Part shown: positions 1 to 63,187 of the stretch, piece after piece
Layout of the letters: each line of letters starts with the position of its first letter
Numbering within the stretch: position 1 is the stretch's first letter
From: a virus
Taxonomy: Duplodnaviria; Caudoviricetes
IMG/VR virus record: IMGVR_UViG_3300011339_000451
Coordinates: 1-63,187 of that record
DNA: 63,187 nucleotides
Reading direction: 5' to 3' (one strand)
The notes under the pieces: model-generated
Told to the model about the DNA's origin: nothing
Seen by the model: only the letters and a program-made list of their open reading frames with translations
Databases searched by the model: none
Made by a program: the position numbers and the translations under genes

Positions 1-160
1 TTCCATGTCATCACACAACTTTGCACACGCAGAACGCTCGGCAGAAGCGACAAGGGCGGCAAAGCGTTCAAGGTCTTCATCAATACCTGTTATCCGCAAC
101 AAATATCCTTGCTCAACATTGAACCCCGCCTCTCTTGCCATGCGAATAATTTCTTCTCTA
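1..160 (+). repeat. Terminal direct repeat, left copy
   Basis: 1-160 aligns ungapped to 63028-63187; first 81 nt identical, then 5 mismatches (positions 82, 111, 135, 151, 160). Confidence 0.95.
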
Positions 161-165
161 GTCAT
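1..165 (-). CDS. 5' part of a small phage protein (MTREEIIRMAREAG...) that continues across the circular junction into 62944-63187
   Basis: ATG at 163-165; translation matches the ORF at the right end; paralog of 9200-9490. Confidence 0.7.
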   Translation of the reverse strand, partial: MTREEIIRMAREAGFNVEQGYLLRITGIDEDLERFAALVASAERSACAKLCDDME

Positions 166-293
166 ATCCACCCCAATCCTTTGCAAGCGGCCACAACAAG
201 AATGATGCAACCGATGGTTTGGCCGTACCACCACTTCACATGAGGAGCCACCCAGATCGTGCCCAACATCACTAGTAATTGTGTTTCGGTCAT
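162..293 (-). CDS. Small membrane protein (43 aa)
   Basis: Hand-translated MTETQLLVMLGTIWVAPH...; hydrophobic; 4-nt overlap with downstream gene. Confidence 0.5.
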   Translation of the reverse strand: MTETQLLVMLGTIWVAPHVKWWYGQTIGCIILVVAACKGLGWI

Positions 294-430
294 GCTTGCC
301 CCTCAGTTAATGGCCATAGAAATAAACCAAATACCCCAGCCTAATGCGGTGCTGTATTCGCTTCCAATCAAGTAACTCCCGACACTTAGAAACAGCACTC
401 TGAAAAATGTGACGCTGTCATCTTCCTTGC

Positions 431-631
431 TCACAGCCGCTTCTCCCGCTCGGCCATCAGTGCCTCAGCCAGATCAAAGATTTTCACTGCGGCGGCTTCA
501 GGGTCATCGTCTTCGTAGATCAATCCAATCGTTGCTGACATGGCGTACCAGTCCAGCATCGTTATGTCTTGGATTGAAATGGGGTCTGGCGTCAGGGCTT
601 TGATACCCTCACTTTTTTTCTTTAGTACCAT
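431..631 (-). CDS. Hypothetical phage protein
   Basis: ITMLDWYA...DLAEALMAEREKR; similar in pattern to 7613-7816. Confidence 0.65.
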   Translation of the reverse strand: MVLKKKSEGIKALTPDPISIQDITMLDWYAMSATIGLIYEDDDPEAAAVKIFDLAEALMAEREKRL

Positions 632-932
632 TCTTCTTCCCCTTCATATTCTGGTGGACGATCATGGATTCAAACTGTTCATGCAATCTGTCGGCAATTG
701 TTTGGTTGTCTATGGCAATACGTGAAGCCGCATCGTCCTCATGCAGTTGTTCAATGGCGTCACGGATACCCTTGTTGTAGCCAGCGTTGAACTCGTCATC
801 GCCATCTACGATCATGGTGATAGCGTCACGCACTAAGGCCGAGGCTTTGCGCTCTCCTGCCGCCAGCTTCAGCTTGTCGTAGATGTCCTTACGCAAGTGA
901 ACTGAGTATGGAATCAGACGGTTGTTTTCCAT
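609..932 (-). CDS. Putative ribbon-helix-helix DNA-binding protein
   Basis: N-terminal YSVHLRKDIYDKLKLAA...ASALVRDAI fits an RHH strand-helix-helix pattern. Confidence 0.55.
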   Translation of the reverse strand: MENNRLIPYSVHLRKDIYDKLKLAAGERKASALVRDAITMIVDGDDEFNAGYNKGIRDAIEQLHEDDAASRIAIDNQTIADRLHEQFESMIVHQNMKGKKNGTKEKK

Positions 933-1336
933 GCTTGGTACTCCTTATAAATCCCGCGCAGTTGTTCGATTGCACGGGCGTTGTTTTTAATCTCTGTTCT
1001 GGATTCAATGCTCAGTGTTTCTTTGAGCCAGTCCGTAGCTTCTTCCTCACTCATCAGGAAGATGTGACCACCTTCTTGTAGGAACTTGTGGAAGCCCGCA
1101 TCCCTGCAAAGCATTCCGGCAATACGAACGTAGTCGCTGGATAAGTCTTGCTCTCTATCCATTGGCCGTTCGTCAGTATTAAGGCGCACCATGACCACCT
1201 GATAACGAGAGCCAACGAAGTCACGCATGATGGCTTCGTCGATCTCATCGGGGTGTATGTTCAATGTCAACATATACCCCGTCTTATCTTGCTTGAGTGC
1301 TACCTTTACAGCTTCAAAGTGTGGATGACTCTGCAT
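914..1336 (-). CDS. Hypothetical phage protein
   Basis: 140-aa ORF in a contiguous leftward operon. Confidence 0.75.
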   Translation of the reverse strand: MQSHPHFEAVKVALKQDKTGYMLTLNIHPDEIDEAIMRDFVGSRYQVVMVRLNTDERPMDREQDLSSDYVRIAGMLCRDAGFHKFLQEGGHIFLMSEEEATDWLKETLSIESRTEIKNNARAIEQLRGIYKEYQAWKTTV

Positions 1337-1353
1337 AAAGTAATACCAAAGTA

Positions 1354-1638
1354 CTAAAATGGGATGTCTGAGTCGTCAAGCTTGGGCGCTGGTGCCGCGC
1401 TTGGCTTTTTGTACGTGCTGACCTTGATGCTAAAGAACTTGCCGTACTGACCTTCTTTGATCCATGCGCCAAGGTTGATCTTGACTGAATCTTCGCCAAC
1501 GTCTTGCGCTTCGCGGATCATCTCTTTCAAGAGGGATGCGTCGATGTCCAAGCTACCAGTGTAGTCGGGTGAGTTGGGGTTGATCTTGGGTTGCTTAGCC
1601 TTGCCGAGCATTCCTGAGTTTGGATATTTGGTAGCCAT
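1354..1638 (-). CDS. Putative ssDNA-binding protein
   Basis: NSPDYTG motif and acidic C-terminal DDSDIPF tail; adjacent to ERF gene. Confidence 0.7.
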   Translation of the reverse strand: MATKYPNSGMLGKAKQPKINPNSPDYTGSLDIDASLLKEMIREAQDVGEDSVKINLGAWIKEGQYGKFFSIKVSTYKKPSAAPAPKLDDSDIPF

Positions 1639-1640
1639 GA

Positions 1641-2354
1641 TTAGCCTTTCATTTCTTCTTTACGGTTTTTGAATTCCAGCATGAGTGCTGTGTAGCTTGC
1701 TTCGTCTTCGGCTTTTAACTTCTCGAACACGATGCGGTTGTTGGTGAACAGCTTCATAATGTCGCCTTCTGATGCTGTCTCGGCCAACCCTATCTTAGTG
1801 ATGTCAGTGACCAGTGCCGCCCATGATGCAACGTCTGTTCCGGGATCAGCCGTTACCTTCAGGTGCCAGCTCTTCTCGTCCTTACCCTCCACCACTTCTG
1901 GCGGCTTACCCGTTGGCTTGGGTGCAGGCTTAGGCTCAACCTTTGGTTCAGCTTTTACAACTGGCTTAGGTGCTGGCTCGGCGGCAGGAGCAGAGTCGAT
2001 GATGTCATGTTCCACGATCTCCATGGCTGTCATCCAAAGGTAACGGCGTTGATAGGATTCAACCGCGCCTAGGTTCTGTATGGGGTGAGCACCCTTCAGG
2101 TTAGCCTCGGCCATTGGGCTAGTGATAACAACCACTGTGCCGTCATCTACGTCTGTGATGCACAGGGTTGCGTACTCGCTATTGAATGACACCACGCCGC
2201 ACAGTCCAATCTCGTTAAAGATTGTTTGGATGTGAGGGATGAAGTCACCCAACTCAAAGTATGAGTAGCCTGCAAACTTATTCAGGCCAGACTTCTTCAT
2301 CTCTGTGGATTGAAGCTTGACCCTCGCTTGCATTAACTTTTTATGGACTGACAT
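1641..2354 (-). CDS. ERF-family ssDNA-annealing protein
   Basis: KKSGLNKFAGYSYFEL and QNLGAVESYQRRY motifs; Pro/Lys-rich linker. Confidence 0.85.
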   Translation of the reverse strand: MSVHKKLMQARVKLQSTEMKKSGLNKFAGYSYFELGDFIPHIQTIFNEIGLCGVVSFNSEYATLCITDVDDGTVVVITSPMAEANLKGAHPIQNLGAVESYQRRYLWMTAMEIVEHDIIDSAPAAEPAPKPVVKAEPKVEPKPAPKPTGKPPEVVEGKDEKSWHLKVTADPGTDVASWAALVTDITKIGLAETASEGDIMKLFTNNRIVFEKLKAEDEASYTALMLEFKNRKEEMKG

Positions 2355-2604
2355 TTAAAGCTTCCTTTGCTAATTGTTTTTTCTTCATGGCGTAACGGCG
2401 GTTGTATTCGCGTTGCTTCTGTTTACGATGTTCGTCTGTAACTTTGGCTCGCGTCTTCTTGGTTGGCAGGGATTCAACCTTTCCTTCCAAGACTTTGATC
2501 TTCGCAGAAAGCATGATGTTTTCCGTGACCACTTTGTCAATTGTTTCCTTCAGCTTCCTCAGCTTGTCATTGATCGCTTGCTTTTCTTCGTTTGATATAA
2601 ACAT
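2341..2604 (-). CDS. Hypothetical coiled-coil, basic protein
   Basis: 87-aa ORF with heptad pattern and basic tail. Confidence 0.65.
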   Translation of the reverse strand: MFISNEEKQAINDKLRKLKETIDKVVTENIMLSAKIKVLEGKVESLPTKKTRAKVTDEHRKQKQREYNRRYAMKKKQLAKEALNVSP

Positions 2605-2607
2605 GAT

Positions 2608-3501
2608 TTACTCCATCGTTAAGTAGGTTTGGTATTGCTTGCAGAACTGGGACACTTGGCAGTAACTCTTGCACCGTGTCCTCTCCCCTTGTCTGACTTC
2701 CACTGAGAACTTCTCGCTCTTCTTGGCTGATGCCTGAGCCGCTTCCATCGCGGCAGTGGCTTCCTCGAATGTCTCGTGAACACTCTTGGCTCTGACGTTG
2801 CCGTCCTTCTTCACGGCGTAGCTGGTCTTCTTCTCCCACATTTCTTCTGATGTGCATTCAGGCATCTCGCCGTCAGTCTCCATCTCAAAGAGTGCTGTGC
2901 CGTGTTCGTAGATACGCTTGGTAATGAATGCCTCACGCTCCTCAAACGTCCACAGTGGGATGTCGATAGTGGCCACTGGCGACTGGGGATAGTTCTCCTT
3001 CGTAGCGGCATCGCGGGCAGACCAGTCGCGAATGATGGCAATGATCTGAAGCTTACCAACTGGCACCTTCTTGACCTTCTCCACCATCCACGCATAGATG
3101 TTGAGCTGACGATGCCAGTCGTCCTTCTCATTCATCACTGCCCATGCACCAGTAACTTTGTAGTCACTGATTGTGATCGTGCCGTTGGGTTCTACTTCTT
3201 GTAGATCAATAGCACCAGAGATATGCCAGCCTTCAAACTCAAGGTGGATGCGCTCTTCAACAATGTGGTGCTCGTCCTTGCCGTGCTCAAGAATGTTGTG
3301 CACAGCAGATCCGAACAGTGACCACACCATCTCGCTTGCGTCCTGCTCAATCTCGTCCCAGTACTTCTTCTTCAACTGCACGATGCGGGGTGAGTTGATG
3401 ATCTCTGTTGCTGAGATGTGCGCCTTACCTTTGGAATAGGTCGGCCTATGTATCACATTGAGGAAGGTCTGGGGTAAGTTGAACTTGTTGGTGAACTTCA
3501 T
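2608..3501 (-). CDS. PD-(D/E)XK (RecB/Cas4-like) exonuclease
   Basis: ISGAID...ISDYK...QLNIY motifs; C-terminal Cys cluster C...RCKSYCQVSQFC. Confidence 0.85.
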   Translation of the reverse strand: MKFTNKFNLPQTFLNVIHRPTYSKGKAHISATEIINSPRIVQLKKKYWDEIEQDASEMVWSLFGSAVHNILEHGKDEHHIVEERIHLEFEGWHISGAIDLQEVEPNGTITISDYKVTGAWAVMNEKDDWHRQLNIYAWMVEKVKKVPVGKLQIIAIIRDWSARDAATKENYPQSPVATIDIPLWTFEEREAFITKRIYEHGTALFEMETDGEMPECTSEEMWEKKTSYAVKKDGNVRAKSVHETFEEATAAMEAAQASAKKSEKFSVEVRQGERTRCKSYCQVSQFCKQYQTYLTME

Positions 3502-3977
3502 GGCTGATCCCTGTCTGCAATACGCTGAAGCTCACGCTTCTCAATGCTTAACATTCCTGCTAGCTTTGAGATCTTTGCTTGCGCGTCTGCGTTCTTCTTG
3601 CGACCTTCGTCAGTAAGTAGCTCAGTCTTGGTAAAGCTGACGCCCATGGCCATGCGCTTCATCTCGCGGCCAATAGCCTTGACACCAATGTCAACTGCAT
3701 GTTGTGTCTGAGACTCAGGTTCAATGATGACGTAGTTACCTGCGTGATCGCTGACCATTAACATACAGTGGGCCGTCAGTAGGATGTCTTTAATCTCTGT
3801 GATGCAACGCAGAACTTCAAGGTCGTAGCGGCGAACATCGCTGATGTCCACTGGCTTGGGTACTTCGCATAGGTCTGCCAAGTACGTGCGCTTTAGTACG
3901 CTACCGTACGTTAAGCCGTTGTCGAGCAAAGTCTTAACGGCTTGCTTCCAAGCAGGAAAGAGTTTGGGATCGCTCAT
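3498..3977 (-). CDS. Unknown 159-aa protein coupled to the RAMP-like gene
   Basis: 4-nt ATGA overlaps with both neighbours; no family recognised. Confidence 0.75.
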   Translation of the reverse strand: MSDPKLFPAWKQAVKTLLDNGLTYGSVLKRTYLADLCEVPKPVDISDVRRYDLEVLRCITEIKDILLTAHCMLMVSDHAGNYVIIEPESQTQHAVDIGVKAIGREMKRMAMGVSFTKTELLTDEGRKKNADAQAKISKLAGMLSIEKRELQRIADRDQP

Positions 3978-4543
3978 ACAAACTCCACGCTGAAACGACC
4001 GAAGCGGGGACGGTAGTCACCCAGACCAATCAATGCACCTGCATCGACCAGAGCCTTCTTTACTTCGTTCACGTTAACAACGTCTTCGTTCACAACAACT
4101 GTTGCTGATAGTGTCCAGTTACGGAAGATGGGACGATAGCGAATGATCTTGGCCATGCCGACCTTCACGCCACGTGCGTCAATGGCCTTTGGGTTTTCCC
4201 ACAACTTCTCTGGAGTCATGTTCTTGAAGCCGTCAATGGGTAGCTCGTCTTCCAATACCTGCACGCCCTGCTTGAACTTAACGCCAAGCTTCTGAAGCTT
4301 TGCCGCCGCGATCAGGCATGAGTCAAGGTTCTGCGCTGGAATAAAGAAACCCTTGTCTTCGTTCCAGTAGCAACCACCGATGAACTCGCTTCGTGCAATC
4401 GCAACGTGGTCGTCATCTGTCTTCTTGCGCTTGCTGGTCAGCTCTTTGTGAGCCTTGGCCAGAGGGTCTAACGGGTTTGCAAACCTGTCAGAGTGCATGA
4501 GTAAGGACGATGTGCCTGTAATTTTCACTGGGATAGTTTTCAT
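3974..4543 (-). CDS. RAMP/Cas7-like RNA-binding protein (candidate effector of the adjacent array)
   Basis: N-terminal strand VKITGTSSLLMH, FFIPAQNLDSCL helix, YRPIF..W, C-terminal Gly-rich loop GALIGLGDYRPRFGRF; AAGGAA RBS. Confidence 0.75.
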   Translation of the reverse strand: MKTIPVKITGTSSLLMHSDRFANPLDPLAKAHKELTSKRKKTDDDHVAIARSEFIGGCYWNEDKGFFIPAQNLDSCLIAAAKLQKLGVKFKQGVQVLEDELPIDGFKNMTPEKLWENPKAIDARGVKVGMAKIIRYRPIFRNWTLSATVVVNEDVVNVNEVKKALVDAGALIGLGDYRPRFGRFSVEFV

Positions 4544-4574
4544 TTTGTTTCCTTTAAGTTGTTTGATGCACTGT

Positions 4575-5145
4575 TTGCATCGGACATAAGACTGTTACCA
4601 ATCCTATGGCCGCTACATTAGCCCTAGCCGTGCCGCGTCATGCCATGCCGAGCCAAGCCCAGCCTAACCTCAGCAAGCGTTGCCACTAACACTCGAAGGA
4701 GCACTCATTGAATGCTCTATCGACTGTTGTCAGTCCATGCCAAGCCTCGCCTAGCCTCGCCTCAGCGCTCCATTCCAAACCCCAACTCGCCGCAACACTC
4801 GAAGGAACACTCGTAAGAATGTTCTATCGGCTGTTGCCAGCTCCATGCCCGTCCTCACCAGTCCCCGCCTCGCCTCGCCGTTCCGAGGCTTGCCGATACT
4901 CGAAGGAGAACTATTGCTAATTCCCTATCGGCTATCGCTAGCTCCATGCCCAACCCGACCTTGCCCAGCCTCCCATGCCCGTGCCCGCCCCACCGCACCG
5001 TGCCAGACCAGACCTAGCCTCACTAACACTCGAAGGATGACTGTTGCCAATCACCTATCGACTATTTCTAGTTCCCTGCCCGACCACACCCGACCGAGTC
5101 GCGCCGTACCTCGCCGTGCCTTGCCGATCCGTATCCAGCCATGCC
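4575..5145 (-). ncRNA. Array of five candidate guide RNAs, each a GGY-NN pentamer tract plus a 3' hairpin
   Basis: Tracts at 5071-5145, 4941-5019, 4840-4894, 4732-4791, 4620-4684; ACTCGAAGGA (+ strand) recurs at 4691, 4797, 4898, 5028; hairpins show compensatory changes. Confidence 0.85.
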
Positions 5146-5173
5146 GGTAAGTAAACCAGTTAGGTTGGTGTCG

Positions 5174-5202
5174 ATTGTACCTGCTATATTGTATGAATGC
5201 AA
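5174..5202 (-). promoter_or_regulatory. Sigma70-like promoter for the array and RAMP operon
   Basis: TTGCAT-N17-TACAAT on the minus strand, ~30 nt upstream of the first tract. Confidence 0.6.
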
Positions 5203-5240
5203 TATGTCTGATAAAATAAATGCAATATGTAGGGAAATCC

Positions 5241-5528
5241 ATGAGATACGCAAACCGCATTGACGCCAATCAAAACAAAATAGTTGAAGCTTTACGCAAG
5301 GCTGGCGCTTACGTCCGTATCATTTCTCAGGGTGACGGAATACCGGATTTGCTGGTGGCGTACAAGGGATACACGATACTGATGGAAGTTAAGGATGGCG
5401 ATAAGCCGCCGTCTGCCCGTAAGCTGACTGAGGCGGAGCAGAAGTTCTTTGACGAATGGACGGGTGGAATGTTGGTTGTTGTGAATTCTGTTGAGGAAAG
5501 TGTTGCAACGTTGCAGAAGTGCGATTAA
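5241..5528 (+). CDS. VRR-NUC / resolvase-like endonuclease
   Basis: RIDANQ...GIPDLLV...MEVKD...KLTEAEQKF. Confidence 0.8.
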   Translation: MRYANRIDANQNKIVEALRKAGAYVRIISQGDGIPDLLVAYKGYTILMEVKDGDKPPSARKLTEAEQKFFDEWTGGMLVVVNSVEESVATLQKCD

Positions 5529-5585
5529 TATCTTGCCAACCAGAGGGCTGGATTGTTTGTTGCTTTGTTCTCCTTGTGAAGGTTT

Positions 5586-5614
5586 GCGGCTCCGTAACTG
5601 GGGCCGCCTTTTTT
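5586..5614 (+). terminator. Intrinsic terminator
   Basis: GCGGCTCC-loop-GGGGCCGC followed by a T run. Confidence 0.7.
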
Positions 5615-5619
5615 AGGGA

Positions 5620-5702
5620 CAACACGCATGGGGATTGAGTCGCCTCACCTTGTACCAGTAAAGTGGTGCCGTCATAAGCAAGGTCAGTCCCCAGCCGTGT
5701 TG
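5620..5702 (+). ncRNA. Candidate nested stem-loop RNA
   Basis: CAACACG/CGTGTTG, TGGGGATTG/CAGTCCCCA, ACCTTG/CAAGGT nested. Confidence 0.4.
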
Positions 5703-5771
5703 GTGAAACTAAGTTCACCCCGCCTTGGGTACCGACGAATAGATTCGCCCTGTCGCTTGAAGAAATCGGTT

Positions 5772-6014
5772 ATGGCCATCAACATATTCATCTATACAAA
5801 ATCAAACTGTCCCAACTGTGTTGCGGCCAAACAACTTCTGAAGTCCAAGGGTCTGTCCTTTGTTGAGTGCGACATGGACGATCCGGCGGTACGTGAGAGC
5901 TTCATGTTCACCCACCCTGACGCTAAGCAGATGCCACAGATATTCATAGACGACCAGCGTGTCGGCGGATTAGCTGGCTTGAAGGTAGCGTTAAACCAAC
6001 TGAGTCTGCTGTGA
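5772..6014 (+). CDS. Glutaredoxin
   Basis: IYTKSNCPNC, MPQIFI, VGG; start moved to ATG 5772. Confidence 0.9.
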   Translation: MAINIFIYTKSNCPNCVAAKQLLKSKGLSFVECDMDDPAVRESFMFTHPDAKQMPQIFIDDQRVGGLAGLKVALNQLSLL

Positions 6015-6205
6015 CCTACGGCTGTCACAACCGTCCGGCTTTCAAGCCTAAGTTCTTTGTACAAAACGGCTGGTGGATAGATGGCCGCACTCGCACCGCG
6101 AAGGTGGAGCAGGCACCATTCCGCATGGCACCAGACTGTCAGTACACCAAGACCGACCTTGGCCGAGCAGACGAACGTTGTAAAGATTGCAAACACAAGC
6201 AATAG
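6011..6205 (+). CDS. Small Cys-containing hypothetical protein
   Basis: GCHNR...DCQY...RCKDC; overlaps the glutaredoxin stop. Confidence 0.6.
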   Translation: MTYGCHNRPAFKPKFFVQNGWWIDGRTRTAKVEQAPFRMAPDCQYTKTDLGRADERCKDCKHKQ

Positions 6206-6209
6206 GGTC

Positions 6210-6238
6210 TTGACAAGTCCAGTAGCGTTTGATATAAA
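6210..6238 (+). promoter_or_regulatory. Sigma70-like promoter
   Basis: TTGACA-N17-TATAAA. Confidence 0.7.
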
Positions 6239-6244
6239 CGGGGT

Positions 6245-6443
6245 GTTGTCGTAGTGGACAGCAAACCTTGAAGCCGTTATCTCATGCCTCTGTCCCTGTT
6301 ATTGGGGATCCACTACCGGGGGCAGTAGATAGCGGCTTTTTTGTTTTCGAGACTGAAGTGAGTGGTGGGTTAGCGCCACCATAGGGTTCACTCCTTTGTA
6401 TTGCGGACGTAAAACACTGCTTTATGTGAGTCACTTCAGTCTC
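6245..6443 (+). ncRNA. Candidate structured RNA(s) downstream of the promoter
   Basis: AAGCCGTTATCT/AGATAGCGGCTT plus T run; GTAGTGGA/TCCACTAC; 13-bp inverted repeat 6349-6361/6431-6443. Confidence 0.5.
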
Positions 6444-6804
6444 TCCTCCTACGGCAACTGGCACCAGAGTTCTATCGGGTTTTGGGCTGGCATGAGGGAG
6501 GCGTTGGAAGCCGCAAGGCGTAGACCGCAGTCCACCAGTCCTACAACGTTCTTATCTGGGGCGAGAGCGCATAAGAAGATGCAAGCGCGAATGGAGGAGA
6601 TGCCAGTGGTGTCCGTGGTTCAATTCTGCGGGTGGCGCTACTGGTTCGGGCGACCATGCTAGACGAGGTTACTCTCGGAAAGTGCTCGATGGTGGAGGAA
6701 GTAACTTCCAATCCACCCCGCCGGATACTCAGCCAGTGGCTCCGTCGTGGAAGATCTGCCGTAAGGGATTCGGTTCCCCTAGGCAGAGTCTTGCCCACCG
6801 AAGC

Positions 6805-7089
6805 CTAGCCGTTCACCATCGTGGAAGCGTGCTTCTTCAGGAACGCCTTGATAGCTCTGACGTTAGCCCTTGCCCAGCGCTGTTGTTCGGGGCCGTGTTC
6901 GCCTCGGTACTCTTCTTCCTGCTCAAAACCGATACCGCCGATGAACTTGGATAGAACGTACTTGGCTTCACTGATGATGAGCTCTTCACTCATATCTTCT
7001 GGGTCTGTCTTGTCATCAACTGCAATGACTTCAGTCAGGTGATACTTGAGTTCGTCACTCTTGTATGCGTCTTTGAGAATCTGTTTCAT
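6805..7089 (-). CDS. Hypothetical protein
   Basis: 94 aa, AAGGAG RBS, own promoter. Confidence 0.75.
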   Translation of the reverse strand: MKQILKDAYKSDELKYHLTEVIAVDDKTDPEDMSEELIISEAKYVLSKFIGGIGFEQEEEYRGEHGPEQQRWARANVRAIKAFLKKHASTMVNG

Positions 7090-7110
7090 GGTTACTCCTT
7101 GATTGAACGA

Positions 7111-7145
7111 GATTACACTTTATCACACTTTATTACACTTGTCAA
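7111..7145 (-). promoter_or_regulatory. Sigma70-like promoter built on three tandem 10-bp repeats
   Basis: TTGACA-N17-TAAAGT on the minus strand; + strand GATTACACTT TATCACACTT TATTACACTT. Confidence 0.6.
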
Positions 7146-7228
7146 GTGGTATTTATAGGTGTTTACCCTAATGTATTTATCTATAATTTAGTGTATAATC
7201 CTCCACATACTTACAACAAGGAGTGACA

Positions 7229-7450
7229 ATGAGGACTTTCTACGATGCTGGTGACGGACGTATGTTGACGGTGGAGTATGACTACGAGCCGGAGGATATT
7301 GCACTGCGGTCTGGTGGTGTACCGATGGAGCCTGACTACGCTGACAGGATTGACATTACTGCGGTGTTGATTGAGGGGATTGACGTTATTGATCTATTGG
7401 ATGAAGACGTACTGACCGACATCGAGGCCGAGATCAGGGGTGGTAAATGA
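7229..7450 (+). CDS. Hypothetical acidic protein
   Basis: AAGGAG RBS upstream of ATG 7229. Confidence 0.7.
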   Translation: MRTFYDAGDGRMLTVEYDYEPEDIALRSGGVPMEPDYADRIDITAVLIEGIDVIDLLDEDVLTDIEAEIRGGK

Positions 7451-7623
7451 CCCACGGCGGCGCACGTAAAGGGGCGGGTCGTCCACCTACACCAGTCGAT
7501 GAGAAGCGGGTCGCGGCTTTGAGGAAAGACGGAATGTCGATGGCCAAGATAGCGGAGCGGTTCGGTGTTAGTCAGACAGTCATCAGGTACGCAATTAAAA
7601 GGATACAACGCAATGAACAATAA
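7447..7623 (+). CDS. Small HTH DNA-binding protein (58 aa, not in the ORF track)
   Basis: Hand-translated MTHGGARKGAGRPP...GMSMAKIAERFGVSQTVIRYAI. Confidence 0.75.
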   Translation: MTHGGARKGAGRPPTPVDEKRVAALRKDGMSMAKIAERFGVSQTVIRYAIKRIQRNEQ

Positions 7624-7816
7624 CCCACCAGCATTTCCACAACCAGACTGCGGACACGGTAGGCCGTATGAATCAGGCATGACACTGCGCGACTACTTTG
7701 CGGCCAAGGCTATGCAGGCAATGCTTTCAAAAAATGGTTTTTATGACAATGAAGACCAGTTTTCAGATTGGTGTTATGAAACTGCAGACGCCATGATGAA
7801 AGCGAGGGAAGCATGA
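7613..7816 (+). CDS. Small phage protein
   Basis: PAFP...GMTLRDYFAAKAMQ motif, common in phages. Confidence 0.75.
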   Translation: MNNNPPAFPQPDCGHGRPYESGMTLRDYFAAKAMQAMLSKNGFYDNEDQFSDWCYETADAMMKAREA

Positions 7817-7898
7817 CCAATAAAACTGTTTACACAATTGTGTTTGTAGTACTGACGGCTTTCTGGTTGTGGGTACTTCGTAAAGTATGGGGGCAAGG

Positions 7899-8126
7899 AT
7901 GATTGAAGAACTATTGAAGCACAAAGAGCTTGGCCACTACGACTTTGGATCCGTGCGAACTGTTTATCCAACAGGCCGATACATTGATGCAAAACAGTAT
8001 CAAGAACCAGACTATTACCAGCCACATAACCGTTACCTCTTAGAGGTTCGAGGGCGCGGATGGTTCTCTGAAAAGAAATGGGTTTCTTCAAACTGTTTAA
8101 AACCAATACTCAAGGGGAAATTATGA
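7899..8126 (+). CDS. Hypothetical protein
   Basis: ORF in a packed operon. Confidence 0.55.
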   Translation: MIEELLKHKELGHYDFGSVRTVYPTGRYIDAKQYQEPDYYQPHNRYLLEVRGRGWFSEKKWVSSNCLKPILKGKL

Positions 8127-8214
8127 ACTGGCCATTCCCACCATTCCCAAACCCCAAGCACAAAGACCAACGGCAACCGAAGTTCAACCCTGAAAACGAA
8201 GAGGACGCACCACT

Positions 8215-8460
8215 ATGAAATTACAAACTCACCCACACAAGAGCGACACCCTTTGGCTGTCAAAAGAAGACATCGACCACATATTGAATGGCGTAACTCT
8301 GCGTGCTGGCGCATTGGATGTTAAGTTGGAAATACCCGACAAAAAAGAATTGATACACGTTTATCACGACCAAGGGGTTTGCGTATCTAAAGATAAGCCA
8401 AACCTCAAACTTACTTTTGATGGCGAAACTGGCAAGCTGAAATCAGCGGAGGTGTTATGA
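8215..8460 (+). CDS. Hypothetical protein
   Basis: ATGA-coupled; ends NLKLTFDGETGKLKSAEVL. Confidence 0.65.
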   Translation: MKLQTHPHKSDTLWLSKEDIDHILNGVTLRAGALDVKLEIPDKKELIHVYHDQGVCVSKDKPNLKLTFDGETGKLKSAEVL

Positions 8461-8786
8461 ATGCATATAAAGATTTGATTGACTATCTTGAGGATGGCGA
8501 AGTAGTCGAGGCTTTGGTCTTTGGTGAGTACGGATGGAGTGGTTATAGCGAAGACACAATCTTTGTCCCAAAGGACAAGCAAGGGGTTCTCCTGACGCTT
8601 GAAGAGGCTGAGCCAATGATGCACGGCTGGACATACGATGGCGGCTATGGGGCACCGCAGTGCTACGCAACTTACATCTGGACAAACAAACGCGTGATCT
8701 GGGTGACGCAGTACGACGGCTCAACTGGCTTGGACTCCATGCCGCGCAACCCGCTTGCATGTAAGCCTGACATGCCCGGAGGTTGA
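8457..8786 (+). CDS. Hypothetical protein
   Basis: 109 aa, GGAGG RBS, coupled. Confidence 0.75.
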   Translation: MNAYKDLIDYLEDGEVVEALVFGEYGWSGYSEDTIFVPKDKQGVLLTLEEAEPMMHGWTYDGGYGAPQCYATYIWTNKRVIWVTQYDGSTGLDSMPRNPLACKPDMPGG

Positions 8787-8787
8787 C

Positions 8788-9042
8788 ATGAAAATCTCAG
8801 CCATTAACAAATACGATTTGGTATTGCACAACGTACCCATGTGCGCCGTTTGCAACAAGCCGGTCGAGCGTGTCGAGTCCATGTATGACATCGCATGGGC
8901 GGCAAAGCGTTTCCGTGTGTATTGCCACGGTGATATGGAAGAGGCACTCCTAAGTGACGTCTGGATTGAAGACTGCGCCAGCGTGCAGTTTGGTCAGGCA
9001 TTCATTGACAAGCTACCGCAGAAACAATTGGAGAACAAATGA
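8788..9042 (+). CDS. Hypothetical protein with CxxC
   Basis: GGAGG RBS; CAVC...CHG. Confidence 0.65.
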   Translation: MKISAINKYDLVLHNVPMCAVCNKPVERVESMYDIAWAAKRFRVYCHGDMEEALLSDVWIEDCASVQFGQAFIDKLPQKQLENK

Positions 9043-9199
9043 CAACAATATTAGTTTGGTTTTTGGTAACTGTAAGCAACCATCGCGAAGCCATTTATTC
9101 ACCACCATTGGCAACGCTAGAAGATTGTCAGCGCCTGCAAAATTCACAACCCATTTACTGGGTCAACAGTAAGCAATGCGTCCAAGTAAGGATCGTCAA

Positions 9200-9490
9200 A
9201 TGAACAAACAAGACATTATTCGCATGGCACGAGAGGCAGGCATGGATTACTTGCAATACATAAGTCCAGAGGCTTTTGAAAAAGTTGTAGTCTTTGCTGA
9301 CCTTGTCGCTTCTGCCGAGCGTGAGGCAAGTGTTGGCGCACTCAGAACATTAAATGAGACATACGAGCTTGAATTGCGTAAGGCTATTGCTGACGAGCGT
9401 GAGGCGTGTGCAAAGGTGTGTGAAAACAAAGAAACGCTATTGTCATGGCCAACACACGCCGCCGCCATCCGAGCAAGGGGACAAGCATGA
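9200..9490 (+). CDS. Small phage protein (IIRMAREAG / EREACAK type)
   Basis: Paralog of the junction-spanning gene. Confidence 0.7.
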   Translation: MNKQDIIRMAREAGMDYLQYISPEAFEKVVVFADLVASAEREASVGALRTLNETYELELRKAIADEREACAKVCENKETLLSWPTHAAAIRARGQA

Positions 9491-9669
9491 GTAGCGTTAA
9501 AGCAATCACGGAAGACATTAAGTTTGAAGCCCGAGTAGCTTCTTTCTATGAAATGAATGATGAAGCAAGACGAGAACTATTGACAGGCTTGTCAGAAGTT
9601 TTTGAAAAGGTTGGCAAGAAGCACAACTTCTTGGTGTGGAGAGTTCAGATGATTCAGGAGAAACCATGA
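9487..9669 (+). CDS. Hypothetical protein
   Basis: ATGA-coupled. Confidence 0.55.
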   Translation: MSSVKAITEDIKFEARVASFYEMNDEARRELLTGLSEVFEKVGKKHNFLVWRVQMIQEKP

Positions 9670-9824
9670 AACAAGAGGACATCGAGAAGGCGTGGCGACT
9701 GCTATCCATGCACAACAGCGAACTGTTAATCGAGAACGCTGAGTTACGCAGGCAACTTAACAACATAAGTGTCCGCTCAATTCTGTGGTCAAGGATTCGT
9801 AACCTATTTGGGGGAATGAGATGA
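9666..9824 (+). CDS. Hypothetical protein
   Basis: AGGAG RBS, coupled. Confidence 0.55.
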   Translation: MKQEDIEKAWRLLSMHNSELLIENAELRRQLNNISVRSILWSRIRNLFGGMR

Positions 9825-10150
9825 GATTTAGAAAGAAGCCCGTGGTAATCGAAGCCACGCAATGGTTCAAGAACGGCGACCATCCACTGGACTACAGCAC
9901 TGAGGAGCAGGAGCGCCAAGGATGGGAAGGTGAGGTAGTGCGGTACTTCCGCAGTCCGCAAGTCAAAGGTGACAAGACATGCGCTATGTGCAATAACACA
10001 TTTCACAACCACGGATGGGTGGACACGCTTGAGGGCGGTCATATTGTTTGCCCCGGCGACTTTATTATTACCGGGGTGAAGGGCGAGCATTACCCTTGCA
10101 AGCCCGACATCTTTGAAATGACTTACGAGCCAGTAGAGGAGAGTGAATGA
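9821..10150 (+). CDS. Phage protein with PGDxII motif
   Basis: RKKPVVIEA...TLEG...PGDFIITGVKGEHYPCKPDIFE. Confidence 0.8.
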   Translation: MRFRKKPVVIEATQWFKNGDHPLDYSTEEQERQGWEGEVVRYFRSPQVKGDKTCAMCNNTFHNHGWVDTLEGGHIVCPGDFIITGVKGEHYPCKPDIFEMTYEPVEESE

Positions 10151-10365
10151 CTGCCGCATACTTTGAAGACCATCCAACAGACCCTTACAAGGTTATCTTG
10201 CGCAAGCGACCATGCCCGTATTGCAGTGACACGCCACGCACATGGGTTGGGCTGACGGATGAGGAGATCAAAGATTGCTTCAAGATCACGCCAGACCAAC
10301 ATTTGCCTTGGCACATTTACCAAAGAATTGAAGCCAAACTCAAGGAGAAGAATCATGGTCAATGA
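10147..10365 (+). CDS. Hypothetical protein
   Basis: RTWVGLTDEE...IEAKLKEKN, shared with 62031-62282. Confidence 0.65.
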   Translation: MTAAYFEDHPTDPYKVILRKRPCPYCSDTPRTWVGLTDEEIKDCFKITPDQHLPWHIYQRIEAKLKEKNHGQ

Positions 10366-10576
10366 TCTTTGGTTAATGCTTTTGGGGCCAGTACTTATTG
10401 CCGGTGTATGTGGTTTTGTTTGGTTGTTCGACCGCTTTTTTGGTGACTGCCAGCATAAGTGGGGAATATGGGAGCGCGAGCCGGATACCGATTTTGCCAT
10501 GGTGCAGTCGCGTGTATGTAAGAAGTGCCAGATGCACCAAATTCACCAAGCAAGAAAGATGGGGAAGGGATCATGA
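10355..10576 (+). CDS. Small membrane protein with Cys motif
   Basis: N-terminal hydrophobic segment; CQHKW...CKKC. Confidence 0.55.
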   Translation: MVNDLWLMLLGPVLIAGVCGFVWLFDRFFGDCQHKWGIWEREPDTDFAMVQSRVCKKCQMHQIHQARKMGKGS

Positions 10577-10764
10577 AAGAAGATGACGATGACATTCAAG
10601 ACTATGTTTCCTCAAGGAACAAGGCCATGGACAGGGAGCACAACTACCAAAACATTATTCGCAACCAAACGCTAGAGGAAGTAGCCCAAGAGTTTGACAA
10701 GATGGCACCGTTTGGTGATACGGCACAGAGTTTTGCCACTTACGTAAGGATGATGAAGCGATGA
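10573..10764 (+). CDS. Hypothetical protein
   Basis: ATGA-coupled. Confidence 0.6.
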   Translation: MKEDDDDIQDYVSSRNKAMDREHNYQNIIRNQTLEEVAQEFDKMAPFGDTAQSFATYVRMMKR

Positions 10765-11291
10765 AGAAAGAGTTGATGATCGGTTGCGGATCAAGCCGCG
10801 AGAAGCGGATGACCTGCGATAACAACTATCTCTGGGATGATCTGACTACACTGGACTACAACGCAGACCACAACCCCGATGTGTATTGGGACTTGAACAA
10901 TCTACCCCTGCCGTTCAAACCCAACACGTTCGATGAGATCCATGCGTACGAAGTGCTGGAACACCTTGGTTCTCAGGGTGACTACAAAGCATTCTTCGCT
11001 CTGTTCTCTGAGCTGTACCGGATTCTTAAACCTGAAGGCCATCTATTGGCTACGTGTCCATCGCGCCATTCGGTCTGGGCATACGGCGACCCAAGCCACA
11101 CGAGGGTCATGCAGGCGGAGCAGTTGGTGTTCTTGAGCCAGCCTCACTACACCCACAACGTTGGTAAGAATTCCATGTCTGACTTCAGGTTCATCTTCAA
11201 GGATGACTTTGAAATCAAGATGGTGGATGACGACAAGGAATCATTCAGATTCATTATTCAAGCAATCAAACCATCAAGGATTACAAAGTGA
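10761..11291 (+). CDS. Class I SAM-dependent methyltransferase-like protein
   Basis: LMIGCG, LPFKPNTFDEI..YEVLEHL, ELYRILKPEG. Confidence 0.85.
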   Translation: MKKELMIGCGSSREKRMTCDNNYLWDDLTTLDYNADHNPDVYWDLNNLPLPFKPNTFDEIHAYEVLEHLGSQGDYKAFFALFSELYRILKPEGHLLATCPSRHSVWAYGDPSHTRVMQAEQLVFLSQPHYTHNVGKNSMSDFRFIFKDDFEIKMVDDDKESFRFIIQAIKPSRITK

Positions 11292-11476
11292 ATGGGTTCG
11301 TGAATAGACAGTTAGAACTTGGAAGCAAGCAACCAGTACATCAATATAAGGAGTGTGATAAATGCAACGTAATGAGGCCACCCGAGGGGGGAATACAGAT
11401 GAATCAAACGAAATGGTTTTGCGCGGCATGTTGGGCGCACAGAATATCTCGTCCGAATCTGAAGCAACATCGCTGA
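11288..11476 (+). CDS. Small zinc-finger-like protein
   Basis: CDKC...WFCAAC. Confidence 0.6.
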   Translation: MNGFVNRQLELGSKQPVHQYKECDKCNVMRPPEGGIQMNQTKWFCAACWAHRISRPNLKQHR

Positions 11477-11579
11477 AAGAAATGCGGGACAAGCTAGCTT
11501 GGCATGTGAAATATATCGAGATGCTAGAGGACTTGATCGTCCACTATCAGAAGGAAGTTAATTTTTGGAAAGGCAGAGA

Positions 11580-11732
11580 ATGAAAGACGCAAGACAAATC
11601 TTCGAGAGCTTCATGGCAACGAAGTCAAAGGACGTAGCAGGATTGTGGAACGGCAAACGCTACACAAATCCCAACATCCAAACCAAGTGGCATTACTTCC
11701 AGTTGGGCTGGACTTTGAAGGGTAATCAATGA
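11580..11732 (+). CDS. Hypothetical protein (50 aa)
   Basis: Hand-translated MKDARQIFESF...; overlaps the next start. Confidence 0.55.
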   Translation: MKDARQIFESFMATKSKDVAGLWNGKRYTNPNIQTKWHYFQLGWTLKGNQ

Positions 11733-12532
11733 GCATCCTAAACATCAACGTCATCCGCATAGACGGCGGCACACAGTCACGTGACATCATTGACCAAGAC
11801 ACAATCAACACCTATGCCGAGGCAATGGATCGCGGGGACAAGTTTCCCGATGTAACCGTGTACTTCAACGGCCTTGAGTACTATCTGGCCGATGGTTTCC
11901 ACCGGTACTTTGCTACCAAGAAGCTGGGCAAAACGTCCATGTCCTGCAACGTTGTAACAGGCACGCTACGGGACGCCATCCTTTACTCCAAGGGAGCGAA
12001 CGCAGACAACGGTTTGCACAGATCAAACGCTACCAAGCGTAAGTGTGTGAACGACATGCTGGATGACTTCGAGTGGCAGTTCTGGAGCAACGTTGAGATT
12101 GCCAAGGCTTGCCGTGTATCGGCTGAGTTCGTGCGTCAGATCAAGGCGGAGCGAGGCATCAAGACCGAGACAGTCAAGTACAAGATGGGCAAGAAGGTGT
12201 TCGAGCGTAAGTCCGGCACTGCCATCAACACCAAAGCTGAGCCACTCAAATCCAAGGAGGAGGACGAGTTCAAGTACGACCCCAAGGACGAGATGATCCA
12301 GTCACTGGCGGCAGAGAACGAGAAGCTGAAGGATGAGCTTGCCGTCAAGAAGATGGATGGCACAGCCGATGACAAGAAGCAAGCGGCCACGGTCATAGCT
12401 GAGTTACGCGAGCGCATCCGTGTGCTTGAGGCAGAGCTGGATGCTATTAAGGTGACACGCAATTCCTACCAGACCGAGAACGGCCAGCTCAAGAAGCAGA
12501 TCGCGGCAATGCAACGTCAACTTAAGAAGTGA
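11729..12532 (+). CDS. ParB/Srx N-terminal domain protein with HTH and coiled coil
   Basis: YYLADGFHRY; SNVEIAKACRVSAEFV; C-terminal coiled coil. Confidence 0.8.
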   Translation: MSILNINVIRIDGGTQSRDIIDQDTINTYAEAMDRGDKFPDVTVYFNGLEYYLADGFHRYFATKKLGKTSMSCNVVTGTLRDAILYSKGANADNGLHRSNATKRKCVNDMLDDFEWQFWSNVEIAKACRVSAEFVRQIKAERGIKTETVKYKMGKKVFERKSGTAINTKAEPLKSKEEDEFKYDPKDEMIQSLAAENEKLKDELAVKKMDGTADDKKQAATVIAELRERIRVLEAELDAIKVTRNSYQTENGQLKKQIAAMQRQLKK

Positions 12533-12577
12533 AGATAGCCTAAGCCAGCAGGCTTGTGTGCTGGCAGTGGAGGTAAC

Positions 12578-14056
12578 ATGGGATTAGAACTACGGGCGTA
12601 TCAGTCCGAAACACTAGAGGCTTTGCGTAAGGGGTTTGCATCGGGTCTGCGTAGGCAGATTCTGTATGCCCCTACGGGAGCGGGCAAAACTGAGATGGCG
12701 ATTGCCTTACTCGAAGCCACAAAGAAAAAAGGTAACAAGGGTGCGATGATCGTTGACAGGATTATCTTGTGCGACCAGACCAGCCTACGCCTAGACAAGT
12801 ACGACATCGACCACGGTGTGCTTCAGGCAGGGCACTGGCGGGATCGGCCTTTCGAAAACATCCAAGTTTGTTCAGCGCAAACGTTGGAAAGTAGGGGTGA
12901 GTTTCCGGGATTAAACCTGATGATTGTTGACGAATGTCACCAGACTAGGAACGCAACGGTTGACTTTATTCGTGCCAACCCAGAGGTCAGAGTCATTGGC
13001 CTGACAGCTACGCCCTTCACCAAGGGGCTTGGCCGTGTGTATGAGAACGTTATCTCTACCATCACCACCAAGCAGTTAGTCGAGCAGAAGATGCTTGTTC
13101 CCCTGCGTGTGTTTATCTCCAAGGAGATTGACATGACCGGTGCTAAGAAGGTGGCGGGCGAGTGGTCACAGAAAGAAACCACCGAGCGCGGCATCAAGAT
13201 CACGGGAGACATCGTTGCTACATGGGTGGCCAAGACAAATGAGATATTCGGTAAGCCAGTCAAGACCATCGTGTTCTGTTCTGGTGTCGAGCATGGCACT
13301 CACTTATCCCAAGAGTTTGCCAAGGCTGGTTTTAACTTCGTGAGTATCAGCTACCGAGATGACGATGAGTTCAAGCGTGCGGCCATCGAGGATTTCTCCA
13401 AGCCGGACACAGAGATTCATGGCCTGATCGCCACTGACATCCTGACCAAAGGCTTTGACGTTCCCGATGTGCTGATCGGTATCTCTGCCCGTCCGTTCAC
13501 CAAGTCATTGTCCTCCCATATCCAACAGATGGGGCGCATCATGCGTGGCCATCCGACCAAAGAGTTTGCCGTCTGGCTCGACCATTCGGGTAACTATCTG
13601 CGCTTCCGTGAGGACTGGGACGAGGTGTTCGAGAACGGTGTGCATGAGTTGGATGACGGGAAAGAGAAGGCCAAGACTGAGCCGAGCGAGAAGGAAAAGA
13701 AAGAGTGCAAGTGTCCCCAGTGTGAGGCTTACTTCCCGCCACGGCTGGACTCGTGCGTCAACTGCGGTCATGTGCGTGAGCGTAAGAATAAGATTGCCGA
13801 GGTCGAGGGCGAAATGGTGGAGCTGGGTGCAAACATGGCGACCAGAGACATCAAGCAGGACTGGTGGTCAATGCTTCAGTGGTACGTCCAAGTCAATGGC
13901 TGGTCTAATGGGCGAGCGGCTCATGTGTACAAAGACAAGTTCGGTGTTTGGCCAAGAGGTCTATCAGACGAACCCAAGATGCCGACCAATGAGGTAGCTA
14001 AGTTCGTTCAGGCTGGTATCAATCGGTATGTGCGTCAGATCAGGAGGATGCGGTAA
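12578..14056 (+). CDS. Superfamily 2 DNA helicase with zinc finger
   Basis: APTGAGKT, DECH, LTATP, KGFDVP, QQMGRIMR, CPQC...CVNC. Confidence 0.92.
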   Translation: MGLELRAYQSETLEALRKGFASGLRRQILYAPTGAGKTEMAIALLEATKKKGNKGAMIVDRIILCDQTSLRLDKYDIDHGVLQAGHWRDRPFENIQVCSAQTLESRGEFPGLNLMIVDECHQTRNATVDFIRANPEVRVIGLTATPFTKGLGRVYENVISTITTKQLVEQKMLVPLRVFISKEIDMTGAKKVAGEWSQKETTERGIKITGDIVATWVAKTNEIFGKPVKTIVFCSGVEHGTHLSQEFAKAGFNFVSISYRDDDEFKRAAIEDFSKPDTEIHGLIATDILTKGFDVPDVLIGISARPFTKSLSSHIQQMGRIMRGHPTKEFAVWLDHSGNYLRFREDWDEVFENGVHELDDGKEKAKTEPSEKEKKECKCPQCEAYFPPRLDSCVNCGHVRERKNKIAEVEGEMVELGANMATRDIKQDWWSMLQWYVQVNGWSNGRAAHVYKDKFGVWPRGLSDEPKMPTNEVAKFVQAGINRYVRQIRRMR

Positions 14057-14871
14057 TGGAATTCATTTCATTCTGTCGTGCTCATGGGATATTGATTGAT
14101 CGTGTCCCGCCAATCGGTGTATGGCGCAGGTATCCGACCGAGGATCACCCGACCAAGCGCAATGGTGCAGTCAAGTTCATGGGCGATGTTGGGTTTGTGC
14201 AGAACCATGCCACCAATACTGAGGTGTCCGTGTGGAAACCAGACGAACCCATCAAGATTGACCATGTGCGTATTGCCCGTGATGTGAGGGCGGCTGAGGA
14301 TAGACGCAAGGCGGATCAGATGGCGGCTGTGCATAAGGCGGCTCACATCCTAGGTCAGTGCGAGCTTGCCCGTCACCCGTATCTCAAGCGCAAGGGATTC
14401 CAAGATGGCGAGGGCAATGTCTGGGTCAATGAGAAGCGTCAGTTCCTAGTCATTCCAATGCGTGTAGGCGACCACTTGGTAGGTTGCCAGATGATTGACG
14501 AGGACGGGGGAAAGAAGTTTCTATACGGCCAGCGTACCAGTGGCGCAACGATGACCATCAATAACAAGGGTATGCATATTCTGTGCGAAGGGTACGCCAC
14601 TGCGTTATCTATCCAAGCGGCACTCACCCAGTTCAAGCGGAGATACACCATCCATGTGTGCTTCAGCGCGGGCAACATGAAAAAGGTGGCCGACACTTTG
14701 GATGGCGGGATAGTGGTGGCCGACAATGATGCAAGTGGTACGGGGGAGAGGGTGGCCAAGGAGATTGGCTGGCCTTACTGGATGTCTCCTGTGCTTGGAG
14801 AGGATGCGAATGACGCCCACCAGAGAATGGGAACGTTCGCCTTTGGCCAGAGTTTATTGAAAGTATTGTGA
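14056..14871 (+). CDS. TOPRIM-domain primase
   Basis: HPYLKRKG, CEGYATALS, ADND, DAND. Confidence 0.88.
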   Translation: MEFISFCRAHGILIDRVPPIGVWRRYPTEDHPTKRNGAVKFMGDVGFVQNHATNTEVSVWKPDEPIKIDHVRIARDVRAAEDRRKADQMAAVHKAAHILGQCELARHPYLKRKGFQDGEGNVWVNEKRQFLVIPMRVGDHLVGCQMIDEDGGKKFLYGQRTSGATMTINNKGMHILCEGYATALSIQAALTQFKRRYTIHVCFSAGNMKKVADTLDGGIVVADNDASGTGERVAKEIGWPYWMSPVLGEDANDAHQRMGTFAFGQSLLKVL

Positions 14872-15051
14872 GACTTGCGGCTTGACCATGTGCACGTTGT
14901 CGTCAAGCTGGCTCATGAGTTTCAGGCTTTGAAGTATGTCACTGCCTATGTCAAAAACGTTATCGCCTTCACCGACAATATCGGATGTGACATAGACAGT
15001 GCCATCGTCCATCTCATGCAAAAAGATCGCGAACAGTGCTTGTTTCTTCAT
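14854..15051 (-). CDS. Hypothetical protein
   Basis: Last ORF of the leftward block. Confidence 0.55.
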   Translation of the reverse strand: MKKQALFAIFLHEMDDGTVYVTSDIVGEGDNVFDIGSDILQSLKLMSQLDDNVHMVKPQVSQYFQ

Positions 15052-15190
15052 TGATGCTGACAATCTTTGTTGAGTGTGCTTCGGTTGTGTCGTGGTCTGA
15101 TAGGACTAGGCGCATTATCTCCTCTTTAGATTCTGCGTCCAGCTCCATCTCAAATTCGTAAGTCCTTTGGAGTCTTACTCTGTACTTCAT
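15014..15190 (-). CDS. Small acidic protein, DpnD/PcfM-like pattern
   Basis: Hand-translated MKYRVRLQRTYEFEMELDAESKGE. Confidence 0.55.
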   Translation of the reverse strand: MKYRVRLQRTYEFEMELDAESKEEIMRLVLSDHDTTEAHSTKIVSINEETSTVRDLFA

Positions 15191-15366
15191 AGGAACACGC
15201 CGATAAGCGCGGCCAGCATAGCAAAGCCAATCAGTAGCAGGACAAATTCAAACAAGCCAGATCCTTGCGGGTAGTGCTCGATTGCCTGTGCATACTCTGG
15301 CGAGTTGGGAAATGCCTCGTTCAGTGTGCGTGGATAGCTTCGTGTTGTGTCGTTTAGGTTGTCCAT
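15187..15366 (-). CDS. Small membrane-anchored protein
   Basis: Hand-translated MDNLNDTTRSYPRTLNEAFP...; C-terminal hydrophobic segment. Confidence 0.6.
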   Translation of the reverse strand: MDNLNDTTRSYPRTLNEAFPNSPEYAQAIEHYPQGSGLFEFVLLLIGFAMLAALIGVFL

Positions 15367-15367
15367 G

Positions 15368-15553
15368 TTAGTCCCTTGTCAATGATTCTGGTTGTAATAC
15401 TTCGACTGTCTCTTGTTCGTAGCGTAGCTCATCGCCTTCGCACTCGGTGGTAAATAGGTCGTGTGCTGACTCGATGGCCTCCTCCTGTGTATCGGCTAAC
15501 ACCCGAATGGATTTCACAACGATGGCTCTGATAATTACTTCATAGGGTTTCAT
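15368..15553 (-). CDS. Small acidic protein, DpnD/PcfM-like pattern
   Basis: MKPYEVIIRAIVVKSIRVLADTQEEA. Confidence 0.65.
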   Translation of the reverse strand: MKPYEVIIRAIVVKSIRVLADTQEEAIESAHDLFTTECEGDELRYEQETVEVLQPESLTRD

Positions 15554-15774
15554 TTTGCGCTCCTTGCGTAGTTGATTCCATCTTTCCAGATAAGCCATGC
15601 GTCACACACTGATGTGTAATCGCCCATTGAAAGCTCATCGTCAATGACATCGTGGTCAATGCCTGCTCGCTCCATTTGCAGGAATTTAATTACAGTTAAT
15701 CGGGGTACGGCGGCGCAGTTCATTCGGTAAGAATCTAGGAAAGCCCATTCCATGTGTGTAAGTTCTTCGGTCAT
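15550..15774 (-). CDS. Hypothetical protein
   Basis: GGAGG RBS, coupled. Confidence 0.65.
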   Translation of the reverse strand: MTEELTHMEWAFLDSYRMNCAAVPRLTVIKFLQMERAGIDHDVIDDELSMGDYTSVCDAWLIWKDGINYARSAK

Positions 15775-15938
15775 ACTGCCTCCAGTCGTTGCACAATTTT
15801 TAAGGCTGTCTCGTAGGTTTTCTTGTCGGCTTGCCACTGCTCGTCACTGATGCCGCCCTCGTGTTCTTCCACAAAATAGCGGGCAAGTTCTATCGCGTGT
15901 GCCAGTGCGTTTATCTGTGCTTTGGTTAATGTTTTCAT
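15771..15938 (-). CDS. Hypothetical protein (55 aa)
   Basis: Hand-translated MKTLTKAQINALAHAIE... Confidence 0.55.
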   Translation of the reverse strand: MKTLTKAQINALAHAIELARYFVEEHEGGISDEQWQADKKTYETALKIVQRLEAV

Positions 15939-15950
15939 TTAATTCCCCCT

Positions 15951-16118
15951 TCATGAGTAGATTTGTTCGTTGCCGTTTTCGTCTTGAATAAATGCGATCT
16001 GGTCAAAAAATTCATCACCTTCGAAAATTTCATCGCAACATTTTGCTTTTGCATCCTCGAATGAATCGGCCTCAATTTCGTAGGTTCGGTAAAAGCGTTC
16101 ATAAATTTTGTATTTCAT
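15951..16118 (-). CDS. Small acidic protein, DpnD/PcfM-like pattern
   Basis: Hand-translated MKYKIYERFYRTYEIEADSFEDA. Confidence 0.6.
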   Translation of the reverse strand: MKYKIYERFYRTYEIEADSFEDAKAKCCDEIFEGDEFFDQIAFIQDENGNEQIYS

Positions 16119-16291
16119 GCTGTTTGCTCCTGTGCTTTAACTGAATAAACGTCCCAGTCTCCAAAGCCTGAGTCTTTAAAGTCGCCACCGTCTAAATTAA
16201 TAGCGGCCTCCCATGCTTGCTCATCGCTTTCTGCTTCGACAAACGTATAGACGTAGGTTGTGTATTGCGCCATCACTTTGTAGGTTTTCAT
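16115..16291 (-). CDS. Small acidic protein, DpnD/PcfM-like pattern
   Basis: MKTYKVMAQYTTYVYTFVEAESDEQA; ends AQEQTA. Confidence 0.65.
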   Translation of the reverse strand: MKTYKVMAQYTTYVYTFVEAESDEQAWEAAINLDGGDFKDSGFGDWDVYSVKAQEQTA

Positions 16292-16446
16292 GCTGTCTGC
16301 TCCTGTGCTCTGAGTGCGTTGTTTATGGCTATGTTCAGCACTTGGTACGTGCCGATTGATTTGTAGCACTCAGGGTAGTCGTTAAAAAGTGCCAGTGCTT
16401 CCAAGCAGGCATCAAATAATTGTTCGTTGATTTGCTCGGGTGTCAT
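16288..16446 (-). CDS. Hypothetical protein
   Basis: MTPEQINEQL...; ends AQEQTA. Confidence 0.6.
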   Translation of the reverse strand: MTPEQINEQLFDACLEALALFNDYPECYKSIGTYQVLNIAINNALRAQEQTA

Positions 16447-16742
16447 GCTGTCTGCTCTTGTGCTCTGAGGTATGCGCGGACAATGGCCATGCCATCGGCT
16501 GAAATTGACCATTCGTTGGCGTTGCCACCATCCAAGCAAAGGCCACGATTCTCGCCCTCCAGTAGTGTGCTGACGTAGTAGCGGCTGACAAACTGGCCGC
16601 GACCCATGCTGTCGGCGTGGTCATATCGGCGGTCATAAAATTCGACCATCGGTTGATCTTCGTCATGCGTCAAGCAGTCGGCGCGGCCATAGCGGTCGCC
16701 CTTGTTGACGATTCTCACGTTAAATTTTTCAAGTTGTAGCAT
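16443..16742 (-). CDS. Hypothetical phage protein
   Basis: 99 aa, GQFVSRYY; ends AQEQTA. Confidence 0.75.
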   Translation of the reverse strand: MLQLEKFNVRIVNKGDRYGRADCLTHDEDQPMVEFYDRRYDHADSMGRGQFVSRYYVSTLLEGENRGLCLDGGNANEWSISADGMAIVRAYLRAQEQTA

Positions 16743-16811
16743 TGCGTTTTCTCCTGTGTGTGGACTATTCCACCCAAAGCCCCGACCCGCGAGGCTTCAG
16801 GTGTGACAGTC

Positions 16812-16979
16812 TCAATATTCTTCGGCGTAATCCTCCAGTGTGGTTATCAAGCCGTCAAAATCTTCACTCGGGCCGAGCACGCCAGCCAGTGCGAAAACGA
16901 TGGTGCGGTCGTATTCTTCGCAGAGGCTCTCAAGGTAAGCCCTGCGGTTTGCGAATCCGTTTGCTTGGTAGTCGTTCAT
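16812..16979 (-). CDS. Hypothetical protein (55 aa)
   Basis: Hand-translated MNDYQANGFANRRAYLESL...EDFDGL. Confidence 0.6.
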   Translation of the reverse strand: MNDYQANGFANRRAYLESLCEEYDRTIVFALAGVLGPSEDFDGLITTLEDYAEEY

Positions 16980-17206
16980 TTTGTTTGCTCCTGTGTGTTA
17001 ACCCATGCTTGTGCTTCGGCCTGTGTTTTCCATGGTGCGCGGCCAATGCCCACGGCTTCGGTTTTGTTGTTGCGTACAGTAAAACCGACAATTTCCAGCG
17101 TCCATGCCTCGCGGTCGCCATCGTTGAGGTACGGCACTGCACCATAAAGTGAGGCGGTGCGTCCGTCCGTGTGTTTCCAGCGTTTAGATTCAATCACTTC
17201 GTACAT
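16976..17206 (-). CDS. Hypothetical protein
   Basis: AGGAG RBS, coupled. Confidence 0.7.
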   Translation of the reverse strand: MYEVIESKRWKHTDGRTASLYGAVPYLNDGDREAWTLEIVGFTVRNNKTEAVGIGRAPWKTQAEAQAWVNTQEQTK

Positions 17207-17238
17207 TGTTTGCTCTCCTGTGTGTTGTGTGAATGGTC

Positions 17239-17267
17239 TATCTATCAGGTATATTTTTGCCTGTCAA
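17239..17267 (-). promoter_or_regulatory. Sigma70-like promoter
   Basis: TTGACA-N17-TAGATA on the minus strand, intergenic. Confidence 0.5.
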
Positions 17268-17290
17268 GCGTTTTTTGCCTGTGCGTGCTC

Positions 17291-17470
17291 TTATCGTGCG
17301 CGGCCTTCTGCGCGGCCAGCGTCCCAGAGTCGGAGAATCTCGGCCTTGTGTTCTGGGTAGCGGCTGATGGCCGTCTTTAGCCATTCGTGCAACTGTCGCG
17401 CGGCGTTGTAGTTGGGTGAGCGTTCGTAACTGTACCCTTTGCGGATAATCTGGGCTTCTGTGTAGATCAT
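17291..17470 (-). CDS. Hypothetical protein (59 aa)
   Basis: Hand-translated MIYTEAQIIRKGYSYER... Confidence 0.55.
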   Translation of the reverse strand: MIYTEAQIIRKGYSYERSPNYNAARQLHEWLKTAISRYPEHKAEILRLWDAGRAEGRAR

Positions 17471-17763
17471 GCTTCGGCCTTCTCAATGGCGGCTCGGATT
17501 GTGCGTAGGGCTTTGGCCACTGCTCCGGCCTTGTAAATGTTGCTCTCTTCGTGATCTTCCACAAATGGAAGGGCTGTGCATAGGGCTTCGAGTAGGTCGG
17601 GCGCGGCTGAGATTAGGCGGGCGTTTGCTTCGCCCATGGGCGAGGGGTTGCAAACTGTAAACCCGTCAGCGTCAACGATGGCGCGGTAGCCTATGCTGTG
17701 GCCGTCCAAGTTATCAACGATTGCCCAAGGCGTTGCGGCTGGTGCGTGTACTGGGTGAGTCAT
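17467..17763 (-). CDS. Phage protein with ANARLI-AAPDLL motif
   Basis: TPW...EANARLISAAPDLLEAL. Confidence 0.75.
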   Translation of the reverse strand: MTHPVHAPAATPWAIVDNLDGHSIGYRAIVDADGFTVCNPSPMGEANARLISAAPDLLEALCTALPFVEDHEESNIYKAGAVAKALRTIRAAIEKAEA

Positions 17764-18125
17764 GCTGTAATCTCCCTGAATTGTTGGACTGTCATATTTT
17801 TTGCGTAGTAGTCCTCGCCGGATTGCCTGAAACAAGCGTGCACGGCGTGGCCGTTTTCATTGTGGCGCAGTGCTTCACCCACCAAAAATGCGCGGCCATT
17901 ATGTGCGCGGGGTGGTAGCACTTCCAACATTTCCCAGAACATTTTTTCTGTGGTGGGTGTCCAGTCGTTGGGGTTTGCTTCCATTGCATCCCAGAGGGCT
18001 TGCCATTCGAGCGGCTTTGCCAATAATTGGCCGCCGCATCGGGGGCAGTTGTTGGTATGCTCGCCGATAAGCCCTCCAATGTTGGTCACTTCTTCGCAGT
18101 GTGGGCAGGTTACAAAATCGGTCAT
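17760..18125 (-). CDS. Hypothetical protein with N-terminal zinc ribbon
   Basis: CPHC...CPRC; MLEVLPP. Confidence 0.7.
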   Translation of the reverse strand: MTDFVTCPHCEEVTNIGGLIGEHTNNCPRCGGQLLAKPLEWQALWDAMEANPNDWTPTTEKMFWEMLEVLPPRAHNGRAFLVGEALRHNENGHAVHACFRQSGEDYYAKNMTVQQFREITA

Positions 18126-18397
18126 GCTGTCACCTCTTGTTTGTTGGTCAATTCGTTTATGCGGTCGCAAAGCTGGTGCAAGTTGTAGCACTGGAAAACG
18201 ATTCCGCCGCCATAACTTTTATTGTGGTATTTGCGCCCGCCGATTGTGTTCGCCAGTCTGCACGCGATAGCGTAGCGGTCGGACAATCCAATGTTGGACT
18301 GGTAGCCGTGAACGTCTAAGTTCAGGAAGTGGCAAACATAGCGGGGGTTGCCGTTTACATCGTTTTTAATGCGGGTAAAGTCGTTTGGGGTAATCAT
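18122..18397 (-). CDS. Hypothetical phage protein
   Basis: NDVNGNPRYV...YGGGIVF; AAGGAG RBS. Confidence 0.75.
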   Translation of the reverse strand: MITPNDFTRIKNDVNGNPRYVCHFLNLDVHGYQSNIGLSDRYAIACRLANTIGGRKYHNKSYGGGIVFQCYNLHQLCDRINELTNKQEVTA

Positions 18398-18409
18398 GGT
18401 GTTTGCTCC

Positions 18410-18664
18410 TTAGATAAAAGTCAGGGTGAGGGTGGCGCAGTCAGCGTGAAGGTCGCAGACCTCACAACGTGCGAAGTTGTCGCCGTGGTCGATAACGTCC
18501 CAAATGCCGACCTTTTTAGCTTTGTAGTGGTAATGCGTTGGTAGGTCTTGCTCGAAGGCGCGAAGCTGGGCGCAGTCCTCATCGGTTAAGCCTGAGTCAT
18601 CGCCGTTGATAATCGCGCCCACAAAATGAGTCGCCATCGTGAAAGTGTAAATTTCCGGTGTCAT
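18410..18664 (-). CDS. Hypothetical protein
   Basis: AIINGDDSGL; AAGGAG RBS. Confidence 0.7.
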   Translation of the reverse strand: MTPEIYTFTMATHFVGAIINGDDSGLTDEDCAQLRAFEQDLPTHYHYKAKKVGIWDVIDHGDNFARCEVCDLHADCATLTLTFI

Positions 18665-18676
18665 GGTGTCTGCTCC

Positions 18677-18862
18677 TTAGATGGCGAATTCTTCGCGTGC
18701 TTGCTCAATGATGTAACCCAGTTTCTGGGCTTCGCGGATGGTTGCCAGTGTTAGCGTCTTGGTGCCTGCGATGCGGGCAAAAGCGCGAGCGGTATCGTCT
18801 GCGGGGTAGTAGGTTTTGACCCCGTAAACGTCACGGGCGCGAACGGTCAGCGTCTGTTGCAT
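18677..18862 (-). CDS. Hypothetical protein
   Basis: DVYG...IAGTKTLT; AAGGAG RBS. Confidence 0.7.
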   Translation of the reverse strand: MQQTLTVRARDVYGVKTYYPADDTARAFARIAGTKTLTLATIREAQKLGYIIEQAREEFAI

Positions 18863-18901
18863 GGTGGTTTCTCCTTGGTAAGCCCCCGAGGGGGCATCGG
18901 T

Positions 18902-19081
18902 TCAGTTGAATAATTTTTCTTCAATGATTTGCGGGGCTACGTGCTTTGCATCTTTGAGCGAGTCAACCGCCCAGCCTGTGAAGGCTTCGCCCTCGCGGTC
19001 GAAAAACAATTCATAGACTTGCGCGGATTGGTCGAACTGCGCCCAAATTTCAACGGCTGATTTTTTGGCAATTAGTAGCAT
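18902..19081 (-). CDS. Hypothetical protein
   Basis: AAGGAG RBS before ATG 19081. Confidence 0.65.
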   Translation of the reverse strand: MLLIAKKSAVEIWAQFDQSAQVYELFFDREGEAFTGWAVDSLKDAKHVAPQIIEEKLFN

Positions 19082-19094
19082 GATGGTTTCTCCT

Positions 19095-19292
19095 TTAAGC
19101 TGTTTGAGTGTTGCAAATGTTGCGGCAGGCTTCGCCCAAGTCCCATTCTTCGGCGATGAGTTCAAGCAGGCATTGGCCGTAGCTTGCACCTGTTGCGCGG
19201 TGAGCGGCTCGAATGATGAGGATTTCATCCGAGCAAAGCCCGAGGGCTTTAGGGTTGCTTGCGATGGTGCGGCTTAGTTCGTAGGTGTTCAT
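19095..19292 (-). CDS. Hypothetical protein
   Basis: AAGGAG RBS before ATG 19292. Confidence 0.6.
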   Translation of the reverse strand: MNTYELSRTIASNPKALGLCSDEILIIRAAHRATGASYGQCLLELIAEEWDLGEACRNICNTQTA

Positions 19293-19305
19293 GGTGGTTG
19301 CTCCT

Positions 19306-19560
19306 TTACTCGAAAATTTCGTCAATGTTGATGCCTGCTTCGCGGAGAGCTTTAATCACGGCCTTGGGAAGTGTGAAGCCCCCGTCATAGTCGGTAAGGT
19401 CTAAGCGGCCATCGGTCAGGCGTTCAAACCATAAGCCGCCTCCCTCCATGCCGTCTTTGTGATCCCATGCGCCGTACAGTGCGCCCTCGTCAATCTGTAC
19501 ATTGCCAAATTCTGGTGAGTTGCCCCATGGGTGCAGAGTGATTGTGAAGTTGTAGCTCAT
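19306..19560 (-). CDS. Hypothetical protein, first gene of the leftward block
   Basis: EGGGLWF...DYDG; AGGAG RBS. Confidence 0.7.
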   Translation of the reverse strand: MSYNFTITLHPWGNSPEFGNVQIDEGALYGAWDHKDGMEGGGLWFERLTDGRLDLTDYDGGFTLPKAVIKALREAGINIDEIFE

Positions 19561-19655
19561 TGGTTGCTCTCCTAAGGTTGGTCACTGGTCAATCAGTGAG
19601 CCCCGACAATATCACACTTTTCTGCGATTTATTGCACTTAATCAATTATTTTCAT

Positions 19656-19695
19656 TAGGGGAAACCCTTAGATGTCCTGCAACGTTGCAACACAT
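19656..19695. promoter_or_regulatory. Composite palindromic site, also at 20960-20994 and 61735-61773
   Basis: AGGGGAAACCCT next to ATGTCCTGCAACGTTGCAACACAT, in a divergent intergenic region. Confidence 0.55.
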
Positions 19696-19767
19696 TGGCC
19701 AGAACGGGCGCGGGTTTATTGCCGAAGGCTTGCAGTTTTCTATGTTGTTACCCTAGAATCACAACCC

Positions 19768-20484
19768 ATGAAACTAACCAGAGCACAAATCAAACAGGGG
19801 ATAGAACAAATCCCCATGAGTACCATACTTGGCGTTTCCGATAAGGCGCTAACACACAAACAAAAAACATTTTGTAAAGAAGTCGCCATGGGTCAAACAG
19901 GTGCAGAAGCATACAGACGCGCATATAACAGTAAGGCAAAGCCAAAGTCAGTCGCGGTCGAGGCGAGTAAGCTAAGGGCAAAACCTAGCATTGCACAAAC
20001 CATTGAAGCCATGGAACAGGCAATTCAGGCTCAGGAATATCAAACCCCTGCGGCTTTGCGTGCTTTAGTCATTCAAACGTTGGTGCAAACAATGATTGAC
20101 CCAGAGGCGAAAGACTCGGTCAAAGTGGCCGCCGCTAAAACGTTGGGCACTGTCACAGAAGTGGCCGCATTTACTGAGCGGAAAGAGATACGCACGATCA
20201 AAAGCAGTGAGGACACCAAGACGCAATTAATGGCCAGACTGCGTGACATGATGAAAGCAAACGCGACCGATGCGGTGATGATTGAGACTGACTCGCTGAT
20301 GGCGGAGCTGAGTGGAAAAACGGAGGTGAGCGAACCCCACCCATCCCCGACCCCCACGCACACGCAGGAGGAGTCCCACTCACAGTTACATACTATTCCA
20401 CACAAAGCATCTGATAATTTATCGGATCAAGACGACCCCACCCCCTTCCCACAGGATGACCCCCCGGTAGGAGATGAAAAATGA
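19768..20484 (+). CDS. terS: Terminase small subunit
   Basis: LTHKQKTFC...AEAYRRAY...ASKL HTH pattern; upstream of TerL. Confidence 0.75.
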   Translation: MKLTRAQIKQGIEQIPMSTILGVSDKALTHKQKTFCKEVAMGQTGAEAYRRAYNSKAKPKSVAVEASKLRAKPSIAQTIEAMEQAIQAQEYQTPAALRALVIQTLVQTMIDPEAKDSVKVAAAKTLGTVTEVAAFTERKEIRTIKSSEDTKTQLMARLRDMMKANATDAVMIETDSLMAELSGKTEVSEPHPSPTPTHTQEESHSQLHTIPHKASDNLSDQDDPTPFPQDDPPVGDEK

Positions 20485-20789
20485 AATGGGGGGAGGTATA
20501 TATAAATCGGAAAATGGTAGCGCCCCGGGTGTTGCCAACGTTTGAGGAGTGTTGGAGTAAGGATATGACTAAGGTACAGAGGGAAGTATTTTTGATTGTG
20601 GATGAGTGGTGGAAGGAGTTTGGGTTTAGTCCATCTCTGAGGGATATTGCTTATCAACGTGGGACTACGTCCTTGGCCAATACGATGAAGATAGTGAATC
20701 GGTTATGTGAGTTGGGGGTTTTAAAGAAGCAGGCTGGTAAGGGACGTACTATTAGACCGGTATACATAAACTTTAGGACACTAGAATGA
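20481..20789 (+). CDS. LexA DNA-binding-domain-like winged-helix regulator
   Basis: MTKVQREVF...GFSPSLRDIA...VNRLCELGVL; no peptidase domain. Confidence 0.75.
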   Translation: MKWGEVYINRKMVAPRVLPTFEECWSKDMTKVQREVFLIVDEWWKEFGFSPSLRDIAYQRGTTSLANTMKIVNRLCELGVLKKQAGKGRTIRPVYINFRTLE

Positions 20790-20994
20790 AAAAGCTACAC
20801 ATCAAAAATCAAATTACATGTCCACCATGGCTGGCGTATGTTTACCTTTTCTGCGGGATTTTGGGTTTGGTAAACGTTGCGATGTGGCTAATAAAATAAA
20901 AAACGTCGCTCCGCAGGCTGGTTTCTAAGAAACTAAAGTATTCAATTCTCATCAAAAGGCTGCAACGTTGCAGGACACATAGGTATAAACCCTA

Positions 20995-22488
20995 ATGAAT
21001 GAAATAGATAAGTTGCTAGAGAACCTACCTGTTGCAGAGCAGGAGGTATTGCTGGCTGAGTTGGAGGAATATAGGCGGGCGTTGGATCGGGAGACGGCGC
21101 AGGCTTCGTTTATTTCTTATATCAAGATGATGTGGCCGGGGTTTGTGGCTGGGAGACATCACGCGATCATGGCCAAGAAGTTTGAGGACATAGCTTCTGG
21201 GAAGTTGAAGCGGTTGATTATTAATATGCCGCCTCGTCATACTAAGTCTGAGTTTGCTTCTTATCTGTTGCCGTCGTGGTTTTTGGGGAAGTTTCCTAAT
21301 AAGAAGATCATCCAGTGTTCGAACACCGCTGACCTTGCTGTTGGTTTTGGCCGGAAGGTGAGGAACCTTGTAGACAGTGAACAGTACGCCAACGTTTTTC
21401 CTGATGTGGCTTTGAGGCAGGATAGTAAGGCCGCTGGTCGGTGGGCGACTAATCAGAACGGGGAGTACTTCGCTATTGGTGTGGGCGGTACGGTTACGGG
21501 TAAGGGTGCGGATCTTTTAATTATTGACGATCCCCATTCTGAACAGGAGGCGGCTTTAGCTTCTGGGGATCCTACGGTTTTTGATAGAGTTTATGAGTGG
21601 TATACATCTGGCCCTCGTCAGCGTTTACAGCCGGGTGGATCTATTGTGATAGTGATGACACGGTGGGCGGAGAAGGATCTGACTGGCCGTGTGATGAAAG
21701 ACGCCGCGATGCGGGACTCTTTGGATGAATGGGAGATCATTGAGTTTCCCGCTATTCTTCCTAGTGGGAACCCACTATGGCCTGAGTTTTGGTCGTTTAA
21801 GGAATTGTCGGCTCTACGTGAAGAGCTTCCCCCGATTAAATGGAACGCCCAGTATCAGCAGGCTCCGACTGGTGAGGAAGGTGCGCTAGTAAAGAGGGAG
21901 TGGTGGAAGGTTTGGAAACCTGAGAGGCCGCCGCAGTGTGAATTTATTATCCAGAGTTGGGATACGGCGTTTACTAAGAACGAGCGGTCAGACTATTCGG
22001 CTTGTACGACTTGGGGTGTTTTTCATTTGAACGATGATCCTAATGATATTAATGTGATTCTATTAGATGCGTTCCAGAAACGGATGGAGTTTCCTGAGTT
22101 GAAGGAGAAGGCGCTGAGTCACTATAAGGAGTGGGAGCCGGATGCTTGTATTATTGAAGCGAAGGCGGCTGGTGCGCCGCTCATCTTTGAGTTGAGGGCG
22201 ATGGGTGTGATGGTGCAGGACTACACGCCGGTGAGGGGGAATGACAAGTTTGTTCGCTTAAATTCGGTGACTGATTTATTCAGTAGTGGTAAAGTGTGGG
22301 CACCTGAAACTAGGTGGGCGAGCGAGGTCATTGAACAGATGGCGGCTTTCCCTAATGGGGATCACGATGACTTGGTTGACTCCAGCACCCAAGCGTTGAT
22401 GCGATTTAGACAGGGGGGTTTCTTGCGTCTTGATTCTGATGAGCGCGAGGAGCTACAGAGTTTCCGCAGGAAGCATAGTTACTATTAA
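20995..22488 (+). CDS. terL: Terminase large subunit
   Basis: MPPRHTKS, LLIIDDP, MTRW, SWDTA, HDDLVD. Confidence 0.95.
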   Translation: MNEIDKLLENLPVAEQEVLLAELEEYRRALDRETAQASFISYIKMMWPGFVAGRHHAIMAKKFEDIASGKLKRLIINMPPRHTKSEFASYLLPSWFLGKFPNKKIIQCSNTADLAVGFGRKVRNLVDSEQYANVFPDVALRQDSKAAGRWATNQNGEYFAIGVGGTVTGKGADLLIIDDPHSEQEAALASGDPTVFDRVYEWYTSGPRQRLQPGGSIVIVMTRWAEKDLTGRVMKDAAMRDSLDEWEIIEFPAILPSGNPLWPEFWSFKELSALREELPPIKWNAQYQQAPTGEEGALVKREWWKVWKPERPPQCEFIIQSWDTAFTKNERSDYSACTTWGVFHLNDDPNDINVILLDAFQKRMEFPELKEKALSHYKEWEPDACIIEAKAAGAPLIFELRAMGVMVQDYTPVRGNDKFVRLNSVTDLFSSGKVWAPETRWASEVIEQMAAFPNGDHDDLVDSSTQALMRFRQGGFLRLDSDEREELQSFRRKHSYY

Positions 22489-22496
22489 GGCCAAAC

Positions 22497-24965
22497 ATGA
22501 GTATCGAGCAATCACTTAGCCAAGCACCGATGGGTTTGCAGGGTGTTGAATTAGACGAAACCCCAGCCATTGAAATTGAAATTGAAAACCCTGAAGGTGT
22601 TCGTGTGGGCATTGATGGGATGGAAATTGACCTGATGCCGGAAGAACCGGAAGGCGAGTTTGATGAAAACTTGGCCGAGGTAATGAGTGAAGGCGACTTA
22701 CAGAAGTTGGCCAGCGACTTGGTTGAGATGGTTGACACCGACATTAACTCCCGCAAAGACTGGGTGGAAATGTATGTCAAGGGTCTGGACGTACTGGGGA
22801 TGAAGTACGAAGAAAGAACGGAACCTTGGCTTGGTGCCTGCGGTGTTTTTTCTACAGTACTTACAGAGGCCGCTGTTCGTTTCCAGAGTGAAACTATTAT
22901 TGAGACTTTTCCAGCGCAAGGCCCAGTCAAGACGGAAATTATTGGGGCTATTGATAAGCTTAAAGAGCAGGCGGCGGAGAGAGTTCGTGATGACATGAAC
23001 TATCAGTTGACCGAAGTGATGACGGAGTACCGTCCAGAGCATGAAAGAATGCTTTACTCACTTGGTTTAGCTGGCGCGGCGTTCAAGAAGGTCTACTTTG
23101 ACCCAAGTTTGAACCGTCAGATTGCTGTTTTCATCCCAGCAGAAGACATCATCATCCCTTACGGCGCTTCTAGCCTTAAAAATTCTGAGCGTGTTACGCA
23201 CATCATGCGTAAAACCAAGAATGAAATCCGCAAATTGCAGGTTTCTGGCTTTTATGTGGACGTAGAACTGGGCGAGCCACAGAATATTCACACGGATGTG
23301 GAGAAAAAGAAGGCGGAAGATCAAGGTTATAGCCTGACGGACGATGATCGCTACCAAATTTTGGAGATTCATGCCGACTATGACCTGCCCGGCTTTGAAG
23401 ATGAAGATGGAATTGCGCTTCCTTACGTCATTACGATTGATCGCGGCACAAATAAAGTGTTGGCCGTGCGTAGAAACTGGAATCCAGACGACCAGCAAAA
23501 GTTAAAGCGCGACCACTTTGTCCAATACACCTACGTTCCCGGTTTCGGCGCGTATGGTTTAGGTTTGATTCACCTGATTGGTGGTTATGCCCGTGCAGGT
23601 ACGTCACTTATTCGCCAGTTGGTGGATGCCGGTACGTTGTCTAATTTGCCCGGCGGCTTGAAAGCTCGTGGCTTGAGAATTAAAGGTGATGACACACCAA
23701 TTCAGCCCGGAGAATTCCGTGATGTTGACGTTCCTAGCGGAGCGGTGCGCGATAACATCATGCCGCTTCCATATAAAGAGCCATCTCAGGTTCTGCTTGC
23801 GCTGTTAAACCAGATTACTGACGAAGGCCGTCGCCTTGGCTCGATTGCTGACATGAACATCAGTGATATGTCGGCCAATGCACCAGTCGGTACAACGTTG
23901 GCTCTGCTTGAACGACAGTTGAAAACGATGTCTGCGGTGCAGGCGCGTATTCACTACTCAATGCGTCAAGAGTTTAAGTTGTTGCGTGACATCATTCGTG
24001 ATTACACGCCAGAAGACTACAGCTTTGACCCAGTTGAAGGTGATCGTAAGGCTAAGCAAGCTGACTACGATATGGTGTCAGTTATTCCGGTGTCTGATCC
24101 TAACTCTGCAACGATGGCTCAGCGCATCATGCAGTATCAGGCGGTCATTCAGTTGGCTCAAGGCGCGCCACAGATCTATGACTTGCCAGTGTTGCACCGT
24201 CAGATGATTGAAGTTTTAGGCATTAAGAATGCGGCGAAGTTAGTCCCAGTTGAAGACGACATGACGCCTCGCGACCCAGTGTCTGAGAACATGGCTTTCT
24301 TGACTGGTAAGCCAACTAAAGCGTTTATCTACCAAGACCACGATGCACACATTGCTACACATACTTCTATGTTGCAAGACCCAATGGTGATGGGGCAGAT
24401 TGGTCAAAACCCAATGGCCCAGCAGATGCAGGGTGCAATCATGGCTCACATTGCAGAGCACGTTGCATTCCAGTATCGCGTCCAGTTGGAGAAGCGTTTA
24501 GGTGCTACATTACCGGCTCCAAATACAGAGATGCCAGAGGAAGTAGAAGTGCAGTTGTCAAAGCTGGTTGCGCAAGCGGCCACACAGTTGACGCAGATCC
24601 ACCAAGGTGAAGCGGCGCAGAAACAGGCACAGCAACAAGCACAAGATCCTATTGTCCAGATGCAACAAGCTGAATTGCAAATTAAGCAACAGGAAACACA
24701 GATCAGAGCGCAGAAGGTGCAGGGCGAACTGCAACTTAAGGCGCAGGAATTGCAACTCAAGGCCCAAGAGATGCAAGCAAAAATGGGTGAAACACCTGAG
24801 ATGATTGCTCAACGTCATCAGCAGGAACTTGCACAACAGTTGCAACGTCACCAAATGGAGCTGGCGCAATCTCAACAGATTCATCAGCAGAAACTAAACC
24901 AAGCGGAAGAAGCGGCACAGGTCAAAGCGGCCTTGCAAATGTCGCGTTCGCAAAGGGGTGAGTAA
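22497..24965 (+). CDS. Portal protein
   Basis: 822 aa directly after TerL; Gln-rich C-terminal coiled coil as in P22-like portals. Confidence 0.85.
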   Translation: MSIEQSLSQAPMGLQGVELDETPAIEIEIENPEGVRVGIDGMEIDLMPEEPEGEFDENLAEVMSEGDLQKLASDLVEMVDTDINSRKDWVEMYVKGLDVLGMKYEERTEPWLGACGVFSTVLTEAAVRFQSETIIETFPAQGPVKTEIIGAIDKLKEQAAERVRDDMNYQLTEVMTEYRPEHERMLYSLGLAGAAFKKVYFDPSLNRQIAVFIPAEDIIIPYGASSLKNSERVTHIMRKTKNEIRKLQVSGFYVDVELGEPQNIHTDVEKKKAEDQGYSLTDDDRYQILEIHADYDLPGFEDEDGIALPYVITIDRGTNKVLAVRRNWNPDDQQKLKRDHFVQYTYVPGFGAYGLGLIHLIGGYARAGTSLIRQLVDAGTLSNLPGGLKARGLRIKGDDTPIQPGEFRDVDVPSGAVRDNIMPLPYKEPSQVLLALLNQITDEGRRLGSIADMNISDMSANAPVGTTLALLERQLKTMSAVQARIHYSMRQEFKLLRDIIRDYTPEDYSFDPVEGDRKAKQADYDMVSVIPVSDPNSATMAQRIMQYQAVIQLAQGAPQIYDLPVLHRQMIEVLGIKNAAKLVPVEDDMTPRDPVSENMAFLTGKPTKAFIYQDHDAHIATHTSMLQDPMVMGQIGQNPMAQQMQGAIMAHIAEHVAFQYRVQLEKRLGATLPAPNTEMPEEVEVQLSKLVAQAATQLTQIHQGEAAQKQAQQQAQDPIVQMQQAELQIKQQETQIRAQKVQGELQLKAQELQLKAQEMQAKMGETPEMIAQRHQQELAQQLQRHQMELAQSQQIHQQKLNQAEEAAQVKAALQMSRSQRGE

Positions 24966-25162
24966 TGGAAATGAAACTATTTGAAGTTCTTGATGGCAAG
25001 TTCAAAGACCAAATAGAGAGTTTGAAACAGGTTGTCAGTGATGGTGGAGCTAAATCCTACGATCACTACAAAGAATTGTGCGGAAATATCCGGGGTCTGC
25101 AAACCGCACAATATGAACTTGCTGACCTCGTGCGAAAACTTAAGGAATATGAAGATGACTGA
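24965..25162 (+). CDS. Hypothetical protein
   Basis: Coupled ORF between portal and GroES. Confidence 0.7.
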   Translation: MEMKLFEVLDGKFKDQIESLKQVVSDGGAKSYDHYKELCGNIRGLQTAQYELADLVRKLKEYEDD

Positions 25163-25559
25163 ATTTGATGTCAGTGCGGTTGATCTAAGCGCGGTGCTGA
25201 ATACCTCCGCTGAAGAGAAAGCCAAACAAGTACCCGATCCCGCTACGTACCACTTGCTGTGTATGTTGCCCAAGGCGGAAGAGGAACTTAGTGAATCTGG
25301 TATCGTGAAGTCTGCGCAAATGATGTACAACGAGGAGCTTCTCTCCCCCGTTCTATTCGTTGCAAAGATTGGCCCCGATGCCTTCAAAGACCCAGCCCGA
25401 TTCCCATCTGGCCCGTCATGCAAAGTTGGTGACTTTGTGTTGGTTAGACCCAACACTGGAACCCGCATGAAAATTCACGGGACAGAGTGGCGACTGATTA
25501 ACGACGACTCAGTGCAAGCTGTTGTGCAAGACCCCCGTGGTATCCAACGCCCAATGTAA
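25155..25559 (+). CDS. GroES/Cpn10-like co-chaperonin
   Basis: SESGIV mobile loop, VAKIGP, CKVGDFVL, RLINDDSVQAVV. Confidence 0.8.
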   Translation: MTEFDVSAVDLSAVLNTSAEEKAKQVPDPATYHLLCMLPKAEEELSESGIVKSAQMMYNEELLSPVLFVAKIGPDAFKDPARFPSGPSCKVGDFVLVRPNTGTRMKIHGTEWRLINDDSVQAVVQDPRGIQRPM

Positions 25560-25569
25560 GGAGTAAATC

Positions 25570-26520
25570 ATGGCTGAAATTGAAAAAACAGAATTTGAGT
25601 TTCCTGATGAGGCCGCCGAAAACCCCCGTAAGGGCGGGAAGATGGTTGAGCCCGAGCAGGAGCCCGAAATTGAAATAGTTGACGACACCCCAGAGGAAGA
25701 TCGCAACCGTACTCCGATGGAAAATCCCCCTAAGGATGTACCAGAGGACGAGCTGGCCAAGTACGACGAGAGCGTACAGAAGCGAATTAAACACTTTAGC
25801 AAGGGCTATCACGAGGAAAGACGCGCAAAAGAGGCGGCTGAACGTGAAAAAGAAGAGGCTTTACGCTTTGCCAAGGCCGTTGCTGAGGAGAATAAACGCT
25901 TAAAAGGCTCTGTAAATCAGGGTCAAAGTGCGCTTTTAGAGCAAGCAAAGCGGGTTATTCAGAGTGAAGTTGAAGATGCAAAGCGTCTATATAAGGAAGC
26001 TTATGAATCTGGCGACTCTGAAAAGCTACTAGAAGCACAAGAAGCGCTTACAAATGCGAAGATCCGTGCTGATAAAGTAAACAATTTTAAGCCGACCCCT
26101 TTACAGGTTGATGAAACTCCTGTACAAATCGAGCCACAGCCTACCAAGGCGGCGCCAGTTGATGAAAAACTACTTGCTTGGCAAGAAAGAAACCAGTGGT
26201 TTGGAACCAACAAGCGCATGACTGCTTATGCTTTAGGCGTTCATGAAGACTTGGTAAGCGAAGGAATACCTAGTGGCAGTGACGAATACTACAAACGTAT
26301 CGACGCTGACATGAAGGAAAGATTCTCGGAACAGTTTGGAGCCGAAGAGTCCGTTGATGCTAAACCTCAGCGCACTAAATCCAACAACGTTGCACCTGCA
26401 ACCCGTAGCACCGCGCCTAAAAAGATCGTGCTGACGCAGACACAGGTGAATCTCGCCAAGCGGTTGGGAGTTCCATTGGAGCTGTACGCCCGTAAGGTTG
26501 CTGAAGAAATGAGGAAATGA
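25570..26520 (+). CDS. Putative capsid scaffolding protein
   Basis: Acidic coiled coil; position upstream of the capsid gene. Confidence 0.7.
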   Translation: MAEIEKTEFEFPDEAAENPRKGGKMVEPEQEPEIEIVDDTPEEDRNRTPMENPPKDVPEDELAKYDESVQKRIKHFSKGYHEERRAKEAAEREKEEALRFAKAVAEENKRLKGSVNQGQSALLEQAKRVIQSEVEDAKRLYKEAYESGDSEKLLEAQEALTNAKIRADKVNNFKPTPLQVDETPVQIEPQPTKAAPVDEKLLAWQERNQWFGTNKRMTAYALGVHEDLVSEGIPSGSDEYYKRIDADMKERFSEQFGAEESVDAKPQRTKSNNVAPATRSTAPKKIVLTQTQVNLAKRLGVPLELYARKVAEEMRK

Positions 26521-26975
26521 AAATGGAAAAGACTGCACGCACGCCACGCGAACTTGATACACGCGAAAAGTTGGAGCGTCCAAAACAATGGATGCCGCCA
26601 CAGCTTTTGCCCGACCCCACACCGGAGCCGGGCTACGCTTATCGCTGGATCAGGATTAGCTCGCTGGGTAAAGACGACGCCACTAACATTTCCGGAAAAC
26701 TACGCGAAGGCTGGGAACCCGTCAGGGCCGCAGACCATCCCGAGATCCGCTTGTTTGGTTCTTCCAATGCGAAGTTCCCAGACTGTGTGGAAGTAGGCGG
26801 TTTGTTGCTTTGCAAAACACCTGTGGAATTTACACAACAGCGTGATGCGTACTATCGCCAGCAGGCGGAGGCGCAGATGGCTTCGGTAGATAACACTTAC
26901 ATGCGCGAAAATGACCCACGGATGCCTATGTTCAAAGAACGTAAGTCCACGGTTACTTTCGGTAAAGGTCAGTAA
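26517..26975 (+). CDS. Head-module hypothetical protein
   Basis: YRWIR...REGWEPV...GGLLLC. Confidence 0.75.
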   Translation: MKMEKTARTPRELDTREKLERPKQWMPPQLLPDPTPEPGYAYRWIRISSLGKDDATNISGKLREGWEPVRAADHPEIRLFGSSNAKFPDCVEVGGLLLCKTPVEFTQQRDAYYRQQAEAQMASVDNTYMRENDPRMPMFKERKSTVTFGKGQ

Positions 26976-26994
26976 ACTTTTTTGGAGTCTATAG

Positions 26995-27609
26995 ATGGCA
27001 TACCCTACCATTGACAAGACGTACGGCTTTAAGCCTGTCAATCGCATTGACGGCCTGCCTTACGCCGGAGCGATCCGTCAAATCCCAATCGCGCCAGCCT
27101 ACGCTACTGCTATTCTGAATGGTGATACCGTCCAGATTAACACTAGCGGCTACATCGTCGCGGCAAACACTACCGATTCCGGTAAGATTGCTGGCGTGTT
27201 GGTTGGTTGTTCTTACATCAACTCTTTGAGCCAGCCTACGTTTAGCCAGTACTATCCTGCGGCAGTCTCAACTTCCACACAGATGGCTTTTGCTTTCGTT
27301 GTGGATGATCCTATGGCGGCATTCCGTGTCTGCGCTACAGTTGCTGGTTCCACCACTCCTACGGCTTATACCCGTGCGTTGGTTGGTTCTAACGTTGCTT
27401 TGGTTGCAGGTGCTGGTTCCACCACCACTGGTGACTCTGCTTACGGTATCGACGGTTCTTCTGCCGCTACTACAGCAACCCTTCCTGTTCGCGTGATCGA
27501 CGTTGTGCCTGACACAGCGACCGGTAATGCAAACGTTGCCGCAACAACTTATTACGAGTTCATCGTAAAGTTCAACACCAATCAGTATAACAATACTGAA
27601 GGTATCTAA
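26995..27609 (+). CDS. Putative capsid decoration / minor head protein
   Basis: Ala/Thr/Gly-rich; directly before the major capsid gene. Confidence 0.65.
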   Translation: MAYPTIDKTYGFKPVNRIDGLPYAGAIRQIPIAPAYATAILNGDTVQINTSGYIVAANTTDSGKIAGVLVGCSYINSLSQPTFSQYYPAAVSTSTQMAFAFVVDDPMAAFRVCATVAGSTTPTAYTRALVGSNVALVAGAGSTTTGDSAYGIDGSSAATTATLPVRVIDVVPDTATGNANVAATTYYEFIVKFNTNQYNNTEGI

Positions 27610-27622
27610 GGAGTAACTTACC

Positions 27623-28534
27623 ATGGCTATTTCACGCGCACAGCTACTTAAAGAGTTGCTCCCCGGCTTGAACGCATTGTTCGGTTTGGAGTACGCTAAA
27701 TACGGCGAAGAGCACAAAGAGATCTACGAAACTGAGACATCAGAGCGTAGCTTCGAAGAAGAAACCAAACTGTCAGGCTTCTCAGCCGCGCCAGTCAAGG
27801 CCGAGGGTTCATCCATCGCTTATGACGCCGCACAAGAAGCATGGACTGCACGTTACACCCACGAAACCATTGCGATGGGCTTCTCCATCACTGAGGAAGC
27901 TGTGGAAGATAACTTGTATGACAGCTTGTCTTCACGCTATACCAAAGCTTTGGCTCGCGGTATGGCTTACACCAAGCAGGTCAAAGCCGCTTATGTGTTG
28001 AACAACGCCTTCACCGGCGGCCCAACATACGGCGACGGCCAAGTATTGTGCTCAACAGCACACCCCTTGGTTTCTGGTGGCACCAACAGCAACCGTCCTA
28101 CAACTGGCGCAGACTTGAATGAAACATCGTTGGAAAACGCTGTTATTCAAATCGCCGCTTGGACAGACGAACGTGGTCTTTTGATCGCCGCTAAGCCCAA
28201 GAAATTGATCGTTCCTCCATCACTGATGTTCGTTGCTACACGTTTGCTGGAAACAGAATTGCGTGTTGGTACAACCGACAACGACATCAATGCGTTGAAG
28301 AACAACGGTTCAATTCCTGAAGGCTATGCCGTTAACCACTTCTTGACAGACACCAACGCTTGGTTCCTGTTGACAGACGTACCTAACGGTTTGAAACACT
28401 TCGTTCGCACCCCAATGTCTACTGGCATGGACGGTGACTTTGACACAGGTAACGTTCGTTACAAAGCCCGTGAGCGTTACAGCTTCGGCGTGTCAGATCC
28501 ACTGGGTATCTTTGGTTCACCCGGTTCGTCCTGA
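27623..28534 (+). CDS. Major capsid protein
   Basis: 303 aa, MAISRAQLLKELLPGLNALFG...KARERYSFG; strong RBS; followed by a terminator. Confidence 0.85.
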   Translation: MAISRAQLLKELLPGLNALFGLEYAKYGEEHKEIYETETSERSFEEETKLSGFSAAPVKAEGSSIAYDAAQEAWTARYTHETIAMGFSITEEAVEDNLYDSLSSRYTKALARGMAYTKQVKAAYVLNNAFTGGPTYGDGQVLCSTAHPLVSGGTNSNRPTTGADLNETSLENAVIQIAAWTDERGLLIAAKPKKLIVPPSLMFVATRLLETELRVGTTDNDINALKNNGSIPEGYAVNHFLTDTNAWFLLTDVPNGLKHFVRTPMSTGMDGDFDTGNVRYKARERYSFGVSDPLGIFGSPGSS

Positions 28535-28549
28535 TCGACGAAAAAAAAG

Positions 28550-28572
28550 AGGGAGCTTCGGCTCCCTTTTTT
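28550..28572 (+). terminator. Intrinsic terminator, possibly bidirectional
   Basis: AGGGAGC-TTCG-GCTCCCT with a T run after and an A run before. Confidence 0.9.
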
Positions 28573-28573
28573 A

Positions 28574-28602
28574 TTGCATTACATTTATCGTAGTGGTATA
28601 AA
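28574..28602 (+). promoter_or_regulatory. Sigma70-like promoter
   Basis: TTGCAT-N17-TATAAA. Confidence 0.5.
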
Positions 28603-28611
28603 CATATTAAT

Positions 28612-28679
28612 CCGGGCTTTCCGGTGTATCAAACTGTCCCGGCAGACGACATACCGATTGATACACTTCACTTGTATGT
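28612..28679 (+). ncRNA. Candidate pseudoknotted leader RNA
   Basis: Interleaved helices CCGGG/CCCGG, GTGTATCAA/TTGATACAC, ACATAC/GTATGT. Confidence 0.5.
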
Positions 28680-28691
28680 AAGGAACCTATC

Positions 28692-29165
28692 ATGGGAATC
28701 GCTACTCACCTCGGCCCTTGGCTACTTGGCACCAGCCGTTACACAACTGGCACAACTGCCGCAACAACTCGCAACACTGGCGCAACTATTGTCTCTCAAG
28801 ACAAAGCTGTTGCATACAATGATGCTGATGCCGCAACTGCATTCTGCTTGCCTGCTGGCTCACGCATCGTAAGCTTGCAATTCATCACTGTTGACGCATT
28901 TGATGCCGCTACGACAATCACTTTGTCTTTGGATGGCACAGCAATTACTGGCGCTACAACTGTGACCGACGCAGGTCTGGTTACATTCTCTCCAGTGGCT
29001 TCTGATGCTGTCGCTACATTGTGGTCAAACACAGGTACTACCGACAAGTTGGTGACATACACCGTGTCTCAAGGCGCATCTACAAACGGTGCTGGCGTAT
29101 TGGTTGCTAACTACGTTGTTCGCAACTCTGACGGCACAATGTACCAAGCCGCTGGTCAAGTTTAA
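28692..29165 (+). CDS. Putative virion structural protein
   Basis: Thr/Ala-rich, 157 aa. Confidence 0.75.
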   Translation: MGIATHLGPWLLGTSRYTTGTTAATTRNTGATIVSQDKAVAYNDADAATAFCLPAGSRIVSLQFITVDAFDAATTITLSLDGTAITGATTVTDAGLVTFSPVASDAVATLWSNTGTTDKLVTYTVSQGASTNGAGVLVANYVVRNSDGTMYQAAGQV

Positions 29166-29173
29166 TTAATCTA

Positions 29174-29189
29174 GGGGGCTTCGGCCCCC
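29174..29189 (+). terminator. Stem-loop, possible terminator or processing site
   Basis: GGGGGC-TTCG-GCCCCC; no T run. Confidence 0.45.
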
Positions 29190-29208
29190 ATTAACAAGGA
29201 GATTAATT

Positions 29209-29478
29209 ATGATGCAGACAGACGTTAAGGGCAAAGACTGTGCCGCTGGCGCAACCACTACCGTTTACGGTGGTCGTTCACGCTTTAAAGGTATTTGGTA
29301 TAGCTCTTCTGGCGCTTCTACTATTGCCATTAAGGATGGCAACACAACATTGTTTACTTTTACAGTAGCTGGTCAAGCTTCGGATGACATTTGGATTCCC
29401 GGAGAAGGCGTAGTTTGTGAAACAAGCTTGGTTGTTACAACCGGAGCTGGTTTAACGGCAGTGGTGTTCTATGGCTGA
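29209..29478 (+). CDS. Hypothetical structural protein
   Basis: AAGGAG RBS. Confidence 0.7.
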   Translation: MMQTDVKGKDCAAGATTTVYGGRSRFKGIWYSSSGASTIAIKDGNTTLFTFTVAGQASDDIWIPGEGVVCETSLVVTTGAGLTAVVFYG

Positions 29479-30214
29479 AACAAGACAAGCAACTCTGTCA
29501 GGGCGTAAGCTGTTTATCGGCATCCCTGCGTATGACGGCAAGCTGAATATCAAGACAGCATTTGCACTGGCGCAGTTAATGCCCATGGCTATGCAACATG
29601 GTATTTCTATCTTGTTGTCTGATTTGTCCAACTGTTCAATCATTACTATGGCACGCAATGCCTTGGTTAATGAATTCCTAAAGTCGGACGCAACAGAGTT
29701 ATTGTTTATTGATGCGGATGTGGTGGTGACACCTGATGACATTCTTCGCTTAATGGCGCAGAGTGGGAACAAGGACATCACCGCTGGCGCATATCCCCGT
29801 CGTGCAAAGGACAGTAAGTTTTTTGCCGACCTATATTTAGATGGTAACGGCAACCTAGAGTTTGACGGATCGTTGATGCGAGTGACTCGCGTCGGCACAG
29901 GATTCATGTTGATCCAGCGTCACGTTATTGAGAAGATGGTTGCGGCTCATCCAGAGTGGATATACGACAACAAGAGCACTGACGAAAAAATGTCAGCAGT
30001 GTTTGACTTTGCTATTGTGAATGGCAAGTATGTTGGTGAAGACTATCTTTTCTGCGACCGCGCAACCCAGATGGGTTTTACTGTTCACATTGACGTAGAC
30101 ATCAGCTTGCCCCACGTTGGTCAAGAAACATTTGAGCGAAACTTCCGTGAAGATGTGGTGATGCCGTTGATTGAAAACATTCGCCAATCTAAATTGAAAG
30201 TCGTAAATGGCTAA
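29471..30214 (+). CDS. GT-A-fold glycosyltransferase-like protein
   Basis: IGIPAY, ARNAL, LLFIDAD (DxD), GTGFMLI, GEDYLFC. Confidence 0.8.
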   Translation: MAETRQATLSGRKLFIGIPAYDGKLNIKTAFALAQLMPMAMQHGISILLSDLSNCSIITMARNALVNEFLKSDATELLFIDADVVVTPDDILRLMAQSGNKDITAGAYPRRAKDSKFFADLYLDGNGNLEFDGSLMRVTRVGTGFMLIQRHVIEKMVAAHPEWIYDNKSTDEKMSAVFDFAIVNGKYVGEDYLFCDRATQMGFTVHIDVDISLPHVGQETFERNFREDVVMPLIENIRQSKLKVVNG

Positions 30215-30452
30215 GAGTCCAGCATGGCAGAGAAAAGAAGGCAAGAATCCCAATGGTGGCTTGAATGCCAAGGGTCGCGCCTCCGCGAAAAAGCAAGGCA
30301 TGAATTTGAAACCGCCCCAGCCAGAAGGCGGCTCCCGCAAGGACTCTTTCTGTGCGAGGATGGAAGGGATGAAAAAGAAACTGACATCCGCCAAAACCGC
30401 CAAAGACCCAGACTCACGCATAAACAAATCCCTTAGAGCTTGGAAATGTTAG
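30207..30452 (+). CDS. Small basic phage protein
   Basis: AWQRKEGKNPNGGLNAKGR...SFCARM. Confidence 0.75.
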   Translation: MAKSPAWQRKEGKNPNGGLNAKGRASAKKQGMNLKPPQPEGGSRKDSFCARMEGMKKKLTSAKTAKDPDSRINKSLRAWKC

Positions 30453-30685
30453 ATCTAAATACAGCATGGTCAGCAATACTATCCTTGGTGATTGGTTTGC
30501 TTGGCTATATGATGAATGAAAAGTTCAGGGAGCTGGCTCGTGTCACGATCCTTTTGAACAAAACTCGCGAGGAGGTTGCCCGTGATAACGTTACTCAAGC
30601 AGAAGTGGACAGAATTACTGCTCACATTGACCAACGCTTTAACAAGCTTGAAGCAAAAATTGACCAGCTTATTCAAAAAGGGTGA
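30440..30685 (+). CDS. Small membrane-anchored coiled-coil protein
   Basis: N-terminal hydrophobic helix. Confidence 0.65.
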   Translation: MEMLDLNTAWSAILSLVIGLLGYMMNEKFRELARVTILLNKTREEVARDNVTQAEVDRITAHIDQRFNKLEAKIDQLIQKG

Positions 30686-30691
30686 TTAATC

Positions 30692-31015
30692 ATGAGTAAC
30701 GATTATTTTTACGATGATTTTTCCGATGATTTTTCCGATGACATTAGTTTTAATAAAACTGGCGATGTCACCCCGCAAACAGTTGGTGAACGTCCGTTAA
30801 TTAAAAAAATACCTAAATCCGATAGCAATCCGGATAGTCTACGGAATAAATTAAGCGTGCCATTAGCTGGCGGCAGGGTTGGCCCTGCTAGAGTTGGTAA
30901 TACTCCCGGAGTTTCGTGGACTAAAGAATTTTCCAAAGGCGGCAAAGTTTCTTCGGCCTCTAAACGTGCAGACGGTATTGCTCAACGTGGCAAAACAAAA
31001 GGCAGGTATTTGTAA
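30692..31015 (+). CDS. Small protein with C-terminal ADGIAQRGKTKG motif
   Basis: Motif shared with neighbouring genes. Confidence 0.7.
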   Translation: MSNDYFYDDFSDDFSDDISFNKTGDVTPQTVGERPLIKKIPKSDSNPDSLRNKLSVPLAGGRVGPARVGNTPGVSWTKEFSKGGKVSSASKRADGIAQRGKTKGRYL

Positions 31016-31476
31016 TGCCAAGCGTAAGCAAGAAGCAACACAATTTCATGGAAGCGGTGGCTCACAATCCATCGTTCGCCAAGAAAGCAGGAGTCCCACA
31101 GTCGGTGGGAAAAGAATTTTCCAAGGCTGATGAAGGCCGTAAATTTGCAAAAGGTGGCGATATGAAAAAAATGAATATGGGTGGGTACGCAGACGGTGGT
31201 ATGACCATGGTCAAAAAAGGCGACAAGATGGTTCCTGACTTTGCGGCTGACGGTAAAGGCAAAATGGCCAAAGGCGGCATGGCTCATGAAGATGTCAAGA
31301 TGGACAAGAAGATGATGCAGAAGGCTGTGAACAAACACGAAGGCCGTTTGCACAAAGGTCAGCCCATGACTAAGTTGGCTTCTGGTGGTTACACAAAAGC
31401 CGCTGATGGTTGCGCCCAACGTGGTAAGACCAAAGGCACTCAGGTTAAAATGAACAAGGGCGGCTACGCCTGCTAA
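31015..31476 (+). CDS. Basic protein with repeated xAxGG motifs
   Basis: FAKGG, YADGG, MAKGG, LASGG, ADGCAQRGKTKG. Confidence 0.75.
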   Translation: MPSVSKKQHNFMEAVAHNPSFAKKAGVPQSVGKEFSKADEGRKFAKGGDMKKMNMGGYADGGMTMVKKGDKMVPDFAADGKGKMAKGGMAHEDVKMDKKMMQKAVNKHEGRLHKGQPMTKLASGGYTKAADGCAQRGKTKGTQVKMNKGGYAC

Positions 31477-31486
31477 GGATTTAATT

Positions 31487-31963
31487 ATGCCAAAAGCAAA
31501 ACGAATTGAAGACATGTCTGATGCAGAGCTTTCTCGTTTGTCGGGTAAAGCTTATGATGAAGCTATGCCAGAGCCTGATACAACATTTGGTAAGCTAGGA
31601 CGAAAAGCCGCTGGTGTGGCAATGGCTCCTGCTGGCGCACTTGTTAGCGGAGCTACTTTGGGTACAAATCCAAGGGGCCCTAGTGTTATTGATGCGGCAA
31701 AATATGGTGCAAAATCAATGTATCACGCCATGACAGGCGATAAAAAAGCCGCAGAAAAAGCTGACAAAGAATTAAAACAAGATGTTGATCGCGCTCAAAG
31801 CGTAAAACGTCAGCGTGATTCTGGTGAAAGCACCAACGAAATGGGCGACAAATACGCTAAGGGTGGCTCAGTTTCTTCTGCGTCACGTCGTGCTGATGGT
31901 ATTGCAACCAAAGGTAAAACCAAAGGCACCATGGTTAAAATGAACTACGGCGGAAAGTGCTGA
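31487..31963 (+). CDS. Basic protein with C-terminal ADGIATKGKTKG motif
   Basis: YAKGG...RADGIATKGKTKG. Confidence 0.7.
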   Translation: MPKAKRIEDMSDAELSRLSGKAYDEAMPEPDTTFGKLGRKAAGVAMAPAGALVSGATLGTNPRGPSVIDAAKYGAKSMYHAMTGDKKAAEKADKELKQDVDRAQSVKRQRDSGESTNEMGDKYAKGGSVSSASRRADGIATKGKTKGTMVKMNYGGKC

Positions 31964-31964
31964 C

Positions 31965-32240
31965 ATGATCGCCAGTCGCGGTATGGGAGCCATGTCTCCC
32001 TCTAAGATGCCCAGCGGTAAGCGTAAAGCACGCCGCGACGATACCGACTTCACTCAATATGCTGAAGGTGGTAAAGTTAATGCCGCTGGCAATTACACAA
32101 AACCCGGTTTGCGTAAGCGAATCGTGTCGCAGGTAAAGGCGGCGGCTACTCATGGGACTGGTGCGGGCGAATGGTCTGCACGTAAAGCCCAACTTGTAGC
32201 CAAGAAGTACAAAGAAGCTGGCGGAGGCTACCGAGATTGA
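31965..32240 (+). CDS. Small basic phage protein
   Basis: YAEGG; YTKPGLR...WSARKAQL. Confidence 0.7.
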   Translation: MIASRGMGAMSPSKMPSGKRKARRDDTDFTQYAEGGKVNAAGNYTKPGLRKRIVSQVKAAATHGTGAGEWSARKAQLVAKKYKEAGGGYRD

Positions 32241-32470
32241 AAGCTCCTCAGAAATCGCTTAAGGATTGGGGCGACCAAAAGTGGCGCACCAAGTCTGGTA
32301 AACCGTCAAGTAAGACGGGGGAGCGGTATTTGCCTGAAGCGGCTATTAAGTCTTTGACTCCAGCAGAGTATGCGGCTACAACCAAAGCCAAGCGTGAAGG
32401 CAAGGCAAAAGGCAAACAGTTTGTTGCCCAGCCAAAAACTATTGCAAAGAAAACGGCAGGATTTAGATGA
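32237..32470 (+). CDS. Small basic phage protein
   Basis: KWRTKSGKPS...ERYLP; TTG start overlapping the upstream stop. Confidence 0.7.
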   Translation: MKAPQKSLKDWGDQKWRTKSGKPSSKTGERYLPEAAIKSLTPAEYAATTKAKREGKAKGKQFVAQPKTIAKKTAGFR

Positions 32471-33393
32471 CCACCACCGGCTCAACACTCTTTAATCTGG
32501 ACTTCACGGAAATTGCCGAGGAAGCATGGGAGCGTGCGGGCCGGGAGATGCGTTCTGGCTATGACTTGCGCACAGCACGTAGGTCAATGAACTTAATGAC
32601 CATTGAGTGGCAGAACAAAGGCATTAACATGTGGACAATGGAGCAAGGGTTTATTGACCTGACTCCGGGATTAAGTACGTATGCGTTGCCACTGGATACC
32701 ATTGACTTGCTGGAGCATGTCATTCGTACCGGCCAAAACACAGCGTCCACACAAGCTGACTTAACAATTACACGCATTAGCGTTTCAACCTATGCGACTA
32801 TTCCAAACAAGCTTCAGCAAGCTCGCCCAATTCAAGTCTGGATTCAAAGACTTTCGGGCGAAACTAACCCAACTTCGTCAACTCTTGACGGAGCCATCAC
32901 AGCCACGGACACCACGATCACGCTTGACTCGGTGGTTGGACTAGCTGGCTCTGGATTCATTCGTTTGGATTCTGAAGACATTTACTACACTTACATTTCT
33001 GGCAATGATTTGGGCGGAGTGTTTCGTGGTCAAAACAACACTACTGCGGCATCTCACACAGACGGAACAGCGGTATATGTGCCCCAGCTCCCGGCAGTGA
33101 CTGTATGGCCAACACCTGATAACAGTACGTCTTACCAGTTTGTCTACTGGAGACTGCGCCGTGTTCAAGACGCTGGTGCCGGTGTGGAAACAGCAGACAT
33201 GAACTTCCGTTTCTTACCGGCATTGACCGCTGGTTTGGCGTATCACATAGCTGTTAAGGTTCCTGAACTCATGCCTCGCGTGCAGATGCTTAAGCAAATG
33301 TACGATGAAGCGTTTGATATTGCGGCTGGTGAAGATCGCGAGAAGGCGGCTGTCCGGTTTGTTCCTCGTCAGATGTTTATTGGTGGCACGTAA
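32467..33393 (+). CDS. Putative head-tail adaptor / tail protein
   Basis: EEAWER...TARRSMNL...WPTPD...RFLPAL; position. Confidence 0.65.
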   Translation: MTTTGSTLFNLDFTEIAEEAWERAGREMRSGYDLRTARRSMNLMTIEWQNKGINMWTMEQGFIDLTPGLSTYALPLDTIDLLEHVIRTGQNTASTQADLTITRISVSTYATIPNKLQQARPIQVWIQRLSGETNPTSSTLDGAITATDTTITLDSVVGLAGSGFIRLDSEDIYYTYISGNDLGGVFRGQNNTTAASHTDGTAVYVPQLPAVTVWPTPDNSTSYQFVYWRLRRVQDAGAGVETADMNFRFLPALTAGLAYHIAVKVPELMPRVQMLKQMYDEAFDIAAGEDREKAAVRFVPRQMFIGGT

Positions 33394-33785
33394 TGGGCAA
33401 TAGATTTGCATCAGGCAAACGCGCTATTGCGATGTGCGATAGGTGCGGGCAACAGTATTTGTTAAAACAGCTTAAGACTGAAATCATTAAGCAACGCAAA
33501 TACCAGTTGTTAGTTTGCCCTGAATGCTGGGATCCAGACCAACCTCAGTTGATGTTGGGAACTTTCCCGGTAGATGACCCACAAGCTTTGCGCGATCCCC
33601 GCAAAGACACAACTTATGTGACTGCGGGTATTGATGTAAACGGTTTCCCGACCGGTGGTTCAAGGGATATTCAATGGGGCTGGAACCCAGTTGGTGGGGC
33701 CAGTAATTTTGCGAGTGCGTTAACACCAAACTACTTGATGTTAGGCGTACAAATTGGTACAGTTACAATTCAAATAGGGAGCTAA
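33393..33785 (+). CDS. Hypothetical protein with two CxxC motifs
   Basis: CDRCG...VCPEC...DPQAL. Confidence 0.7.
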   Translation: MGNRFASGKRAIAMCDRCGQQYLLKQLKTEIIKQRKYQLLVCPECWDPDQPQLMLGTFPVDDPQALRDPRKDTTYVTAGIDVNGFPTGGSRDIQWGWNPVGGASNFASALTPNYLMLGVQIGTVTIQIGS

Positions 33786-33787
33786 AA

Positions 33788-33973
33788 ATGGCTTACACAC
33801 GATCAGCAGACGGCATCGCTAAAAAAGGTAAAACTGAGGGTAAAAACCTTGGTGATAGCGGCCCAACAGCCAAACAAATGATGGGCGGCAAAAAGACTAA
33901 GGGCGTTACAGGCGAAGCCATGCGTGCCGTTGGTCGCAACATGGCTCGTGCCAACAACCAAAAGCGAGGCTAA
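33788..33973 (+). CDS. Small basic protein
   Basis: ADGIAKKGKTEG. Confidence 0.65.
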   Translation: MAYTRSADGIAKKGKTEGKNLGDSGPTAKQMMGGKKTKGVTGEAMRAVGRNMARANNQKRG

Positions 33974-33975
33974 TC

Positions 33976-34242
33976 ATGGCTACATACAGCAAGAAGATGA
34001 TGGGCAAAGAAGTTGGCGATGCCAAAGTCTATGCCAAGCCTCACACCATGACTGGTAAAGCTGTCAAAGCTTCTACCAATCCCGGCAAAGAGCCAAACCG
34101 TAGCAAACTTGACACCTTGGATGTCAGCGTTGGTGCGGAAAGCAAGTCTGCTGGTGACGAGAAAACCAAGACTAGCGGCATCAAAGTGCGCGGCACAGGT
34201 GCGGCTACTAAAGGTCTGATGGCACGAGGCCCAATGGCATGA
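33976..34242 (+). CDS. Small basic protein
   Basis: Ends RGTGAATKG... Confidence 0.65.
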   Translation: MATYSKKMMGKEVGDAKVYAKPHTMTGKAVKASTNPGKEPNRSKLDTLDVSVGAESKSAGDEKTKTSGIKVRGTGAATKGLMARGPMA

Positions 34243-34892
34243 CGTACAACGAACTTGTCACCGCAGTACAGGACTACTGCGAGAACACTTTCCCAACTGC
34301 TGACATGAATGTTTTCATTAAGCAGGCTGAGCAACGCATCTATAACACGGTGCAACTTGCTAACTTACGAAAGAATGTGACAGGTTCGCTGACCCAAGGC
34401 AATAAGTACTTGGGTTGCCCAGAAGACTTTCTGTCTCCATACAGCTTGGCTATCTACCCAGCCGCTGGTGGTGACTTCTTGTTCTTGCTGAACAAAGATG
34501 TGAACTTCATGCGTGAAGCATATCCAAACCAAGCGACACAAGGCAAGCCTAAGCACTACGCTATCTTTGGCCCACAGTCCAATGATGTGAATGAATTAAC
34601 ATTCATGCTTGGCCCAACGCCAGATGCCGCTTACATGGCAGAGCTTCATTACTACTATTACCCAGAGTCAATTGTGACCGCAGGCCAGACTTGGCTGGGT
34701 GATAACTTTGATTCAGCTTTGCTGTACGGAACAATGTGTGAAGCCGTCACATACATGAAGGGCGAAGCAGATATGGTCAAGCTGTACCAAGACAGGTACG
34801 TTCAGGCTATTGCTCTGCTCAAGAACTTGGGTGATGGTAAACAACGTGCTGACGCTTATCGTGACGGCCAGACTAGGGTTCAAGTATCATGA
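34239..34892 (+). CDS. Putative head-tail connector protein
   Basis: MTYNEL...FIKQAEQRI...GPTPD...LLYG. Confidence 0.65.
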   Translation: MTYNELVTAVQDYCENTFPTADMNVFIKQAEQRIYNTVQLANLRKNVTGSLTQGNKYLGCPEDFLSPYSLAIYPAAGGDFLFLLNKDVNFMREAYPNQATQGKPKHYAIFGPQSNDVNELTFMLGPTPDAAYMAELHYYYYPESIVTAGQTWLGDNFDSALLYGTMCEAVTYMKGEADMVKLYQDRYVQAIALLKNLGDGKQRADAYRDGQTRVQVS

Positions 34893-35335
34893 GTATTCTT
34901 CAGGGCGCAACCACTTCGTTCAAGGTAGAACTGCTTCAGGCTGTTCACAACTTTGGCCCCACATCAGCAGACACTTTCAAGGTGGCTCTGTATACGGCCA
35001 GCGCAGACATTAACGCAAGCACCACAGTCTACTCAACTACCAATGAGGTAACGGGTACTGGGTACACGGCGGGTGGTAATACGTTGACAATTAGCACATC
35101 GCCTACGTCCGGAAACAATTCCAGCAATATTCCTACGGCTTACATTTCGTTTGCCAATACGTCTTGGACTGGCGCATCGTTTACTGCTCGTGCCGCTTTG
35201 ATTTACAACTCGTCTGAAAGCAACAAGTCTGTAGCTGTGTTGGACTTTGGTACAGACAAAACAGTGTCCAACGACACATTCCAGATCATCTTCCCAACGC
35301 CCGATGCCAATAGCGCTATCGTTCGTATTTCGTAA
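34889..35335 (+). CDS. Putative tail protein
   Basis: FKVALYT...GYTAGG...VLDFG. Confidence 0.7.
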   Translation: MSILQGATTSFKVELLQAVHNFGPTSADTFKVALYTASADINASTTVYSTTNEVTGTGYTAGGNTLTISTSPTSGNNSSNIPTAYISFANTSWTGASFTARAALIYNSSESNKSVAVLDFGTDKTVSNDTFQIIFPTPDANSAIVRIS

Positions 35336-35344
35336 GGACACATC

Positions 35345-35914
35345 ATGAGTATTGATTTTGGCAAAGCCGCAGACAAGTTTGACGCAGTTATGTCAACGAC
35401 TGGCAAAGAAAATGATGCCTTGCAAGCAGGCGGTGTGTTCACTGTTACTTGCCATGATGCTGATGGTAACTTTAAGTGGGAAGACACATTTCACAACTTA
35501 GTGCCAAGCGCTGGTTTACAGTACATGAGCGCCAGCTTCTTTACTGCTACGGGATATACCACTGCTCTATACTTTGGTTTGATTACTGGCCCCGGCTCTG
35601 GCACTGCTTACGCCGCTGGCGACACATTGGCAAGCCATGCCGGTTGGACAGAAAACACTGATTACTCCGGTGGCCGCAAGTCTATTGGCTTCGGCACACC
35701 AACAACAGCCACGCCATCCGTGACGGTTGGTACAGGTGCTACATCATTTACCATGACTGGATCGGCAACTATTGCAGGCGCTTTTGTGACCAACGCTTCT
35801 AGTGGCACATCTGGTGTTTTGTTTGCTGAAGGCGACTTTACTGGTGGTGATAAGTCTGTGACTACAGGTGACTCATTGGCAGTCACTTACACTTTTTCCC
35901 TGACAGCTTCTTAA
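35345..35914 (+). CDS. Putative tail protein
   Basis: Thr/Gly-rich; SHAGWTE. Confidence 0.7.
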   Translation: MSIDFGKAADKFDAVMSTTGKENDALQAGGVFTVTCHDADGNFKWEDTFHNLVPSAGLQYMSASFFTATGYTTALYFGLITGPGSGTAYAAGDTLASHAGWTENTDYSGGRKSIGFGTPTTATPSVTVGTGATSFTMTGSATIAGAFVTNASSGTSGVLFAEGDFTGGDKSVTTGDSLAVTYTFSLTAS

Positions 35915-35923
35915 AGGCAGGCT

Positions 35924-36364
35924 GTGTTTGGATATGCCGCATTAGCCCAAGCACCATTCGCCTCCCTTGGCGAGTCGTCGATGCCTGTGGATTTTGCGGA
36001 TACGGCAACAATTTCAACAACAACATCACCAAGTTTATCGTTTGGTGGGGTTTTAACAGACGCGGCAACGCTGTCTGATTCTGTTAACGCCGCCGCCGCA
36101 TATCTTGTTTATATTGCAGATACCGCAACGGGGACGGATACATTCTCTGCGGTTGCAGGCTACAGCGTTGGAATAACCGATACAGCAACAATTACAGATA
36201 CGCCAACAGTAACTGCAACAATTAATGTTTCTGTTACTGGAATTCAGCTAACTGTTTACATTGGTGGAGTGCTTGTCTGGGCGGTAATTGATGACAGTCA
36301 GAACCCAAACTGGCAAAATATCAACAGTGCACAAACACCCGGTTGGAACAACCTACCGTCGTAA
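35924..36364 (+). CDS. Putative tail-associated protein
   Basis: DTAT repeats. Confidence 0.65.
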   Translation: MFGYAALAQAPFASLGESSMPVDFADTATISTTTSPSLSFGGVLTDAATLSDSVNAAAAYLVYIADTATGTDTFSAVAGYSVGITDTATITDTPTVTATINVSVTGIQLTVYIGGVLVWAVIDDSQNPNWQNINSAQTPGWNNLPS

Positions 36365-36373
36365 GGAATACAA

Positions 36374-37840
36374 ATGGCTCTCGTTCTAAAAGACCGTGTA
36401 AAAGAAACGTCCACCACCGCCGGGACAGGCACACTAACGCTTGCTGGAGCCGCCGCAGGCTTTCAGTCTTTCTCTGCCATTGGTAACGGCAATACAACCT
36501 ACTACGCCATCGTTGACTCCACAGCGGGTACATGGGAAGTAGGTATTGGTACATACACATCTTCTGGTACAACCCTTTCCCGCGACACAGTTTTATCGTC
36601 CAGCAACAGCGGCTCGTTGGTTACATTCTCATCTAACTCCAAGGATGTATTTGTAACTTACCCGTCTGAACGAGCCGTCTACGAAGATGCTTCCAGCGTA
36701 GTTGTACAGCAATCGTTCGGTGCAATCACTGCCACTTCTGCGGCTTTGACAACCGGCACAGTCTCTACAACTCCTGCATCAAACACAGATATTGCCAACA
36801 AACAGTACGTGGATGGTTTGGTCACTCAAGGTATTTCATACCATGAGCCTGTATTCGTAGAGTCTCCCAACACTGCGGGTAACTTAAACGCCACGTACAA
36901 CAACGGCACGGCTGGTGTTGGCGCTACGCTGACCAATGCAGGTACACAAGCCGCTTTGACTGTTGACGGCATCCTAATGACCGTTGGCAAGCGGGTACTA
37001 ATTTATAACCAAACAGCGCAAGCTCAGAACGGCGTTTACACGGTTACGACTGTGGGCGATGGTTCTACAAACTGGGTGCTTACTCGCGCTACAGACGCAA
37101 ACACCTACGGCCTACGTGACCCAAATGCTTTGGGCTACAACGATGCGTTCTTTGTTACCAACGGGAATACAGGCGCTGGTGAGACATACGTCTGCACAAC
37201 TACAGGCACTATTACCTTTGGCACAACAGCCATTACCTTTGCCCAGATTAGTTCTGCGCAGGTGTACTCTGCCGGTACAGGTTTAAACCTTTCTCCGGCT
37301 ACCACGTTTAACATCGCTAACACCGCAGTAACTGCTGGCGCATACGGCAGTAGCACACAGGTTGGTAACTTTGAAGTTAACGCTCAAGGTCAGTTGGTGT
37401 CTGCTGGTAATGTGTCGATCAACATCGCGGCTTCGCAGGTTTCCTCTGGTACGCTGGCGGTAGCTCAAGGTGGTACAAACATTGGCTCCTACACTACAGG
37501 CGATATCTTGTATGCGTCTGCGTCAGGTGTTCTGTCTAAGTTAACTCTGGGCACAAACGGCTATGTACTTACTGCCGGGGCATCGGCTCCAGCTTACGTG
37601 GCGGCAAGCACTCTGTCTGTTGGTTCAGCAACTACAGCAACAACTGCTACAAACTTGGCAGGCGGTGCGGCCAATAGAATTGCCTATCAGACAGGCTCTG
37701 GTGCAACAGGCTTTGTGGCGGCTCCAATAACTTCAGGGGATGTTGTTTCTTGGAACGGCTCATCTATTGTGTGGTCTACACCATCTGCTGGCGCTACTCA
37801 GGCAAAAGCCACAGTTATTTCATTGATCTTCGGCCTATAA
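36374..37840 (+). CDS. Tail fibre protein
   Basis: MALVLKDRVKET...WEVGIG; NKQYVD; NGVY...LTRATDA; LAVAQGGT. Confidence 0.8.
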   Translation: MALVLKDRVKETSTTAGTGTLTLAGAAAGFQSFSAIGNGNTTYYAIVDSTAGTWEVGIGTYTSSGTTLSRDTVLSSSNSGSLVTFSSNSKDVFVTYPSERAVYEDASSVVVQQSFGAITATSAALTTGTVSTTPASNTDIANKQYVDGLVTQGISYHEPVFVESPNTAGNLNATYNNGTAGVGATLTNAGTQAALTVDGILMTVGKRVLIYNQTAQAQNGVYTVTTVGDGSTNWVLTRATDANTYGLRDPNALGYNDAFFVTNGNTGAGETYVCTTTGTITFGTTAITFAQISSAQVYSAGTGLNLSPATTFNIANTAVTAGAYGSSTQVGNFEVNAQGQLVSAGNVSINIAASQVSSGTLAVAQGGTNIGSYTTGDILYASASGVLSKLTLGTNGYVLTAGASAPAYVAASTLSVGSATTATTATNLAGGAANRIAYQTGSGATGFVAAPITSGDVVSWNGSSIVWSTPSAGATQAKATVISLIFGL

Positions 37841-37849
37841 GGAAACGAA

Positions 37850-38245
37850 ATGGCAAACCCAAATATTCTAGCCGCAACGCTTGCATACGGCACAACTACT
37901 TACTTCACTCCGTCTGGCACGACAGCAGTGGTGCTTTTGGCTAACGCCGCTTCTTCCGGCAAGGTCTATAAGATCAATCAGATTGTGGCGGCCAACGTCA
38001 ATGGTTCTGCGGCTGTTAATGCTACGGTGTCGATCTACACCAACGGCGCAGTGGCTCAAGGTTCTGCTCCTTCTGGCGGTACGGCATACCCAATTGCGTC
38101 CACAATCTCAGTACCAGCAAATGCCTCTTTGATTGTTGTTGATAAAACCACGGCAATTTATTTGCAAGAAGGTACATCAATCAGTGTGACTTCAGGCACA
38201 GCCAGCGGTATCACATATAGCATCTCTTACGAGGATATGAGCTAA
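37850..38245 (+). CDS. Tail-fibre-associated protein
   Basis: MANPNI...ISYE; position. Confidence 0.7.
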   Translation: MANPNILAATLAYGTTTYFTPSGTTAVVLLANAASSGKVYKINQIVAANVNGSAAVNATVSIYTNGAVAQGSAPSGGTAYPIASTISVPANASLIVVDKTTAIYLQEGTSISVTSGTASGITYSISYEDMS

Positions 38246-39501
38246 TGTCATTGCGCTACCGAGGCGGGATTCTGTCAGATTCATTTAATGGATTGTTGGC
38301 TCCTGATGCGCCTACGATTGGTACGGCGACAGCCGGTAGCGCCGCCGCCTCTGTTGCTTTTACAGCGCCATCAAATATCGGTGGCGGAGCAATTACAAGT
38401 TATACAGTTTTATCTTCACCCGGCGGGTTTGTTGGTACTGGGTCATCTTCGCCCATTACAGTTAGCGGATTGACAAACGGAACTGCTTACACATTTACTG
38501 TGTTTGCAAACAACACGTATGGAAACAGTCCGGCAAGTGCGGCGAGTAATAGCGCAACACCTGTAGCGTATTCAGGCCCAACAGCAATTGATGTGCTTGT
38601 TGTTGCGGGTGGCGGCTCTGGTGGTGGGACACTTATTTCCGGCGGTGGGGGCGGCGGCGGTCTTTGCTACCAAACTAGCCGTTCAGTTTCTGGTGGTACA
38701 GCTTATACAGTTACCGTTGGTGCTGGCGGTGCGGCACGGGGCGGGGATACTGGCCCCGGCTACCAAGGATCAAGCTCTGTATTTGACACAATTACCGCAA
38801 TTGGCGGAGCCGGTGGTGCGGGGGCATCAAGTGGAATGCCAGCGACTGCTGGTGGATCTGGTGCAGGCGGTTCTTATTCTGGGGCTACCGCCGCTTCTTC
38901 TGCATCACAGGGCAATTCTGGCGGTGCTACTGGATATGGTTTTGCTGGTGGCGCTGGCGGCATATCAGGAAACAACTACTACGCTGGTGGCGGAGGTGGT
39001 GCTGGCGCGGCTGGCGCGGCTGGCTTCCCATCTGGCGGAGGTAATGGCGGCGCAGGCGGCGCTGGTCGTCAGTATGATATTTCTGGAACATCGCTTTACT
39101 ATTCCGGTGGCGGTGGTGGAGGTGGTGGTGGCGACTGCGGAACGTACAACATAGGCGGTAATGGCGGCGCTGGCGGCGGTGGCGGTGCCTCCGTTTACTA
39201 CAGTTGTAGCGGTAGTGGTGTAGCAGGTACTGGCGGCTCAAATGGCGGCCAAAACGGTATTGTCCGTGGTGGATACACTTCTGCTAATGATGGTGGCGCA
39301 GGTGGAACCAACTCAGGCGGCGGTGGTGGCGGTTGCGGAACTTCTTCTGGTGTTTCCGGCGCGGGTGGTTCTGGTGTTGTTATTTTGCGGTATCCTGATA
39401 CCTACGCTTTGGCTACATCCACCACAGGTTCTCCGACAATCACAACCACGGGCGGCTATCGTATTTATAAATTTACCGGCTCCGGCTCAATAACCTTCTG
39501 A
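38245..39501 (+). CDS. Fibronectin type III plus glycine-rich protein (putative receptor-binding)
   Basis: PDAPTIGTA...GLTNGTAYTFTV.A.N; VVAGGG...GGSGVVILRY. Confidence 0.8.
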   Translation: MSLRYRGGILSDSFNGLLAPDAPTIGTATAGSAAASVAFTAPSNIGGGAITSYTVLSSPGGFVGTGSSSPITVSGLTNGTAYTFTVFANNTYGNSPASAASNSATPVAYSGPTAIDVLVVAGGGSGGGTLISGGGGGGGLCYQTSRSVSGGTAYTVTVGAGGAARGGDTGPGYQGSSSVFDTITAIGGAGGAGASSGMPATAGGSGAGGSYSGATAASSASQGNSGGATGYGFAGGAGGISGNNYYAGGGGGAGAAGAAGFPSGGGNGGAGGAGRQYDISGTSLYYSGGGGGGGGGDCGTYNIGGNGGAGGGGGASVYYSCSGSGVAGTGGSNGGQNGIVRGGYTSANDGGAGGTNSGGGGGGCGTSSGVSGAGGSGVVILRYPDTYALATSTTGSPTITTTGGYRIYKFTGSGSITF

Positions 39502-39508
39502 GGACAGA

Positions 39509-40657
39509 ATGCCTAATTACTCAGGAATGTGGACTCGCACACAGCAGATGCAGGCTATTGCGGCAAGCACTTGGACAGTTCCTCCCGGTGCCCCAACGAT
39601 TGGCACAGCCACAGCGGGTAATGCTAGTGCGTCAGTTACTTTTACAGCGCCAGCAAATGCAGGTATTCCAGCAGTAATCACTGGGTACACTGTTACATCT
39701 AGCCCCGGTGGTTTTACTGGTACAGGCGCATCATCACCTATCACTGTTTCTGGGTTAACAAACGGCACTGCATATACTTTTACTGTTAGAGCAAGCAACG
39801 CCAGTGGCCCCGGCGCACCAAGTGCGGCAAGTAATTCAGTAACTCCCGTTGCATCAACCAGCATTAGTTATTTGATTGTTGCTGGCGGTGGCGGCGCGGG
39901 CCTTGCGTCTGACTATGTTGGTGGCGGTGGCGGTGGTGGCGGATTTGTTTCGGGCACTAGCACCATATCGGGCGGTACAACGCTTACCGTTACTGTAGGC
40001 GCTGGCGGTACGCCATCAACAGCATCTGGTGTTCCCGGAACTCAAGGTGGCAACTCTTCATTGACTGGATTTACTACCGCAATTGGTGGTGGTTATGGCG
40101 GCGCTGGTACTGGCGGCTCTGGTGGCGGCGGTGGAAGTTTTCCTTCAGGACAAGCTGGGGGAGCCGGTACTTCTGGGCAAGGTTATGCTGGAGGCGCAGG
40201 CTATCGCTCTGGTAGTGAATGGTATCGTGACGGCGGTGGTGGTGGAGCTGGTCAAGTTGGTGGAAATGCTTCTACTTTGGCTTCCCCGTCTTATACTGGC
40301 GCAGGTGGTAACGGGCTTGCTTCTTCTATTACAGGCACATCCACGTATTATGCTGGCGGTGGAGCTGGTGGAAGTTGGGCAAGACCGGGCAATGGGCTTG
40401 ATACTGGAAGTGCCGGAGGATTAGGAGGTGGCGGAGCAGGCGGGGCAGGCGGTGCTACTGGTGTTGCTGGCGTTGCTGGCACGACTAACTCTGGTGGCGG
40501 TGGTGGTGGCGGTTCACCTGCGGCGGCTGGTGGTTCGGGCGTTGTTATTATTTCTGCGGCAACTGCGGCATCATCCACAACTGGATCCCCAACGGTTACA
40601 ACTTCTGGCGGTAACACTATTTACAAATTTACCGGTTCTGGTTCAATCACATTCTGA
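39509..40657 (+). CDS. Fibronectin type III plus glycine-rich protein, paralog
   Basis: Same architecture and identical C-terminal IYKFTGSGSITF. Confidence 0.8.
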   Translation: MPNYSGMWTRTQQMQAIAASTWTVPPGAPTIGTATAGNASASVTFTAPANAGIPAVITGYTVTSSPGGFTGTGASSPITVSGLTNGTAYTFTVRASNASGPGAPSAASNSVTPVASTSISYLIVAGGGGAGLASDYVGGGGGGGGFVSGTSTISGGTTLTVTVGAGGTPSTASGVPGTQGGNSSLTGFTTAIGGGYGGAGTGGSGGGGGSFPSGQAGGAGTSGQGYAGGAGYRSGSEWYRDGGGGGAGQVGGNASTLASPSYTGAGGNGLASSITGTSTYYAGGGAGGSWARPGNGLDTGSAGGLGGGGAGGAGGATGVAGVAGTTNSGGGGGGGSPAAAGGSGVVIISAATAASSTTGSPTVTTSGGNTIYKFTGSGSITF

Positions 40658-40665
40658 GGTACAAC

Positions 40666-41025
40666 ATGAGTCATTTTGCAAAAGTAGAAAACGGTATCGT
40701 CACACAAGTTATTGTGGCCGAGCAAGATGTTATTGATTCTGGTTTATTTGGTACTGGCTGGGTACAAACTTCGTACAACACTTACGGCGGCCAACATCCT
40801 GAAGGTCGTCCGTTGCGTAAAAACTACGCAGGTGTTGGTTACACATACGATGAACAACGTGATGCATTTATTGCCCCACAACCATACCCAAGCTGGGTGT
40901 TAAATGAAGATACTTGCATTTGGGAAGCCCCCGTACCAATGCCAACTAACAAGATTCTTTTAAGTGGAGCGGCTGTTAAGTTTACTTGGGATGAGCCAAC
41001 AACATCTTGGGTTGAGGTGGTTTAA
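40666..41025 (+). CDS. Tail-fibre-associated protein
   Basis: MSHFAK...QTSYN...RKNYAG...DAFIAPQPYPSW. Confidence 0.75.
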   Translation: MSHFAKVENGIVTQVIVAEQDVIDSGLFGTGWVQTSYNTYGGQHPEGRPLRKNYAGVGYTYDEQRDAFIAPQPYPSWVLNEDTCIWEAPVPMPTNKILLSGAAVKFTWDEPTTSWVEVV

Positions 41026-43157
41026 TGTCTAAACAATTCCCCGGTGGGTTGATAACCAAAACCCCAGTCACACCGGCTGGGCCTTACCAAACTGGTGCGG
41101 CTCCGGGTATTTGGACGCTTGCTGAACAAGCATATTGGAATAAACAGGGTCTGTGGCCGACTGCCGGGTTAAACCCAACAGATCCATATTTTCCTTATGT
41201 GACTGCGCTCTTTCATGGTGATGGAACTAATGGCGCACAGAACAATACATTCTTAGACTCATCCACAAACAACTTCACCATTACTCGTAATGGCAATACA
41301 ACCCAAGGCACATTCACGCCTTATGGGTCTAATTGGTCTAATTATTTTAATGGATCAAGTTCTTTTTTAACAATGACGGGTTCTGCCGCAACCAACTTTT
41401 CAGGCGTGGACTGGACTGTTGAAACTTGGGTTTATTCAAACGACGCACCACCTGCAGATTACACCTATATTATTCAGTCGCAAACTGGAGCAAACAACTG
41501 GCTACCGTATTTAGGTTTAGGGTTGATGGTTAATGGCAGGATTAACTGCGCCCTGAATGCCGCAAATTACACAAGTACTCAAACAATTAACTTTAATGCT
41601 TGGAACCATTTGGCAATGGTTCGTAGTGGCGGCGTTGTAAAACTCTATATTAATGGTGTGGCAAGTAGTGTTTCTGCTACGGTGGATATAAACAATTCCA
41701 ATTTAAGTTTTTGGTTTGGTAAAGTAGACAACACCCCCGGTGGTGGCGGCTATATTTATTATTTAAATGGCTATTTATCAAACATTCGTTTTGTAAAAGG
41801 CACGGCTGTTTACACAAGTAACTTTACTGTGCCGACAGCTCCGCTAACAGCAATAACAAATACATCTTTGTTGACTTGTCAAAGCAACCGCTTCATTGAT
41901 AACAGCACAAATGCATTTACGATTACGTCAACAAACGCAACTGTTCAACGCTTCAGCCCATTTAGCCCTACAACTGCCTACTCCACAAGCGTGATTGGTG
42001 GCTCTGGGTACTTTGATGGTAGTGATGAATTAACCTTTACAACTAATTCTTCATTAGAGTTTGGTACAGGGAATTTTACAATTGAGTTTTGGGTGTACGG
42101 TGCTTTAAATAATGACAAGGCATTTTTGGAGACTCGCCCAGCCACAAGTGGATCAATGCACATTACAACTGGTGGGTATGGTGGCACAACGCCGGGGTGT
42201 TTGCGTTTTGTAACATCGGCTGGCACGCTTACATCTGGTTCTGTTTTGATTACTAACGGAGCATGGAATCATTGTGCAATAGTTAGAAGTTCTGGAACGG
42301 TCACTCTTTATGTAAACGGTGTTTCAACCACATCAGGTTCTGTTACAACCAATTTTACGGGGACAGGCACTTGGTATATTGGTTCATTAAATGGCGCAGT
42401 GTATCTCAATGCAAATTTGGCAGATTTCAGAATTGTTAAAGGAACGGCTGTTTATACAAGCAACTTTACACCGCCAACAGCGCCATTAACTGCAATCACA
42501 AACACATCATTGCTTCTGTCTTACACCAACGCTGGCATCTTAGACAACGCCATGATTAGCGATCAGGAAACTGTGGGTAATGCGCAAATTTCCACCAGCG
42601 TCTACAAATATGGCACGGGGTCAATGTCATTTGATGGCACTGATGATCGCTTAGTGTCTGTGGCTAATCCCGGGTTTGCATTTGGCACAGGGAATTTTAC
42701 GGTTGAGTGTTGGATTAACCCAAATAACGTATCCGGCGCATCGCAACTTGGCTTCTTGCAAACTTCAACAAGTGCTGGCGGATTGCAAACGGCCTATACC
42801 ACGGGAATTATTATTGCAGTTGGCATGAATGCCGCTGGCGGCGCTCTAACAGGCGGCCTTTTGACCAATGTAGCTGGTACAAACGTAGGTTCAAATTCCG
42901 CTGTTTTAGCTACAGGAACTTGGTATCACATTGCCGTTGTTCGTAACAGTGGGGCTGTTACAGTTTATGTAAATGGAAATGTACACGCCACTGGAACTGC
43001 GGCTGGTAATTGCACAGGGCAGAACCTTTGTATTGGTGGCTATTACAGCACAAGTTATTTATATAACGGCTACATAGATGACTTACGAATCACCAAGGGC
43101 ATAGCTCGGTACACCACAACGTTTACACCCCCGACTAGCGCATTCCCTGACCAGTGA
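41025..43157 (+). CDS. Concanavalin A-like lectin / LamG triple-domain protein
   Basis: Three repeats of (W/F)T(V/I)E.W...W.H.A.VR..G.V..Y.NG. Confidence 0.85.
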   Translation: MSKQFPGGLITKTPVTPAGPYQTGAAPGIWTLAEQAYWNKQGLWPTAGLNPTDPYFPYVTALFHGDGTNGAQNNTFLDSSTNNFTITRNGNTTQGTFTPYGSNWSNYFNGSSSFLTMTGSAATNFSGVDWTVETWVYSNDAPPADYTYIIQSQTGANNWLPYLGLGLMVNGRINCALNAANYTSTQTINFNAWNHLAMVRSGGVVKLYINGVASSVSATVDINNSNLSFWFGKVDNTPGGGGYIYYLNGYLSNIRFVKGTAVYTSNFTVPTAPLTAITNTSLLTCQSNRFIDNSTNAFTITSTNATVQRFSPFSPTTAYSTSVIGGSGYFDGSDELTFTTNSSLEFGTGNFTIEFWVYGALNNDKAFLETRPATSGSMHITTGGYGGTTPGCLRFVTSAGTLTSGSVLITNGAWNHCAIVRSSGTVTLYVNGVSTTSGSVTTNFTGTGTWYIGSLNGAVYLNANLADFRIVKGTAVYTSNFTPPTAPLTAITNTSLLLSYTNAGILDNAMISDQETVGNAQISTSVYKYGTGSMSFDGTDDRLVSVANPGFAFGTGNFTVECWINPNNVSGASQLGFLQTSTSAGGLQTAYTTGIIIAVGMNAAGGALTGGLLTNVAGTNVGSNSAVLATGTWYHIAVVRNSGAVTVYVNGNVHATGTAAGNCTGQNLCIGGYYSTSYLYNGYIDDLRITKGIARYTTTFTPPTSAFPDQ

Positions 43158-43188
43158 ATACAATTACAGCAATTAACAAGGAACTGTT

Positions 43189-44175
43189 ATGTCCACATAT
43201 TCCAACCTAAAAATAGAGCTGATCGGCACGGGCGAACAGTCCGGCTCATGGGGCACTACAACCAATACCAACCTTGGAACAGCCGTTGAGCAGGCTCTGG
43301 TTGGTATGGCTACACTGGAAACAGGCGACTTTACATCCAACGTTGCAACACTTACGCTGTCCAACACCAACGCACTTCAGGATGCTCGGGCACTGTGTTT
43401 AAACATCACTGCCACCCTGAGCGCCGCAGGTACGGTCAACGTCCCAGCCATTGAGAAGCCTTACATTATTATCAATAACTCGTCTGGTGGTTATGCGGTA
43501 ACGGTCAAGGTGTCAGGTCAGACTGGTGTTTCTGTGCCGAATGGCAAGCGCACAGTGGTGTACAACAACGGCACGGACATAGGCAACCAGATTGATTATT
43601 TGTCTTCTTTGGCTATTGGCGGCACTTTAACTATTAGTACTCCTTTGGCTGTAGCTCAAGGTGGAACAGGATCTACTACAGCCGCAGATGCTCGTACAGC
43701 TTTGGCTGTTCCCGGCACAGCCGTAGCCAACACATTTACGGCAACACAAACATTAAGTGGTTCATCTTCAACATTGGCTTTGGTGCTTAAAAATGCGTCA
43801 GAAACCACAACAGTTTCAGCGACTGCCGCTACGGGAACTATCAATTACGATGTTTTAACGCAGTCAGTTTTGTATTACACAACCAATGCGTCTGGTAATT
43901 GGACTTTGAATTTGCGTGGCTCAAGTGGTACAACATTGGATTCGGTGATGTCTACAGGCCAAGCTTTAACAGTTGTCTTTATGGCGACTCAAGGCTCCAC
44001 TGCATATTACCAGTCAGCATTCACAATTGACGGCACTTCAGTAACTCCAAAATGGCAGGGTGGTGCGGCCATTTCGTCTGGAAACACCAACGCTGTTGAC
44101 ACTTACACGCTTACTGTTATTAAAACAGGCAGTGCGACGTTTACTGTGTTGGCCAGCCGAACACTGTTTGCATAA
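43189..44175 (+). CDS. Tail fibre protein
   Basis: MSTYS...GEQSGSWG.TTN.N; LAVAQGGTG; VTPKWQGG. Confidence 0.75.
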   Translation: MSTYSNLKIELIGTGEQSGSWGTTTNTNLGTAVEQALVGMATLETGDFTSNVATLTLSNTNALQDARALCLNITATLSAAGTVNVPAIEKPYIIINNSSGGYAVTVKVSGQTGVSVPNGKRTVVYNNGTDIGNQIDYLSSLAIGGTLTISTPLAVAQGGTGSTTAADARTALAVPGTAVANTFTATQTLSGSSSTLALVLKNASETTTVSATAATGTINYDVLTQSVLYYTTNASGNWTLNLRGSSGTTLDSVMSTGQALTVVFMATQGSTAYYQSAFTIDGTSVTPKWQGGAAISSGNTNAVDTYTLTVIKTGSATFTVLASRTLFA

Positions 44176-44184
44176 GGATAGTTT

Positions 44185-45129
44185 ATGCCATCCATCATTA
44201 CTTCTGGGGCGCTTTCTGCAACGGGCTACGGTTTTAACGCTTCATCAATAACCCCCGGAGCAACTTGGACGGCTGGGCCAACTGCCGCAAATACGTGGGG
44301 AACTGCGTGTAGCAGTGACGGTTCAAAAATGTATGTCGCCCGTAAGTTTTCATACATATACACATCAACTAACAGTGGGAAAAGTTGGTCAACAAGCTCC
44401 AGTGGCGTTCAATATTGGTCTGGTATAGCTTGCAGTCTTGATGGCGTAAAAGTAGCCGCCTGCACTGATGGTGGGTATATTTATACTTCGTCCGATAGCG
44501 GCGCAAACTGGACGCAACAAACCGGATCTGGGTCGCGGGGTTGGCAATGGATTGTATGTAGTAACAATGGAACCATACTACTAGCCCAAGAATTTGGCGG
44601 CTATCTTTATACATCTACAGACAGCGGCGTTACTTGGACTCAACGCACAAGTCCCGGAGTTCAAAATTGGAAAGGGTTGGCAATTAGCGGCAACGGTTCA
44701 ATCATGTATGCGGCGGCTGGTTATGCCGATTACATTTACAAATCTACAGATAGCGGTGCTACATGGAGCCAACTTTCAAGCCTTGGAGCTGGATTTTGGG
44801 AAGGAATAACTTGTAGCAGTGATGGCCAAATTGTTGCCACAATGAGTGGCTCAGGCTCAAGATATGTTAATTACTCCAGCAATGGAGGAACCACTTGGTC
44901 AACAACTCCCACATCTCCCGGATTATTTGAATCAATGGCTTGTAGTGGCAGTGGGCAAATTATGTTTGGCAGTGTAGGCAGTGGGCAAATTCAAGTATCA
45001 ACAGACTTTGGTGCAACTTGGACGGCTACTTCAAGCCCAACTACTTCGTGGTTTAGGGTTTCGTGTAATTCATCTGGCGCAGTTATTCTTGCGGGTTCAA
45101 GCAATTCGTATTGGTATTCATCGCCGTAA
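44185..45129 (+). CDS. Asp-box (BNR) repeat beta-propeller protein
   Basis: Repeated YTSxDSGxTW motifs. Confidence 0.8.
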   Translation: MPSIITSGALSATGYGFNASSITPGATWTAGPTAANTWGTACSSDGSKMYVARKFSYIYTSTNSGKSWSTSSSGVQYWSGIACSLDGVKVAACTDGGYIYTSSDSGANWTQQTGSGSRGWQWIVCSNNGTILLAQEFGGYLYTSTDSGVTWTQRTSPGVQNWKGLAISGNGSIMYAAAGYADYIYKSTDSGATWSQLSSLGAGFWEGITCSSDGQIVATMSGSGSRYVNYSSNGGTTWSTTPTSPGLFESMACSGSGQIMFGSVGSGQIQVSTDFGATWTATSSPTTSWFRVSCNSSGAVILAGSSNSYWYSSP

Positions 45130-45149
45130 TTTGATTTGATGTTTAAATC

Positions 45150-45650
45150 ATGATCCCAATAGATCCGATAACGGCACTTGAAGGGTTGCAAAGTGCAATC
45201 AGTGTCGTTAAGAAAGCCAGCAAAGTCGCTACGGATTTGGCGGGATTGGCTCCATCCATCTCGCGGATGTTTGATGCCCAAAGCACTGCTACTAAGGCGA
45301 TGCTTCAGGCAAAGCGTACCGGGGGTAAATCCAACCTTGGTGCGGCGCTACAGATTGAGATGGCGCTTGACGAGGCAAAACGCTTTGAGGAACAGCTCAA
45401 AATGCTCTTCATGCAAACTGGACGGATTGATGTGTGGAATGCCGCCAAAGCCCGTCAAGCTGAAATGGATAGGGACGATGCCAAAGAGATGGCGGAGTTA
45501 AAAGCCGCTGAAAAGAAGCAGAAAGAGGCTGAAGCTGAACAACTGCAATGGGCATTTGCCATTGTGATTATCGTGATGTTCTTGGGGGCGATAGGCTGGG
45601 GGATCGCGGAAATCGGTGAGGTTTGCGCCAAAGGAAGGTGTGGTCGATGA
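45150..45650 (+). CDS. Membrane-anchored hypothetical protein
   Basis: IDPITA N-terminus; C-terminal hydrophobic helix. Confidence 0.7.
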   Translation: MIPIDPITALEGLQSAISVVKKASKVATDLAGLAPSISRMFDAQSTATKAMLQAKRTGGKSNLGAALQIEMALDEAKRFEEQLKMLFMQTGRIDVWNAAKARQAEMDRDDAKEMAELKAAEKKQKEAEAEQLQWAFAIVIIVMFLGAIGWGIAEIGEVCAKGRCGR

Positions 45651-45728
45651 CATACTTTGATGTATTGCTTTGGTCTGCGGTTCCTTTAAACTATTTTTTC
45701 TGGATAGTTGTTCATCCGTATTTGAGTA

Positions 45729-45878
45729 ATGAATGAGTACCAGAAGCAATTTGATTTCTTCCTCAAGATATTTGTGCGTATGTGCATTGCGTGGTACGTG
45801 CTTGGACTGCTCAAGTTTTTGCCTGACGACTTGTCGGACAAGATTGTCAATAAACTATTAGGAATGATTGGACTGTAA
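45729..45878 (+). CDS. Small membrane protein (49 aa)
   Basis: Hand-translated MNEYQKQFDFFLKIFV...; stop overlaps the next start. Confidence 0.5.
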   Translation: MNEYQKQFDFFLKIFVRMCIAWYVLGLLKFLPDDLSDKIVNKLLGMIGL

Positions 45879-46381
45879 TGCTTTCACTATTCTCAACCCT
45901 TGGCGGTCTGCTGATTTCAGGCTTGCCCAAACTGCTGGAGTTCTTCCAGAACAAAAACGACCAGAAGCATGAACTGGCCTTGGCGCAGATTCAAGTGCAG
46001 ATGCAACTTCAGATGATGGCTCAAGGCTTTGCCGCCCAAGAGCGCATGGAAGAGATCCGCACCGATCAGATTGCTATGGAAACTGACGCAGAGATGACTG
46101 TGGCGGCGTATGACCATGACAAAGCTGTGTTGTCTAAAGCGGCTGGCTGGGTGTCAAGCTATGTCGGCACTGTTCGCCCGACAGTCACTTACATTTTCAT
46201 TATTGAGCTGTGCGCCATCAATGCTTGGTTGGCCTACTACGTTTACCAAAATCCACAGTTAGTCCTGAACATGGATGACTTGGTTCGTTTGGCTGACATC
46301 ATCTTCTCAAGTGACGAGATGGCCATGCTGGGCGCTATTGTTGGCTACTGGTTCGGCTCTCGCGGATGGGCTAAGAAATGA
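45878..46381 (+). CDS. Putative holin
   Basis: Hydrophobic segments, VRPTVTY and YWFGSR; overlaps the lysozyme start. Confidence 0.65.
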   Translation: MLSLFSTLGGLLISGLPKLLEFFQNKNDQKHELALAQIQVQMQLQMMAQGFAAQERMEEIRTDQIAMETDAEMTVAAYDHDKAVLSKAAGWVSSYVGTVRPTVTYIFIIELCAINAWLAYYVYQNPQLVLNMDDLVRLADIIFSSDEMAMLGAIVGYWFGSRGWAKK

Positions 46382-46881
46382 AACTGAGCAAGGCTGGCGC
46401 TGACTTGATGCACCAGTACGAGGGGTACAGGACTAAACCATACCTGTGCCCTGCTCACATCTGGACAATCGGGTACGGCCATGTGCTATACCAAGAGCAG
46501 ATTAAATTGCCTGTTGTGCGTGTAAACGGATACACAGGAATGATCCGCAAAGAGATGCCATTGAAACCGGAGGACAACCGTGTCTGGACTAAAGAAGAGA
46601 TCGAGAAACTATTCGCAGATGACGTTGCTAGTTTTGAACGCGGTGTTCTTAGACTTGCTCCCCCTGTTGCTGGTCGCCAAGGCGCTTTTGATGCGTGTGT
46701 CTCTTTTGCCTTCAACGCCGGACTGGGCACTTTTCAGCGGTCTTCTATTCGGATGAAACTCAACCGTGGTGATTGGGAAGGTGCGGCAGATGCACTCTTG
46801 CTGTATTGCATGGGTGGTGGCAAAATACTCGCAGGGCTAAAAAAGCGCAGGGACGCTGAAAAAGCACTGTTTCTATCCTAG
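46378..46881 (+). CDS. Endolysin, phage lysozyme (GH24)
   Basis: YEG...PYLCPA..WTIGYGH, FDA.VSFAFNAG, GL..RR..E..LF. Confidence 0.92.
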   Translation: MKLSKAGADLMHQYEGYRTKPYLCPAHIWTIGYGHVLYQEQIKLPVVRVNGYTGMIRKEMPLKPEDNRVWTKEEIEKLFADDVASFERGVLRLAPPVAGRQGAFDACVSFAFNAGLGTFQRSSIRMKLNRGDWEGAADALLLYCMGGGKILAGLKKRRDAEKALFLS

Positions 46882-46889
46882 GACTGCCG

Positions 46890-48761
46890 ATGCCGCTGAA
46901 AAAACTAACCCTAAAAGCTGGTGTAAACAGAGAAAACACCCGGTATACAACCGAGGGTGGCTGGTACGTATCGGACAAAGTGCGCTTCCGTCAGGGCACT
47001 CCTGAAAAAATCGGTGGCTGGACACGCATTTCAGCTAACAGTTTTCTTGGAGTATGCCGTTCTTTGTGGAACTGGATCACCCTTGCCGGTCAGAACCTGC
47101 TGGGAGTGGGCACTAACTTAAAGTTTTACATTGAGCAAGGTGGTGTTTATAACGACATTACGCCTATCCGTGCATCATCTACGATCAATACGGATCCATT
47201 TGCAGGTAATGGAACTACAACAGTAACCGTAACTGACACTGCCCACGGCGGTATTACTGGGGACTTTGTAACATTCAGTGGAGCTACCGGAACGTATGCC
47301 TCTACGTTCAATGCAGAGTTTCAGATTACTGTACTTACTGCTGATACGTACACAATCACCACTGGGTCTGCAATTGCCGCAGGTAGTTACGGCGGTTCTT
47401 CCGTTGTTGCCGCATATCAGATTAATGTAGGCCCAGCCACTCAAGAGCCGTTAGTTGGTTGGGGTGCTGGCGGCTGGGGTTTGGGAACTTGGGGTGTTGG
47501 CGGTGCTACGCCGGTAAGCATTCGTATTTGGAGTCAGTCAAACTTTGGTGAGGACTTAATCTTTGCGCCCCGTGGCGGCCCTATGTATTACTGGGACGCT
47601 GGCGCTGGTGTGACTACTCGTGGCGTGTTGGTTTCCAGCATGATGGGCGCAGATGCAGATGTGCCGTCTATTATGAACTTCTTGTACGTATCAGATACAA
47701 GCAGGTTTGTGTTTGCATTTGGTTGTGATGACTACAGCTCTTCCGCCCAAAACCCCATGTTGATTCGTTGGTCAGATCAGGAATCGGTGCTTATTTGGAC
47801 TCCTGCCTCCACCAATCAAGCGGGTAGCGTACAGCTTTCTCACGGTTCTAAAATTGTTACAGCCATCCAAACTCGTCAAGAGATTGTGGTTTTGACTGAC
47901 TCGGCTATCTATTCACTTCAGTACCTTGGCCCGCCAGTAATCTGGGGTTCTCAGTTGCTGGGTGACAACATCTCTATTGCAGGGCCAAACGCTGTAGCCT
48001 TGGGTTCCGGTATTGTTTACTGGATGGGCGTAGATAAGTTCTACAAATACGATGGTCGCGTGCAGACTTTGCGCTGTGATCTGCGTCAATTTGTGTACCA
48101 AAATATTAACTTAGATCAGGCGGATCAGTTCTTTGCAAGTACGAACGAGGGCTTCAATGAGGTCTGGTTCTTCTACTGCACTGCTGGCTCTAGCTCTATT
48201 GACCGTTATGTAGTCTACAACTACGTTGAGAATAACGGCGAAGGTGCTTGGTACTATGGAGATATGGAGCGAACAGCTTGGTTAGACTCTGGTCTACGTG
48301 ACTACCCAATGGCGGCAACGGGTATTAACAACATTGTCTACCATGAGAACGGTACAGACGATAACTCTACTGCCGTTACCACTGCTATTGCGGCAACCAT
48401 TGGTTCTGCTGAGTTTGACATTGACGATGGCGATCACTTTGGTTTTGTCTGGCGTATTCTTCCTGACATTACCTTCAGTGGTTCTACTGGGTCTAACACT
48501 CCACAAGTAACCATGACGCTGATCCCGATGCAGAACTCTGGTTCAGGCTACAACGATCCAATCTCCTCCGGCGGCAACAGTAATGCTACCGTTGCACGCA
48601 CATCGACTTCAGTCATTGAGCAGTTTACCGGTCAGGTATACGTCAGGGTTCGTGGTCGCCAAATGATTTTGCAGATTGACTCCAACACCATTGGCACTCA
48701 GTGGCAGTTGGGTAGTCCCCGTATCGACATCCGTCAAGACGGACGTAGGGGTAACTCATGA
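46890..48761 (+). CDS. Putative tail nozzle / DNA stabilisation protein
   Basis: VRFRQGTPEKIGGW, IRWSDQE; position before the ejection proteins. Confidence 0.7.
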   Translation: MPLKKLTLKAGVNRENTRYTTEGGWYVSDKVRFRQGTPEKIGGWTRISANSFLGVCRSLWNWITLAGQNLLGVGTNLKFYIEQGGVYNDITPIRASSTINTDPFAGNGTTTVTVTDTAHGGITGDFVTFSGATGTYASTFNAEFQITVLTADTYTITTGSAIAAGSYGGSSVVAAYQINVGPATQEPLVGWGAGGWGLGTWGVGGATPVSIRIWSQSNFGEDLIFAPRGGPMYYWDAGAGVTTRGVLVSSMMGADADVPSIMNFLYVSDTSRFVFAFGCDDYSSSAQNPMLIRWSDQESVLIWTPASTNQAGSVQLSHGSKIVTAIQTRQEIVVLTDSAIYSLQYLGPPVIWGSQLLGDNISIAGPNAVALGSGIVYWMGVDKFYKYDGRVQTLRCDLRQFVYQNINLDQADQFFASTNEGFNEVWFFYCTAGSSSIDRYVVYNYVENNGEGAWYYGDMERTAWLDSGLRDYPMAATGINNIVYHENGTDDNSTAVTTAIAATIGSAEFDIDDGDHFGFVWRILPDITFSGSTGSNTPQVTMTLIPMQNSGSGYNDPISSGGNSNATVARTSTSVIEQFTGQVYVRVRGRQMILQIDSNTIGTQWQLGSPRIDIRQDGRRGNS

Positions 48762-49390
48762 CATATATGGTTACTTCCGAGGAAGAGTTGCTGAGGGTTG
48801 CGGCCCCCAGTTTGCCTCTTGCTCCAAACGACTACAGCGTTACTTATCAGGATCAGTTTTCTAATGTTCTGCGTCTGTACTTTAATCAGTTGGACAAGAT
48901 CCTTCAGCAGTTAAATACAATATCAGTCCCGTATGGTGCTTTTTCTAGCGATCAAGACCAGACCACTACGGCGAATACGGCTACATTGATGACGTTTAAC
49001 ACCACGGATTTTGCAAATGATGTCAGCATTGTTAGTTCAAAATTAACGGTAGCCACCGCTGGAATATATAACTTGCAGTTCAGTGCACAGTTTCAAAATA
49101 CAGACACTGCTTTCCAAGATGTTTACATTTGGTTGCGTCAAAATGGCGTAGATATTACAGGCTCAACAGGTTTTGTTTCTATACCCAATAGACATGCTGG
49201 TACGGACGGTCATTCAATTGTTGGTTGGAATTATTTCCTAACCATGAATGCAAACGACTACGTTGAGATTTACTGGTCTGTGCCCAACACTTCGGTATCT
49301 ATTCAGCACCTTGCCGCTTCCGGCACGCCTACCAAACCATCCACTCAGTCAACGGTGGCTACTATGTCGTATGTATCTGCTTTGCCATAA
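48758..49390 (+). CDS. Putative virion protein
   Basis: LRLYFNQLD; AGIYNLQFSAQ beta-sandwich pattern. Confidence 0.7.
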   Translation: MTYMVTSEEELLRVAAPSLPLAPNDYSVTYQDQFSNVLRLYFNQLDKILQQLNTISVPYGAFSSDQDQTTTANTATLMTFNTTDFANDVSIVSSKLTVATAGIYNLQFSAQFQNTDTAFQDVYIWLRQNGVDITGSTGFVSIPNRHAGTDGHSIVGWNYFLTMNANDYVEIYWSVPNTSVSIQHLAASGTPTKPSTQSTVATMSYVSALP

Positions 49391-49399
49391 GGTTCAAAC

Positions 49400-51244
49400 A
49401 TGTTAGAAAAAATAACACAAATGGTGGGTGAAGATAGAGAGCTTACGCCCGCGCAAGAAAAGCGCATTACATATAACCAAAGCCCAGAAGGTTTGGCCAA
49501 GCTTGCCGCAGAGAATAAAAAAACTGCCAATATTAAAGCGTTAACACAGCAAATTCTTGGTCAAAAAACGACCGATAAGTGGACTGGTCAGGGCTGGGGT
49601 TCGGCTGAGAAAAATGCCGAAGCGATGGCGAAGATGCTGGATGCCGCTGGCATGACTGACATTAGGCAGTTTGGCAAGGTTGATAAGTACGAGCCCGTTA
49701 CCGAAATCGGTAAATCGTACAACGGCAAAAGAGTCTACGCAACTGGTGCGGATGAGTACGGCAATAATGAAGGCTCATACTATTATCGTGAGCCAACCGA
49801 AGAAACAGACTCCGAAGGTAATGCGGTCTATAGAACCGTCATGGTTCCAAAAGACGCAAAACTAGATAGCTTATATGGTGTCCCAGATATTGGTGGAGAG
49901 GGCTACAACCCAGTTGACTCGTCAAAAGTAGTGATGCGTGATGGCGTACCATCTACAGTCACAGGCAAGACATTTGGTAACAAAGAAACTGGCCAAACGA
50001 TAGAGAGCGGAAGCGGTAGATGGCAGTGGCAAGGTGGTGATAACTTGTTTGGCGGCACGGGCGAGGGCAAAGGCAACACCGGCTATCGCGTCCAATTTCA
50101 AGACGACGGCACGCCAATTTTCTATACCACGCAAGGTTCATCTAATGACTTTGCTAAATTAATGTCCGACCTTGGCCCGATTGGTAACATTGCGGTGGCG
50201 GCTATTGGTGGCCCTTGGGCAGTGGCGGCGTTACAGGCGGCATCAGGAAAGCCAATTGGAGACATCGTTAAGTCTGCGGCGCTTTCTTACCTTGGTGGTC
50301 AAGCTGGTGAATTTGTATCAGGCACCCCCGGAATTACTGATGCTTTAGGTAAAGCTGGAACGGATGCTTTATCTGGTGCGGCCAAACAGTTTGTTGCAAG
50401 CGGCGGAAAAGCTGACCCGCTTCAGCTTCTTGCTGGTGCAGGCTTGAGCTACGGTGCCAATACTTTGGGTAGTGAGTTTGGCTTGGATAAGCTGACACCA
50501 GCGCAACAGAAAATGTTGAATACGGCTCTCAGTGGTGCGGCGGCTGGAATGCCACTTGACAAGTTATTGATGAACGTAGCCATGACTGGGGCAACTTCCA
50601 AGGGTGGTTTATTTTCGTCAGATCCAATGACGGTGAATCCAAACCCAGATAACTTGGAGGACTTCTTGGCTTCAATAGATCAGTACAAAGTGGATCAGAA
50701 TGCTGATGCCAGCGGCCCCGGTTACTACGATGAGATAACCGGCAAGTTTATTTCTGATGAGTTGGGCGGATTGCAAAACCCACTTGGAGCGGATACTGGC
50801 AACATAGATCCAAATAAACAGTGGGAGTACAACTTGGTACGCCCCGGAGTTTGGGCTGATGCAGACGGCAATGAGATTGACCTGACGTATCTACCAAACT
50901 CTGAGACAGCTTTAAGTGGCGAAGAGATCATGCGCCGTGCTGGTGCGTTGCCGGGTGGTGGGGCTACCAACATTAAGGTGCCAACACCCAAGGGCTCTAA
51001 ACCATCAGCCACTTCACCGGACTCTAGCCTTGCGGCAATGATTGCGGCCATGAATGGTCAGCAACAAACTATACAAGTCCCTAGCCAAGACCCGTTTGCC
51101 CATATAAAATTGATGCAAGATTTGTTTGGGACTAGCGTTGATTTAACACCCACCGATAGCTCGGATAACAGTTCTTCATTTGGCCAGAAGTCCAGCCGTG
51201 AAGATGGTCAAGATGAAGAAACCACCGGCGAAGACGCTGAGTAA
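49400..51244 (+). CDS. Putative internal virion (ejection) protein
   Basis: 614 aa, Gly/Ala-rich hydrophobic middle; position. Confidence 0.6.
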   Translation: MLEKITQMVGEDRELTPAQEKRITYNQSPEGLAKLAAENKKTANIKALTQQILGQKTTDKWTGQGWGSAEKNAEAMAKMLDAAGMTDIRQFGKVDKYEPVTEIGKSYNGKRVYATGADEYGNNEGSYYYREPTEETDSEGNAVYRTVMVPKDAKLDSLYGVPDIGGEGYNPVDSSKVVMRDGVPSTVTGKTFGNKETGQTIESGSGRWQWQGGDNLFGGTGEGKGNTGYRVQFQDDGTPIFYTTQGSSNDFAKLMSDLGPIGNIAVAAIGGPWAVAALQAASGKPIGDIVKSAALSYLGGQAGEFVSGTPGITDALGKAGTDALSGAAKQFVASGGKADPLQLLAGAGLSYGANTLGSEFGLDKLTPAQQKMLNTALSGAAAGMPLDKLLMNVAMTGATSKGGLFSSDPMTVNPNPDNLEDFLASIDQYKVDQNADASGPGYYDEITGKFISDELGGLQNPLGADTGNIDPNKQWEYNLVRPGVWADADGNEIDLTYLPNSETALSGEEIMRRAGALPGGGATNIKVPTPKGSKPSATSPDSSLAAMIAAMNGQQQTIQVPSQDPFAHIKLMQDLFGTSVDLTPTDSSDNSSSFGQKSSREDGQDEETTGEDAE

Positions 51245-51255
51245 AGGAAACTGAG

Positions 51256-53679
51256 ATGGATACCACTGTTGGAGATTACGGCGATGACTTGAATGTTGAG
51301 TTGTCAGATGCCGCAGACAGACTTGCCGCCGACAACCAATTTAAGGCAGATGTTGATCTTGCAAACGAAAGCACAGATTGGCTCAAGGGAATTGGTGTAA
51401 GCGGTGACTATGGCTCAGATACCGGCGTTGGTAGTGCTGGCACTTCTTACACTTTTGATCCGTCGGTGCTAAGCAATCTAAGTTTTAGCAAAGTAAGTGA
51501 CTACTTAAAAGGCAACAGAGGTTTAGCCTCTTTGCTGGGTGGTGCGGGTCTTGCCGCCTTGGGTGCCGGTGATCCCAAGAGAACTCCCACAATCTATCAA
51601 GGTGGCATTCCCAACTTGGTGGCTACTCGCAACATGATCTCCGCTCCGCCCGTTGGCCGTCGTCCCGGTGCCGGTGGCGTTGACTACGGTGGTGACGTAA
51701 CTTACACCCGTGCTCCAGAAGGTCAAGACCCTTGGGTTAACTTGCGTGGAGACTCTGCCCGCATCATTAATCCACAAGGTCAGGCTAACGTTCTCAAGGG
51801 AACCGGCGGCACAGACCCGCAATCTTTGGCCAATAAGATTGGTTACAACTTGCCACAAGGCTGGTATAGCTACGGCCCTCAAGAGAAGATTGAATGGTTT
51901 AACTCAAACAACGTTACTTACGATCAGCTTCGTGCGGCTGGCGTGCCACAGTCTGACATTGATTACATGTGGTCTAACGGCTACACAAGTGGAAGACCTG
52001 AAAACTGGGGTCAAACTACTGCAAACAATAACACCACAGTAACAACCGGTGGCAATGACACTGTTACCACTGGAAACGGCATAGACGCTTTGGCTAACGC
52101 ACAGACGGTAGCTCAGACGCAAGCTGATAAAGTTGGACTTAAGTTGCCTTCAGATTGGTCTACCTACGATGCGGCTCAGAAGATTGCTTGGTACAACTCT
52201 AATAGAGTTACGCCACAACAACTGCTTGAGGCCGGTGTGGATCAGGCAACCATTGACTTCATGAAACAGAATGGTTACGGATCTTCTCAGCAAACTTTGC
52301 CAGCTCAGTCCGCTGGCTTGAAGTCCGCCTTGTCTCAGGGTATGACTGAAGAGAAGTACATCAACAACATCAAGGACTTCTTGACAGCAAACGCTGACGC
52401 CTCTGATGCTGAGATCTATGACCAGATGAAGCAATACGGCATTGGTGCTAGCGATGTTGCTCGTGCGCTTGGTGTTGATAACAAAGTTATCACTGACAAA
52501 CTTAAGGCGCTTGGTGTTGAGGGTTACGCAGAAGGTGGCATGGCTGAAGGCCGTTACCTACAAGGCGAAACAGATGGTATGGCCGATGAAATCCCTGCAC
52601 AGATTGGTGAAGATCAACCTGCCGCACTGAGCCACGGTGAGTTTGTTGTTCCTGCGGATGTTGTGTCTCATCTGGGTAACGGCAATTCTGATGCCGGAGC
52701 CAAGAAACTTTATCAAATGATGGATCGGATTCGTATGGCACGCACTGGTAATAAAGATCAAGGCAAGAAGATTGATCCTGATAGCTTCATGCCCGGCGGT
52801 CTGGCTAAAGCCTACGCTAATGGCGGCGGTGTAAAGCGCATGGCTACAGGCGGAACAACTACTGCGCCCGCAGGAGTGACTGGCACACAAGCTGGTTTGT
52901 CCAACTGGGCTGGTGATTACGCTACCAATGTTTTAGGTCAAGGTCAGGCTCTGGCTAACATGCCGTTCCAAGCATACATGGGGCCGCTGACTGCTGGGCC
53001 TTCTGCGCTTCAGAGCAAAGTATCACAAGGACTGGGCGGCTTGAACTTCCCCGGAACTTTGGGTCAGAGCTTTACTTCTGCTGGCGCTCCTACCATTGGT
53101 GCGGATGGTCAGCCCGTTGGCGGTGGCGGTATTGCTTCCAGCTACATGAACCCCTATCTCAAGAACGTTCTTGACCCACAACTGGAAGAGCTACGCCGTC
53201 AGTCGCAGATTAACCTTCAGCCTAACTTGGCTAAGTTGACTCAAGCTGGTGGCTACGGTGGTGGTCGTCAGGCGATCATGGAGTCTGAGGCTAACCGTAA
53301 TCTGTTGACCGCACAGAACACTGCTATTGGTACTGGGTACGCAAATGCGTACGACAAGGCCATGCAACAGTTCAACACTGAGCAGGGTCAGGCTAAGACT
53401 TTGGCTGACATGATGGCTAGCCAAGGCGCTACTGATCGCGCTATTGAGGCGGAAGGTGTGGCGGCTGACAAGGCTCAGTTTGAGGAAGCCCGCGCTAACC
53501 CATTCAAGATGGTTCAGTTCCAGCAGTCATTGCTCAGCGGTATGCCTATCAATGCGATGGACTACACAATTCAAGAGCCAAGCAACTTGGAGAAAGTTGC
53601 CAAGGGCGTCAGCACTGTGGATGAATTACTCAAAGTTTTGTACGGCATTCAACCAGCCAAAAAAGTTGCAGGTACTTAA
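51256..53679 (+). CDS. Putative internal virion (ejection) protein
   Basis: DGMADEIPA...LSHGEFVVPADVV; YMNPY; internal repeat. Confidence 0.65.
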   Translation: MDTTVGDYGDDLNVELSDAADRLAADNQFKADVDLANESTDWLKGIGVSGDYGSDTGVGSAGTSYTFDPSVLSNLSFSKVSDYLKGNRGLASLLGGAGLAALGAGDPKRTPTIYQGGIPNLVATRNMISAPPVGRRPGAGGVDYGGDVTYTRAPEGQDPWVNLRGDSARIINPQGQANVLKGTGGTDPQSLANKIGYNLPQGWYSYGPQEKIEWFNSNNVTYDQLRAAGVPQSDIDYMWSNGYTSGRPENWGQTTANNNTTVTTGGNDTVTTGNGIDALANAQTVAQTQADKVGLKLPSDWSTYDAAQKIAWYNSNRVTPQQLLEAGVDQATIDFMKQNGYGSSQQTLPAQSAGLKSALSQGMTEEKYINNIKDFLTANADASDAEIYDQMKQYGIGASDVARALGVDNKVITDKLKALGVEGYAEGGMAEGRYLQGETDGMADEIPAQIGEDQPAALSHGEFVVPADVVSHLGNGNSDAGAKKLYQMMDRIRMARTGNKDQGKKIDPDSFMPGGLAKAYANGGGVKRMATGGTTTAPAGVTGTQAGLSNWAGDYATNVLGQGQALANMPFQAYMGPLTAGPSALQSKVSQGLGGLNFPGTLGQSFTSAGAPTIGADGQPVGGGGIASSYMNPYLKNVLDPQLEELRRQSQINLQPNLAKLTQAGGYGGGRQAIMESEANRNLLTAQNTAIGTGYANAYDKAMQQFNTEQGQAKTLADMMASQGATDRAIEAEGVAADKAQFEEARANPFKMVQFQQSLLSGMPINAMDYTIQEPSNLEKVAKGVSTVDELLKVLYGIQPAKKVAGT

Positions 53680-53688
53680 GGAATTACT

Positions 53689-55536
53689 ATGTCTATTGCA
53701 CAGCCTAGCGCCAACCAAATTGCTAACATTTACCAAGGCAATCCGGGTGCACTGAACGCCCGCATTCAGCAGGAGCAAAAGGGTAAGCCTGCTGGTTTGC
53801 CTCCTGACCTGACCAAGCTGATGGCGTTGAACATTAACGTCAATGAGCAGGATGCGGCTAAACGTCAGCAGGCTATGTCGGCGCTTCAGTCTATGCAACA
53901 GCAAGGTGGTGGTGAGCTTCCTACTGTGGCGCAGACTTTGATTGAGCAGGCTAAGCAGAAGGCGCAGATCATGCAACAGCAGATGCAACAGATGCAACCC
54001 AAGCCTCAAGGTTTGATGGCATTGTTGCAACAACGTGGTATGCCACAAGCACCTGAGAATGCACCCCGTCCAGAGCGTCAGGCTTCTGGTATTGACGAGC
54101 TGTCCTCCAACGTTGGAGAACATTTTGACGGTGGCGGCATCGTTGCGTTTGACGGCACCAAGGGAAGCAAGGTTGAAGATCCAAACAATGAATCTTCACA
54201 GTTTGCACAAGACATTGCCAGAATACCCGAAGCGTTTGATGAAATGAAGCAACGTGCTCGTGAGGAAGATGCACGTAGAGCGGCACAAGATCGCCGTATG
54301 GCAGAGCGCAAACAGGAAATGTTGGCGGCTCGCGGAAAGACTAGCCTTTTCAATTACTTGTTTGGTTCACCCACAAAAGAAAAAGAAGGCTTGGCTAAGC
54401 TTACAGAGTTGTCAAGCACGCCACTTGCTACGCCCGCAGAGAAGCCTATGGCTGAACCTGCTATGAGCAACCGTGCGCTGTTGAATGCCGCTGATGCAGA
54501 GTCACGTGGATTGCCTGCCGCTATTAAGAAAGAAGTGCCACCTGTTGTGGTTCAGCCACCAAAGACCAATGTTGCCGCACCAGCCGCGCCTGCTAAACCA
54601 GTTGCCCCAGTTGAGGCGTCCGCCGCCGCGCCAGCACCAGTCAATAAGATGGAGCAATTCCTTGCTTCACAGTTTGATAAGACACCTGAACAGCGTCGTC
54701 TTGAGGCCATTGAAAGGTACAAGAAAGATATTGGCGATCCAGATACTGCGGCTCAAGAGCGTTACATCAAGCAGTTGGAGGAAAGCCGCTCACGCTTCGC
54801 GGAGCCTACCGACTTTGCTGGTCGCCTAGCTCAGTGGGCAAGAGCTACCGCCAACGCTGGTGGTCGTTCGTCACTTGACGCTGGGGCTAGAGGAGCCGCC
54901 GCTTTAGAGGCTATGCGCCAGTCCAACGCACAGAAGGATATTGAGTTGCTTAAAGAACTCATGTCTGAGTCTTCTAAGGTTGCGGATACCAAACGTGGAT
55001 ACAAGAAAGAAGTGGCTCTGTTTGGTGAGAAGCAGTATGAAGAAGCATTCAAGAACGGTCTTGAAGCCGCCAAAGAGCTGGGTCTTGACAAGCGTCAGGC
55101 TCAGTTGTTTGCCCATCAGTCTGCTGAGAATGCTTTGCAACGTAAGAACGCACTTGCAGTTGCATCTACTCCAAGTAGCGAAAGACTTCTGTTTAATGAT
55201 TTTGCAAGTGCTTGGCTTAAGAAAGCAGAAAACAAGGGCAAGACAATTGATGACGCTTATGCCGCATACAGAATGGCTGGCTCACCTTCGGCTGGCATGA
55301 AGGGTGTCATGACCCGCGATCAAGCTGAAGACAACTTCCGTAAGGATATGGAAAACTTCCAGTCTGCTAGTGAGATGAAAAAAGAAGCGGCCAAGTACTA
55401 CGGCAGAGATCCGTCTTACTCTGAGTTGAAGGACTACTACATTCAGAAGCAAATGGGTGGCGCTGGAAAATCAGTGTCTGCCGCACCAAGTTCTGGTAAA
55501 GTCCCAGCACCCCCTTCAGGATTTAAATTGGATTAA
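53689..55536 (+). CDS. Putative internal virion (ejection) protein
   Basis: Gln/Ala-rich helical; GGIVAF. Confidence 0.65.
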   Translation: MSIAQPSANQIANIYQGNPGALNARIQQEQKGKPAGLPPDLTKLMALNINVNEQDAAKRQQAMSALQSMQQQGGGELPTVAQTLIEQAKQKAQIMQQQMQQMQPKPQGLMALLQQRGMPQAPENAPRPERQASGIDELSSNVGEHFDGGGIVAFDGTKGSKVEDPNNESSQFAQDIARIPEAFDEMKQRAREEDARRAAQDRRMAERKQEMLAARGKTSLFNYLFGSPTKEKEGLAKLTELSSTPLATPAEKPMAEPAMSNRALLNAADAESRGLPAAIKKEVPPVVVQPPKTNVAAPAAPAKPVAPVEASAAAPAPVNKMEQFLASQFDKTPEQRRLEAIERYKKDIGDPDTAAQERYIKQLEESRSRFAEPTDFAGRLAQWARATANAGGRSSLDAGARGAAALEAMRQSNAQKDIELLKELMSESSKVADTKRGYKKEVALFGEKQYEEAFKNGLEAAKELGLDKRQAQLFAHQSAENALQRKNALAVASTPSSERLLFNDFASAWLKKAENKGKTIDDAYAAYRMAGSPSAGMKGVMTRDQAEDNFRKDMENFQSASEMKKEAAKYYGRDPSYSELKDYYIQKQMGGAGKSVSAAPSSGKVPAPPSGFKLD

Positions 55537-55538
55537 AG

Positions 55539-58500
55539 ATGGCACTACAAACTGCTACCAACCCAGAGACAGGCGAAAAGGTTGTATTGGTTGGCGATCA
55601 GTGGGTGCCAATCACTCAGACGGCCACCAATGACAAGGGACAGAAAGCCTACTTAGCAAACAATCAGTGGATTACTGAGCCCGTTTCTGGTAAGAAAAAA
55701 GAGGCACCGATCCCAGAGCGTTCTTGGAGCGAAGTGCCTACTGACATTGGTGCCAGCTTGGTTTCCGGCTTGGGTGGACTGGCTCAGTTCCCCGGTCAGG
55801 TTTACGGCCTTGCTACTGGCGCAATCAAAGACAAAGACTTTGCCAAGACTGGCTTGTACGGTATTGGTCAAGAGATGCAGGACTACGCCAAGTCCATCAA
55901 GTCTGAGAACCTGAAGGCTAAGGAAGCCGCTGTTGAAGAGAAAGTTCAGGAAGCCGCCAAGGAAGGCGAGTTGCCTGCGTTCAAGACTAGCTTTGTTGAG
56001 ACTGTAAAAGATCCAACATTGATTAGCTCTTTCTTGCTTGAGCAGGTTCCGCAAGCTATTCCATCTTTAATTGCCGCACTGATTCCCGGTGCTGGCCCTG
56101 CCGTTGCCGCAGAAATTAAGTCTCTACAGATTGCCGCAAAAGCCGCTACCAATCCAATTGTCAGAAAGGCGACTGAAGAGGCTCTTGCAAACGCTGTTAA
56201 GAGGGGCACTCAAGAAGCCATTGAACGTGGCGCTACTGCCGCCGTCCGTACTGCCGCCGTTCAACAAGGCGCTGACATTGGTGCTGGTACGTATGACGCG
56301 ATGTACAAGTATTTGACTGAGATTAAAGGCTTGAGTCCAGAGCAGGCGGCTGACGAAACAATTAACTATGCCCGTGCCGCTGGCATTGGTGGTGGTGCGC
56401 TGTCTTTATTGGCGCAACGTTTGCCCGGAGCTAGGGCATTTGAGAGAGCGTTGGCTGGTGAGCGTACTGGTGCGGGCAGACTGGTTGGTGCCGCTGTCGG
56501 TGCTGTCAAAGAAACGCCGAGCGAGAACGTCGAAGAGGTCGGCGGTCGTCTGTTGCAAAACATTGCATTGAAACAAGTAAACCCAGAGCAGTCATTGACA
56601 GAAGGCTTGGGTCAGACTGCGGCTCAAGCTACTATCGGTGCCGCTGGAATGGGCGGTATTGGTGGTGTCTTTGGTGGTCGTGCAAAGACAGAGGCACCAG
56701 CAGAAGAAGCTCCAAAGACGCAAGCACCGAAGGTTGAACCAACTACACAAGTTGAGACATCGCAAGAGCCAAAGCCTTTGGCCATTGGTATGTCTGAGCC
56801 GTTCACTCCAGTTGTGTTGCCGGACGGATCTGTTGCGCTTACCAAGTCAGACTTAGATGCTTACGAGCAAGAACAGTTTGATAAGAAGTACGCCGCTCAA
56901 CCAAACTTAAATCAAGTGGTTCCTGCTGAGACTCCTCCGCAGTTGGGCTATTCACCACTGCCCGGCGTTCCAAAGATAACGCCAGACGGCACAGTATTGC
57001 TTACGCCTGAGCAGGAGTTTGAGGCTAAGTACGCCCCACAAAAGAAGCGCATTACAGCAGAAGAGTGGAATGCCATGTCTCCGGAAGAGAAGGATGCCGC
57101 TTCTGTTCAGGCCGCCCTTGAGGAGCAACAGCGCATTAGTGATGCTGAAGCTGAGGCGCAAGGCAAGGCCAAGAAAGAGGCTGGCTTTAAGGGCAGATGG
57201 ACGCCCGAGGAGCGTGCGGCTCTTGGTCTTGAGGAGCCTATCAAGCCACCGAAGCCTGCTGATAGAACCGTCAATCCAGAAAACATTGGTGTTGACAATC
57301 GGTTGATTACCGAGGGTGCTTCACCATTTACCGACCGCAAGCAAGCGGTAGAAGCGGCCAAGTTACAGCCTACTCTCAAACCCCTGAAGCTGGCTAAGAA
57401 TCAAGGCTACGTCCTGACGCCTAAGACGCAGGAAGAGTTGGACAGAGAAGCTGAGCTTGCCAAGCAACGTGCAGTTGTAAACGTTGGTGGTAAGGCTGGT
57501 GAACCGCTTGGTGCTGGTCAGTACATTGCCCGATATGGTGGCTTGAATCCAAGCCTTATGTCCGACATGAATACCGGTGGCAACTATAAGTACGGTATGG
57601 CTTATATGTTCTCCCCTACCGGCATGACGCTGGAGCGAGCGAAAGAGCGTTTGGTTAGTGCTGGTTACGTTTCAGAGGAGGCCACTGAGAGCGAAGTTAT
57701 TGACGCTATCAAGGGCAACACTTTGTCTACGGAGGGTGCTGAGTTTAGTGCCGAGAAAGAAACCAAACAGCGCGACAAGAAACAAGAGCTAGCAGAAGCC
57801 GCTGAGAGTCTGACGAAACCTGAAGTCTTGGAGATGGGCTACCCAATTACCCCTCAAGAGATCTCTCAGGATTACTTGGATAAGGTTGCTGACCTTGGCA
57901 TTGATACGTCCACGATTACCGAGCAGGCTTACGAGGACACAAAGGATCAGTCCGAAGACGCCTACCATGACCGTGTAAGCGAGCTGTCCAAGGAAGTTAT
58001 TGATAGATCAACTAGCGGATCGGAAACCAGTCAGGCTAAGCAAGACATACCGTTCACCGAGAAGCCAGCCGATAAAGGCAACAGAGAAACGCTGTCGGCT
58101 GTTAGTTCTGACGGCAAGTACTTCTACACCACTGAAGAGAACCTGCGTGTAGAGAAGGAGCTGACCGGCAAGACCATGAGGCAAGTGGCTAAGTGGGCTG
58201 TTGATAACGCACCCAACGCATTTGCCAAACACTTTGCCCAGAAGTCTCTTGACCGTATCGTTGATATGGAACGTGCCGGTGTGCGCTTTGGTTTTGGCAT
58301 TGCTACTGGCCGAAGCCGCCCTAGCGATTTGTATGATGGAATGGGTGTAACAAACTACATCTGGGGCGATAAGGCTAAGGGCGAAGATACGACCATCAGC
58401 ATTCAGTTGAATGGCGCTACTACGGTTGATAAGCAGACCAACTTCCCGCCCGGATGTTCGTACATTGTTGTGTTGCATGAGCTGTTGCACGTAGCGGCTC

Positions 58501-61500
58501 GCGGTCAGACGCGTTTCTTGCGTGATACAAATCCACTCGTTAAAGAGTTGAGAGACTTGTACAGTCAGGTTGCTCAGAAGTACATGGCTGATCGCGCCGC
58601 TGGTAAGTTGACCGGCATTGCGGCTGACTACAACAAGAACATGAACAACGCATTCCTGAATGCAGACGAGTTGATCTCTTGGGGTCTGACAGACAAGCGT
58701 ATGCAGGAGTATCTCTCTGAGATTAAGGTCGGAGAGAAGACTGCGTTCAGTAAGTTGATTGACCTGATCCGCCGCATCATTGGTATTGCCAAACCATTTG
58801 AGACTGCGCTTGACCGCTTGGTTCGTACTGCTGACCAGATCATGGACATCAGTGTTGAGACTATCGCTAACGGTGCTTTGGCTGAGGGCTACAGCTTCGG
58901 TCGTGGTAAGGCTCGTGCGGCTACTGGTGTACAGCAATCGTTGTTCAGTAAGGCTGTTAGAGAATCCTTCTCCGCCAAGCAAACCGTTACGCCTACATCT
59001 GCTGGCCAAGCGGCTATTGAGAAGTTGGAAAGAATGGGTCGTAAGGCAGAGAAGCCTAACGAGAGCCAGATCGAGAAGGCTCGCAAGGCTTGGGACAACG
59101 CTGTTGAGAATCCTAAGTCCACTCTTGAAGCCGCCAAAGCCGCTGTCGTTCGTTTCAATGATCGTGTTCAGACATGGGCGTTCTCAAGTGATGCCGCTAT
59201 CAACAACGACATTAGACGCGACGTCATGGATAGCAACCTATCCAACGAAGAGAAGATTGGTACGCTGTTGAATATCAGCACCAGCCAGACTGTTCACGGC
59301 GATGCCTTGGCTAGCTTGATGTTGATTGAAGGTAATCTCAAGTACAACGAAGAGTTGAACAAGTGGGAGGCTGTTAAGGACGACTACAACTTTGTAGCTT
59401 TGTCCAAGGCTCTGAGCGACTTTGCCGCCAAGTACGGTCTGAGCAAAGAGGCTGGCGATAAGATTGCACACACTGCGTTCGAGGCTAAGCGTCTTCAGTC
59501 TATGGTCAGGTTCAATCAAGAGCTTGAGTTAGAAGTAGCTGAAATGCGTGCACAAGCCGCCGCCCTCCGCAAGAAGGGTAGTGCCGTTGCCGCCAGTGCA
59601 CTCAGTGATAAAGCCGCACGCCGCTTGCAGGATAAGAAGTTTATCCACATGACGGACGAACAGATTGCTGACGGCGTTAGCTTCTTTGATGACATGCCAG
59701 AGCTTAACGAGATGGTTAAGATCTGGAGCAAGATGCGTGAGAACACTGCCAAGATTCTGGTGGACACCGGATTGTGGAGTGAGGCTGAAGCCGAGTTGAT
59801 GTTGGAGAACATTGACTACGTTCCATTCTTCCGTGAAGAGCAGATAGAAGAGGGCAAGGGGCCGAAGGAGTACATCCGTGGTCTGATGGTTCAGGCTAAA
59901 GAGAAGCGCCTCAAGGGTTCTGAGAAGCCAGTCAATGATGTGTTTGACAACATGGCTCGCTGGGTTCAGTATTCTGTTAACCGTGCCGTGCGTAACCGTT
60001 CCGCCTTGGCTCTGGTCGATACGGCAGAAGAGTTTGGTCAGGCTCGTAAGGTCGCTGATCGCAAGGATGGTGCAAACGTTGTTCGCGTATGGCGTAACGG
60101 CGAGGAAAGCTTCTATGACATGGCTGATCCCATGTTCGTTGAGGCGTTTGCTGGTATTGAATCCATCGCTATTCCCGCATGGAAGTGGGCGGCTACAGTT
60201 TCTAACTGGCTACGTCAGTCAGTGGTCTTGTACCCACTGTTCTCTGTTGCTCAGTTACCACAGGACTCGTTTGCCGCGATGTTCTCGTCTGGTTTGAATG
60301 CTCGCTACGCGCTGAGTATTCCAGCCCGTGCCGCCAAAGAGTTCCTGAAAACCTTGGTGAACAGAAGTACAACGAACGAACAGCTTAAGAAGTTTGGTGT
60401 CGTGGGTGTACGCGACTTCACATCTTCAATAGCTCGCTTGGATGCAGAAGTGCTCGCTGGATACAAAGCTCCGCCCGGCTTGGCTGGGAAAATCTTAAAC
60501 GGCTTGAACCACATTGCCATGTCTGCCGACAACGCTGTTCGTCAGGCTACGTATGAGGCCGCTATTGCCCAAGGCTTGAGCCGTGGTGAGGCTATCGAGA
60601 AGTCGTTTGAGATCTGGAACGTGCGCCGTAAGGGAACCAGTAAGTCCTTGGCCATTGCCGGTCAGGTGATTCCGTTCTTTAACGCATACCTTGCCGCCCA
60701 GAACGTTGCATTGAAAACTATCAGCGGCGTAGGTGTATCGCCCGGACAGCGCTCAGAAGCGATTAAAACTCTGATTGGTACCACGGCCTCAGTCATGACG
60801 CTTTCGTTGCTCTACGCCATGATGAATGGGGATGACGAGGATTATATTAAGAAGCCCGCCATCGTCCGTGACCGTTTGCTCATGATCCCCGGAACCGGCG
60901 GCCTGAGCATCCCGTTGCGTGCCGACTTGTTCTCAGTTCCAAAGATTGTTACCGAGCACATGTACCTCTTGTTGACCGACAAGGGTTATGAGGATGGCCG
61001 TAAGTTCCGTGACTCCATGTCTGCGGTTCTGAAGTCTGCCATCTTCAGCCCAACAGTTGTGCCGCAAGTGTTCAAGCCTTTGGTTGAAATCGGTATTAAC
61101 TACAACTTCTACTCTGGCCGTCCATTGATTGGACAGTTTGAGAAGATGAAAGAGACTGAGCGTCAGTTCACCGATACAACTTCTGAGTTGGCTAAGTCTT
61201 TGGGTAGTACTGGCATCATGTCTCCGATTGCTATCGACCACATGATTCGCGGTATGTTCGGCTCTGCTGGCGGCTTGATTGTCTACATGACCAACCCGTT
61301 GCTACACAGCGATCCAAACGTTGACCGTCCAACGATGTCTCTCAAGGATGCCATGGCCGCATTGCCGGGCACCAGCGGCTTTATCTCTCGTAGCTATGAG
61401 TCTGGATTCAAGAACGACTTCTACGTCCTGCGTGATGAAGTGGCCAAGGTTGCCAACACAATGTCTGACCTGAAGCAAAAGAGCCCAGAGAAGATTGAAG

Positions 61501-61733
61501 AGTATCTGTCTAGTGAAGAGATCATGGCACGCTACGGCATGTCTAAATCTGTTAACAAGATTACCAAACAGCTTAGCGATATTCGTAAGACCATCAGCCA
61601 GATCACCAACGCCCCGAGGGATGTGATGTCCGGTGCTGAGAAGGAAGAGCGGATCAAAGAGTTGCGTGCAATTGAGACTGACATGCTCAAGGCAATTAAT
61701 ACTAAAGAACTAAGGGCGATGGCAAAACTCTGA
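55539..61733 (+). CDS. Large polyvalent-type internal virion protein (2064 aa)
   Basis: HELLH zincin-like motif mid-protein; C-terminal IPFFNA...KPLVE...N.N...GRPL region resembling LPD38. Confidence 0.75.
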   Translation: MALQTATNPETGEKVVLVGDQWVPITQTATNDKGQKAYLANNQWITEPVSGKKKEAPIPERSWSEVPTDIGASLVSGLGGLAQFPGQVYGLATGAIKDKDFAKTGLYGIGQEMQDYAKSIKSENLKAKEAAVEEKVQEAAKEGELPAFKTSFVETVKDPTLISSFLLEQVPQAIPSLIAALIPGAGPAVAAEIKSLQIAAKAATNPIVRKATEEALANAVKRGTQEAIERGATAAVRTAAVQQGADIGAGTYDAMYKYLTEIKGLSPEQAADETINYARAAGIGGGALSLLAQRLPGARAFERALAGERTGAGRLVGAAVGAVKETPSENVEEVGGRLLQNIALKQVNPEQSLTEGLGQTAAQATIGAAGMGGIGGVFGGRAKTEAPAEEAPKTQAPKVEPTTQVETSQEPKPLAIGMSEPFTPVVLPDGSVALTKSDLDAYEQEQFDKKYAAQPNLNQVVPAETPPQLGYSPLPGVPKITPDGTVLLTPEQEFEAKYAPQKKRITAEEWNAMSPEEKDAASVQAALEEQQRISDAEAEAQGKAKKEAGFKGRWTPEERAALGLEEPIKPPKPADRTVNPENIGVDNRLITEGASPFTDRKQAVEAAKLQPTLKPLKLAKNQGYVLTPKTQEELDREAELAKQRAVVNVGGKAGEPLGAGQYIARYGGLNPSLMSDMNTGGNYKYGMAYMFSPTGMTLERAKERLVSAGYVSEEATESEVIDAIKGNTLSTEGAEFSAEKETKQRDKKQELAEAAESLTKPEVLEMGYPITPQEISQDYLDKVADLGIDTSTITEQAYEDTKDQSEDAYHDRVSELSKEVIDRSTSGSETSQAKQDIPFTEKPADKGNRETLSAVSSDGKYFYTTEENLRVEKELTGKTMRQVAKWAVDNAPNAFAKHFAQKSLDRIVDMERAGVRFGFGIATGRSRPSDLYDGMGVTNYIWGDKAKGEDTTISIQLNGATTVDKQTNFPPGCSYIVVLHELLHVAARGQTRFLRDTNPLVKELRDLYSQVAQKYMADRAAGKLTGIAADYNKNMNNAFLNADELISWGLTDKRMQEYLSEIKVGEKTAFSKLIDLIRRIIGIAKPFETALDRLVRTADQIMDISVETIANGALAEGYSFGRGKARAATGVQQSLFSKAVRESFSAKQTVTPTSAGQAAIEKLERMGRKAEKPNESQIEKARKAWDNAVENPKSTLEAAKAAVVRFNDRVQTWAFSSDAAINNDIRRDVMDSNLSNEEKIGTLLNISTSQTVHGDALASLMLIEGNLKYNEELNKWEAVKDDYNFVALSKALSDFAAKYGLSKEAGDKIAHTAFEAKRLQSMVRFNQELELEVAEMRAQAAALRKKGSAVAASALSDKAARRLQDKKFIHMTDEQIADGVSFFDDMPELNEMVKIWSKMRENTAKILVDTGLWSEAEAELMLENIDYVPFFREEQIEEGKGPKEYIRGLMVQAKEKRLKGSEKPVNDVFDNMARWVQYSVNRAVRNRSALALVDTAEEFGQARKVADRKDGANVVRVWRNGEESFYDMADPMFVEAFAGIESIAIPAWKWAATVSNWLRQSVVLYPLFSVAQLPQDSFAAMFSSGLNARYALSIPARAAKEFLKTLVNRSTTNEQLKKFGVVGVRDFTSSIARLDAEVLAGYKAPPGLAGKILNGLNHIAMSADNAVRQATYEAAIAQGLSRGEAIEKSFEIWNVRRKGTSKSLAIAGQVIPFFNAYLAAQNVALKTISGVGVSPGQRSEAIKTLIGTTASVMTLSLLYAMMNGDDEDYIKKPAIVRDRLLMIPGTGGLSIPLRADLFSVPKIVTEHMYLLLTDKGYEDGRKFRDSMSAVLKSAIFSPTVVPQVFKPLVEIGINYNFYSGRPLIGQFEKMKETERQFTDTTSELAKSLGSTGIMSPIAIDHMIRGMFGSAGGLIVYMTNPLLHSDPNVDRPTMSLKDAMAALPGTSGFISRSYESGFKNDFYVLRDEVAKVANTMSDLKQKSPEKIEEYLSSEEIMARYGMSKSVNKITKQLSDIRKTISQITNAPRDVMSGAEKEERIKELRAIETDMLKAINTKELRAMAKL

Positions 61734-61765
61734 AATGTCCTGCAACGTTGGAGGACACATCAGGG

Positions 61766-62041
61766 TTAACCCTTATCCAATAGTCTCTCAATGGTGATGG
61801 CGAGGGCGTCGATTTCGTCTAGCTTCTTCAACGCCCACATGCGCTTTTGCCCGTGCAGTCCGTTCAGGCTACCCCTGTGGCAGTCTGGACAGAGCGGCAT
61901 GGATGTAAACCACTGACCCTGCTTTATCTCATGACACTCACTTGGGCCGTGGGCGTCACAGATAACGCAAGCCATCTCCTTGATTCTTTCGATGTGCCGT
62001 TTCTCTACGGCGGTCGGTGGCTTTTTGTTTTTACTCTGCAT
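61766..62041 (-). CDS. Zinc-binding HNH/Ref-like nuclease
   Basis: CVIC...CHE...PLCPDCH...GLHG. Confidence 0.7.
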   Translation of the reverse strand: MQSKNKKPPTAVEKRHIERIKEMACVICDAHGPSECHEIKQGQWFTSMPLCPDCHRGSLNGLHGQKRMWALKKLDEIDALAITIERLLDKG

Positions 62042-62282
62042 TTTTCTCCTTGAGTTTGGCTTCAATGGCTCGGGCGTAATCAGTTTCGTTGTAATACGGC
62101 GCAGTGCCTGCAAACAAATCAGCCTTCTCCTCATCCGTCAGACCAACCCATGTGCGCTGTGCCAAGGCTTCTCTGCATTCCATCAGCAGGTTTCTGACTG
62201 CAAGGTGGTCAGCCAATTCTGGATTGAACAAGCCGCCAGACGACAGGTGATAGGTGATGCGGCTAATCAAGTCTTCATTCAT
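62031..62282 (-). CDS. Hypothetical protein
   Basis: GGLFNPE; RTWVGLTDEE...IEAKLKEKN. Confidence 0.7.
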   Translation of the reverse strand: MNEDLISRITYHLSSGGLFNPELADHLAVRNLLMECREALAQRTWVGLTDEEKADLFAGTAPYYNETDYARAIEAKLKEKNAE

Positions 62283-62947
62283 GCTTCCCCCTTAATGCCG
62301 TGTGCGGCTTCAATAGCTCGGGCAAAGTGAATGTCCGTGTGCTGATGAGAAGATGCGCAATCAGCCACAATCAAAATAATCTCCTCATCCGATAACGGCT
62401 TGCGCTGTGGTGGGGATTTGTTGGGCGTATGCACCATTTCATCCCCACACCAAACTGCTCCACAAACACATTGCAGTTCATGGTTCGCCAATGATTCGCT
62501 ATACAAAGGCACTTCGGATGTTTTGCTATGGTCAACAAAATCCCTCATGTTTTTTTGAAACCGCACCTCATGTGTGCTTTTGTCCTGATACATCCAAACA
62601 ACAGGCTTCTGCTGTGCTGATTGGGCAGGGGCGGCATCAACAGCCGCCATGTAAACAGATGAAGCATGACCTGCAAGCAAACGCTCGTCATAACCCTCTG
62701 TTGAACACTCATCCATTGCTTTGAGCATTTCATCTGTTGGTTTTATTGGAACAAGTTTCCACGCCACAGGCTCTGGCTGTGCCAAGGCTTCTTTGATGGC
62801 GGTGATGGCTTGTTCAGTTTGCTTGTAATGGTCTTGTTCTTCTGCCTGCCAAAAGCCGGCATCACCAGAATCAGCCAAGGCTTTCCACTCAGCGTTGTTC
62901 AGCACCAACGCCTCCAGCGCCAGCTTCAATGCTTCGTCTTTAGTCAT
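62279..62947 (-). CDS. Mosaic phage hypothetical protein
   Basis: EALKLALEAL, PVAW, PT.EM, FARAIEAAHGI modules. Confidence 0.75.
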   Translation of the reverse strand: MTKDEALKLALEALVLNNAEWKALADSGDAGFWQAEEQDHYKQTEQAITAIKEALAQPEPVAWKLVPIKPTDEMLKAMDECSTEGYDERLLAGHASSVYMAAVDAAPAQSAQQKPVVWMYQDKSTHEVRFQKNMRDFVDHSKTSEVPLYSESLANHELQCVCGAVWCGDEMVHTPNKSPPQRKPLSDEEIILIVADCASSHQHTDIHFARAIEAAHGIKGEA

Positions 62948-63187
62948 GCTTGTCCCCTTGCTCGGATGGCGTAGGCGCAGTCAATCGGAGTTGGCCATTT
63001 ACAGCATTCCACGCCTTCGGCTTTTTCTTCCATGTCATCACACAACTTTGCACACGCAGAACGCTCGGCAGAAGCGACAAGGGCGGCAAAGCGTTCAAGG
63101 TCTTCATCTATACCTGTTATCCGCAACAAATATCCTTTCTCAACATTGAACCCCGCCTCTCGTGCCATGCGAATAATGTCTTCTCTG
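62944..63187 (-). CDS. Small phage protein; its start lies in the left repeat copy
   Basis: IIRMAREAG...ERSACAK...AIRARGQA. Confidence 0.7.
   Translation of the reverse strand, partial: REDIIRMAREAGFNVEKGYLLRITGIDEDLERFAALVASAERSACAKLCDDMEEKAEGVECCKWPTPIDCAYAIRARGQA
63028..63187 (+). repeat. Terminal direct repeat, right copy
   Basis: 155/160 identical to 1-160. Confidence 0.95.

Follow-up and report, generated by a model that had tools for sequence, protein, structure and literature searches.

Upstream of a small Cas7-like gene in a 63-kb freshwater phage genome (the window, that is, the whole stretch of 63,187 nucleotides analysed here) lies a series of pentamer tracts, each followed by a structured element. 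Two key questions raised by this arrangement are: (i) whether the locus is an RNA-guided system of a known kind; and (ii) what its guides would be aimed at. With regard to the first question, we are highly confident that the locus is a complete, predicted to be active, type II-like VIPR situated in the early leftward operon of the phage, with five guide units, vipr and vap. The assignment is based on the pentamer array, the match to SUSP1 Vipr, the homology of vap, the presence of pentamer tracts at all homologous loci examined, and covariation in the tails. VIPR (Viral Interference Programmable Repeat) is a viral system for RNA-guided DNA silencing, first published in 2026 (bioRxiv 10.64898/2026.04.26.720920). 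An earlier note on this DNA, which had likened the locus to phage 'VIPR-type' systems, was correct in this, as such systems are described in two preprints (bioRxiv 10.64898/2026.04.26.720920 and 10.64898/2026.04.26.720927). The kind of system is already known from the 2026 preprints, and the phage locus adds one further natural example.

The guide array

The five minus-strand units of pentamer tract plus conserved hairpin that the earlier note had described are indeed present at 5145-4565. Each consists of a tract of GG(C/T/A)-NN pentamers followed by a structured tail, and the array is located wholly upstream of vipr. Unit limits are those read from the sequence rather than mapped RNA ends. 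The first vrRNA unit (5020..5145, minus strand, as are all the others) has a tract of 14 GGH-NN pentamers at 5145-5076, followed by a junction pentamer and a tail, and the second (4895..5019) has 9 pentamers (5019-4975), a 4-nt unit (4974-4971), 5 further pentamers (4970-4946) and a tail. Unit 3 (4792..4894; 10 pentamers at 4894-4845) and unit 4 (4685..4791; 11 pentamers at 4791-4737) each end in a tail as well, and unit 3 belongs to a guide family common to at least eight related loci. Unit 5, which is nearest to vipr (4565..4684), combines 12 pentamers (4684-4625) with a distinct tail of three hairpins. The 4-nt unit in unit 2 disrupts the 5-nt register; relatives have a full pentamer at this place, and contigs from an independent run span the site with no indel.

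The pentamers have a fixed and a variable part. GG stands at the start of 52 of the 61 and is missing from 9, and GGY is found in 46 of the 61, with A at position 3 in 6 of the 52 GG pentamers. Positions 4 and 5 accept all four bases, and 14 of the 16 possible NN dinucleotides are in use. The defining arrangement of a VIPR vrRNA, namely four or more tandem GGY-NN units in which GGY is constant and NN varies, thus occurs beside vipr, with the qualification that position 3, which is C in 37 pentamers, T in 17 and never G, is A in 7 of the 61. In the whole window there are 2 runs of at least four units with GG at a period of 5 on the plus strand and 8 on the minus strand, compared with a mean of 1.7 in 200 shuffles; the runs of at least five units number seven in the 63-kb genome, all at 4643-5130 on the minus strand, inside the array (shuffles: mean 0.145, maximum 2). 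Neither ribozymes nor staggered units were seen in the array by sequence reading and an Rfam scan of 4400-5400, the scan giving just two sub-threshold chance matches.

A promoter had been proposed ahead of the array. The motif itself, TTGCAT-N17-TACAAT, is present upstream of the array at 5202-5174 on the minus strand; it shares 8 of the 12 positions of the sigma-70 consensus, was not called in a promoter scan, and we regard it as a possible promoter, judged from its sequence. A 15-nt direct repeat (5193-5207 and 5216-5230) overlaps the motif. Contigs from an RNA library (X15) were considered as a sign of expression and set aside, because they are of low depth, may reflect DNA carry-over and extend upstream of the candidate promoter; they span 4505-5299 and not 3670-4483.

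Structured tails

Four of the tails have a common core, ...CGATAG...CCTTCGAGT, at 5036, 4906, 4805 and 4699, in each case after the tract. The fold comprises three helices with GNRA-type loops; in unit 1 these are P1 (5072-5061), P2 (5054-5037) and P3 (5060-5058 with 5033-5031). Across 26 tails P1 and P2 covary and P3 is invariant, with 95.6% of alignment cells paired and 35 cells altered on both sides, a level reached in 0 of 500 shuffles, and RNAalifold, run independently, recovered the same helices. The tail of unit 5 belongs to another type, which is likewise conserved: its hairpins (P1 4622-4612, P2 4606-4587, P3 4581-4565) form a terminal tail found in 15 sequences, 11 of which have G-C and 4 A-U at the P3 pair 57-67. 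No pseudoknot was found in the tails in a non-rigorous look; one between the P2 loop and a 3' GTGTT, judged by eye, was dropped because it clashes with the covarying P2 pairs.

Vipr and Vap

The final hairpin ends at 4565, and the ATG of vipr follows after about 21 nt, somewhat closer than the 30 nt or so first estimated. The two coupled ORFs of 189 and 159 aa were found as described: vipr (3974..4543, minus strand) encodes a Cas7-like RAMP protein ending GLGDYRPRFGRF, and the start of vap (3498..3977, minus strand), which encodes the accessory protein, overlaps the vipr stop in an ATGA. Neither gene has a family in Pfam or NCBIfam, and the region 3300-5500 had no match among phage records by megablast.

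The proposal of a RAMP/Cas7 fold, for which structural comparison had been suggested, was borne out. Vipr aligns from end to end with PDB entry 36pp_D, 'SUSP1 Vipr protein' (residues 1-188 to 1-189, E 1.8e-46), and belongs to phrog_4652 (E 8.8e-69). Its predicted structure (pLDDT 92.7) gave 80 Foldseek matches at E <= 0.001, with Cas7/Csm-type CRISPR effector chains throughout the matches listed; the top match is the type VII Cas7 8yhe_B (E 4.2e-6), and sequence identity to the Cas7 relatives is 10-16%. According to the structure preprint, SUSP1 Vipr contacts G1/G2 and the target backbone through H17, K33, R138, D177, W178 and R179. The phage protein keeps H17, K33, R137, D176 and R178, with Y177 in place of SUSP1 W178, and a set of 33 homologues shows no variation at H17, R137 and R178. 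The SUSP1 pocket is described in the same source as excluding purines at position 3; the Y3-pocket residues of the phage protein (Q71, N72, I172, L174) differ from those of SUSP1. Vipr identity is 60.6% to Medea1, 47% to LESphi2 and about 42% to the SUSP1-like VpaE1.

The accessory gene of the earlier note is supported as well: Vap is assigned to phrog_5926 (E 3.4e-15) and has homologues encoded next after vipr in loci of SUSP1-like phages, Pseudomonas and IMG/VR. BLASTP against the gene in that position gave E values of 3.6e-23 for LESphi2, 2.7e-12 for Medea1 and 4.2e-6 for Felixounavirus VpaE1, at 18-28% identity, and tblastn matches lie directly downstream of vipr at 60 of 127 loci. The Vap model (pLDDT 89.2) has helices and a beta hairpin followed by a long helical hairpin. 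Foldseek with this model found no match at E <= 0.001, its weak rows being mainly winged-helix proteins, and a sequence search of solved structures found no match either. In a wide VIA structure search the C-terminal helical hairpin dominated (Z up to 9.4, in the uninformative range for helical models), with nothing on the N-terminal part. Vap is probably a DNA-binding protein and would enhance the effect of the system.

The locus shares with class 1 CRISPR-Cas systems a Cas7-like fold alone. Cas7 backbones such as type VII Cas7 and type III Csm3 have the same RRM-based RAMP fold, a glycine-rich loop and one protomer per fixed RNA period; however, their period is 6, whereas VIPR has a period of 5 with a 3+2 code, and in the phage locus no repeat-spacer array, cas1, cas2, cas5, cas6 or large subunit was seen, nor a multi-subunit effector. 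In agreement with what had been read from the sequence, Pfam, PHROG and NCBIfam scans of 66 window ORFs revealed no cas1/2/3/5/6/8/10 gene, and Tandem Repeats Finder revealed no CRISPR-like array. A Cas4-like nuclease match at 2608-3501 stayed below threshold, its score being 22.5 bits and the cut-off 65. By comparison, the VIPR features found are a Vipr protein, which in VIPR is a small RAMP that combines an RRM core with a G-loop and a thumb, the contact residues, GGY-NN units, structured tails, and vipr with vap in a setting free of cas genes.

Homologous loci and shared guides

That homologues should be flanked by 5-nt-periodic tracts was a further expectation of the earlier note, and such tracts adjoin vipr on the same strand at 82 of the 82 homologous loci examined; in the close clade all 28 loci, of 28, have them upstream. 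The closest relatives of the locus are the SUSP1-like and Pseudomonas loci. Relative to SUSP1 type II VIPR (PDB 36pp; bioRxiv 10.64898/2026.04.26.720920, 10.64898/2026.04.26.720927, 10.64898/2026.10.15.759431), the locus has the same Vipr length with end-to-end alignment, the same GG-contact residues, vap after vipr, vrRNAs of 10-16 pentamers plus a tail, no cas genes and a phage-borne setting. The differences are that SUSP1 has one vrRNA upstream and three downstream of vipr, whereas all five are upstream in the phage locus; that the SUSP1 tail is a pseudoknot rather than a three-helix GNRA-loop structure; and that host and habitat differ, the phage locus being from freshwater. In VpaE1 the tracts stand on both sides of vipr and are separated by conserved spacer hairpins, in contrast to the upstream-only and directly abutting units here. 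The nearest named relatives are the Pseudomonas VIPR loci (the preprint's P. fulva clade; Medea1, LESphi2, and the IMG/VR and genome loci L032-L082 and L086-L100), which have a homologous vap and the same GC-rich GGC/GGT scaffold. They differ in their tails, in having the array downstream of vap at most loci, and in that several of their guides have matches in phage tail genes or in other vipr genes, whereas no such matches were found for the window guides.

Related loci also share guides. The unit 2 guide agrees with that of locus L017 in 8 of 8 overlapping NN units, and two families of guides persist in divergent relatives, where the neighbouring genes are 58-88% identical; conservation of this kind across diverged phages fits a conserved target, for example a host gene. 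In one homologous guide family (9 units, 9 loci), minority letters at the five pentamer positions number 0, 6, 25, 3 and 2 of 73. That NN is held while position 3 drifts is expected if NN bears the information, and the shared families thus show NN to be the selected information and the third scaffold base not to be. A at position 3 accounts for 20.5% of 779 units in the freshwater clade, as against 1.8% of 55 in VpaE1 and 2.2% of 778 in Pseudomonas loci.

Targets and mechanism

For VIPR in general, according to the two preprints (bioRxiv 10.64898/2026.04.26.720920, 10.64898/2026.04.26.720927), each GGY-NN unit takes up a single Vipr protomer, with NN displayed for gapped pairing to double-stranded DNA, one base of the target being skipped per unit. 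They report RNP formation, the 1-nt skip rule, silencing of GFP and phage, and enhancement by vap1. The earlier note had inferred the same grip on GGY and display of NN by each protomer but specified neither double-stranded DNA as the target nor the skipped base. The skip can be seen in a control with 120 guides over 3.3 million positions, in which matches of at least 85% numbered 17 with a 1-nt skip, 2 with a skip of 0, and 0 with a skip of 2; these include matches of 22/24 on a Medea1 tail gene and 21/24 on vipr genes of other loci. The rule was thus recovered with guides from loci other than the phage's.

The search with the window guides covered the phage genome and about 3 Mb of related loci and contigs, and nothing rose above the level of shuffled guides. 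There was no self-target in the phage genome (best 14-19 matches, not above shuffled guides), as is likewise reported in the preprint for its own VIPR loci. Against 0.51 Mb of VIPR loci there was one match of at least 80%, 15/18 for the short half-guide U2a, which equals the shuffled-guide maximum; the 10-position U2b guide is uninformative in such a search. No target was found in 0.79 Mb around the helicase genes of relatives or in 1.70 Mb around their portal and virion-protein genes, and 153 guides of relatives gave a best match of 15/18 in the window, which is chance level. MAG bins (Cyanobium, Rhodoferax, Pseudomonadota) that hold a 71-80% identical Vipr were considered as a lead to the host; we claim no host from them, because the contigs are short and may be mis-binned phage.

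A possible course of events is as follows. As no terminator lies in between, a transcript could run from near 5174-5202 through the five vrRNA units and extend over vipr, vap and the genes for recombination, and the units would be separated into RNAs of roughly 100-125 nt, each capped at the 3' end of the guide by its structured tail. Vipr protomers would then polymerise along the tract, one per pentamer, holding GG(C/T/A) and displaying the two NN bases. The preprints demonstrate a filament of this kind for SUSP1 Vipr, and we infer it here from the identity of about 42% and the conserved contact residues. The filament would bind double-stranded DNA matching NN-x-NN-x..., with one base skipped per unit, and so block transcription, and Vap, probably through DNA binding, may reinforce the silencing. 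By analogy, the genes silenced by the five guides most likely belong to a rival mobile element that shares the host; we argue by analogy here because no target emerged from the phage genome or the 0.51, 0.79 and 1.70 Mb.

Alternative explanations

It is conceivable that the same machinery is directed at the host chromosome, for takeover of the host rather than against rival phages or satellites. Such a use would suit a locus that heads the early operon, and would agree with the lack of matches across some 3 Mb from relatives of the phage itself and with the two conserved guide families, which behave as they would with a conserved target. A conserved satellite or prophage gene explains the shared guides equally well, however, and the natural targets reported in the VIPR preprints are all mobile elements or decoy sites, so that we consider a host-directed function unlikely.

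The failure to find targets in the phage genome and about 3 Mb of relatives, together with the 4-nt unit in vrRNA2 and the nine pentamers without GG, could also mean that the system is decaying or idle, its vipr intact but its vrRNA2 damaged and its guides leftovers with no living target. Against this, Vipr is 89-97% and Vap about 91-95% identical in relatives where the exonuclease and ERF are 51-88% identical, and NN is held in shared guides; internal degeneracy is common in vrRNAs according to the preprint, and the 3 Mb searched is very little sequence. We judge an idle system to be very improbable. It is harder still to credit that the tracts are a by-product, such as a Pro/Ala-rich coding repeat on the plus strand or G-rich structural DNA, and not guides at all. 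Plus-strand ORFs of 101 and 70 aa do run through the array; however, they have no Pfam family, the tracts keep to vipr's own strand at all 82 homologous loci examined, the tails covary as RNA helices, and substitutions track the pentamer and not the codon.

The locus is a well-resolved natural example of VIPR in freshwater phages that are uncultured; at least 28 loci are closely related to it, and it leaves the picture drawn in the 2026 preprints unchanged. We suggest, tentatively and with considerable doubt, that the freshwater clade might form a distinct VIPR subtype, having a GG + C/T/A scaffold, a three-helix tail with no pseudoknot, and guide families possibly aimed outside its own lineage at something conserved, such as a gene of the host or a satellite common in freshwater. 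If true, such an aim would be a use of VIPR with no earlier description. The occurrence of A at position 3 and the differing tail are relevant to how much freedom the scaffold allows in VIPR engineering.

The VIPR locus and its organization

VIPR, an RNA-guided DNA-silencing system of viruses, has been described in three preprints (bioRxiv 10.64898/2026.04.26.720920, 10.64898/2026.04.26.720927 and 10.64898/2026.10.15.759431), whose authors count 664 loci. The earlier note had likened the minus-strand locus of this phage to VIPR, and the likeness is upheld: homology of the Cas7-like protein Vipr, its contact residues, the pentamer arrays, the RNA tails and the accessory gene vap all agree. As far as sequence can tell, every defining feature of VIPR is found here, and the locus is real and probably functional. 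It is assigned as type II-like from its nearest relatives and the homology of vap. Compared with the type II system of Escherichia phage SUSP1, it differs in array placement, tail fold and tolerance of A at the third pentamer position. The locus adds one more member to a type of system already in print.

Read from the sequence, all elements lie on the minus strand. A TTGCAT-N17-TACAAT motif (5202-5174) is followed by five guide RNA units, vrRNA1-5, each a pentamer tract plus a tail (5145 to 4565), then by a ribosome-binding site and the 189-aa ORF vipr (4543-3974). The start of the 159-aa ORF vap (3977-3498) overlaps the vipr stop (ATGA), and the vap stop is overlapped by the start of a PD-(D/E)XK exonuclease gene (3501-2608; phrog_2139, E 2.5e-49), after which comes a gene for an ERF annealing protein (2354-1641). 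The proposal of a promoter before the array stands in part: the motif is present, and its function is more doubtful, with 8 of 12 positions like the consensus and no call in a promoter scan. No terminator-like site was seen between the array and vipr/vap in a scan of the window. A 15-nt motif occurs twice in the divergent intergenic region (5193-5207 and 5216-5230; 14/15 identical, 23 nt apart), overlapping both the promoter-like site and the beginning of a plus-strand endonuclease-like gene; the two copies may be an operator.

The exonuclease gene follows vap in 20 of the 127 VIPR loci collected for comparison, all within or near the close clade (Vipr 71-97% identical to that of the window). 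This distribution argues for backbone synteny, and the exonuclease and ERF genes look like a recombination module outside VIPR. The exonuclease resembles Cas4 weakly and below threshold (TIGR00372, 22.5 bits with the cut-off at 65; also phrog_1706).

The Vipr and Vap proteins

The identification of the 189-aa protein as RAMP/Cas7-like is confirmed, although it has no Pfam or NCBIfam match. Its residues 1-188 align with the SUSP1 Vipr protein (PDB 36pp_D, E 1.8e-46), and it matches phrog_4652 (E 8.8e-69). A structure model built from 33 homologous sequences (pLDDT 92.7) has 80 matches in Foldseek at E <= 0.001, with type VII Cas7 and type III Csm3 chains at the top of the list and 8yhe_B scoring best (E 4.2e-6, TM 0.55). 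According to the VIPR structure preprint, the residues of SUSP1 Vipr responsible for holding both guanines and the target backbone are H17, R138, D177, W178, R179 and K33. The counterparts in the window protein are H17, R137, D176, Y177, R178 and K33, with H17, R137 and R178 invariant among the 33 homologues.

The accessory gene proposed to be coupled to the RAMP gene is likewise borne out, both by the ATGA overlap and by homology of its product to the product of the gene after vipr in three phages: LESphi2 (E 3.6e-23), Medea1 (E 2.7e-12) and VpaE1, a SUSP1-like Felixounavirus (E 4.2e-6). Vap matches phrog_5926 in a PHROG scan, and its tblastn matches lie directly downstream of vipr in 60 of the 127 loci. 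The Vap model (pLDDT 89.2) comprises helices and a beta hairpin, then a long helical hairpin; fold searches return weak rows, mostly winged-helix, or uninformative helical matches. Type II vap proteins are predicted DNA binders according to the VIPR preprint.

Guide tracts and RNA tails

Runs of at least five units with GG at a period of 5 number seven in the window, all within 4643-5130 on the minus strand, against a mean of 0.145 and a maximum of 2 in shuffled windows (n=200). The five tracts hold 61 pentamers, of which 52 start with GG and 46 with GGY. The third position is occupied by C (37), T (17) or A (7) and never by G, and positions 4 and 5 (the NN bases) are mixed. An A at position 3 occurs in 20.5% of 779 GG units in the close clade (L004-L031), compared with 2.2% of 778 in a distant clade (L032-L082) and 1.8% of 55 in VpaE1. 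The third-base pocket residues of SUSP1 (E71, M72, C173 and position 175) correspond to Q, N, I and L of the window protein; Q71 and N72 also occur in the Vipr of Medea1 and LESphi2, both with little A at position 3.

In vrRNA2, alignment with related guides shows a 4-nt unit (4974-4971, minus strand) in place of their full pentamer, shifting the register between the first nine and last five units. Contigs from an independent run span 4974-4971 with no indel.

Internal tails were aligned from the window (four) and nine related loci (22), and the 26 sequences have 23 invariant columns. For two hairpins identified by eye, pairing is seen in 95.6% of cells, with both sides changed in 35 of them; none of 500 shuffles pairs as highly, and slid registers pair at 28-64%. 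RNAalifold independently finds P1 (4 bp, GNRA-like tetraloop), P2 (7 bp, frequently with a GCAA loop, its pair 38-43 being G-C in 9, A-U in 9 and C-G in 2) and P3, a short, invariant pairing of CGA with UCG that closes the junction. The tail of vrRNA5, nearest vipr, is of a different type with three hairpins, conserved in 15 loci; one pair of its last hairpin is G-C in 11 sequences and A-U in 4. No Rfam family was found for the tails.

Shared guides and target scans

Guides are shared between phages: vrRNA2 has 8 of 8 overlapping NN units in common with a guide of L017, and vrRNA3 has 8 of 10 in common with L005 and 6-7 in common with guides from another seven loci. Across nine shared units of a homologous guide family in nine loci, minority letters number 0, 6, 25, 3 and 2 of 73 at positions 1-5; the NN bases are kept, and the third base varies between C, T and A. 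One locus (L022) carries a further array on the opposite strand, some 1.3-1.6 kb upstream of vipr; its four tracts have 12-21 units, and it includes a copy of the guide family to which vrRNA3 belongs.

The five window guides gave no match above the shuffled-guide level in their own phage genome, in agreement with the VIPR preprint, which reports an absence of self-targeting. Scans of VIPR loci (0.51 Mb) and of the regions around helicase genes (0.79 Mb) and around portal and virion genes (1.70 Mb) of relatives had the same outcome, and none of 153 guides of relatives hit the window. The scan method itself works, as matches of other loci's guides and an excess at the 1-nt skip indicate. With that skip, guides of L054 and L039 match the tail-assembly protein L gene of Medea1 (22/24 and 20/22; L001:945-979 and 1215-1246). 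A guide of L060 hits vipr in five loci (21/24; L047/L049/L050/L056/L082:3085-3119), and guides of L082, L080 and L046 converge on one place, L060:5166-5218 (25/28, 21/24 and 16/18). Among 120 guides, matches of at least 85% number 17 with a 1-nt skip, 2 with no skip and 0 with a 2-nt skip; the 244 matches with a 3-nt skip are the arrays themselves.

Phage genome and related loci

The window is the whole assembly (63,187 bases), and its bases 1-160 recur directly at 63028-63187 (155/160 identical), which indicates that the phage genome is complete or almost so. The repeat could be terminal, or it could mark where the ends of a circular assembly overlap and differ by population variants. PHROG scans of 66 window ORFs revealed helicase, primase, a ParB-like protein, head and tail genes and an endolysin, and no integrase. 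The large terminase shares about 56% identity with its counterparts in Phage DSL-LC04, phage 023Pt_psg01 and Pelagibacter phage HTVC027P, and near-identical DNA is present in river, lake and freshwater metagenome runs from several studies.

By tblastn, Vipr has matches in 130 phage records, most of them Felixounaviruses (41-42% identity). An IMG/VR pattern scan found 263 relatives, the best 80 of which were kept as 79 distinct loci, and 45 came from scanning a single genome for each prokaryote species. Three short contigs (L083, L084 and L085; Vipr 71-80% identical to the window's) come from MAG bins named Cyanobium, Rhodoferax and Pseudomonadota; they may be mis-binned phage, with bin names that give no host for the window phage.

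The earlier note had looked to homologues for neighbouring pentamer arrays, and with tracts called at six or more units and at least 75% GG, same-strand tracts adjoin vipr in 82 of 82 loci (three phage records and 79 IMG/VR loci, the count preceding the later genome loci L083-L127). The note's refuting condition, homologues lacking such arrays, thus leaves its reading standing. They lie upstream of vipr in 28 of 28 close-clade loci, as in the window, and mostly downstream of vap in more distant Pseudomonas-like loci. In six close relatives (L007-L012), Vipr is 89-90% and Vap about 91% identical to the window proteins, but the exonuclease only 59-60% and ERF 52-56%, reflecting either stronger constraint on the module or its transfer between phages.

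What the first reader, a model, noticed from the sequence alone, without database searches (positions are those of the whole stretch)
4620..5145. Five tracts with a 5-nt period: near-constant GGY, variable NN
Seen, minus strand 5'->3'. T1 (5145-5071): GGCAT GGCTG GATAC GGATC GGCAA GGCAC GGCGA GGTAC GGCGC GACTC GGTCG GGTGT GGTCG GGCAG GGAAC. T2 (5019-4941): GGCTA GGTCT GGTCT GGCAC GGTGC GGTGG GGCGG GCACG GGCAT GGGA GGCTG GGCAA GGTCG GGTTG GGCAT GGAGC. T3 (4894-4840): GGCAA GCCTC GGAAC GGCGA GGCGA GGCGG GGACT GGTGA GGACG GGCAT GGAGC. T4 (4791-4732): GGCGA GTTGG GGTTT GGAAT GGAGC GCTGA GGCGA GGCTA GGCGA GGCTT GGCAT GGACT. T5 (4684-4620): GGCAA CGCTT GCTGA GGTTA GGCTG GGCTT GGCTC GGCAT GGCAT GACGC GGCAC GGCTA GGGCT. 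Variation is concentrated in positions 4-5 and every tract has a different NN string. That is unlike a slippage microsatellite and suggests stored information. T2-T4 all end GGCAT GGA, probably a constant handle.
Basis: seen in the sequence. Interest (0 to 1): 0.9.

Follow-up and report, generated by a model that had tools for sequence, protein, structure and literature searches.

The report
Phage VIPR guide-RNA array
The five 5-base-period tracts are genes for the guide RNAs of a VIPR system, a CRISPR-like phage weapon first described in 2026, so the pattern is real and does store information, but its kind is already in print.

Summary
Five tracts with in-phase GG every 5 nt lie at 4620-5145, all on the minus strand, and nowhere else in the 63-kb window. 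The best 60-nt stretch has 11 of 12 in phase, against 5-7 in 100 shuffles.

The tracts form an array of five vrRNA guide genes of a VIPR system (Viral Interference Programmable Repeat).
- The gene directly downstream (3974-4543, minus) matches the solved SUSP1 Vipr protein over its full length (PDB 36pp, E 1.8e-46).
- The next gene resembles the vap1-position gene of Felix O1-type phages.
- Each tract is followed by a constant two-hairpin tail with strong covariation.
- All 38 related viral loci carry 2-10 such tracts upstream of vipr on the gene's strand.
- Over 88 distinct tracts, positions 1-2 are G (96%, 90%), position 3 is Y in 75%, and positions 4-5 are near-random at 1.95 and 1.99 bits.

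The kind was published in three 2026 bioRxiv preprints. This scan has already noted it 1038 times in at least 599 genomes. This locus is a new member, from a freshwater phage clade.

The natural targets of the five guides remain unknown. Nothing was found in the sequence I held, and a collection-wide search was left out.

The parts
5146..5240 (-). Conserved control region upstream of the array. It holds a candidate promoter (-35-like hexamer 5202-5197, 17-nt spacer, -10-like TACAAT 5179-5174) and a 15-nt direct repeat (5193-5207, 5216-5230). It is shared with the divergent nuclease gene.
   Evidence: Read. The region is nearly identical in L002 and L003, while those loci are about 78-79% identical overall. 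The repeat is D8. The consensus scan did NOT call this promoter, because the -35 matches only 3 of 6. The promoter is inferred, not shown.
5023..5145 (-). vrRNA 1: guide tract 5145-5071 (15 GGY/NN units) plus structured tail 5070-5023.
   Evidence: The tail matches model R1 at 80.9 bits.
4895..5019 (-). vrRNA 2: guide tract 5019-4941 (16 units, one of 4 nt, so a 1-nt register slip) plus tail 4940-4895.
   Evidence: Tail 79.6 bits. No length difference listed in the runs laid; X10, X1 and X2 cover the place.
4792..4894 (-). vrRNA 3: guide tract 4894-4840 (11 units, the 2nd degenerate) plus tail 4839-4792.
   Evidence: Tail 82.2 bits. Part of its NN string recurs in L003-L005 and L007-L010.
4686..4791 (-). 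vrRNA 4: guide tract 4791-4732 (12 units, two degenerate) plus tail 4731-4686.
   Evidence: Tail 74.7 bits. One contig of run X16 skips 106 nt (4687 to 4794), which is the length of this one unit (table 5).
It has a divergent vipr-proximal tail with small hairpins at 4622-4612 and 4603-4590, and a further hairpin at 4581-4565 just before the vipr ribosome-binding site.
   Evidence: The tail is only a weak match to R1 (13.7 bits, E 0.32), but it is conserved in place and sequence in L002 and L003. The 4581-4565 stem shows a compensatory G-C to A-U change in L003.
3974..4543 (-). vipr gene: 189-aa RAMP-type protein that should polymerise on the GGY/NN repeats.
   Evidence: phmmer against PDB: 36pp_D 'SUSP1 Vipr protein', E 1.8e-46, residues 1-188 of 189. 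phrog_4652, E 8.8e-69. No Pfam or PADLOC family.
3498..3977 (-). vap1-like accessory gene (159 aa); its start overlaps the vipr stop by 4 nt.
   Evidence: BLASTP to the gene that follows vipr in Felixounavirus VpaE1: 19% identity, E 5e-07. To Medea1_0008: 26% identity, E 3e-13. phrog_5926. No PDB sequence match.

Best explanation
The 4544-5219 gap holds an array of five vrRNA genes of a phage VIPR system, probably type II-like. They are read on the minus strand, probably from one promoter near 5175-5200, and together with the vipr and vap1-like genes that follow. Each vrRNA is a tract of 11-16 five-base units followed by a roughly 46-50-nt constant tail of two hairpins.

By homology with the SUSP1 system, one Vipr protomer binds each unit. 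It flips out and holds G1, G2 and Y3 and presents N4 and N5. [quoted passage not shown] Shown here: the periodic tracts, the constrained GG against the free NN, the covarying tails on this strand, the Vipr homology with the RNA- and DNA-contact residues kept, the vap-like neighbour, and the conserved layout in 38 relatives. Inferred from the preprints and not shown here: expression and processing, filament formation, the skip rule in this clade, silencing, and what the five guides are aimed at.
For: (1) Vipr homology. Full-length match to the solved SUSP1 Vipr, E 1.8e-46. In that alignment seven residues the cryo-EM preprint names as contacts are identical: H17, K33, R39, K82, R138 (R137 here), D177 (D176) and R179 (R178). 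W178 is Y177 here. The residue roles come from 10.64898/2026.04.26.720927, Results part 1.
(2) Tract statistics. Over 88 distinct tracts and 1065 units: G 95.8%, G 90.0%, C/T 75.0%. Entropy is 1.95 and 1.99 bits at positions 4 and 5.
(3) Tail structure. 97.0% of 1356 cells are paired, against 75.4% in shuffles and 33-50% with partners slid. 12 of 15 pairs show compensatory changes, in 313 cells. A U-G pair occurs in 80 of 94 rows, which fits RNA of this strand only.
(4) Relatives. All 38 viral loci with a Vipr relative (72-97% identity) have 2-10 tracts upstream on the gene's strand.
(5) vap1-like neighbour.
(6) No self-target. The best 1-nt-skip NN match of the five guides in the window is 0.57-0.73, no better than with 0 or 2 skipped bases. 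The preprint reports the same for its systems.
(7) Published definition. vrRNAs have 9-16 YNNGG repeats and a constant structured 3' tail, beside a vipr and a vap gene, mostly in viruses (10.64898/2026.04.26.720920, Results).
(8) Weak hint of transcription. A 673-nt contig from an RNA-seq library (run X10) lies on 4505-5098.
Against: - No natural target was found for any guide.
- Expression, processing and binding are not shown. The RNA-library contig could come from DNA in the library.
- The consensus promoter scan did not call the proposed promoter, and it found no terminator in 3400-5400.
- Position 3 is a purine in 25% of units. The two SUSP1 residues said to exclude purines (E71, M72) are Q71 and N72 here.
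- I found no pseudoknot in the tail, unlike the SUSP1 clade.
- vr2 carries a 4-nt unit whose effect on a 5-nt-per-protomer filament is unknown.
- The type assignment rests on similarity (about 41% identity to Felix O1-type Viprs), not on the authors' tree.
Confidence: 0.93

Rival explanations
1. The array is a genuine VIPR array but works mainly as a decoy or competitor. On this reading its RNAs load a rival phage's Vipr, or redirect the phage's own Vipr to harmless sites, rather than silencing a rival element directly.
For: The October 2026 preprint reports satellites and phages that carry vrRNAs used in this way (10.64898/2026.10.15.759431, abstract and passages). No target was found here for any guide.
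Against: Those decoy guides are 'solo', without vipr. Here vipr and a vap-like gene follow the array directly and are conserved in 38 of 38 relatives. Failing to find a target in about 0.4-0.7 Mb of held sequence says little.
Confidence: 0.05
2. The tracts are a translated low-complexity gene, or several short ones.
For: Mechanical ORFs cross parts of the region (101 aa at 4845-5150 on the plus strand, 70 aa at 4708-4920 on the plus strand, and two on the minus strand).
Against: The constraint has period 5, not 3. None of the 4 ORFs matches Pfam at E up to 1. In the window and 28 distinct related arrays no frame stays open through the array. For example, the longest stop-free run is 110 codons in the 1105-nt array of L037.
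Confidence: 0.01
3. The tracts are a DNA-level or generic RNA-level element with no guide role. Options are a replication origin primed through an R-loop on the G-rich strand, two-tier G-quadruplex runs, C-rich Rho-loading sites on the other strand, or a sponge for a ring-shaped RNA-binding protein of the TRAP kind.
For: These were my first ideas. The strand is G-rich on the sense side, the tracts are 55-79 nt long, and the locus sits among replication and recombination genes.
Against: None of these explains free variation at exactly positions 4-5, the covarying RNA tail with U-G pairs after every tract, or the constant company of a Vipr homologue. The VIPR reading explains all three.
Confidence: 0.02
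4. It is an unusual CRISPR array, with the tails as repeats and the tracts as spacers.
For: Constant structured units alternate with variable units, and the neighbouring protein is RAMP-like.
Against: The 'spacers' are themselves period-5 repeats. The 'repeats' are only 66-70% alike within the array (D1). The two adjacent proteins match no PADLOC model. The neighbours are an exonuclease, an Erf-like protein and a small nuclease, not cas1 or cas2. I did not scan the whole window for cas genes.
Confidence: 0.01

Closest known systems
Type II VIPR system of Escherichia phage SUSP1 (Vipr + vap1 + vrRNAs; bioRxiv 10.64898/2026.04.26.720920, .720927, 10.64898/2026.10.15.759431; PDB 36pp)
   Same: Full-length Vipr homologue with the GG-binding and DNA-clamping residues kept. 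GGY/NN five-base units, 11-16 per guide. Constant structured 3' tail that starts with a conserved GG(C/T)AT-GG unit. A vap1-like gene right after vipr. Located on a phage. No self-targets.
   Different: - Only about 41% protein identity to the Felix O1-type Viprs.
- All five guides lie upstream of vipr in one array. SUSP1 has one upstream and three downstream, and its relative VpaE1 shows three and two tracts.
- The tail is two plain hairpins with tetraloop-type loops. I found no pseudoknot, and model R1 does not match the VpaE1 tails (best 7.1 bits).
- Position 3 tolerates A (19%), and the pyrimidine-pocket residues differ.
- The phage is a freshwater virus of about 63 kb with an unknown host.
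- The targets are unknown.
VIPR of the Pseudomonas fulva prophage clade and Vipr genes of Pseudomonas phages Medea1 and LESphi2
   Same: These are the closest cultured-phage Viprs: Medea1 60.6% and LESphi2 47.1% identity. Medea1 also has a vap-like gene after vipr.
   Different: In Medea1 the single tract lies downstream of the vap-like gene (4070-4143 of L040), and its tail matches R1 only weakly (16.8 bits). I did not have the P. fulva sequence, so that comparison rests on the preprint's text only.
Class 1 CRISPR effector backbone (Cas7 filament on crRNA)
   Same: A RAMP protein with a G-rich loop and a thumb polymerises along a guide RNA and flips bases out at a fixed period. A variable guide is capped by a constant structured handle (as the preprints state).
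   Different: The period is 5 with three bases flipped, not 6 with one. The target is read with a gap (2 of every 3 bases). The array has no identical repeats. No adaptation or nuclease cas genes lie beside it.
TRAP (trp RNA-binding attenuation protein) on its (G/U)AG repeats (recalled, not tested)
   Same: It works alike in one respect: an oligomer in which each subunit reads a short conserved triplet, spaced by a few free bases, along a single RNA.
   Different: TRAP is a closed ring that regulates one operon, and its spacer bases carry no information. There is no homology, so this is an analogy only.

Membership tests
VIPR system (Vipr + vrRNA), type II-like | A Vipr protein: a minimal RAMP with RRM core, G-rich loop and thumb | tested here: met
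   phmmer against PDB sequences: 36pp_D 'SUSP1 Vipr protein', E 1.8e-46, 1-188 of 189 residues, with the C-terminal G-loop block aligned. The fold itself was not predicted here.
VIPR system (Vipr + vrRNA), type II-like | Residues that hold G1 and G2 and clamp the DNA strands in SUSP1 Vipr (H17, R138, D177, W178, R179, K33, R39, K82) | tested here: met
   From the alignment: 7 of 8 are identical and W178 is Y here. The Y3-pocket residues E71, M72 and C173 are Q, N and I here, so they are not kept. Residue roles were taken from 10.64898/2026.04.26.720927, Results part 1.
VIPR system (Vipr + vrRNA), type II-like | vrRNA tracts of tandem five-base units (at least 4, typically 9-16) with conserved GGY and hypervariable NN | tested here: met
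   Five tracts of 11-16 units. Clade-wide composition and entropy are given. Position-specific divergence between orthologous arrays is given.
VIPR system (Vipr + vrRNA), type II-like | A constant, structured 3' tail after each tract | tested here: met
   Model R1 finds 4 strong tails and 1 weak tail in the window, and 125 matches over 40 sources. Covariation is strong. An alternative helix was weaker: its two outer pairs are only 62.6% paired.
VIPR system (Vipr + vrRNA), type II-like | A pseudoknot in the tail (stated for the SUSP1 clade only) | tested here: inconclusive
   The loops of both hairpins are mostly 3-4 nt, and I saw no supported third helix. No dedicated pseudoknot search was run.
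VIPR system (Vipr + vrRNA), type II-like | An adjacent vap accessory gene (type II: a predicted DNA-binding vap1) | tested here: met
   The 159-aa product of 3498-3977 aligns with the gene after vipr in VpaE1 (E 5e-07, 19% identity) and in Medea1 (E 3e-13). The similarity is weak. That the VpaE1 gene equals vap1 is inferred from its position, not checked against SUSP1 itself.
VIPR system (Vipr + vrRNA), type II-like | vrRNAs expressed as roughly 100-nt RNAs that co-purify with Vipr | not testable with these tools
   The only hint is a contig from an RNA-seq library that lies on 4505-5098. Contigs cannot show strand, ends or level.
VIPR system (Vipr + vrRNA), type II-like | Guides match natural targets by the 1-nt skip rule (at least 80% of NN letters) | tested here: inconclusive
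   In the sequence I held, hits of 80% or more were at background. Against 318,469 nt of loci: 5 hits with 1 skip, against 2 and 2 with 0 and 2 skips. Against six near-complete genomes of the clade: 4 against 1 and 3. No public collection was searched.
VIPR system (Vipr + vrRNA), type II-like | No self-targeting of the source genome | tested here: met
   The best NN match of the five full guides in the window is 0.57-0.73, the same as the controls with other skip lengths.
VIPR system (Vipr + vrRNA), type II-like | Placement in the authors' Vipr tree (types I-VII) | not tested
   The tree and type tables are in figures and supplements that I could not see. 'Type II-like' rests on similarity to SUSP1-type and Pseudomonas Viprs and on the vap1-like gene.
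CRISPR-Cas | Near-identical direct repeats separating contiguous spacers, with cas adaptation genes nearby | tested here: not met
   The tail copies are 66-70% alike. The variable parts are internally periodic. The adjacent genes are not cas1 or cas2. The whole window was not scanned for cas genes.

The most novel reading that the evidence does not exclude
This freshwater clade may be a distinct VIPR subtype. Three features would mark it:
- a hairpin-only tail;
- a relaxed third position (GGH), matched by a changed pyrimidine pocket (Q71 and N72 in place of E71 and M72);
- arrays that gain and lose whole guides by recombination between tails.
Its guides may also be aimed at a target class not yet described for VIPR. 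Part of the vr3 NN string is shared by several relatives. The NN composition resembles codon positions 1-2 in the sense direction (r = 0.51 over 16 dinucleotides). Both hint at one conserved protein-coding target in a freshwater host or its mobile elements.
Probability: 0.25. Interest if true: 0.45.

Novelty: new member of a known kind. Interest (0 to 1): 0.28.

Why it matters
The locus shows that a reader with no tools can pick out a real programmable guide array from sequence alone.

It also adds to the record a well-sampled environmental clade of VIPR systems. I examined 38 related viral loci, 6 near-complete genomes and 4 MAG contigs, and 15 listed public runs, most of them labelled as freshwater or other aquatic metagenomes, hold half or more of the stretch's sampled words. 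This clade differs from the studied SUSP1 system in three ways:
- its array layout;
- its tail structure;
- its tolerance at position 3.

That natural variation could help define what the Vipr filament really requires.

The biology that would make the locus important is still open: what a freshwater phage silences with five guides.

Tried and rejected
- **Early hypotheses.** Before the PDB hit I considered a TRAP-like ring-protein site, R-loop or origin DNA, G-quadruplex runs and Rho-loading sites. I dropped them once the Vipr match and the tail covariation explained everything.
- **Rfam.** Nothing meaningful in 3500-6500. The best two hits had E 0.95 and 4.9, far below their gathering scores.
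- **Phage collection, DNA.** Megablast of 4400-5400 found nothing. Blastn of 3000-6200 found only 242 nt of the Medea1 vipr gene.
- **Tandem Repeats Finder.** It sees only short period-5 and period-10 fragments.
- **Pfam and PADLOC.** No family for Vipr or the vap-like protein.
- **Promoters and terminators.** The consensus scan did not call my proposed promoter and found no terminator.
- **Coding reading.** Rejected.
- **Alternative tail helix from RNAalifold.** Its two outer pairs are 62.6% paired. The two inner ones are compatible but compete with the better-supported hairpin P1.
- **vr2 as a fusion of two guides at an internal handle-like motif.** Not supported: 0 of 11 tracts with 17 or more units, and 2 of 77 shorter ones, hold such a motif.
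- **Targets.** There were none above background in the window, in 318,469 nt of held loci, or in six near-complete genomes of the clade. So these phages do not obviously aim at each other's genomes or VIPR loci.
- **Host.** Unresolved. Vipr relatives sit in MAGs labelled Rhodoferax (80%), Betaproteobacteria (74%), Burkholderiaceae (60%) and Cyanobium (76%). The nearest large terminases are from Pelagibacter phages, cyanophages and an uncultured 'Gammaproteobacteria' phage, at 48-57% identity.
- **Reads.** In RNA-library run X10 no contig lay on 3622-4435 (the vipr body), while one lay on the array. These are contigs only, so this says nothing firm about relative expression. Runs with small word shares (X16-X20) are no evidence of habitat.
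- **Structure and complex prediction, protein atlas, large protein searches.** Not run, because the PDB sequence match made them unnecessary.
- **Supplements.** They may already list this clade or its targets.

Full report
**Observation.** The minus strand of 4620-5145 reads as the finding says.
- In-phase GG dinucleotides per 60 nt reach 11 of 12. They are 7 or more only at five places, which are the five tracts. The plus strand never exceeds 6.
- In 100 block shuffles of the window the maximum was 5-7.
- T2 is 79 nt long, so one unit has four bases. No length difference was listed there in the four runs laid, three of which cover the place.
- The pattern is real, strand-specific and far beyond chance.

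**Setting.** The window is a complete or nearly complete IMG/VR virus record of 63,187 nt. Its ends overlap by 159 nt.
- It is a tailed phage with terminase, portal, major head protein, helicase, primase, an Erf-like protein and a Cas4-like exonuclease.
- The tracts fill a 676-nt gap. On one side is a minus-strand operon: 3974-4543, then 3498-3977, then the exonuclease. On the other is a divergent small nuclease gene.
- The tracts lie on the sense strand of that operon.

**Relatives.** A scan of viral contigs with the 189-aa product of 3974-4543 gave 38 loci at 72-97% identity.
- All 38 carry 2-10 period-5 GG tracts directly upstream of the gene, on its strand.
- L037 has ten.
- L026 has two complete copies of the system facing away from each other.

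**Identity.** The 189-aa protein has no Pfam or PADLOC family. It does match the solved 'SUSP1 Vipr protein' (PDB 36pp) over its whole length, E 1.8e-46. That name led to three 2026 preprints.
- 10.64898/2026.04.26.720920 (Results and four Methods sections read) defines VIPR systems. They comprise a minimal RAMP protein (Vipr), an accessory vap gene, and vrRNAs made of 9-16 YNNGG repeats in which GGY is conserved and NN hypervariable, followed by a constant structured tail. The NN letters pair with DNA while one target base per unit is skipped. The complex silences transcription of rival phages, prophages and satellites.
- 10.64898/2026.04.26.720927 (Results part 1 read) shows one protomer per repeat. 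It names the residues that hold G1, G2 and Y3 and those that clamp the DNA.
- In the alignment H17, K33, R39, K82, R138, D177 and R179 are identical here, and W178 is Y. The pyrimidine-pocket residues E71 and M72 are Q and N.
- The next gene (159 aa) is weakly similar to the gene that follows vipr in Felixounavirus VpaE1 (E 5e-07) and in Pseudomonas phage Medea1 (E 3e-13). So it is a vap1-like gene.

**Anatomy of the array.** Each tract is followed by a constant unit of about 46-50 nt.
- A covariance model built from the four clear tails finds those four at 75-82 bits. It finds the vipr-proximal fifth only weakly (13.7 bits), and it gives 125 matches over the window and 39 loci.
- On that alignment the two hairpins, of 4 bp and 3+8 bp, are 97.0% paired. 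Shuffles give 75.4% and slid partners 33-50%. 12 of 15 pairs show compensatory changes. The alignment was fitted to the model, which favours the structure, but the slid controls share that bias.
- One pair is U-G in 80 of 94 rows. That fits RNA made from the minus strand only.
- Upstream of vr1 is a block conserved in L002 and L003. It holds a -10-like TACAAT and a weak -35. The consensus scan did not call it, and it found no terminator anywhere in the array.
- I therefore infer one precursor that runs on into vipr and is cut into units. That is not shown.
- No other tract or tail exists in the window, so there are no solo guides elsewhere.

- Period-5 entropy. Over 88 distinct tracts (1065 five-base units and 6 odd ones), position 1 is G in 95.8% and position 2 in 90.0%. 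Position 3 is C 37.9%, T 37.1%, A 19.1% and G 5.9%. Positions 4 and 5 carry 1.95 and 1.99 bits.
- Orthologous arrays. The closest relatives are only about 78-79% identical in DNA, although Vipr is 96-97% identical. In the aligned arrays, identity at repeat positions 1 to 5 is 0.93, 0.89, 0.72, 0.60 and 0.48 against L002. Against L003 it is 0.93, 0.85, 0.61, 0.62 and 0.60. Promoter and tails are 0.82-0.85. A global alignment flatters the variable positions, so the real contrast is larger.
- Guide sharing. Guides are almost never shared. Only part of vr3 recurs, at 0.81-0.86 NN identity over a partial overlap, in L003-L005 and L007-L010.
- Guide number ranges from 2 to 10.
- One contig of run X16 skips 106 nt, 4687 to 4794, with 13 letters shared at the joint. 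That is the length of one whole vrRNA unit (table 5). It fits loss or gain of guides by recombination between tails, but it is one contig, from a relative about 90-95% alike.
- Runs X1 and X2 differ from the window at only four places in 2.2 kb, all in the end and tail of vr3. Two of them change one tail pair from G-C to A-U.

**Targets.** Using guides read from the file by coordinates, I scanned with 0, 1, 2 and 3 skipped bases.
- In the window itself the five guides reach 0.57-0.73 NN match with one skip. That is no better than the controls, so there is no self-target.
- Hits of 80% or more against 318,469 nt of held loci numbered 2, 5 and 2 for 0, 1 and 2 skips.
- Against six near-complete genomes of the clade they numbered 1, 4 and 3, using 68 guides.
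- So the clade does not visibly target itself.
- The NN composition correlates with codon positions 1-2 of these phages' genes in the sense direction (r = 0.51). For other phases, or for positions 1-2 read antisense, r lies between -0.42 and -0.06. That is a weak hint of coding targets.

**Expression and habitat.**
- Fifteen of 24 listed runs hold half or more of the sampled words. Most are labelled river, freshwater, lake, groundwater or other aquatic metagenomes; two carry a coded organism label.
- A 673-nt contig of an RNA-seq library lies on 4505-5098, with 52 letters between its two pieces that do not lie on the window. This shows presence in an RNA library, not transcription.

**Comparison and verdict.** The locus meets every defining feature of VIPR that I could test. 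The ones that need wet work or unseen tables remain open.
- It differs from SUSP1 in four ways. All guides lie upstream in one array. The tail is two hairpins with no pseudoknot found. Position 3 is relaxed, with a changed pocket. The host world is different.
- Relatives also place the array elsewhere. In L042 it lies between vipr and vap. In L044 and Medea1 it lies after vap.
- The preprint itself reports variable array layouts and alternative unit consensus forms.
- The kind is in print, and this scan has noted it 1038 times in at least 599 genomes.
- I therefore file it as a new member of a known kind, with modest interest. The one open question that matters is what its guides silence.

Noticed in passing
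window 1-159 and 63028-63186: The two ends of the record overlap by 159 nt at 97.5% identity (4 mismatches). The genome is probably complete and circularly permuted, or assembled across a terminal repeat of two strains, although the record is classed 'linear'.
   Followed up: partly
L026 280-1835 (minus) and 2487-4028 (plus): One related contig carries two complete VIPR systems (array, vipr, vap) facing away from each other, on either side of the small nuclease gene. The second array's tails score the same as those of L028, L030 and L032. This is either a real duplication or an assembly chimera.
   Followed up: partly
L037 1852-2970: This is the largest array in the clade: ten guides in about 1.1 kb upstream of vipr.
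   Followed up: no
L042 4561-4825; L044 5076-5328; L040 (Medea1) 4070-4189: More distant relatives place the array elsewhere. In the Rhodoferax MAG contig it lies between vipr and vap. In the Burkholderiaceae MAG contig and Pseudomonas phage Medea1 it lies after vap. In the Medea1 GenBank table shown this stretch carries no listed feature.
   Followed up: partly
window 5193-5207 and 5216-5230: A 15-nt direct repeat (14 of 15 identical), spaced 23 nt, sits in the divergent control region between the array and the nuclease gene. It is conserved in L002 and L003 and may be an operator or a pair of promoter elements.
   Followed up: no
window 5220/5241-5528 (+): The divergent gene encodes a small VRR-NUC or Holliday-resolvase-like nuclease (phrog_93 and phrog_5702, weak). 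It sits beside the VIPR locus in L002, L026 and L037 but not in L040, L042 or L044. So it is probably clade synteny rather than part of the system.
   Followed up: partly
window 4830, 4841, 4845, 4882: These are the only four differences from runs X1 and X2 in 2.2 kb. All lie in the 3' end and tail of vr3, and 4830 plus 4841 turn one tail pair from G-C into A-U.
   Followed up: partly
window 4565-4581 (-): A 6-bp hairpin sits just before the vipr ribosome-binding site, with no U-run after it. It is kept in L002 and shows a compensatory change in L003. It may be a processing or translation-control element.
   Followed up: no
L045 (Felixounavirus VpaE1) 2043-2405 and 3586-3806: This Felix O1-type phage shows three GGT-rich tracts upstream and two downstream of its vipr and vap genes. 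The GenBank record lists no feature in either gap.
   Followed up: no
window 55539-61733 (+): A single 2064-codon ORF lies at the end of the structural module. It was not examined.
   Followed up: no

What the first reader, a model, noticed from the sequence alone, without database searches (positions are those of the whole stretch)
4575..5070. Repeated hairpin with compensatory base changes after each tract
Seen, minus strand. H1: AATA G TCGA TAGG TGATTG-GCAA-CAGTCA TCCT TCGA G TGTT. H2: GATA G CCGA TAGG GAATTA-GCAA-TAGTTC TCCT TCGA G TATC. H3: GCAACA G CCGA TA GAACATTC-TTAC-GAGTGTTC CT TCGA G TGTTGC. H4: AACA G TCGA TA GAGCATTC-AAT-GAGTGCTC CT TCGA G TGTT. H5 (diverged): CATAGGATTG-GTAA-CAGTCTTATG. 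Stem sequences change while pairing is kept. G-U pairs and three GNRA loops work on the minus strand, matching the promoter direction. Inference: a processing signal or 3' cap that separates individual guides.
Basis: partly seen in the sequence, partly recalled or inferred. Interest (0 to 1): 0.8.

Follow-up and report, generated by a model that had tools for sequence, protein, structure and literature searches.

The report
Structured 3' tails of VIPR guide RNAs
The repeated hairpins are real, evolutionarily conserved RNA structures that end each guide RNA of a phage VIPR system, a CRISPR-like DNA-silencing weapon first described in 2026 preprints, so this is a well-supported new example of a known kind.

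Summary
Observation confirmed. Five hairpins lie on the minus strand, one after each GGY-NN pentamer tract (4565-5072). Pairing is kept through compensatory changes, both among the 4 canonical window copies (5 of 17 pairs) and in homologues: 89 + 100 distinct copies from 95 of 102 related loci, 94-97% paired.

They are the 3' "tails" of vrRNAs of a VIPR system. The parts are a promoter, five guide+tail units, the Vipr RAMP gene (3974-4543) and vap (3498-3977). "Processing signal" stays untested.

- The tail is not the SUSP1 pseudoknot.
- Guide 1 matches a P4-type integrase motif at 26 of 28 coded positions by the published 1-nt-skip rule. It gave 9 hits in 401 genomes against 0 for a reversed control.

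This scan has already noted at least 8 VIPR loci on other DNA. Verdict: new member of a known kind.

The parts
5174..5202 (-). Putative sigma-70-type promoter of the array: TTGCAT, 17 nt, TACAAT.
   Evidence: Read from the sequence. It matches 8 of 12 consensus positions, so the scan (threshold 9 of 12) did not list it. A -35/-10 pair stands at the same place before the arrays of relatives even where the sequence between differs (L016, L013, L008). Inferred, not shown.
5149..5166 (-). Conserved leader between the promoter and the first guide tract.
   Evidence: The same motif precedes the first tract in L004, L005, L014, L016 and L017.
5073..5145 (-). vrRNA1 guide tract, about 14-15 GGY-NN pentamers.
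   Evidence: Period-5 GG scan. The guide read by the 1-nt-skip rule matches integrase genes at 26 of 28 positions.
5025..5072 (-).
   Evidence: Fold of -19.9 kcal/mol, z -3.7. Covariance-model hit of 85.9 bits. Coordinates.
4943..5019 (-). vrRNA2 guide tract, about 16-17 pentamers with an internal shift of register by one base.
   Evidence: Two overlapping period-5 phases, parsed by hand. No target found.
4894..4942 (-). Tail 2 (H2): P1 4931-4942, P2/P3 4901-4930, 3' strand to 4894.
   Evidence: Fold of -18.6 kcal/mol, z -2.7. 88 bits.
4842..4893 (-). vrRNA3 guide tract, about 11 pentamers.
   Evidence: The 10-unit core found nothing in viral contigs.
4792..4841 (-). Tail 3 (H3): P1 4830-4841, P2/P3 4800-4829, 3' strand to 4792.
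   Evidence: Fold of -25.7 kcal/mol, z -4.5. 87.1 bits.
4735..4791 (-). vrRNA4 guide tract, 12 pentamers (2 with a degenerate GG).
   Evidence: The 10-unit core matches 3 related viral contigs, 20 of 24 over the whole guide.
4688..4734 (-). Tail 4 (H4): P1 4723-4734, P2/P3 4694-4722, 3' strand to 4688.
   Evidence: Fold of -22.5 kcal/mol, z -4.0. 78.6 bits.
4623..4672 (-). vrRNA5 guide tract, about 10 pentamers.
   Evidence: The core found nothing in viral contigs.
4565..4622 (-). Terminal tail variant (H5): P1 with a 3-nt loop 4612-4622, long hairpin 4581-4612, extra hairpin P4 4565-4581.
   Evidence: Fold of -22.1 kcal/mol, z -4.4. The same variant ends the arrays of relatives. RNAalifold on 24 terminal units predicts P1 (4 sequences with a compensatory change) and P4 (6 sequences with G-C changed to A-U).
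4547..4554 (-). Ribosome-binding site of vipr.
   Evidence: AAGGAAAC, 3 nt before the ATG.
3974..4543 (-). vipr: 189-aa single-domain RAMP (Cas7-like) protein.
   Evidence: 41% identical to the SUSP1 gene flanked by GGY-NN tracts. AlphaFold2 pLDDT 89.9. Best PDB folds are Csm3 and type VII Cas7, E 5e-6. Matches phrog_4652. 729 relatives.
3498..3977 (-). vap-like accessory gene, 159 aa, overlapping the vipr stop by 4 nt.
   Evidence: 28% identical (E 4e-24) to the gene after vipr in LESphi2 and 19% (E 5e-7) to that in VpaE1. Matches phrog_5926. No Pfam or PADLOC hit.

Best explanation
The hairpins are the structured 3' tails of five vrRNAs of a type II-like VIPR system carried by a 63-kb freshwater phage.

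Proposed course of events:
1. One promoter (about 5174-5202, minus strand) drives a precursor that runs through five guide+tail units into the vipr-vap mRNA.
2. Each unit is a tract of about 10-17 GGY-NN pentamers followed by a tail of about 48 nt.
3. Vipr protomers bind the GGY of each pentamer and expose the NN dinucleotides.
4. The NN dinucleotides read double-stranded DNA with one skipped base per pentamer. This is the published mechanism.
5. The tail marks the 3' end of each guide. It serves as a stable cap and as the clade-specific handle from which the Vipr filament is built 3' to 5'. It thereby also delimits neighbouring guides.

Tail structure in this clade:
- P1 is a 4-bp mini-hairpin of the form RCUR, loop, YAGY.
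- P1 abuts P2 (CGA/UCG).
- A 2x2 internal loop follows.
- P3 is an 8-bp stem whose top carries a conserved A-U, U.G, U-A block.

What is shown here: the structure, its strand, its conservation, and membership of the locus in VIPR.
What is taken from the preprints on SUSP1: the capping and loading role.
What is inferred: the single precursor, and the way the units are separated.
For: Structure
- Folds and strand asymmetry.
- 4 window copies: 94% paired, 5 pairs changed on both sides.
- Model R1, built from the window alone, finds 108 copies in 45 of 99 sources. 104 of them lie on the vipr strand.
- In its 89 distinct rows P2+P3 is 96.9% paired, and 12 of 14 pairs changed on both sides. Slid controls give 38-47%.
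- MAFFT plus RNAalifold on 28 copies, not fitted to any model, gives the same helices, with 12 of 16 pairs compensatory.
- Model R2 finds 128 further copies in 51 of 58 further sources, all on the vipr strand. Its 100 distinct rows have P1 100% paired and P2+P3 94.2% paired, with 10 of 12 pairs changed on both sides.
- P1 pairs: G-C 63, A-U 21, other 1. The fourth pair holds in 88 of 89.

VIPR membership
- Vipr homology and fold.
- vap homology.
- SUSP1 has one upstream and three downstream tracts, as the preprint states.
- Tails are conserved while tracts differ between phages whose Vipr is 96-97% identical.

Guide function
- The vr1 core hit extends to 26 of 28 positions, in phase with codon positions 1-2 of an integrase (Arm-DNA-bind_3, Phage_int_M and Phage_integrase domains).
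- 9 hits with at most 3 mismatches in 8 of 401 genomes of one family, against 0 for the pattern read backwards.
- No self-target.

Role of the tail
- Passages of the preprints.
Against: - There is no RNA-end or expression evidence for this phage. One contig from an RNA library covers 4505-5098, but DNA carry-over cannot be excluded and contigs show no ends.
- The tail does not resemble the only tail with a solved structure. R1 and R2 give no significant hit in SUSP1 or VpaE1, so its role is transferred by analogy.
- The structure preprint could not see a tail marker in its P. fulva complex.
- Alignments A4 and A7 were fitted to the models and lean towards them.
- Copies are related by descent, so the shuffle counts are not probabilities.
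- Three of five guides (vr2, vr3, vr5) found no target. The vr4 match did not extend beyond its core: 0 of 4 flanking positions.
Confidence: 0.85

Rival explanations
1. The tail is first of all an endonuclease processing site. In the long-hairpin form (outer stem + P2 + internal loop + P3, about two helical turns) it would be cut on its 3' side by a host double-strand RNase such as RNase III. This would resemble the T7 early-transcript sites, leaving the upstream guide with a protective hairpin and freeing the next guide. P1 would form only afterwards. This overlaps with the best explanation rather than excluding it.
For: - The units abut without spacers, and no terminator-like site lies in the array. 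If there is one precursor, some cut is therefore needed.
- The outer stem shows some covariation. An A at the 3' partner occurs only with U (12 of 25) and never with C (0 of 63). A G-C swap follows loop changes.
- The long hairpin is the minimum-energy fold.
- Internal tails have the outer stem, while the terminal tail has P4 instead.
- Some other VIPR types intersperse hammerhead ribozymes, which shows that arrays need cutting.
- The comparison with T7 RNase III sites is recalled, not tested.
Against: - The outer stem is only 65% paired.
- It is absent from the more distant clade, whose tails keep P1 and carry a separate small hairpin.
- A G.G mismatch sits in the long hairpin where P1 would give a C-G pair.
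- No RNA ends are known.
Confidence: 0.25
2. The hairpins are transcription terminators or attenuators that make each guide a separate transcript or that tune vipr expression.
For: They are stable G+C-containing hairpins at the end of each unit. The terminal tail and P4 lie directly before the vipr ribosome-binding site.
Against: - No run of U follows any of the five.
- The terminator scan finds none in 4544-5210 on the minus strand.
- No promoter-like site lies between units.
- The conserved unpaired bases and the U.G block point to recognition by a protein.
Confidence: 0.04
3. The repeats act as DNA, for example as iterons, a replication origin or recombination sites between the divergent genes, and not as RNA.
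For: The element is a 690-bp intergenic region with direct and inverted repeats next to recombination genes (Erf, a PD-(D/E)XK exonuclease).
Against: - Pairing depends on G.U pairs that exist on one strand only.
- 232 of 236 model hits lie on the vipr strand, wherever the array sits relative to the gene.
- The element travels with vipr-vap through unrelated phage backgrounds.
- SUSP1 vrRNAs were sequenced as RNA.
Confidence: 0.02

Closest known systems
vrRNA 3' tail of type II VIPR systems (Escherichia phage SUSP1 and the P. fulva prophage). Sources: bioRxiv 10.64898/2026.04.26.720920, 10.64898/2026.04.26.720927 and 10.64898/2026.10.15.759431.
   Same: - A conserved structured module of about 40-60 nt directly 3' of a GGY-NN tract.
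- One tail per guide.
- The same gene partners, with Vipr 41% identical to that of SUSP1 and a vap homologue.
- The same kind of guide code.
- Phage-borne.
   Different: - The SUSP1 tail is an H-type pseudoknot. Here there is a mini-hairpin abutting a two-tier hairpin.
- Models R1 and R2 find nothing in SUSP1 or VpaE1.
- All five units lie upstream of vipr. SUSP1 has one upstream and three downstream.
- The P. fulva tail was not resolved in the structure preprint.
- Supplementary figures (S8, S9) that may show tail logos for that clade were not available to me.
CRISPR repeat hairpin and the 3' handle of class 1 crRNAs (Cas6 substrates)
   Same: A stem-loop ends each guide, separates neighbouring guides in one precursor, and stays on the mature RNA bound by a RAMP-family complex. 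Stems covary between systems. This comparison rests on general knowledge and on the preprint's own analogy.
   Different: - The tails within one array are not identical. In 26 arrays, 86 of 88 tails differ from the others in their own array in the P3 stem.
- The guide is a pentamer tract, not a contiguous spacer.
- No cas1, cas2 or cas6 is present. The neighbouring Cas4-like nuclease sits with Erf and SSB as a recombination module.
- Cleavage by a RAMP is not shown.
Hammerhead-interspersed VIPR arrays (other VIPR types)
   Same: A structured RNA module lies between successive guides of a VIPR array.
   Different: No known self-cleaving ribozyme, nor any other Rfam family, matches 3500-6500 at E of 1 or below, apart from a chance-level sRNA hit elsewhere.

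Membership tests
VIPR system (Vipr + vrRNA + vap) | Vipr protein: a small single-RRM RAMP with a G-rich loop, homologous to the published Vipr. | tested here: met
   - 41-42% identity (E 1e-48 and 4e-57) to the SUSP1 gene that sits among GGY-NN tracts.
- AlphaFold2 pLDDT 89.9.
- The top 50 PDB folds are Csm3 and Cas7 of types III and VII.
- H17 and the terminal G-loop are invariant in 35 relatives.
VIPR system (Vipr + vrRNA + vap) | vrRNA guide: about 9-16 tandem YNNGG units with conserved GGY and hypervariable NN. | tested here: met
   - Five tracts of about 10-17 units.
- In 89 aligned copies GG is kept at 90-99% while the NN columns vary.
- Phages with 96-97% identical Vipr carry different tracts.
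- vr2 has one shift of register and exceeds 16 units.
VIPR system (Vipr + vrRNA + vap) | A conserved structured 3' tail after each tract. | tested here: met
   
VIPR system (Vipr + vrRNA + vap) | An adjacent vap accessory gene. | tested here: met
   The 159-aa gene overlaps the vipr stop. It is homologous to the genes after vipr in LESphi2 and VpaE1. I did not compare it with a sequence named vap1 in the preprint.
VIPR system (Vipr + vrRNA + vap) | Guides match natural targets in rival mobile elements by the 1-nt-skip rule, with the skipped base at the codon wobble position and no self-target. | tested here: inconclusive
   - Met for vr1: 26 of 28 positions, in phase with codons, in an integrase. 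There were 9 hits against 0 for the control in 401 genomes.
- vr4 is weak: 20 of 24, with no extension beyond the core.
- vr3 and vr5 cores gave 0 hits. No collection scan was run for vr2, whose two parts gave no hit above shuffled guides locally.
- There is no self-target at 80% or above.
VIPR system (Vipr + vrRNA + vap) | Discrete RNAs of about 100 nt that co-purify with Vipr. | not testable with these tools
   Only contigs of public runs were available. One RNA-library contig covers 4505-5098, which shows neither transcription nor ends.
SUSP1-clade pseudoknot tail | Sequence and pseudoknot fold of the SUSP1 tail. | tested here: not met
   - R1 with filters off gives E of 0.89 or worse in SUSP1, VpaE1 and Medea1.
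- R2 gives no hit in SUSP1 or VpaE1.
- By eye the SUSP1 and VpaE1 tails pair a hairpin loop with downstream bases, which the window tails do not.
Intrinsic terminator | A G+C-rich stem followed by a run of U. | tested here: not met
   None on the minus strand in 4544-5210.
Known self-cleaving ribozymes and other Rfam families | A match to a curated covariance model. | tested here: not met
   cmscan of 3500-6500 at E of 1 or below gave only STnc320 at E 0.95, outside the array.

The most novel reading that the evidence does not exclude
The tail may be a two-state RNA. The same four to six bases pair either within the mini-hairpin P1 or with the conserved 3' GUGUU strand, and both pairings show covariation.

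In the precursor, the long hairpin of about two helical turns would be the cutting site that releases each guide, by a host double-strand RNase or by a still unknown self- or Vipr-dependent cleavage. After the cut, P1 would form, stack on P2 and become the cap that Vipr recognises.

This would be a way of maturing guide RNAs that differs from Cas6, from tracrRNA with RNase III, and from the ribozymes seen in other VIPR types.
Probability: 0.12. Interest if true: 0.6.

Novelty: new member of a known kind. Interest (0 to 1): 0.3.

Why it matters
VIPR is a months-old class, and the preprints present it as an ancestor-like relative of CRISPR. How its guide arrays are matured, and what the tail contributes, is not stated in the text I could read.

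What this locus adds:
- A well-populated tail family from the Betaproteobacteria and Pseudomonas branch: 189 distinct copies from 95 loci.
- A structure supported by covariation that differs from the one solved tail.
- Candidate recognition elements: P1, the internal loop and the U.G block.
- An unexpected pair of competing helices.
- A concrete natural target class for this branch, namely P4-type integrases of integrated elements. This fits the published picture of phages silencing satellites and prophages.

None of this changes the kind of system. A specialist would find it useful rather than surprising.

Tried and rejected
Rejected readings
- Coding. The plus-strand ORFs 4708-4920 and 4845-5150 overlap the array, but the variation has a period of 5, not 3, and the element is conserved as structure.
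- Terminators.
- DNA-level repeats, because of the strand asymmetry.
- Known Rfam families.

Steps that led nowhere
- DNA search of 4400-5400 in the phage collection found only the vipr end of Medea1.
- PADLOC has no model for Vipr or vap.
- Guides vr3 and vr5: the 10-unit cores gave 0 exact matches in viral contigs.
- None of vr2-vr5 matches within about 20 kb of four integrase targets of vr1. The one vr2b value at 13 of 16 equals the shuffled maximum.
- No guide matches the window or 97 VIPR loci above shuffled guides at skip 0, 1 or 2.
- Public runs. All four runs that I laid, of the 24 listed, are held as contigs. An RNA-library contig over 4505-5098 and an adapter-like loose end at 4505 say nothing about transcription or ends.
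- Within-array diversity of P3 stems (86 of 88) is about what random drawing from the pool would give. It shows a lack of homogenisation, not proven selection.
- The residues that the structure preprint names for GGY contacts could not be mapped with certainty, because the passage does not say whose numbering it uses.
- I did not run R-scape (not installed), complex prediction or the protein atlas.

Full report
**What is there.** The window is a whole 63,187-bp virus record, estimated 99% complete. Two genes flank a 690-bp gap: a plus-strand gene starting near 5220 and a minus-strand gene ending at 4543. On the minus strand this gap holds five units. Each unit is a G-rich tract with GG every five bases, followed by a hairpin. 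A promoter-like pair, TTGCAT-17-TACAAT, stands at 5174-5202. It is below the threshold of the consensus scan, but it recurs at the same place in relatives. No terminator-like site lies in the array.

- As minus-strand RNA the five hairpins fold at -18.6 to -25.7 kcal/mol, with z-scores of -2.7 to -4.5. The plus strand is weaker in all five.
- Over the four canonical copies, 94% of the cells in 17 pairs are paired and 5 pairs changed on both sides. No shuffle in 500 reaches the covariation score, and slid controls give 34-50%.

**Relatives.**
- The downstream 189-aa protein has 729 relatives in the large protein collection.
- It has 130 phage records with a match, from Pseudomonas phages to Felix O1-like coliphages.
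- In LESphi2 and VpaE1 the gene is again preceded by GG-periodic tracts with hairpins.
- I fetched 80 viral and 17 genomic loci.
- A covariance model built from the four window copies alone (R1) found 108 copies in 45 of 99 sources. Of these, 104 lie on the strand of the protein gene. The other 4 form a second, inverted array in L028.
- In the 89 distinct rows the inner 14 pairs are 96.9% paired and 12 changed on both sides. Slid controls give 38-47%.
- An alignment not fitted to any model (MAFFT, 28 copies) gave the same helices by RNAalifold, with 12 of 16 pairs compensatory.
- A second model (R2) found 128 more copies in 51 of 58 further sources, all on the gene's strand. In its 100 distinct rows P2+P3 is 94.2% paired.
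- The seven sources without a hit are SUSP1, VpaE1, four loci with truncated flanks, and the most distant locus, L100.

**Refined structure.**
- Its variable pairs covary cleanly. One is G-C 63, A-U 21, other 1.
- P1 is 100% paired in the independent set and is present in every clade hit, including LESphi2.
It is 65% paired and is confined to the window's clade. Yet it shows covariation of its own: the 3' partner is A only when the 5' base is U.
- The energy model prefers the long hairpin by 4.6-8.1 kcal/mol. The two forms cannot coexist, and which one exists when is open.
- The upper stem carries a near-invariant A-U, U.G, U-A block (87 of 88 and 92 of 96 for the wobble). This is a likely protein contact and is proof of the strand.
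- The fifth hairpin is a conserved terminal variant: P1, a long hairpin, then a small hairpin P4 before the ribosome-binding site. It resembles the tails of the more distant Pseudomonas and Comamonas prophage clade, whose arrays lie after vap.

**What it is.**
- A full-text search led to bioRxiv 10.64898/2026.04.26.720920. That preprint describes VIPR systems as a lone RAMP protein (Vipr), an accessory gene (vap), and vrRNAs of 9-16 YNNGG repeats followed by a conserved structured 3' tail. The NN dinucleotides read DNA with one skipped base.
- Our protein is 41% identical to the SUSP1 gene that has one tract upstream and three downstream, as the preprint states.
- Its predicted fold (pLDDT 89.9) matches Csm3 and Cas7 best.
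- The next gene is homologous to the genes following vipr elsewhere.
- Two further preprints, of which I read passages only, show the SUSP1 tail as a pseudoknot capping the 3' end, with the filament resolved from that end. They treat a shared tail as what makes a vrRNA competent for Vipr.
- A fourth preprint recovers VIPR arrays by their periodicity.

**Test of the guides.**
- Read by the one-base-skip rule, the guides have no match in the phage itself.
- A 10-unit core of guide 1 has one exact match in the viral collection. There the whole guide matches 26 of 28 positions, with the coded bases on codon positions 1 and 2 of a tyrosine integrase.
- I then searched 401 genomes of the family that holds a Rhodoferax MAG carrying a related locus. 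The full pattern with at most 3 mismatches occurs 9 times in 8 genomes, always at the same integrase motif. It occurs 0 times when read backwards.
- Guide 4 has a weaker match (20 of 24) at a connector-gene junction of three related phages.
- Guides 3 and 5 found nothing. Guide 2 was not scanned against the collections, and its two parts found nothing above shuffled guides locally.

**Mechanism.**
- Shown: a conserved, strand-specific RNA structure ends every guide.
- From the literature on SUSP1: such tails cap the 3' end and go with Vipr loading.
- Inferred: a single precursor from one promoter, and separation of the units at or near the tails. How they are cut is unknown. Rfam finds no ribozyme. 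A host double-strand RNase acting on the long-hairpin form is a reasonable rival.

**Verdict.** This is a new member of a known kind. This scan has already noted at least eight VIPR loci on other DNA. Supplementary files of the preprints were closed, and they may already show this tail type.

Noticed in passing
L028:838-1237 (minus strand) and L028:1996-2477 (plus strand): One related viral contig carries two tail-bearing arrays in opposite orientation about 0.8 kb apart. Four tails point away from vipr and five point towards it.
   Followed up: no
window 4943-5019: Guide tract 2 changes its 5-nt register by one base in the middle (a 4-nt unit) and is the longest tract, at about 16-17 units. 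How a Vipr filament would read across the shift is unclear.
   Followed up: partly
window 609-3501 (minus strand): Directly after vap come a Cas4-like PD-(D/E)XK exonuclease (2608-3501), an Erf-type annealing protein (1641-2354) and a short SSB-like gene (1354-1638). This looks like an ordinary phage recombination module, not part of the VIPR locus.
   Followed up: partly
window 5220-5528 (plus strand): The divergent neighbour of the array is a 102-aa gene with weak PHROG matches to endonuclease and Holliday-junction-resolvase families. The same gene flanks the array in L004, L005, L014, L016 and L017.
   Followed up: no
A4 and A7 alignments, last repeat before the tail: The last pentamer before the tail is semi-conserved (GGCA-N-GG, with A in about 84% of copies). 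In 7 of the 10 integrase matches the last coded dinucleotide of guide 1 mismatches. The last unit may therefore belong to the handle rather than to the guide.
   Followed up: partly
L004, L016, L017 (about 2240-2330 in each): Whole guide+tail units recur almost unchanged in different phages, at different positions of arrays that otherwise differ. This suggests that units are exchanged as modules.
   Followed up: no
window 5500-5516: A palindromic TGCAACGTTGCA core lies inside the neighbouring region, as another first-stage note says. It is not related to the array.
   Followed up: no
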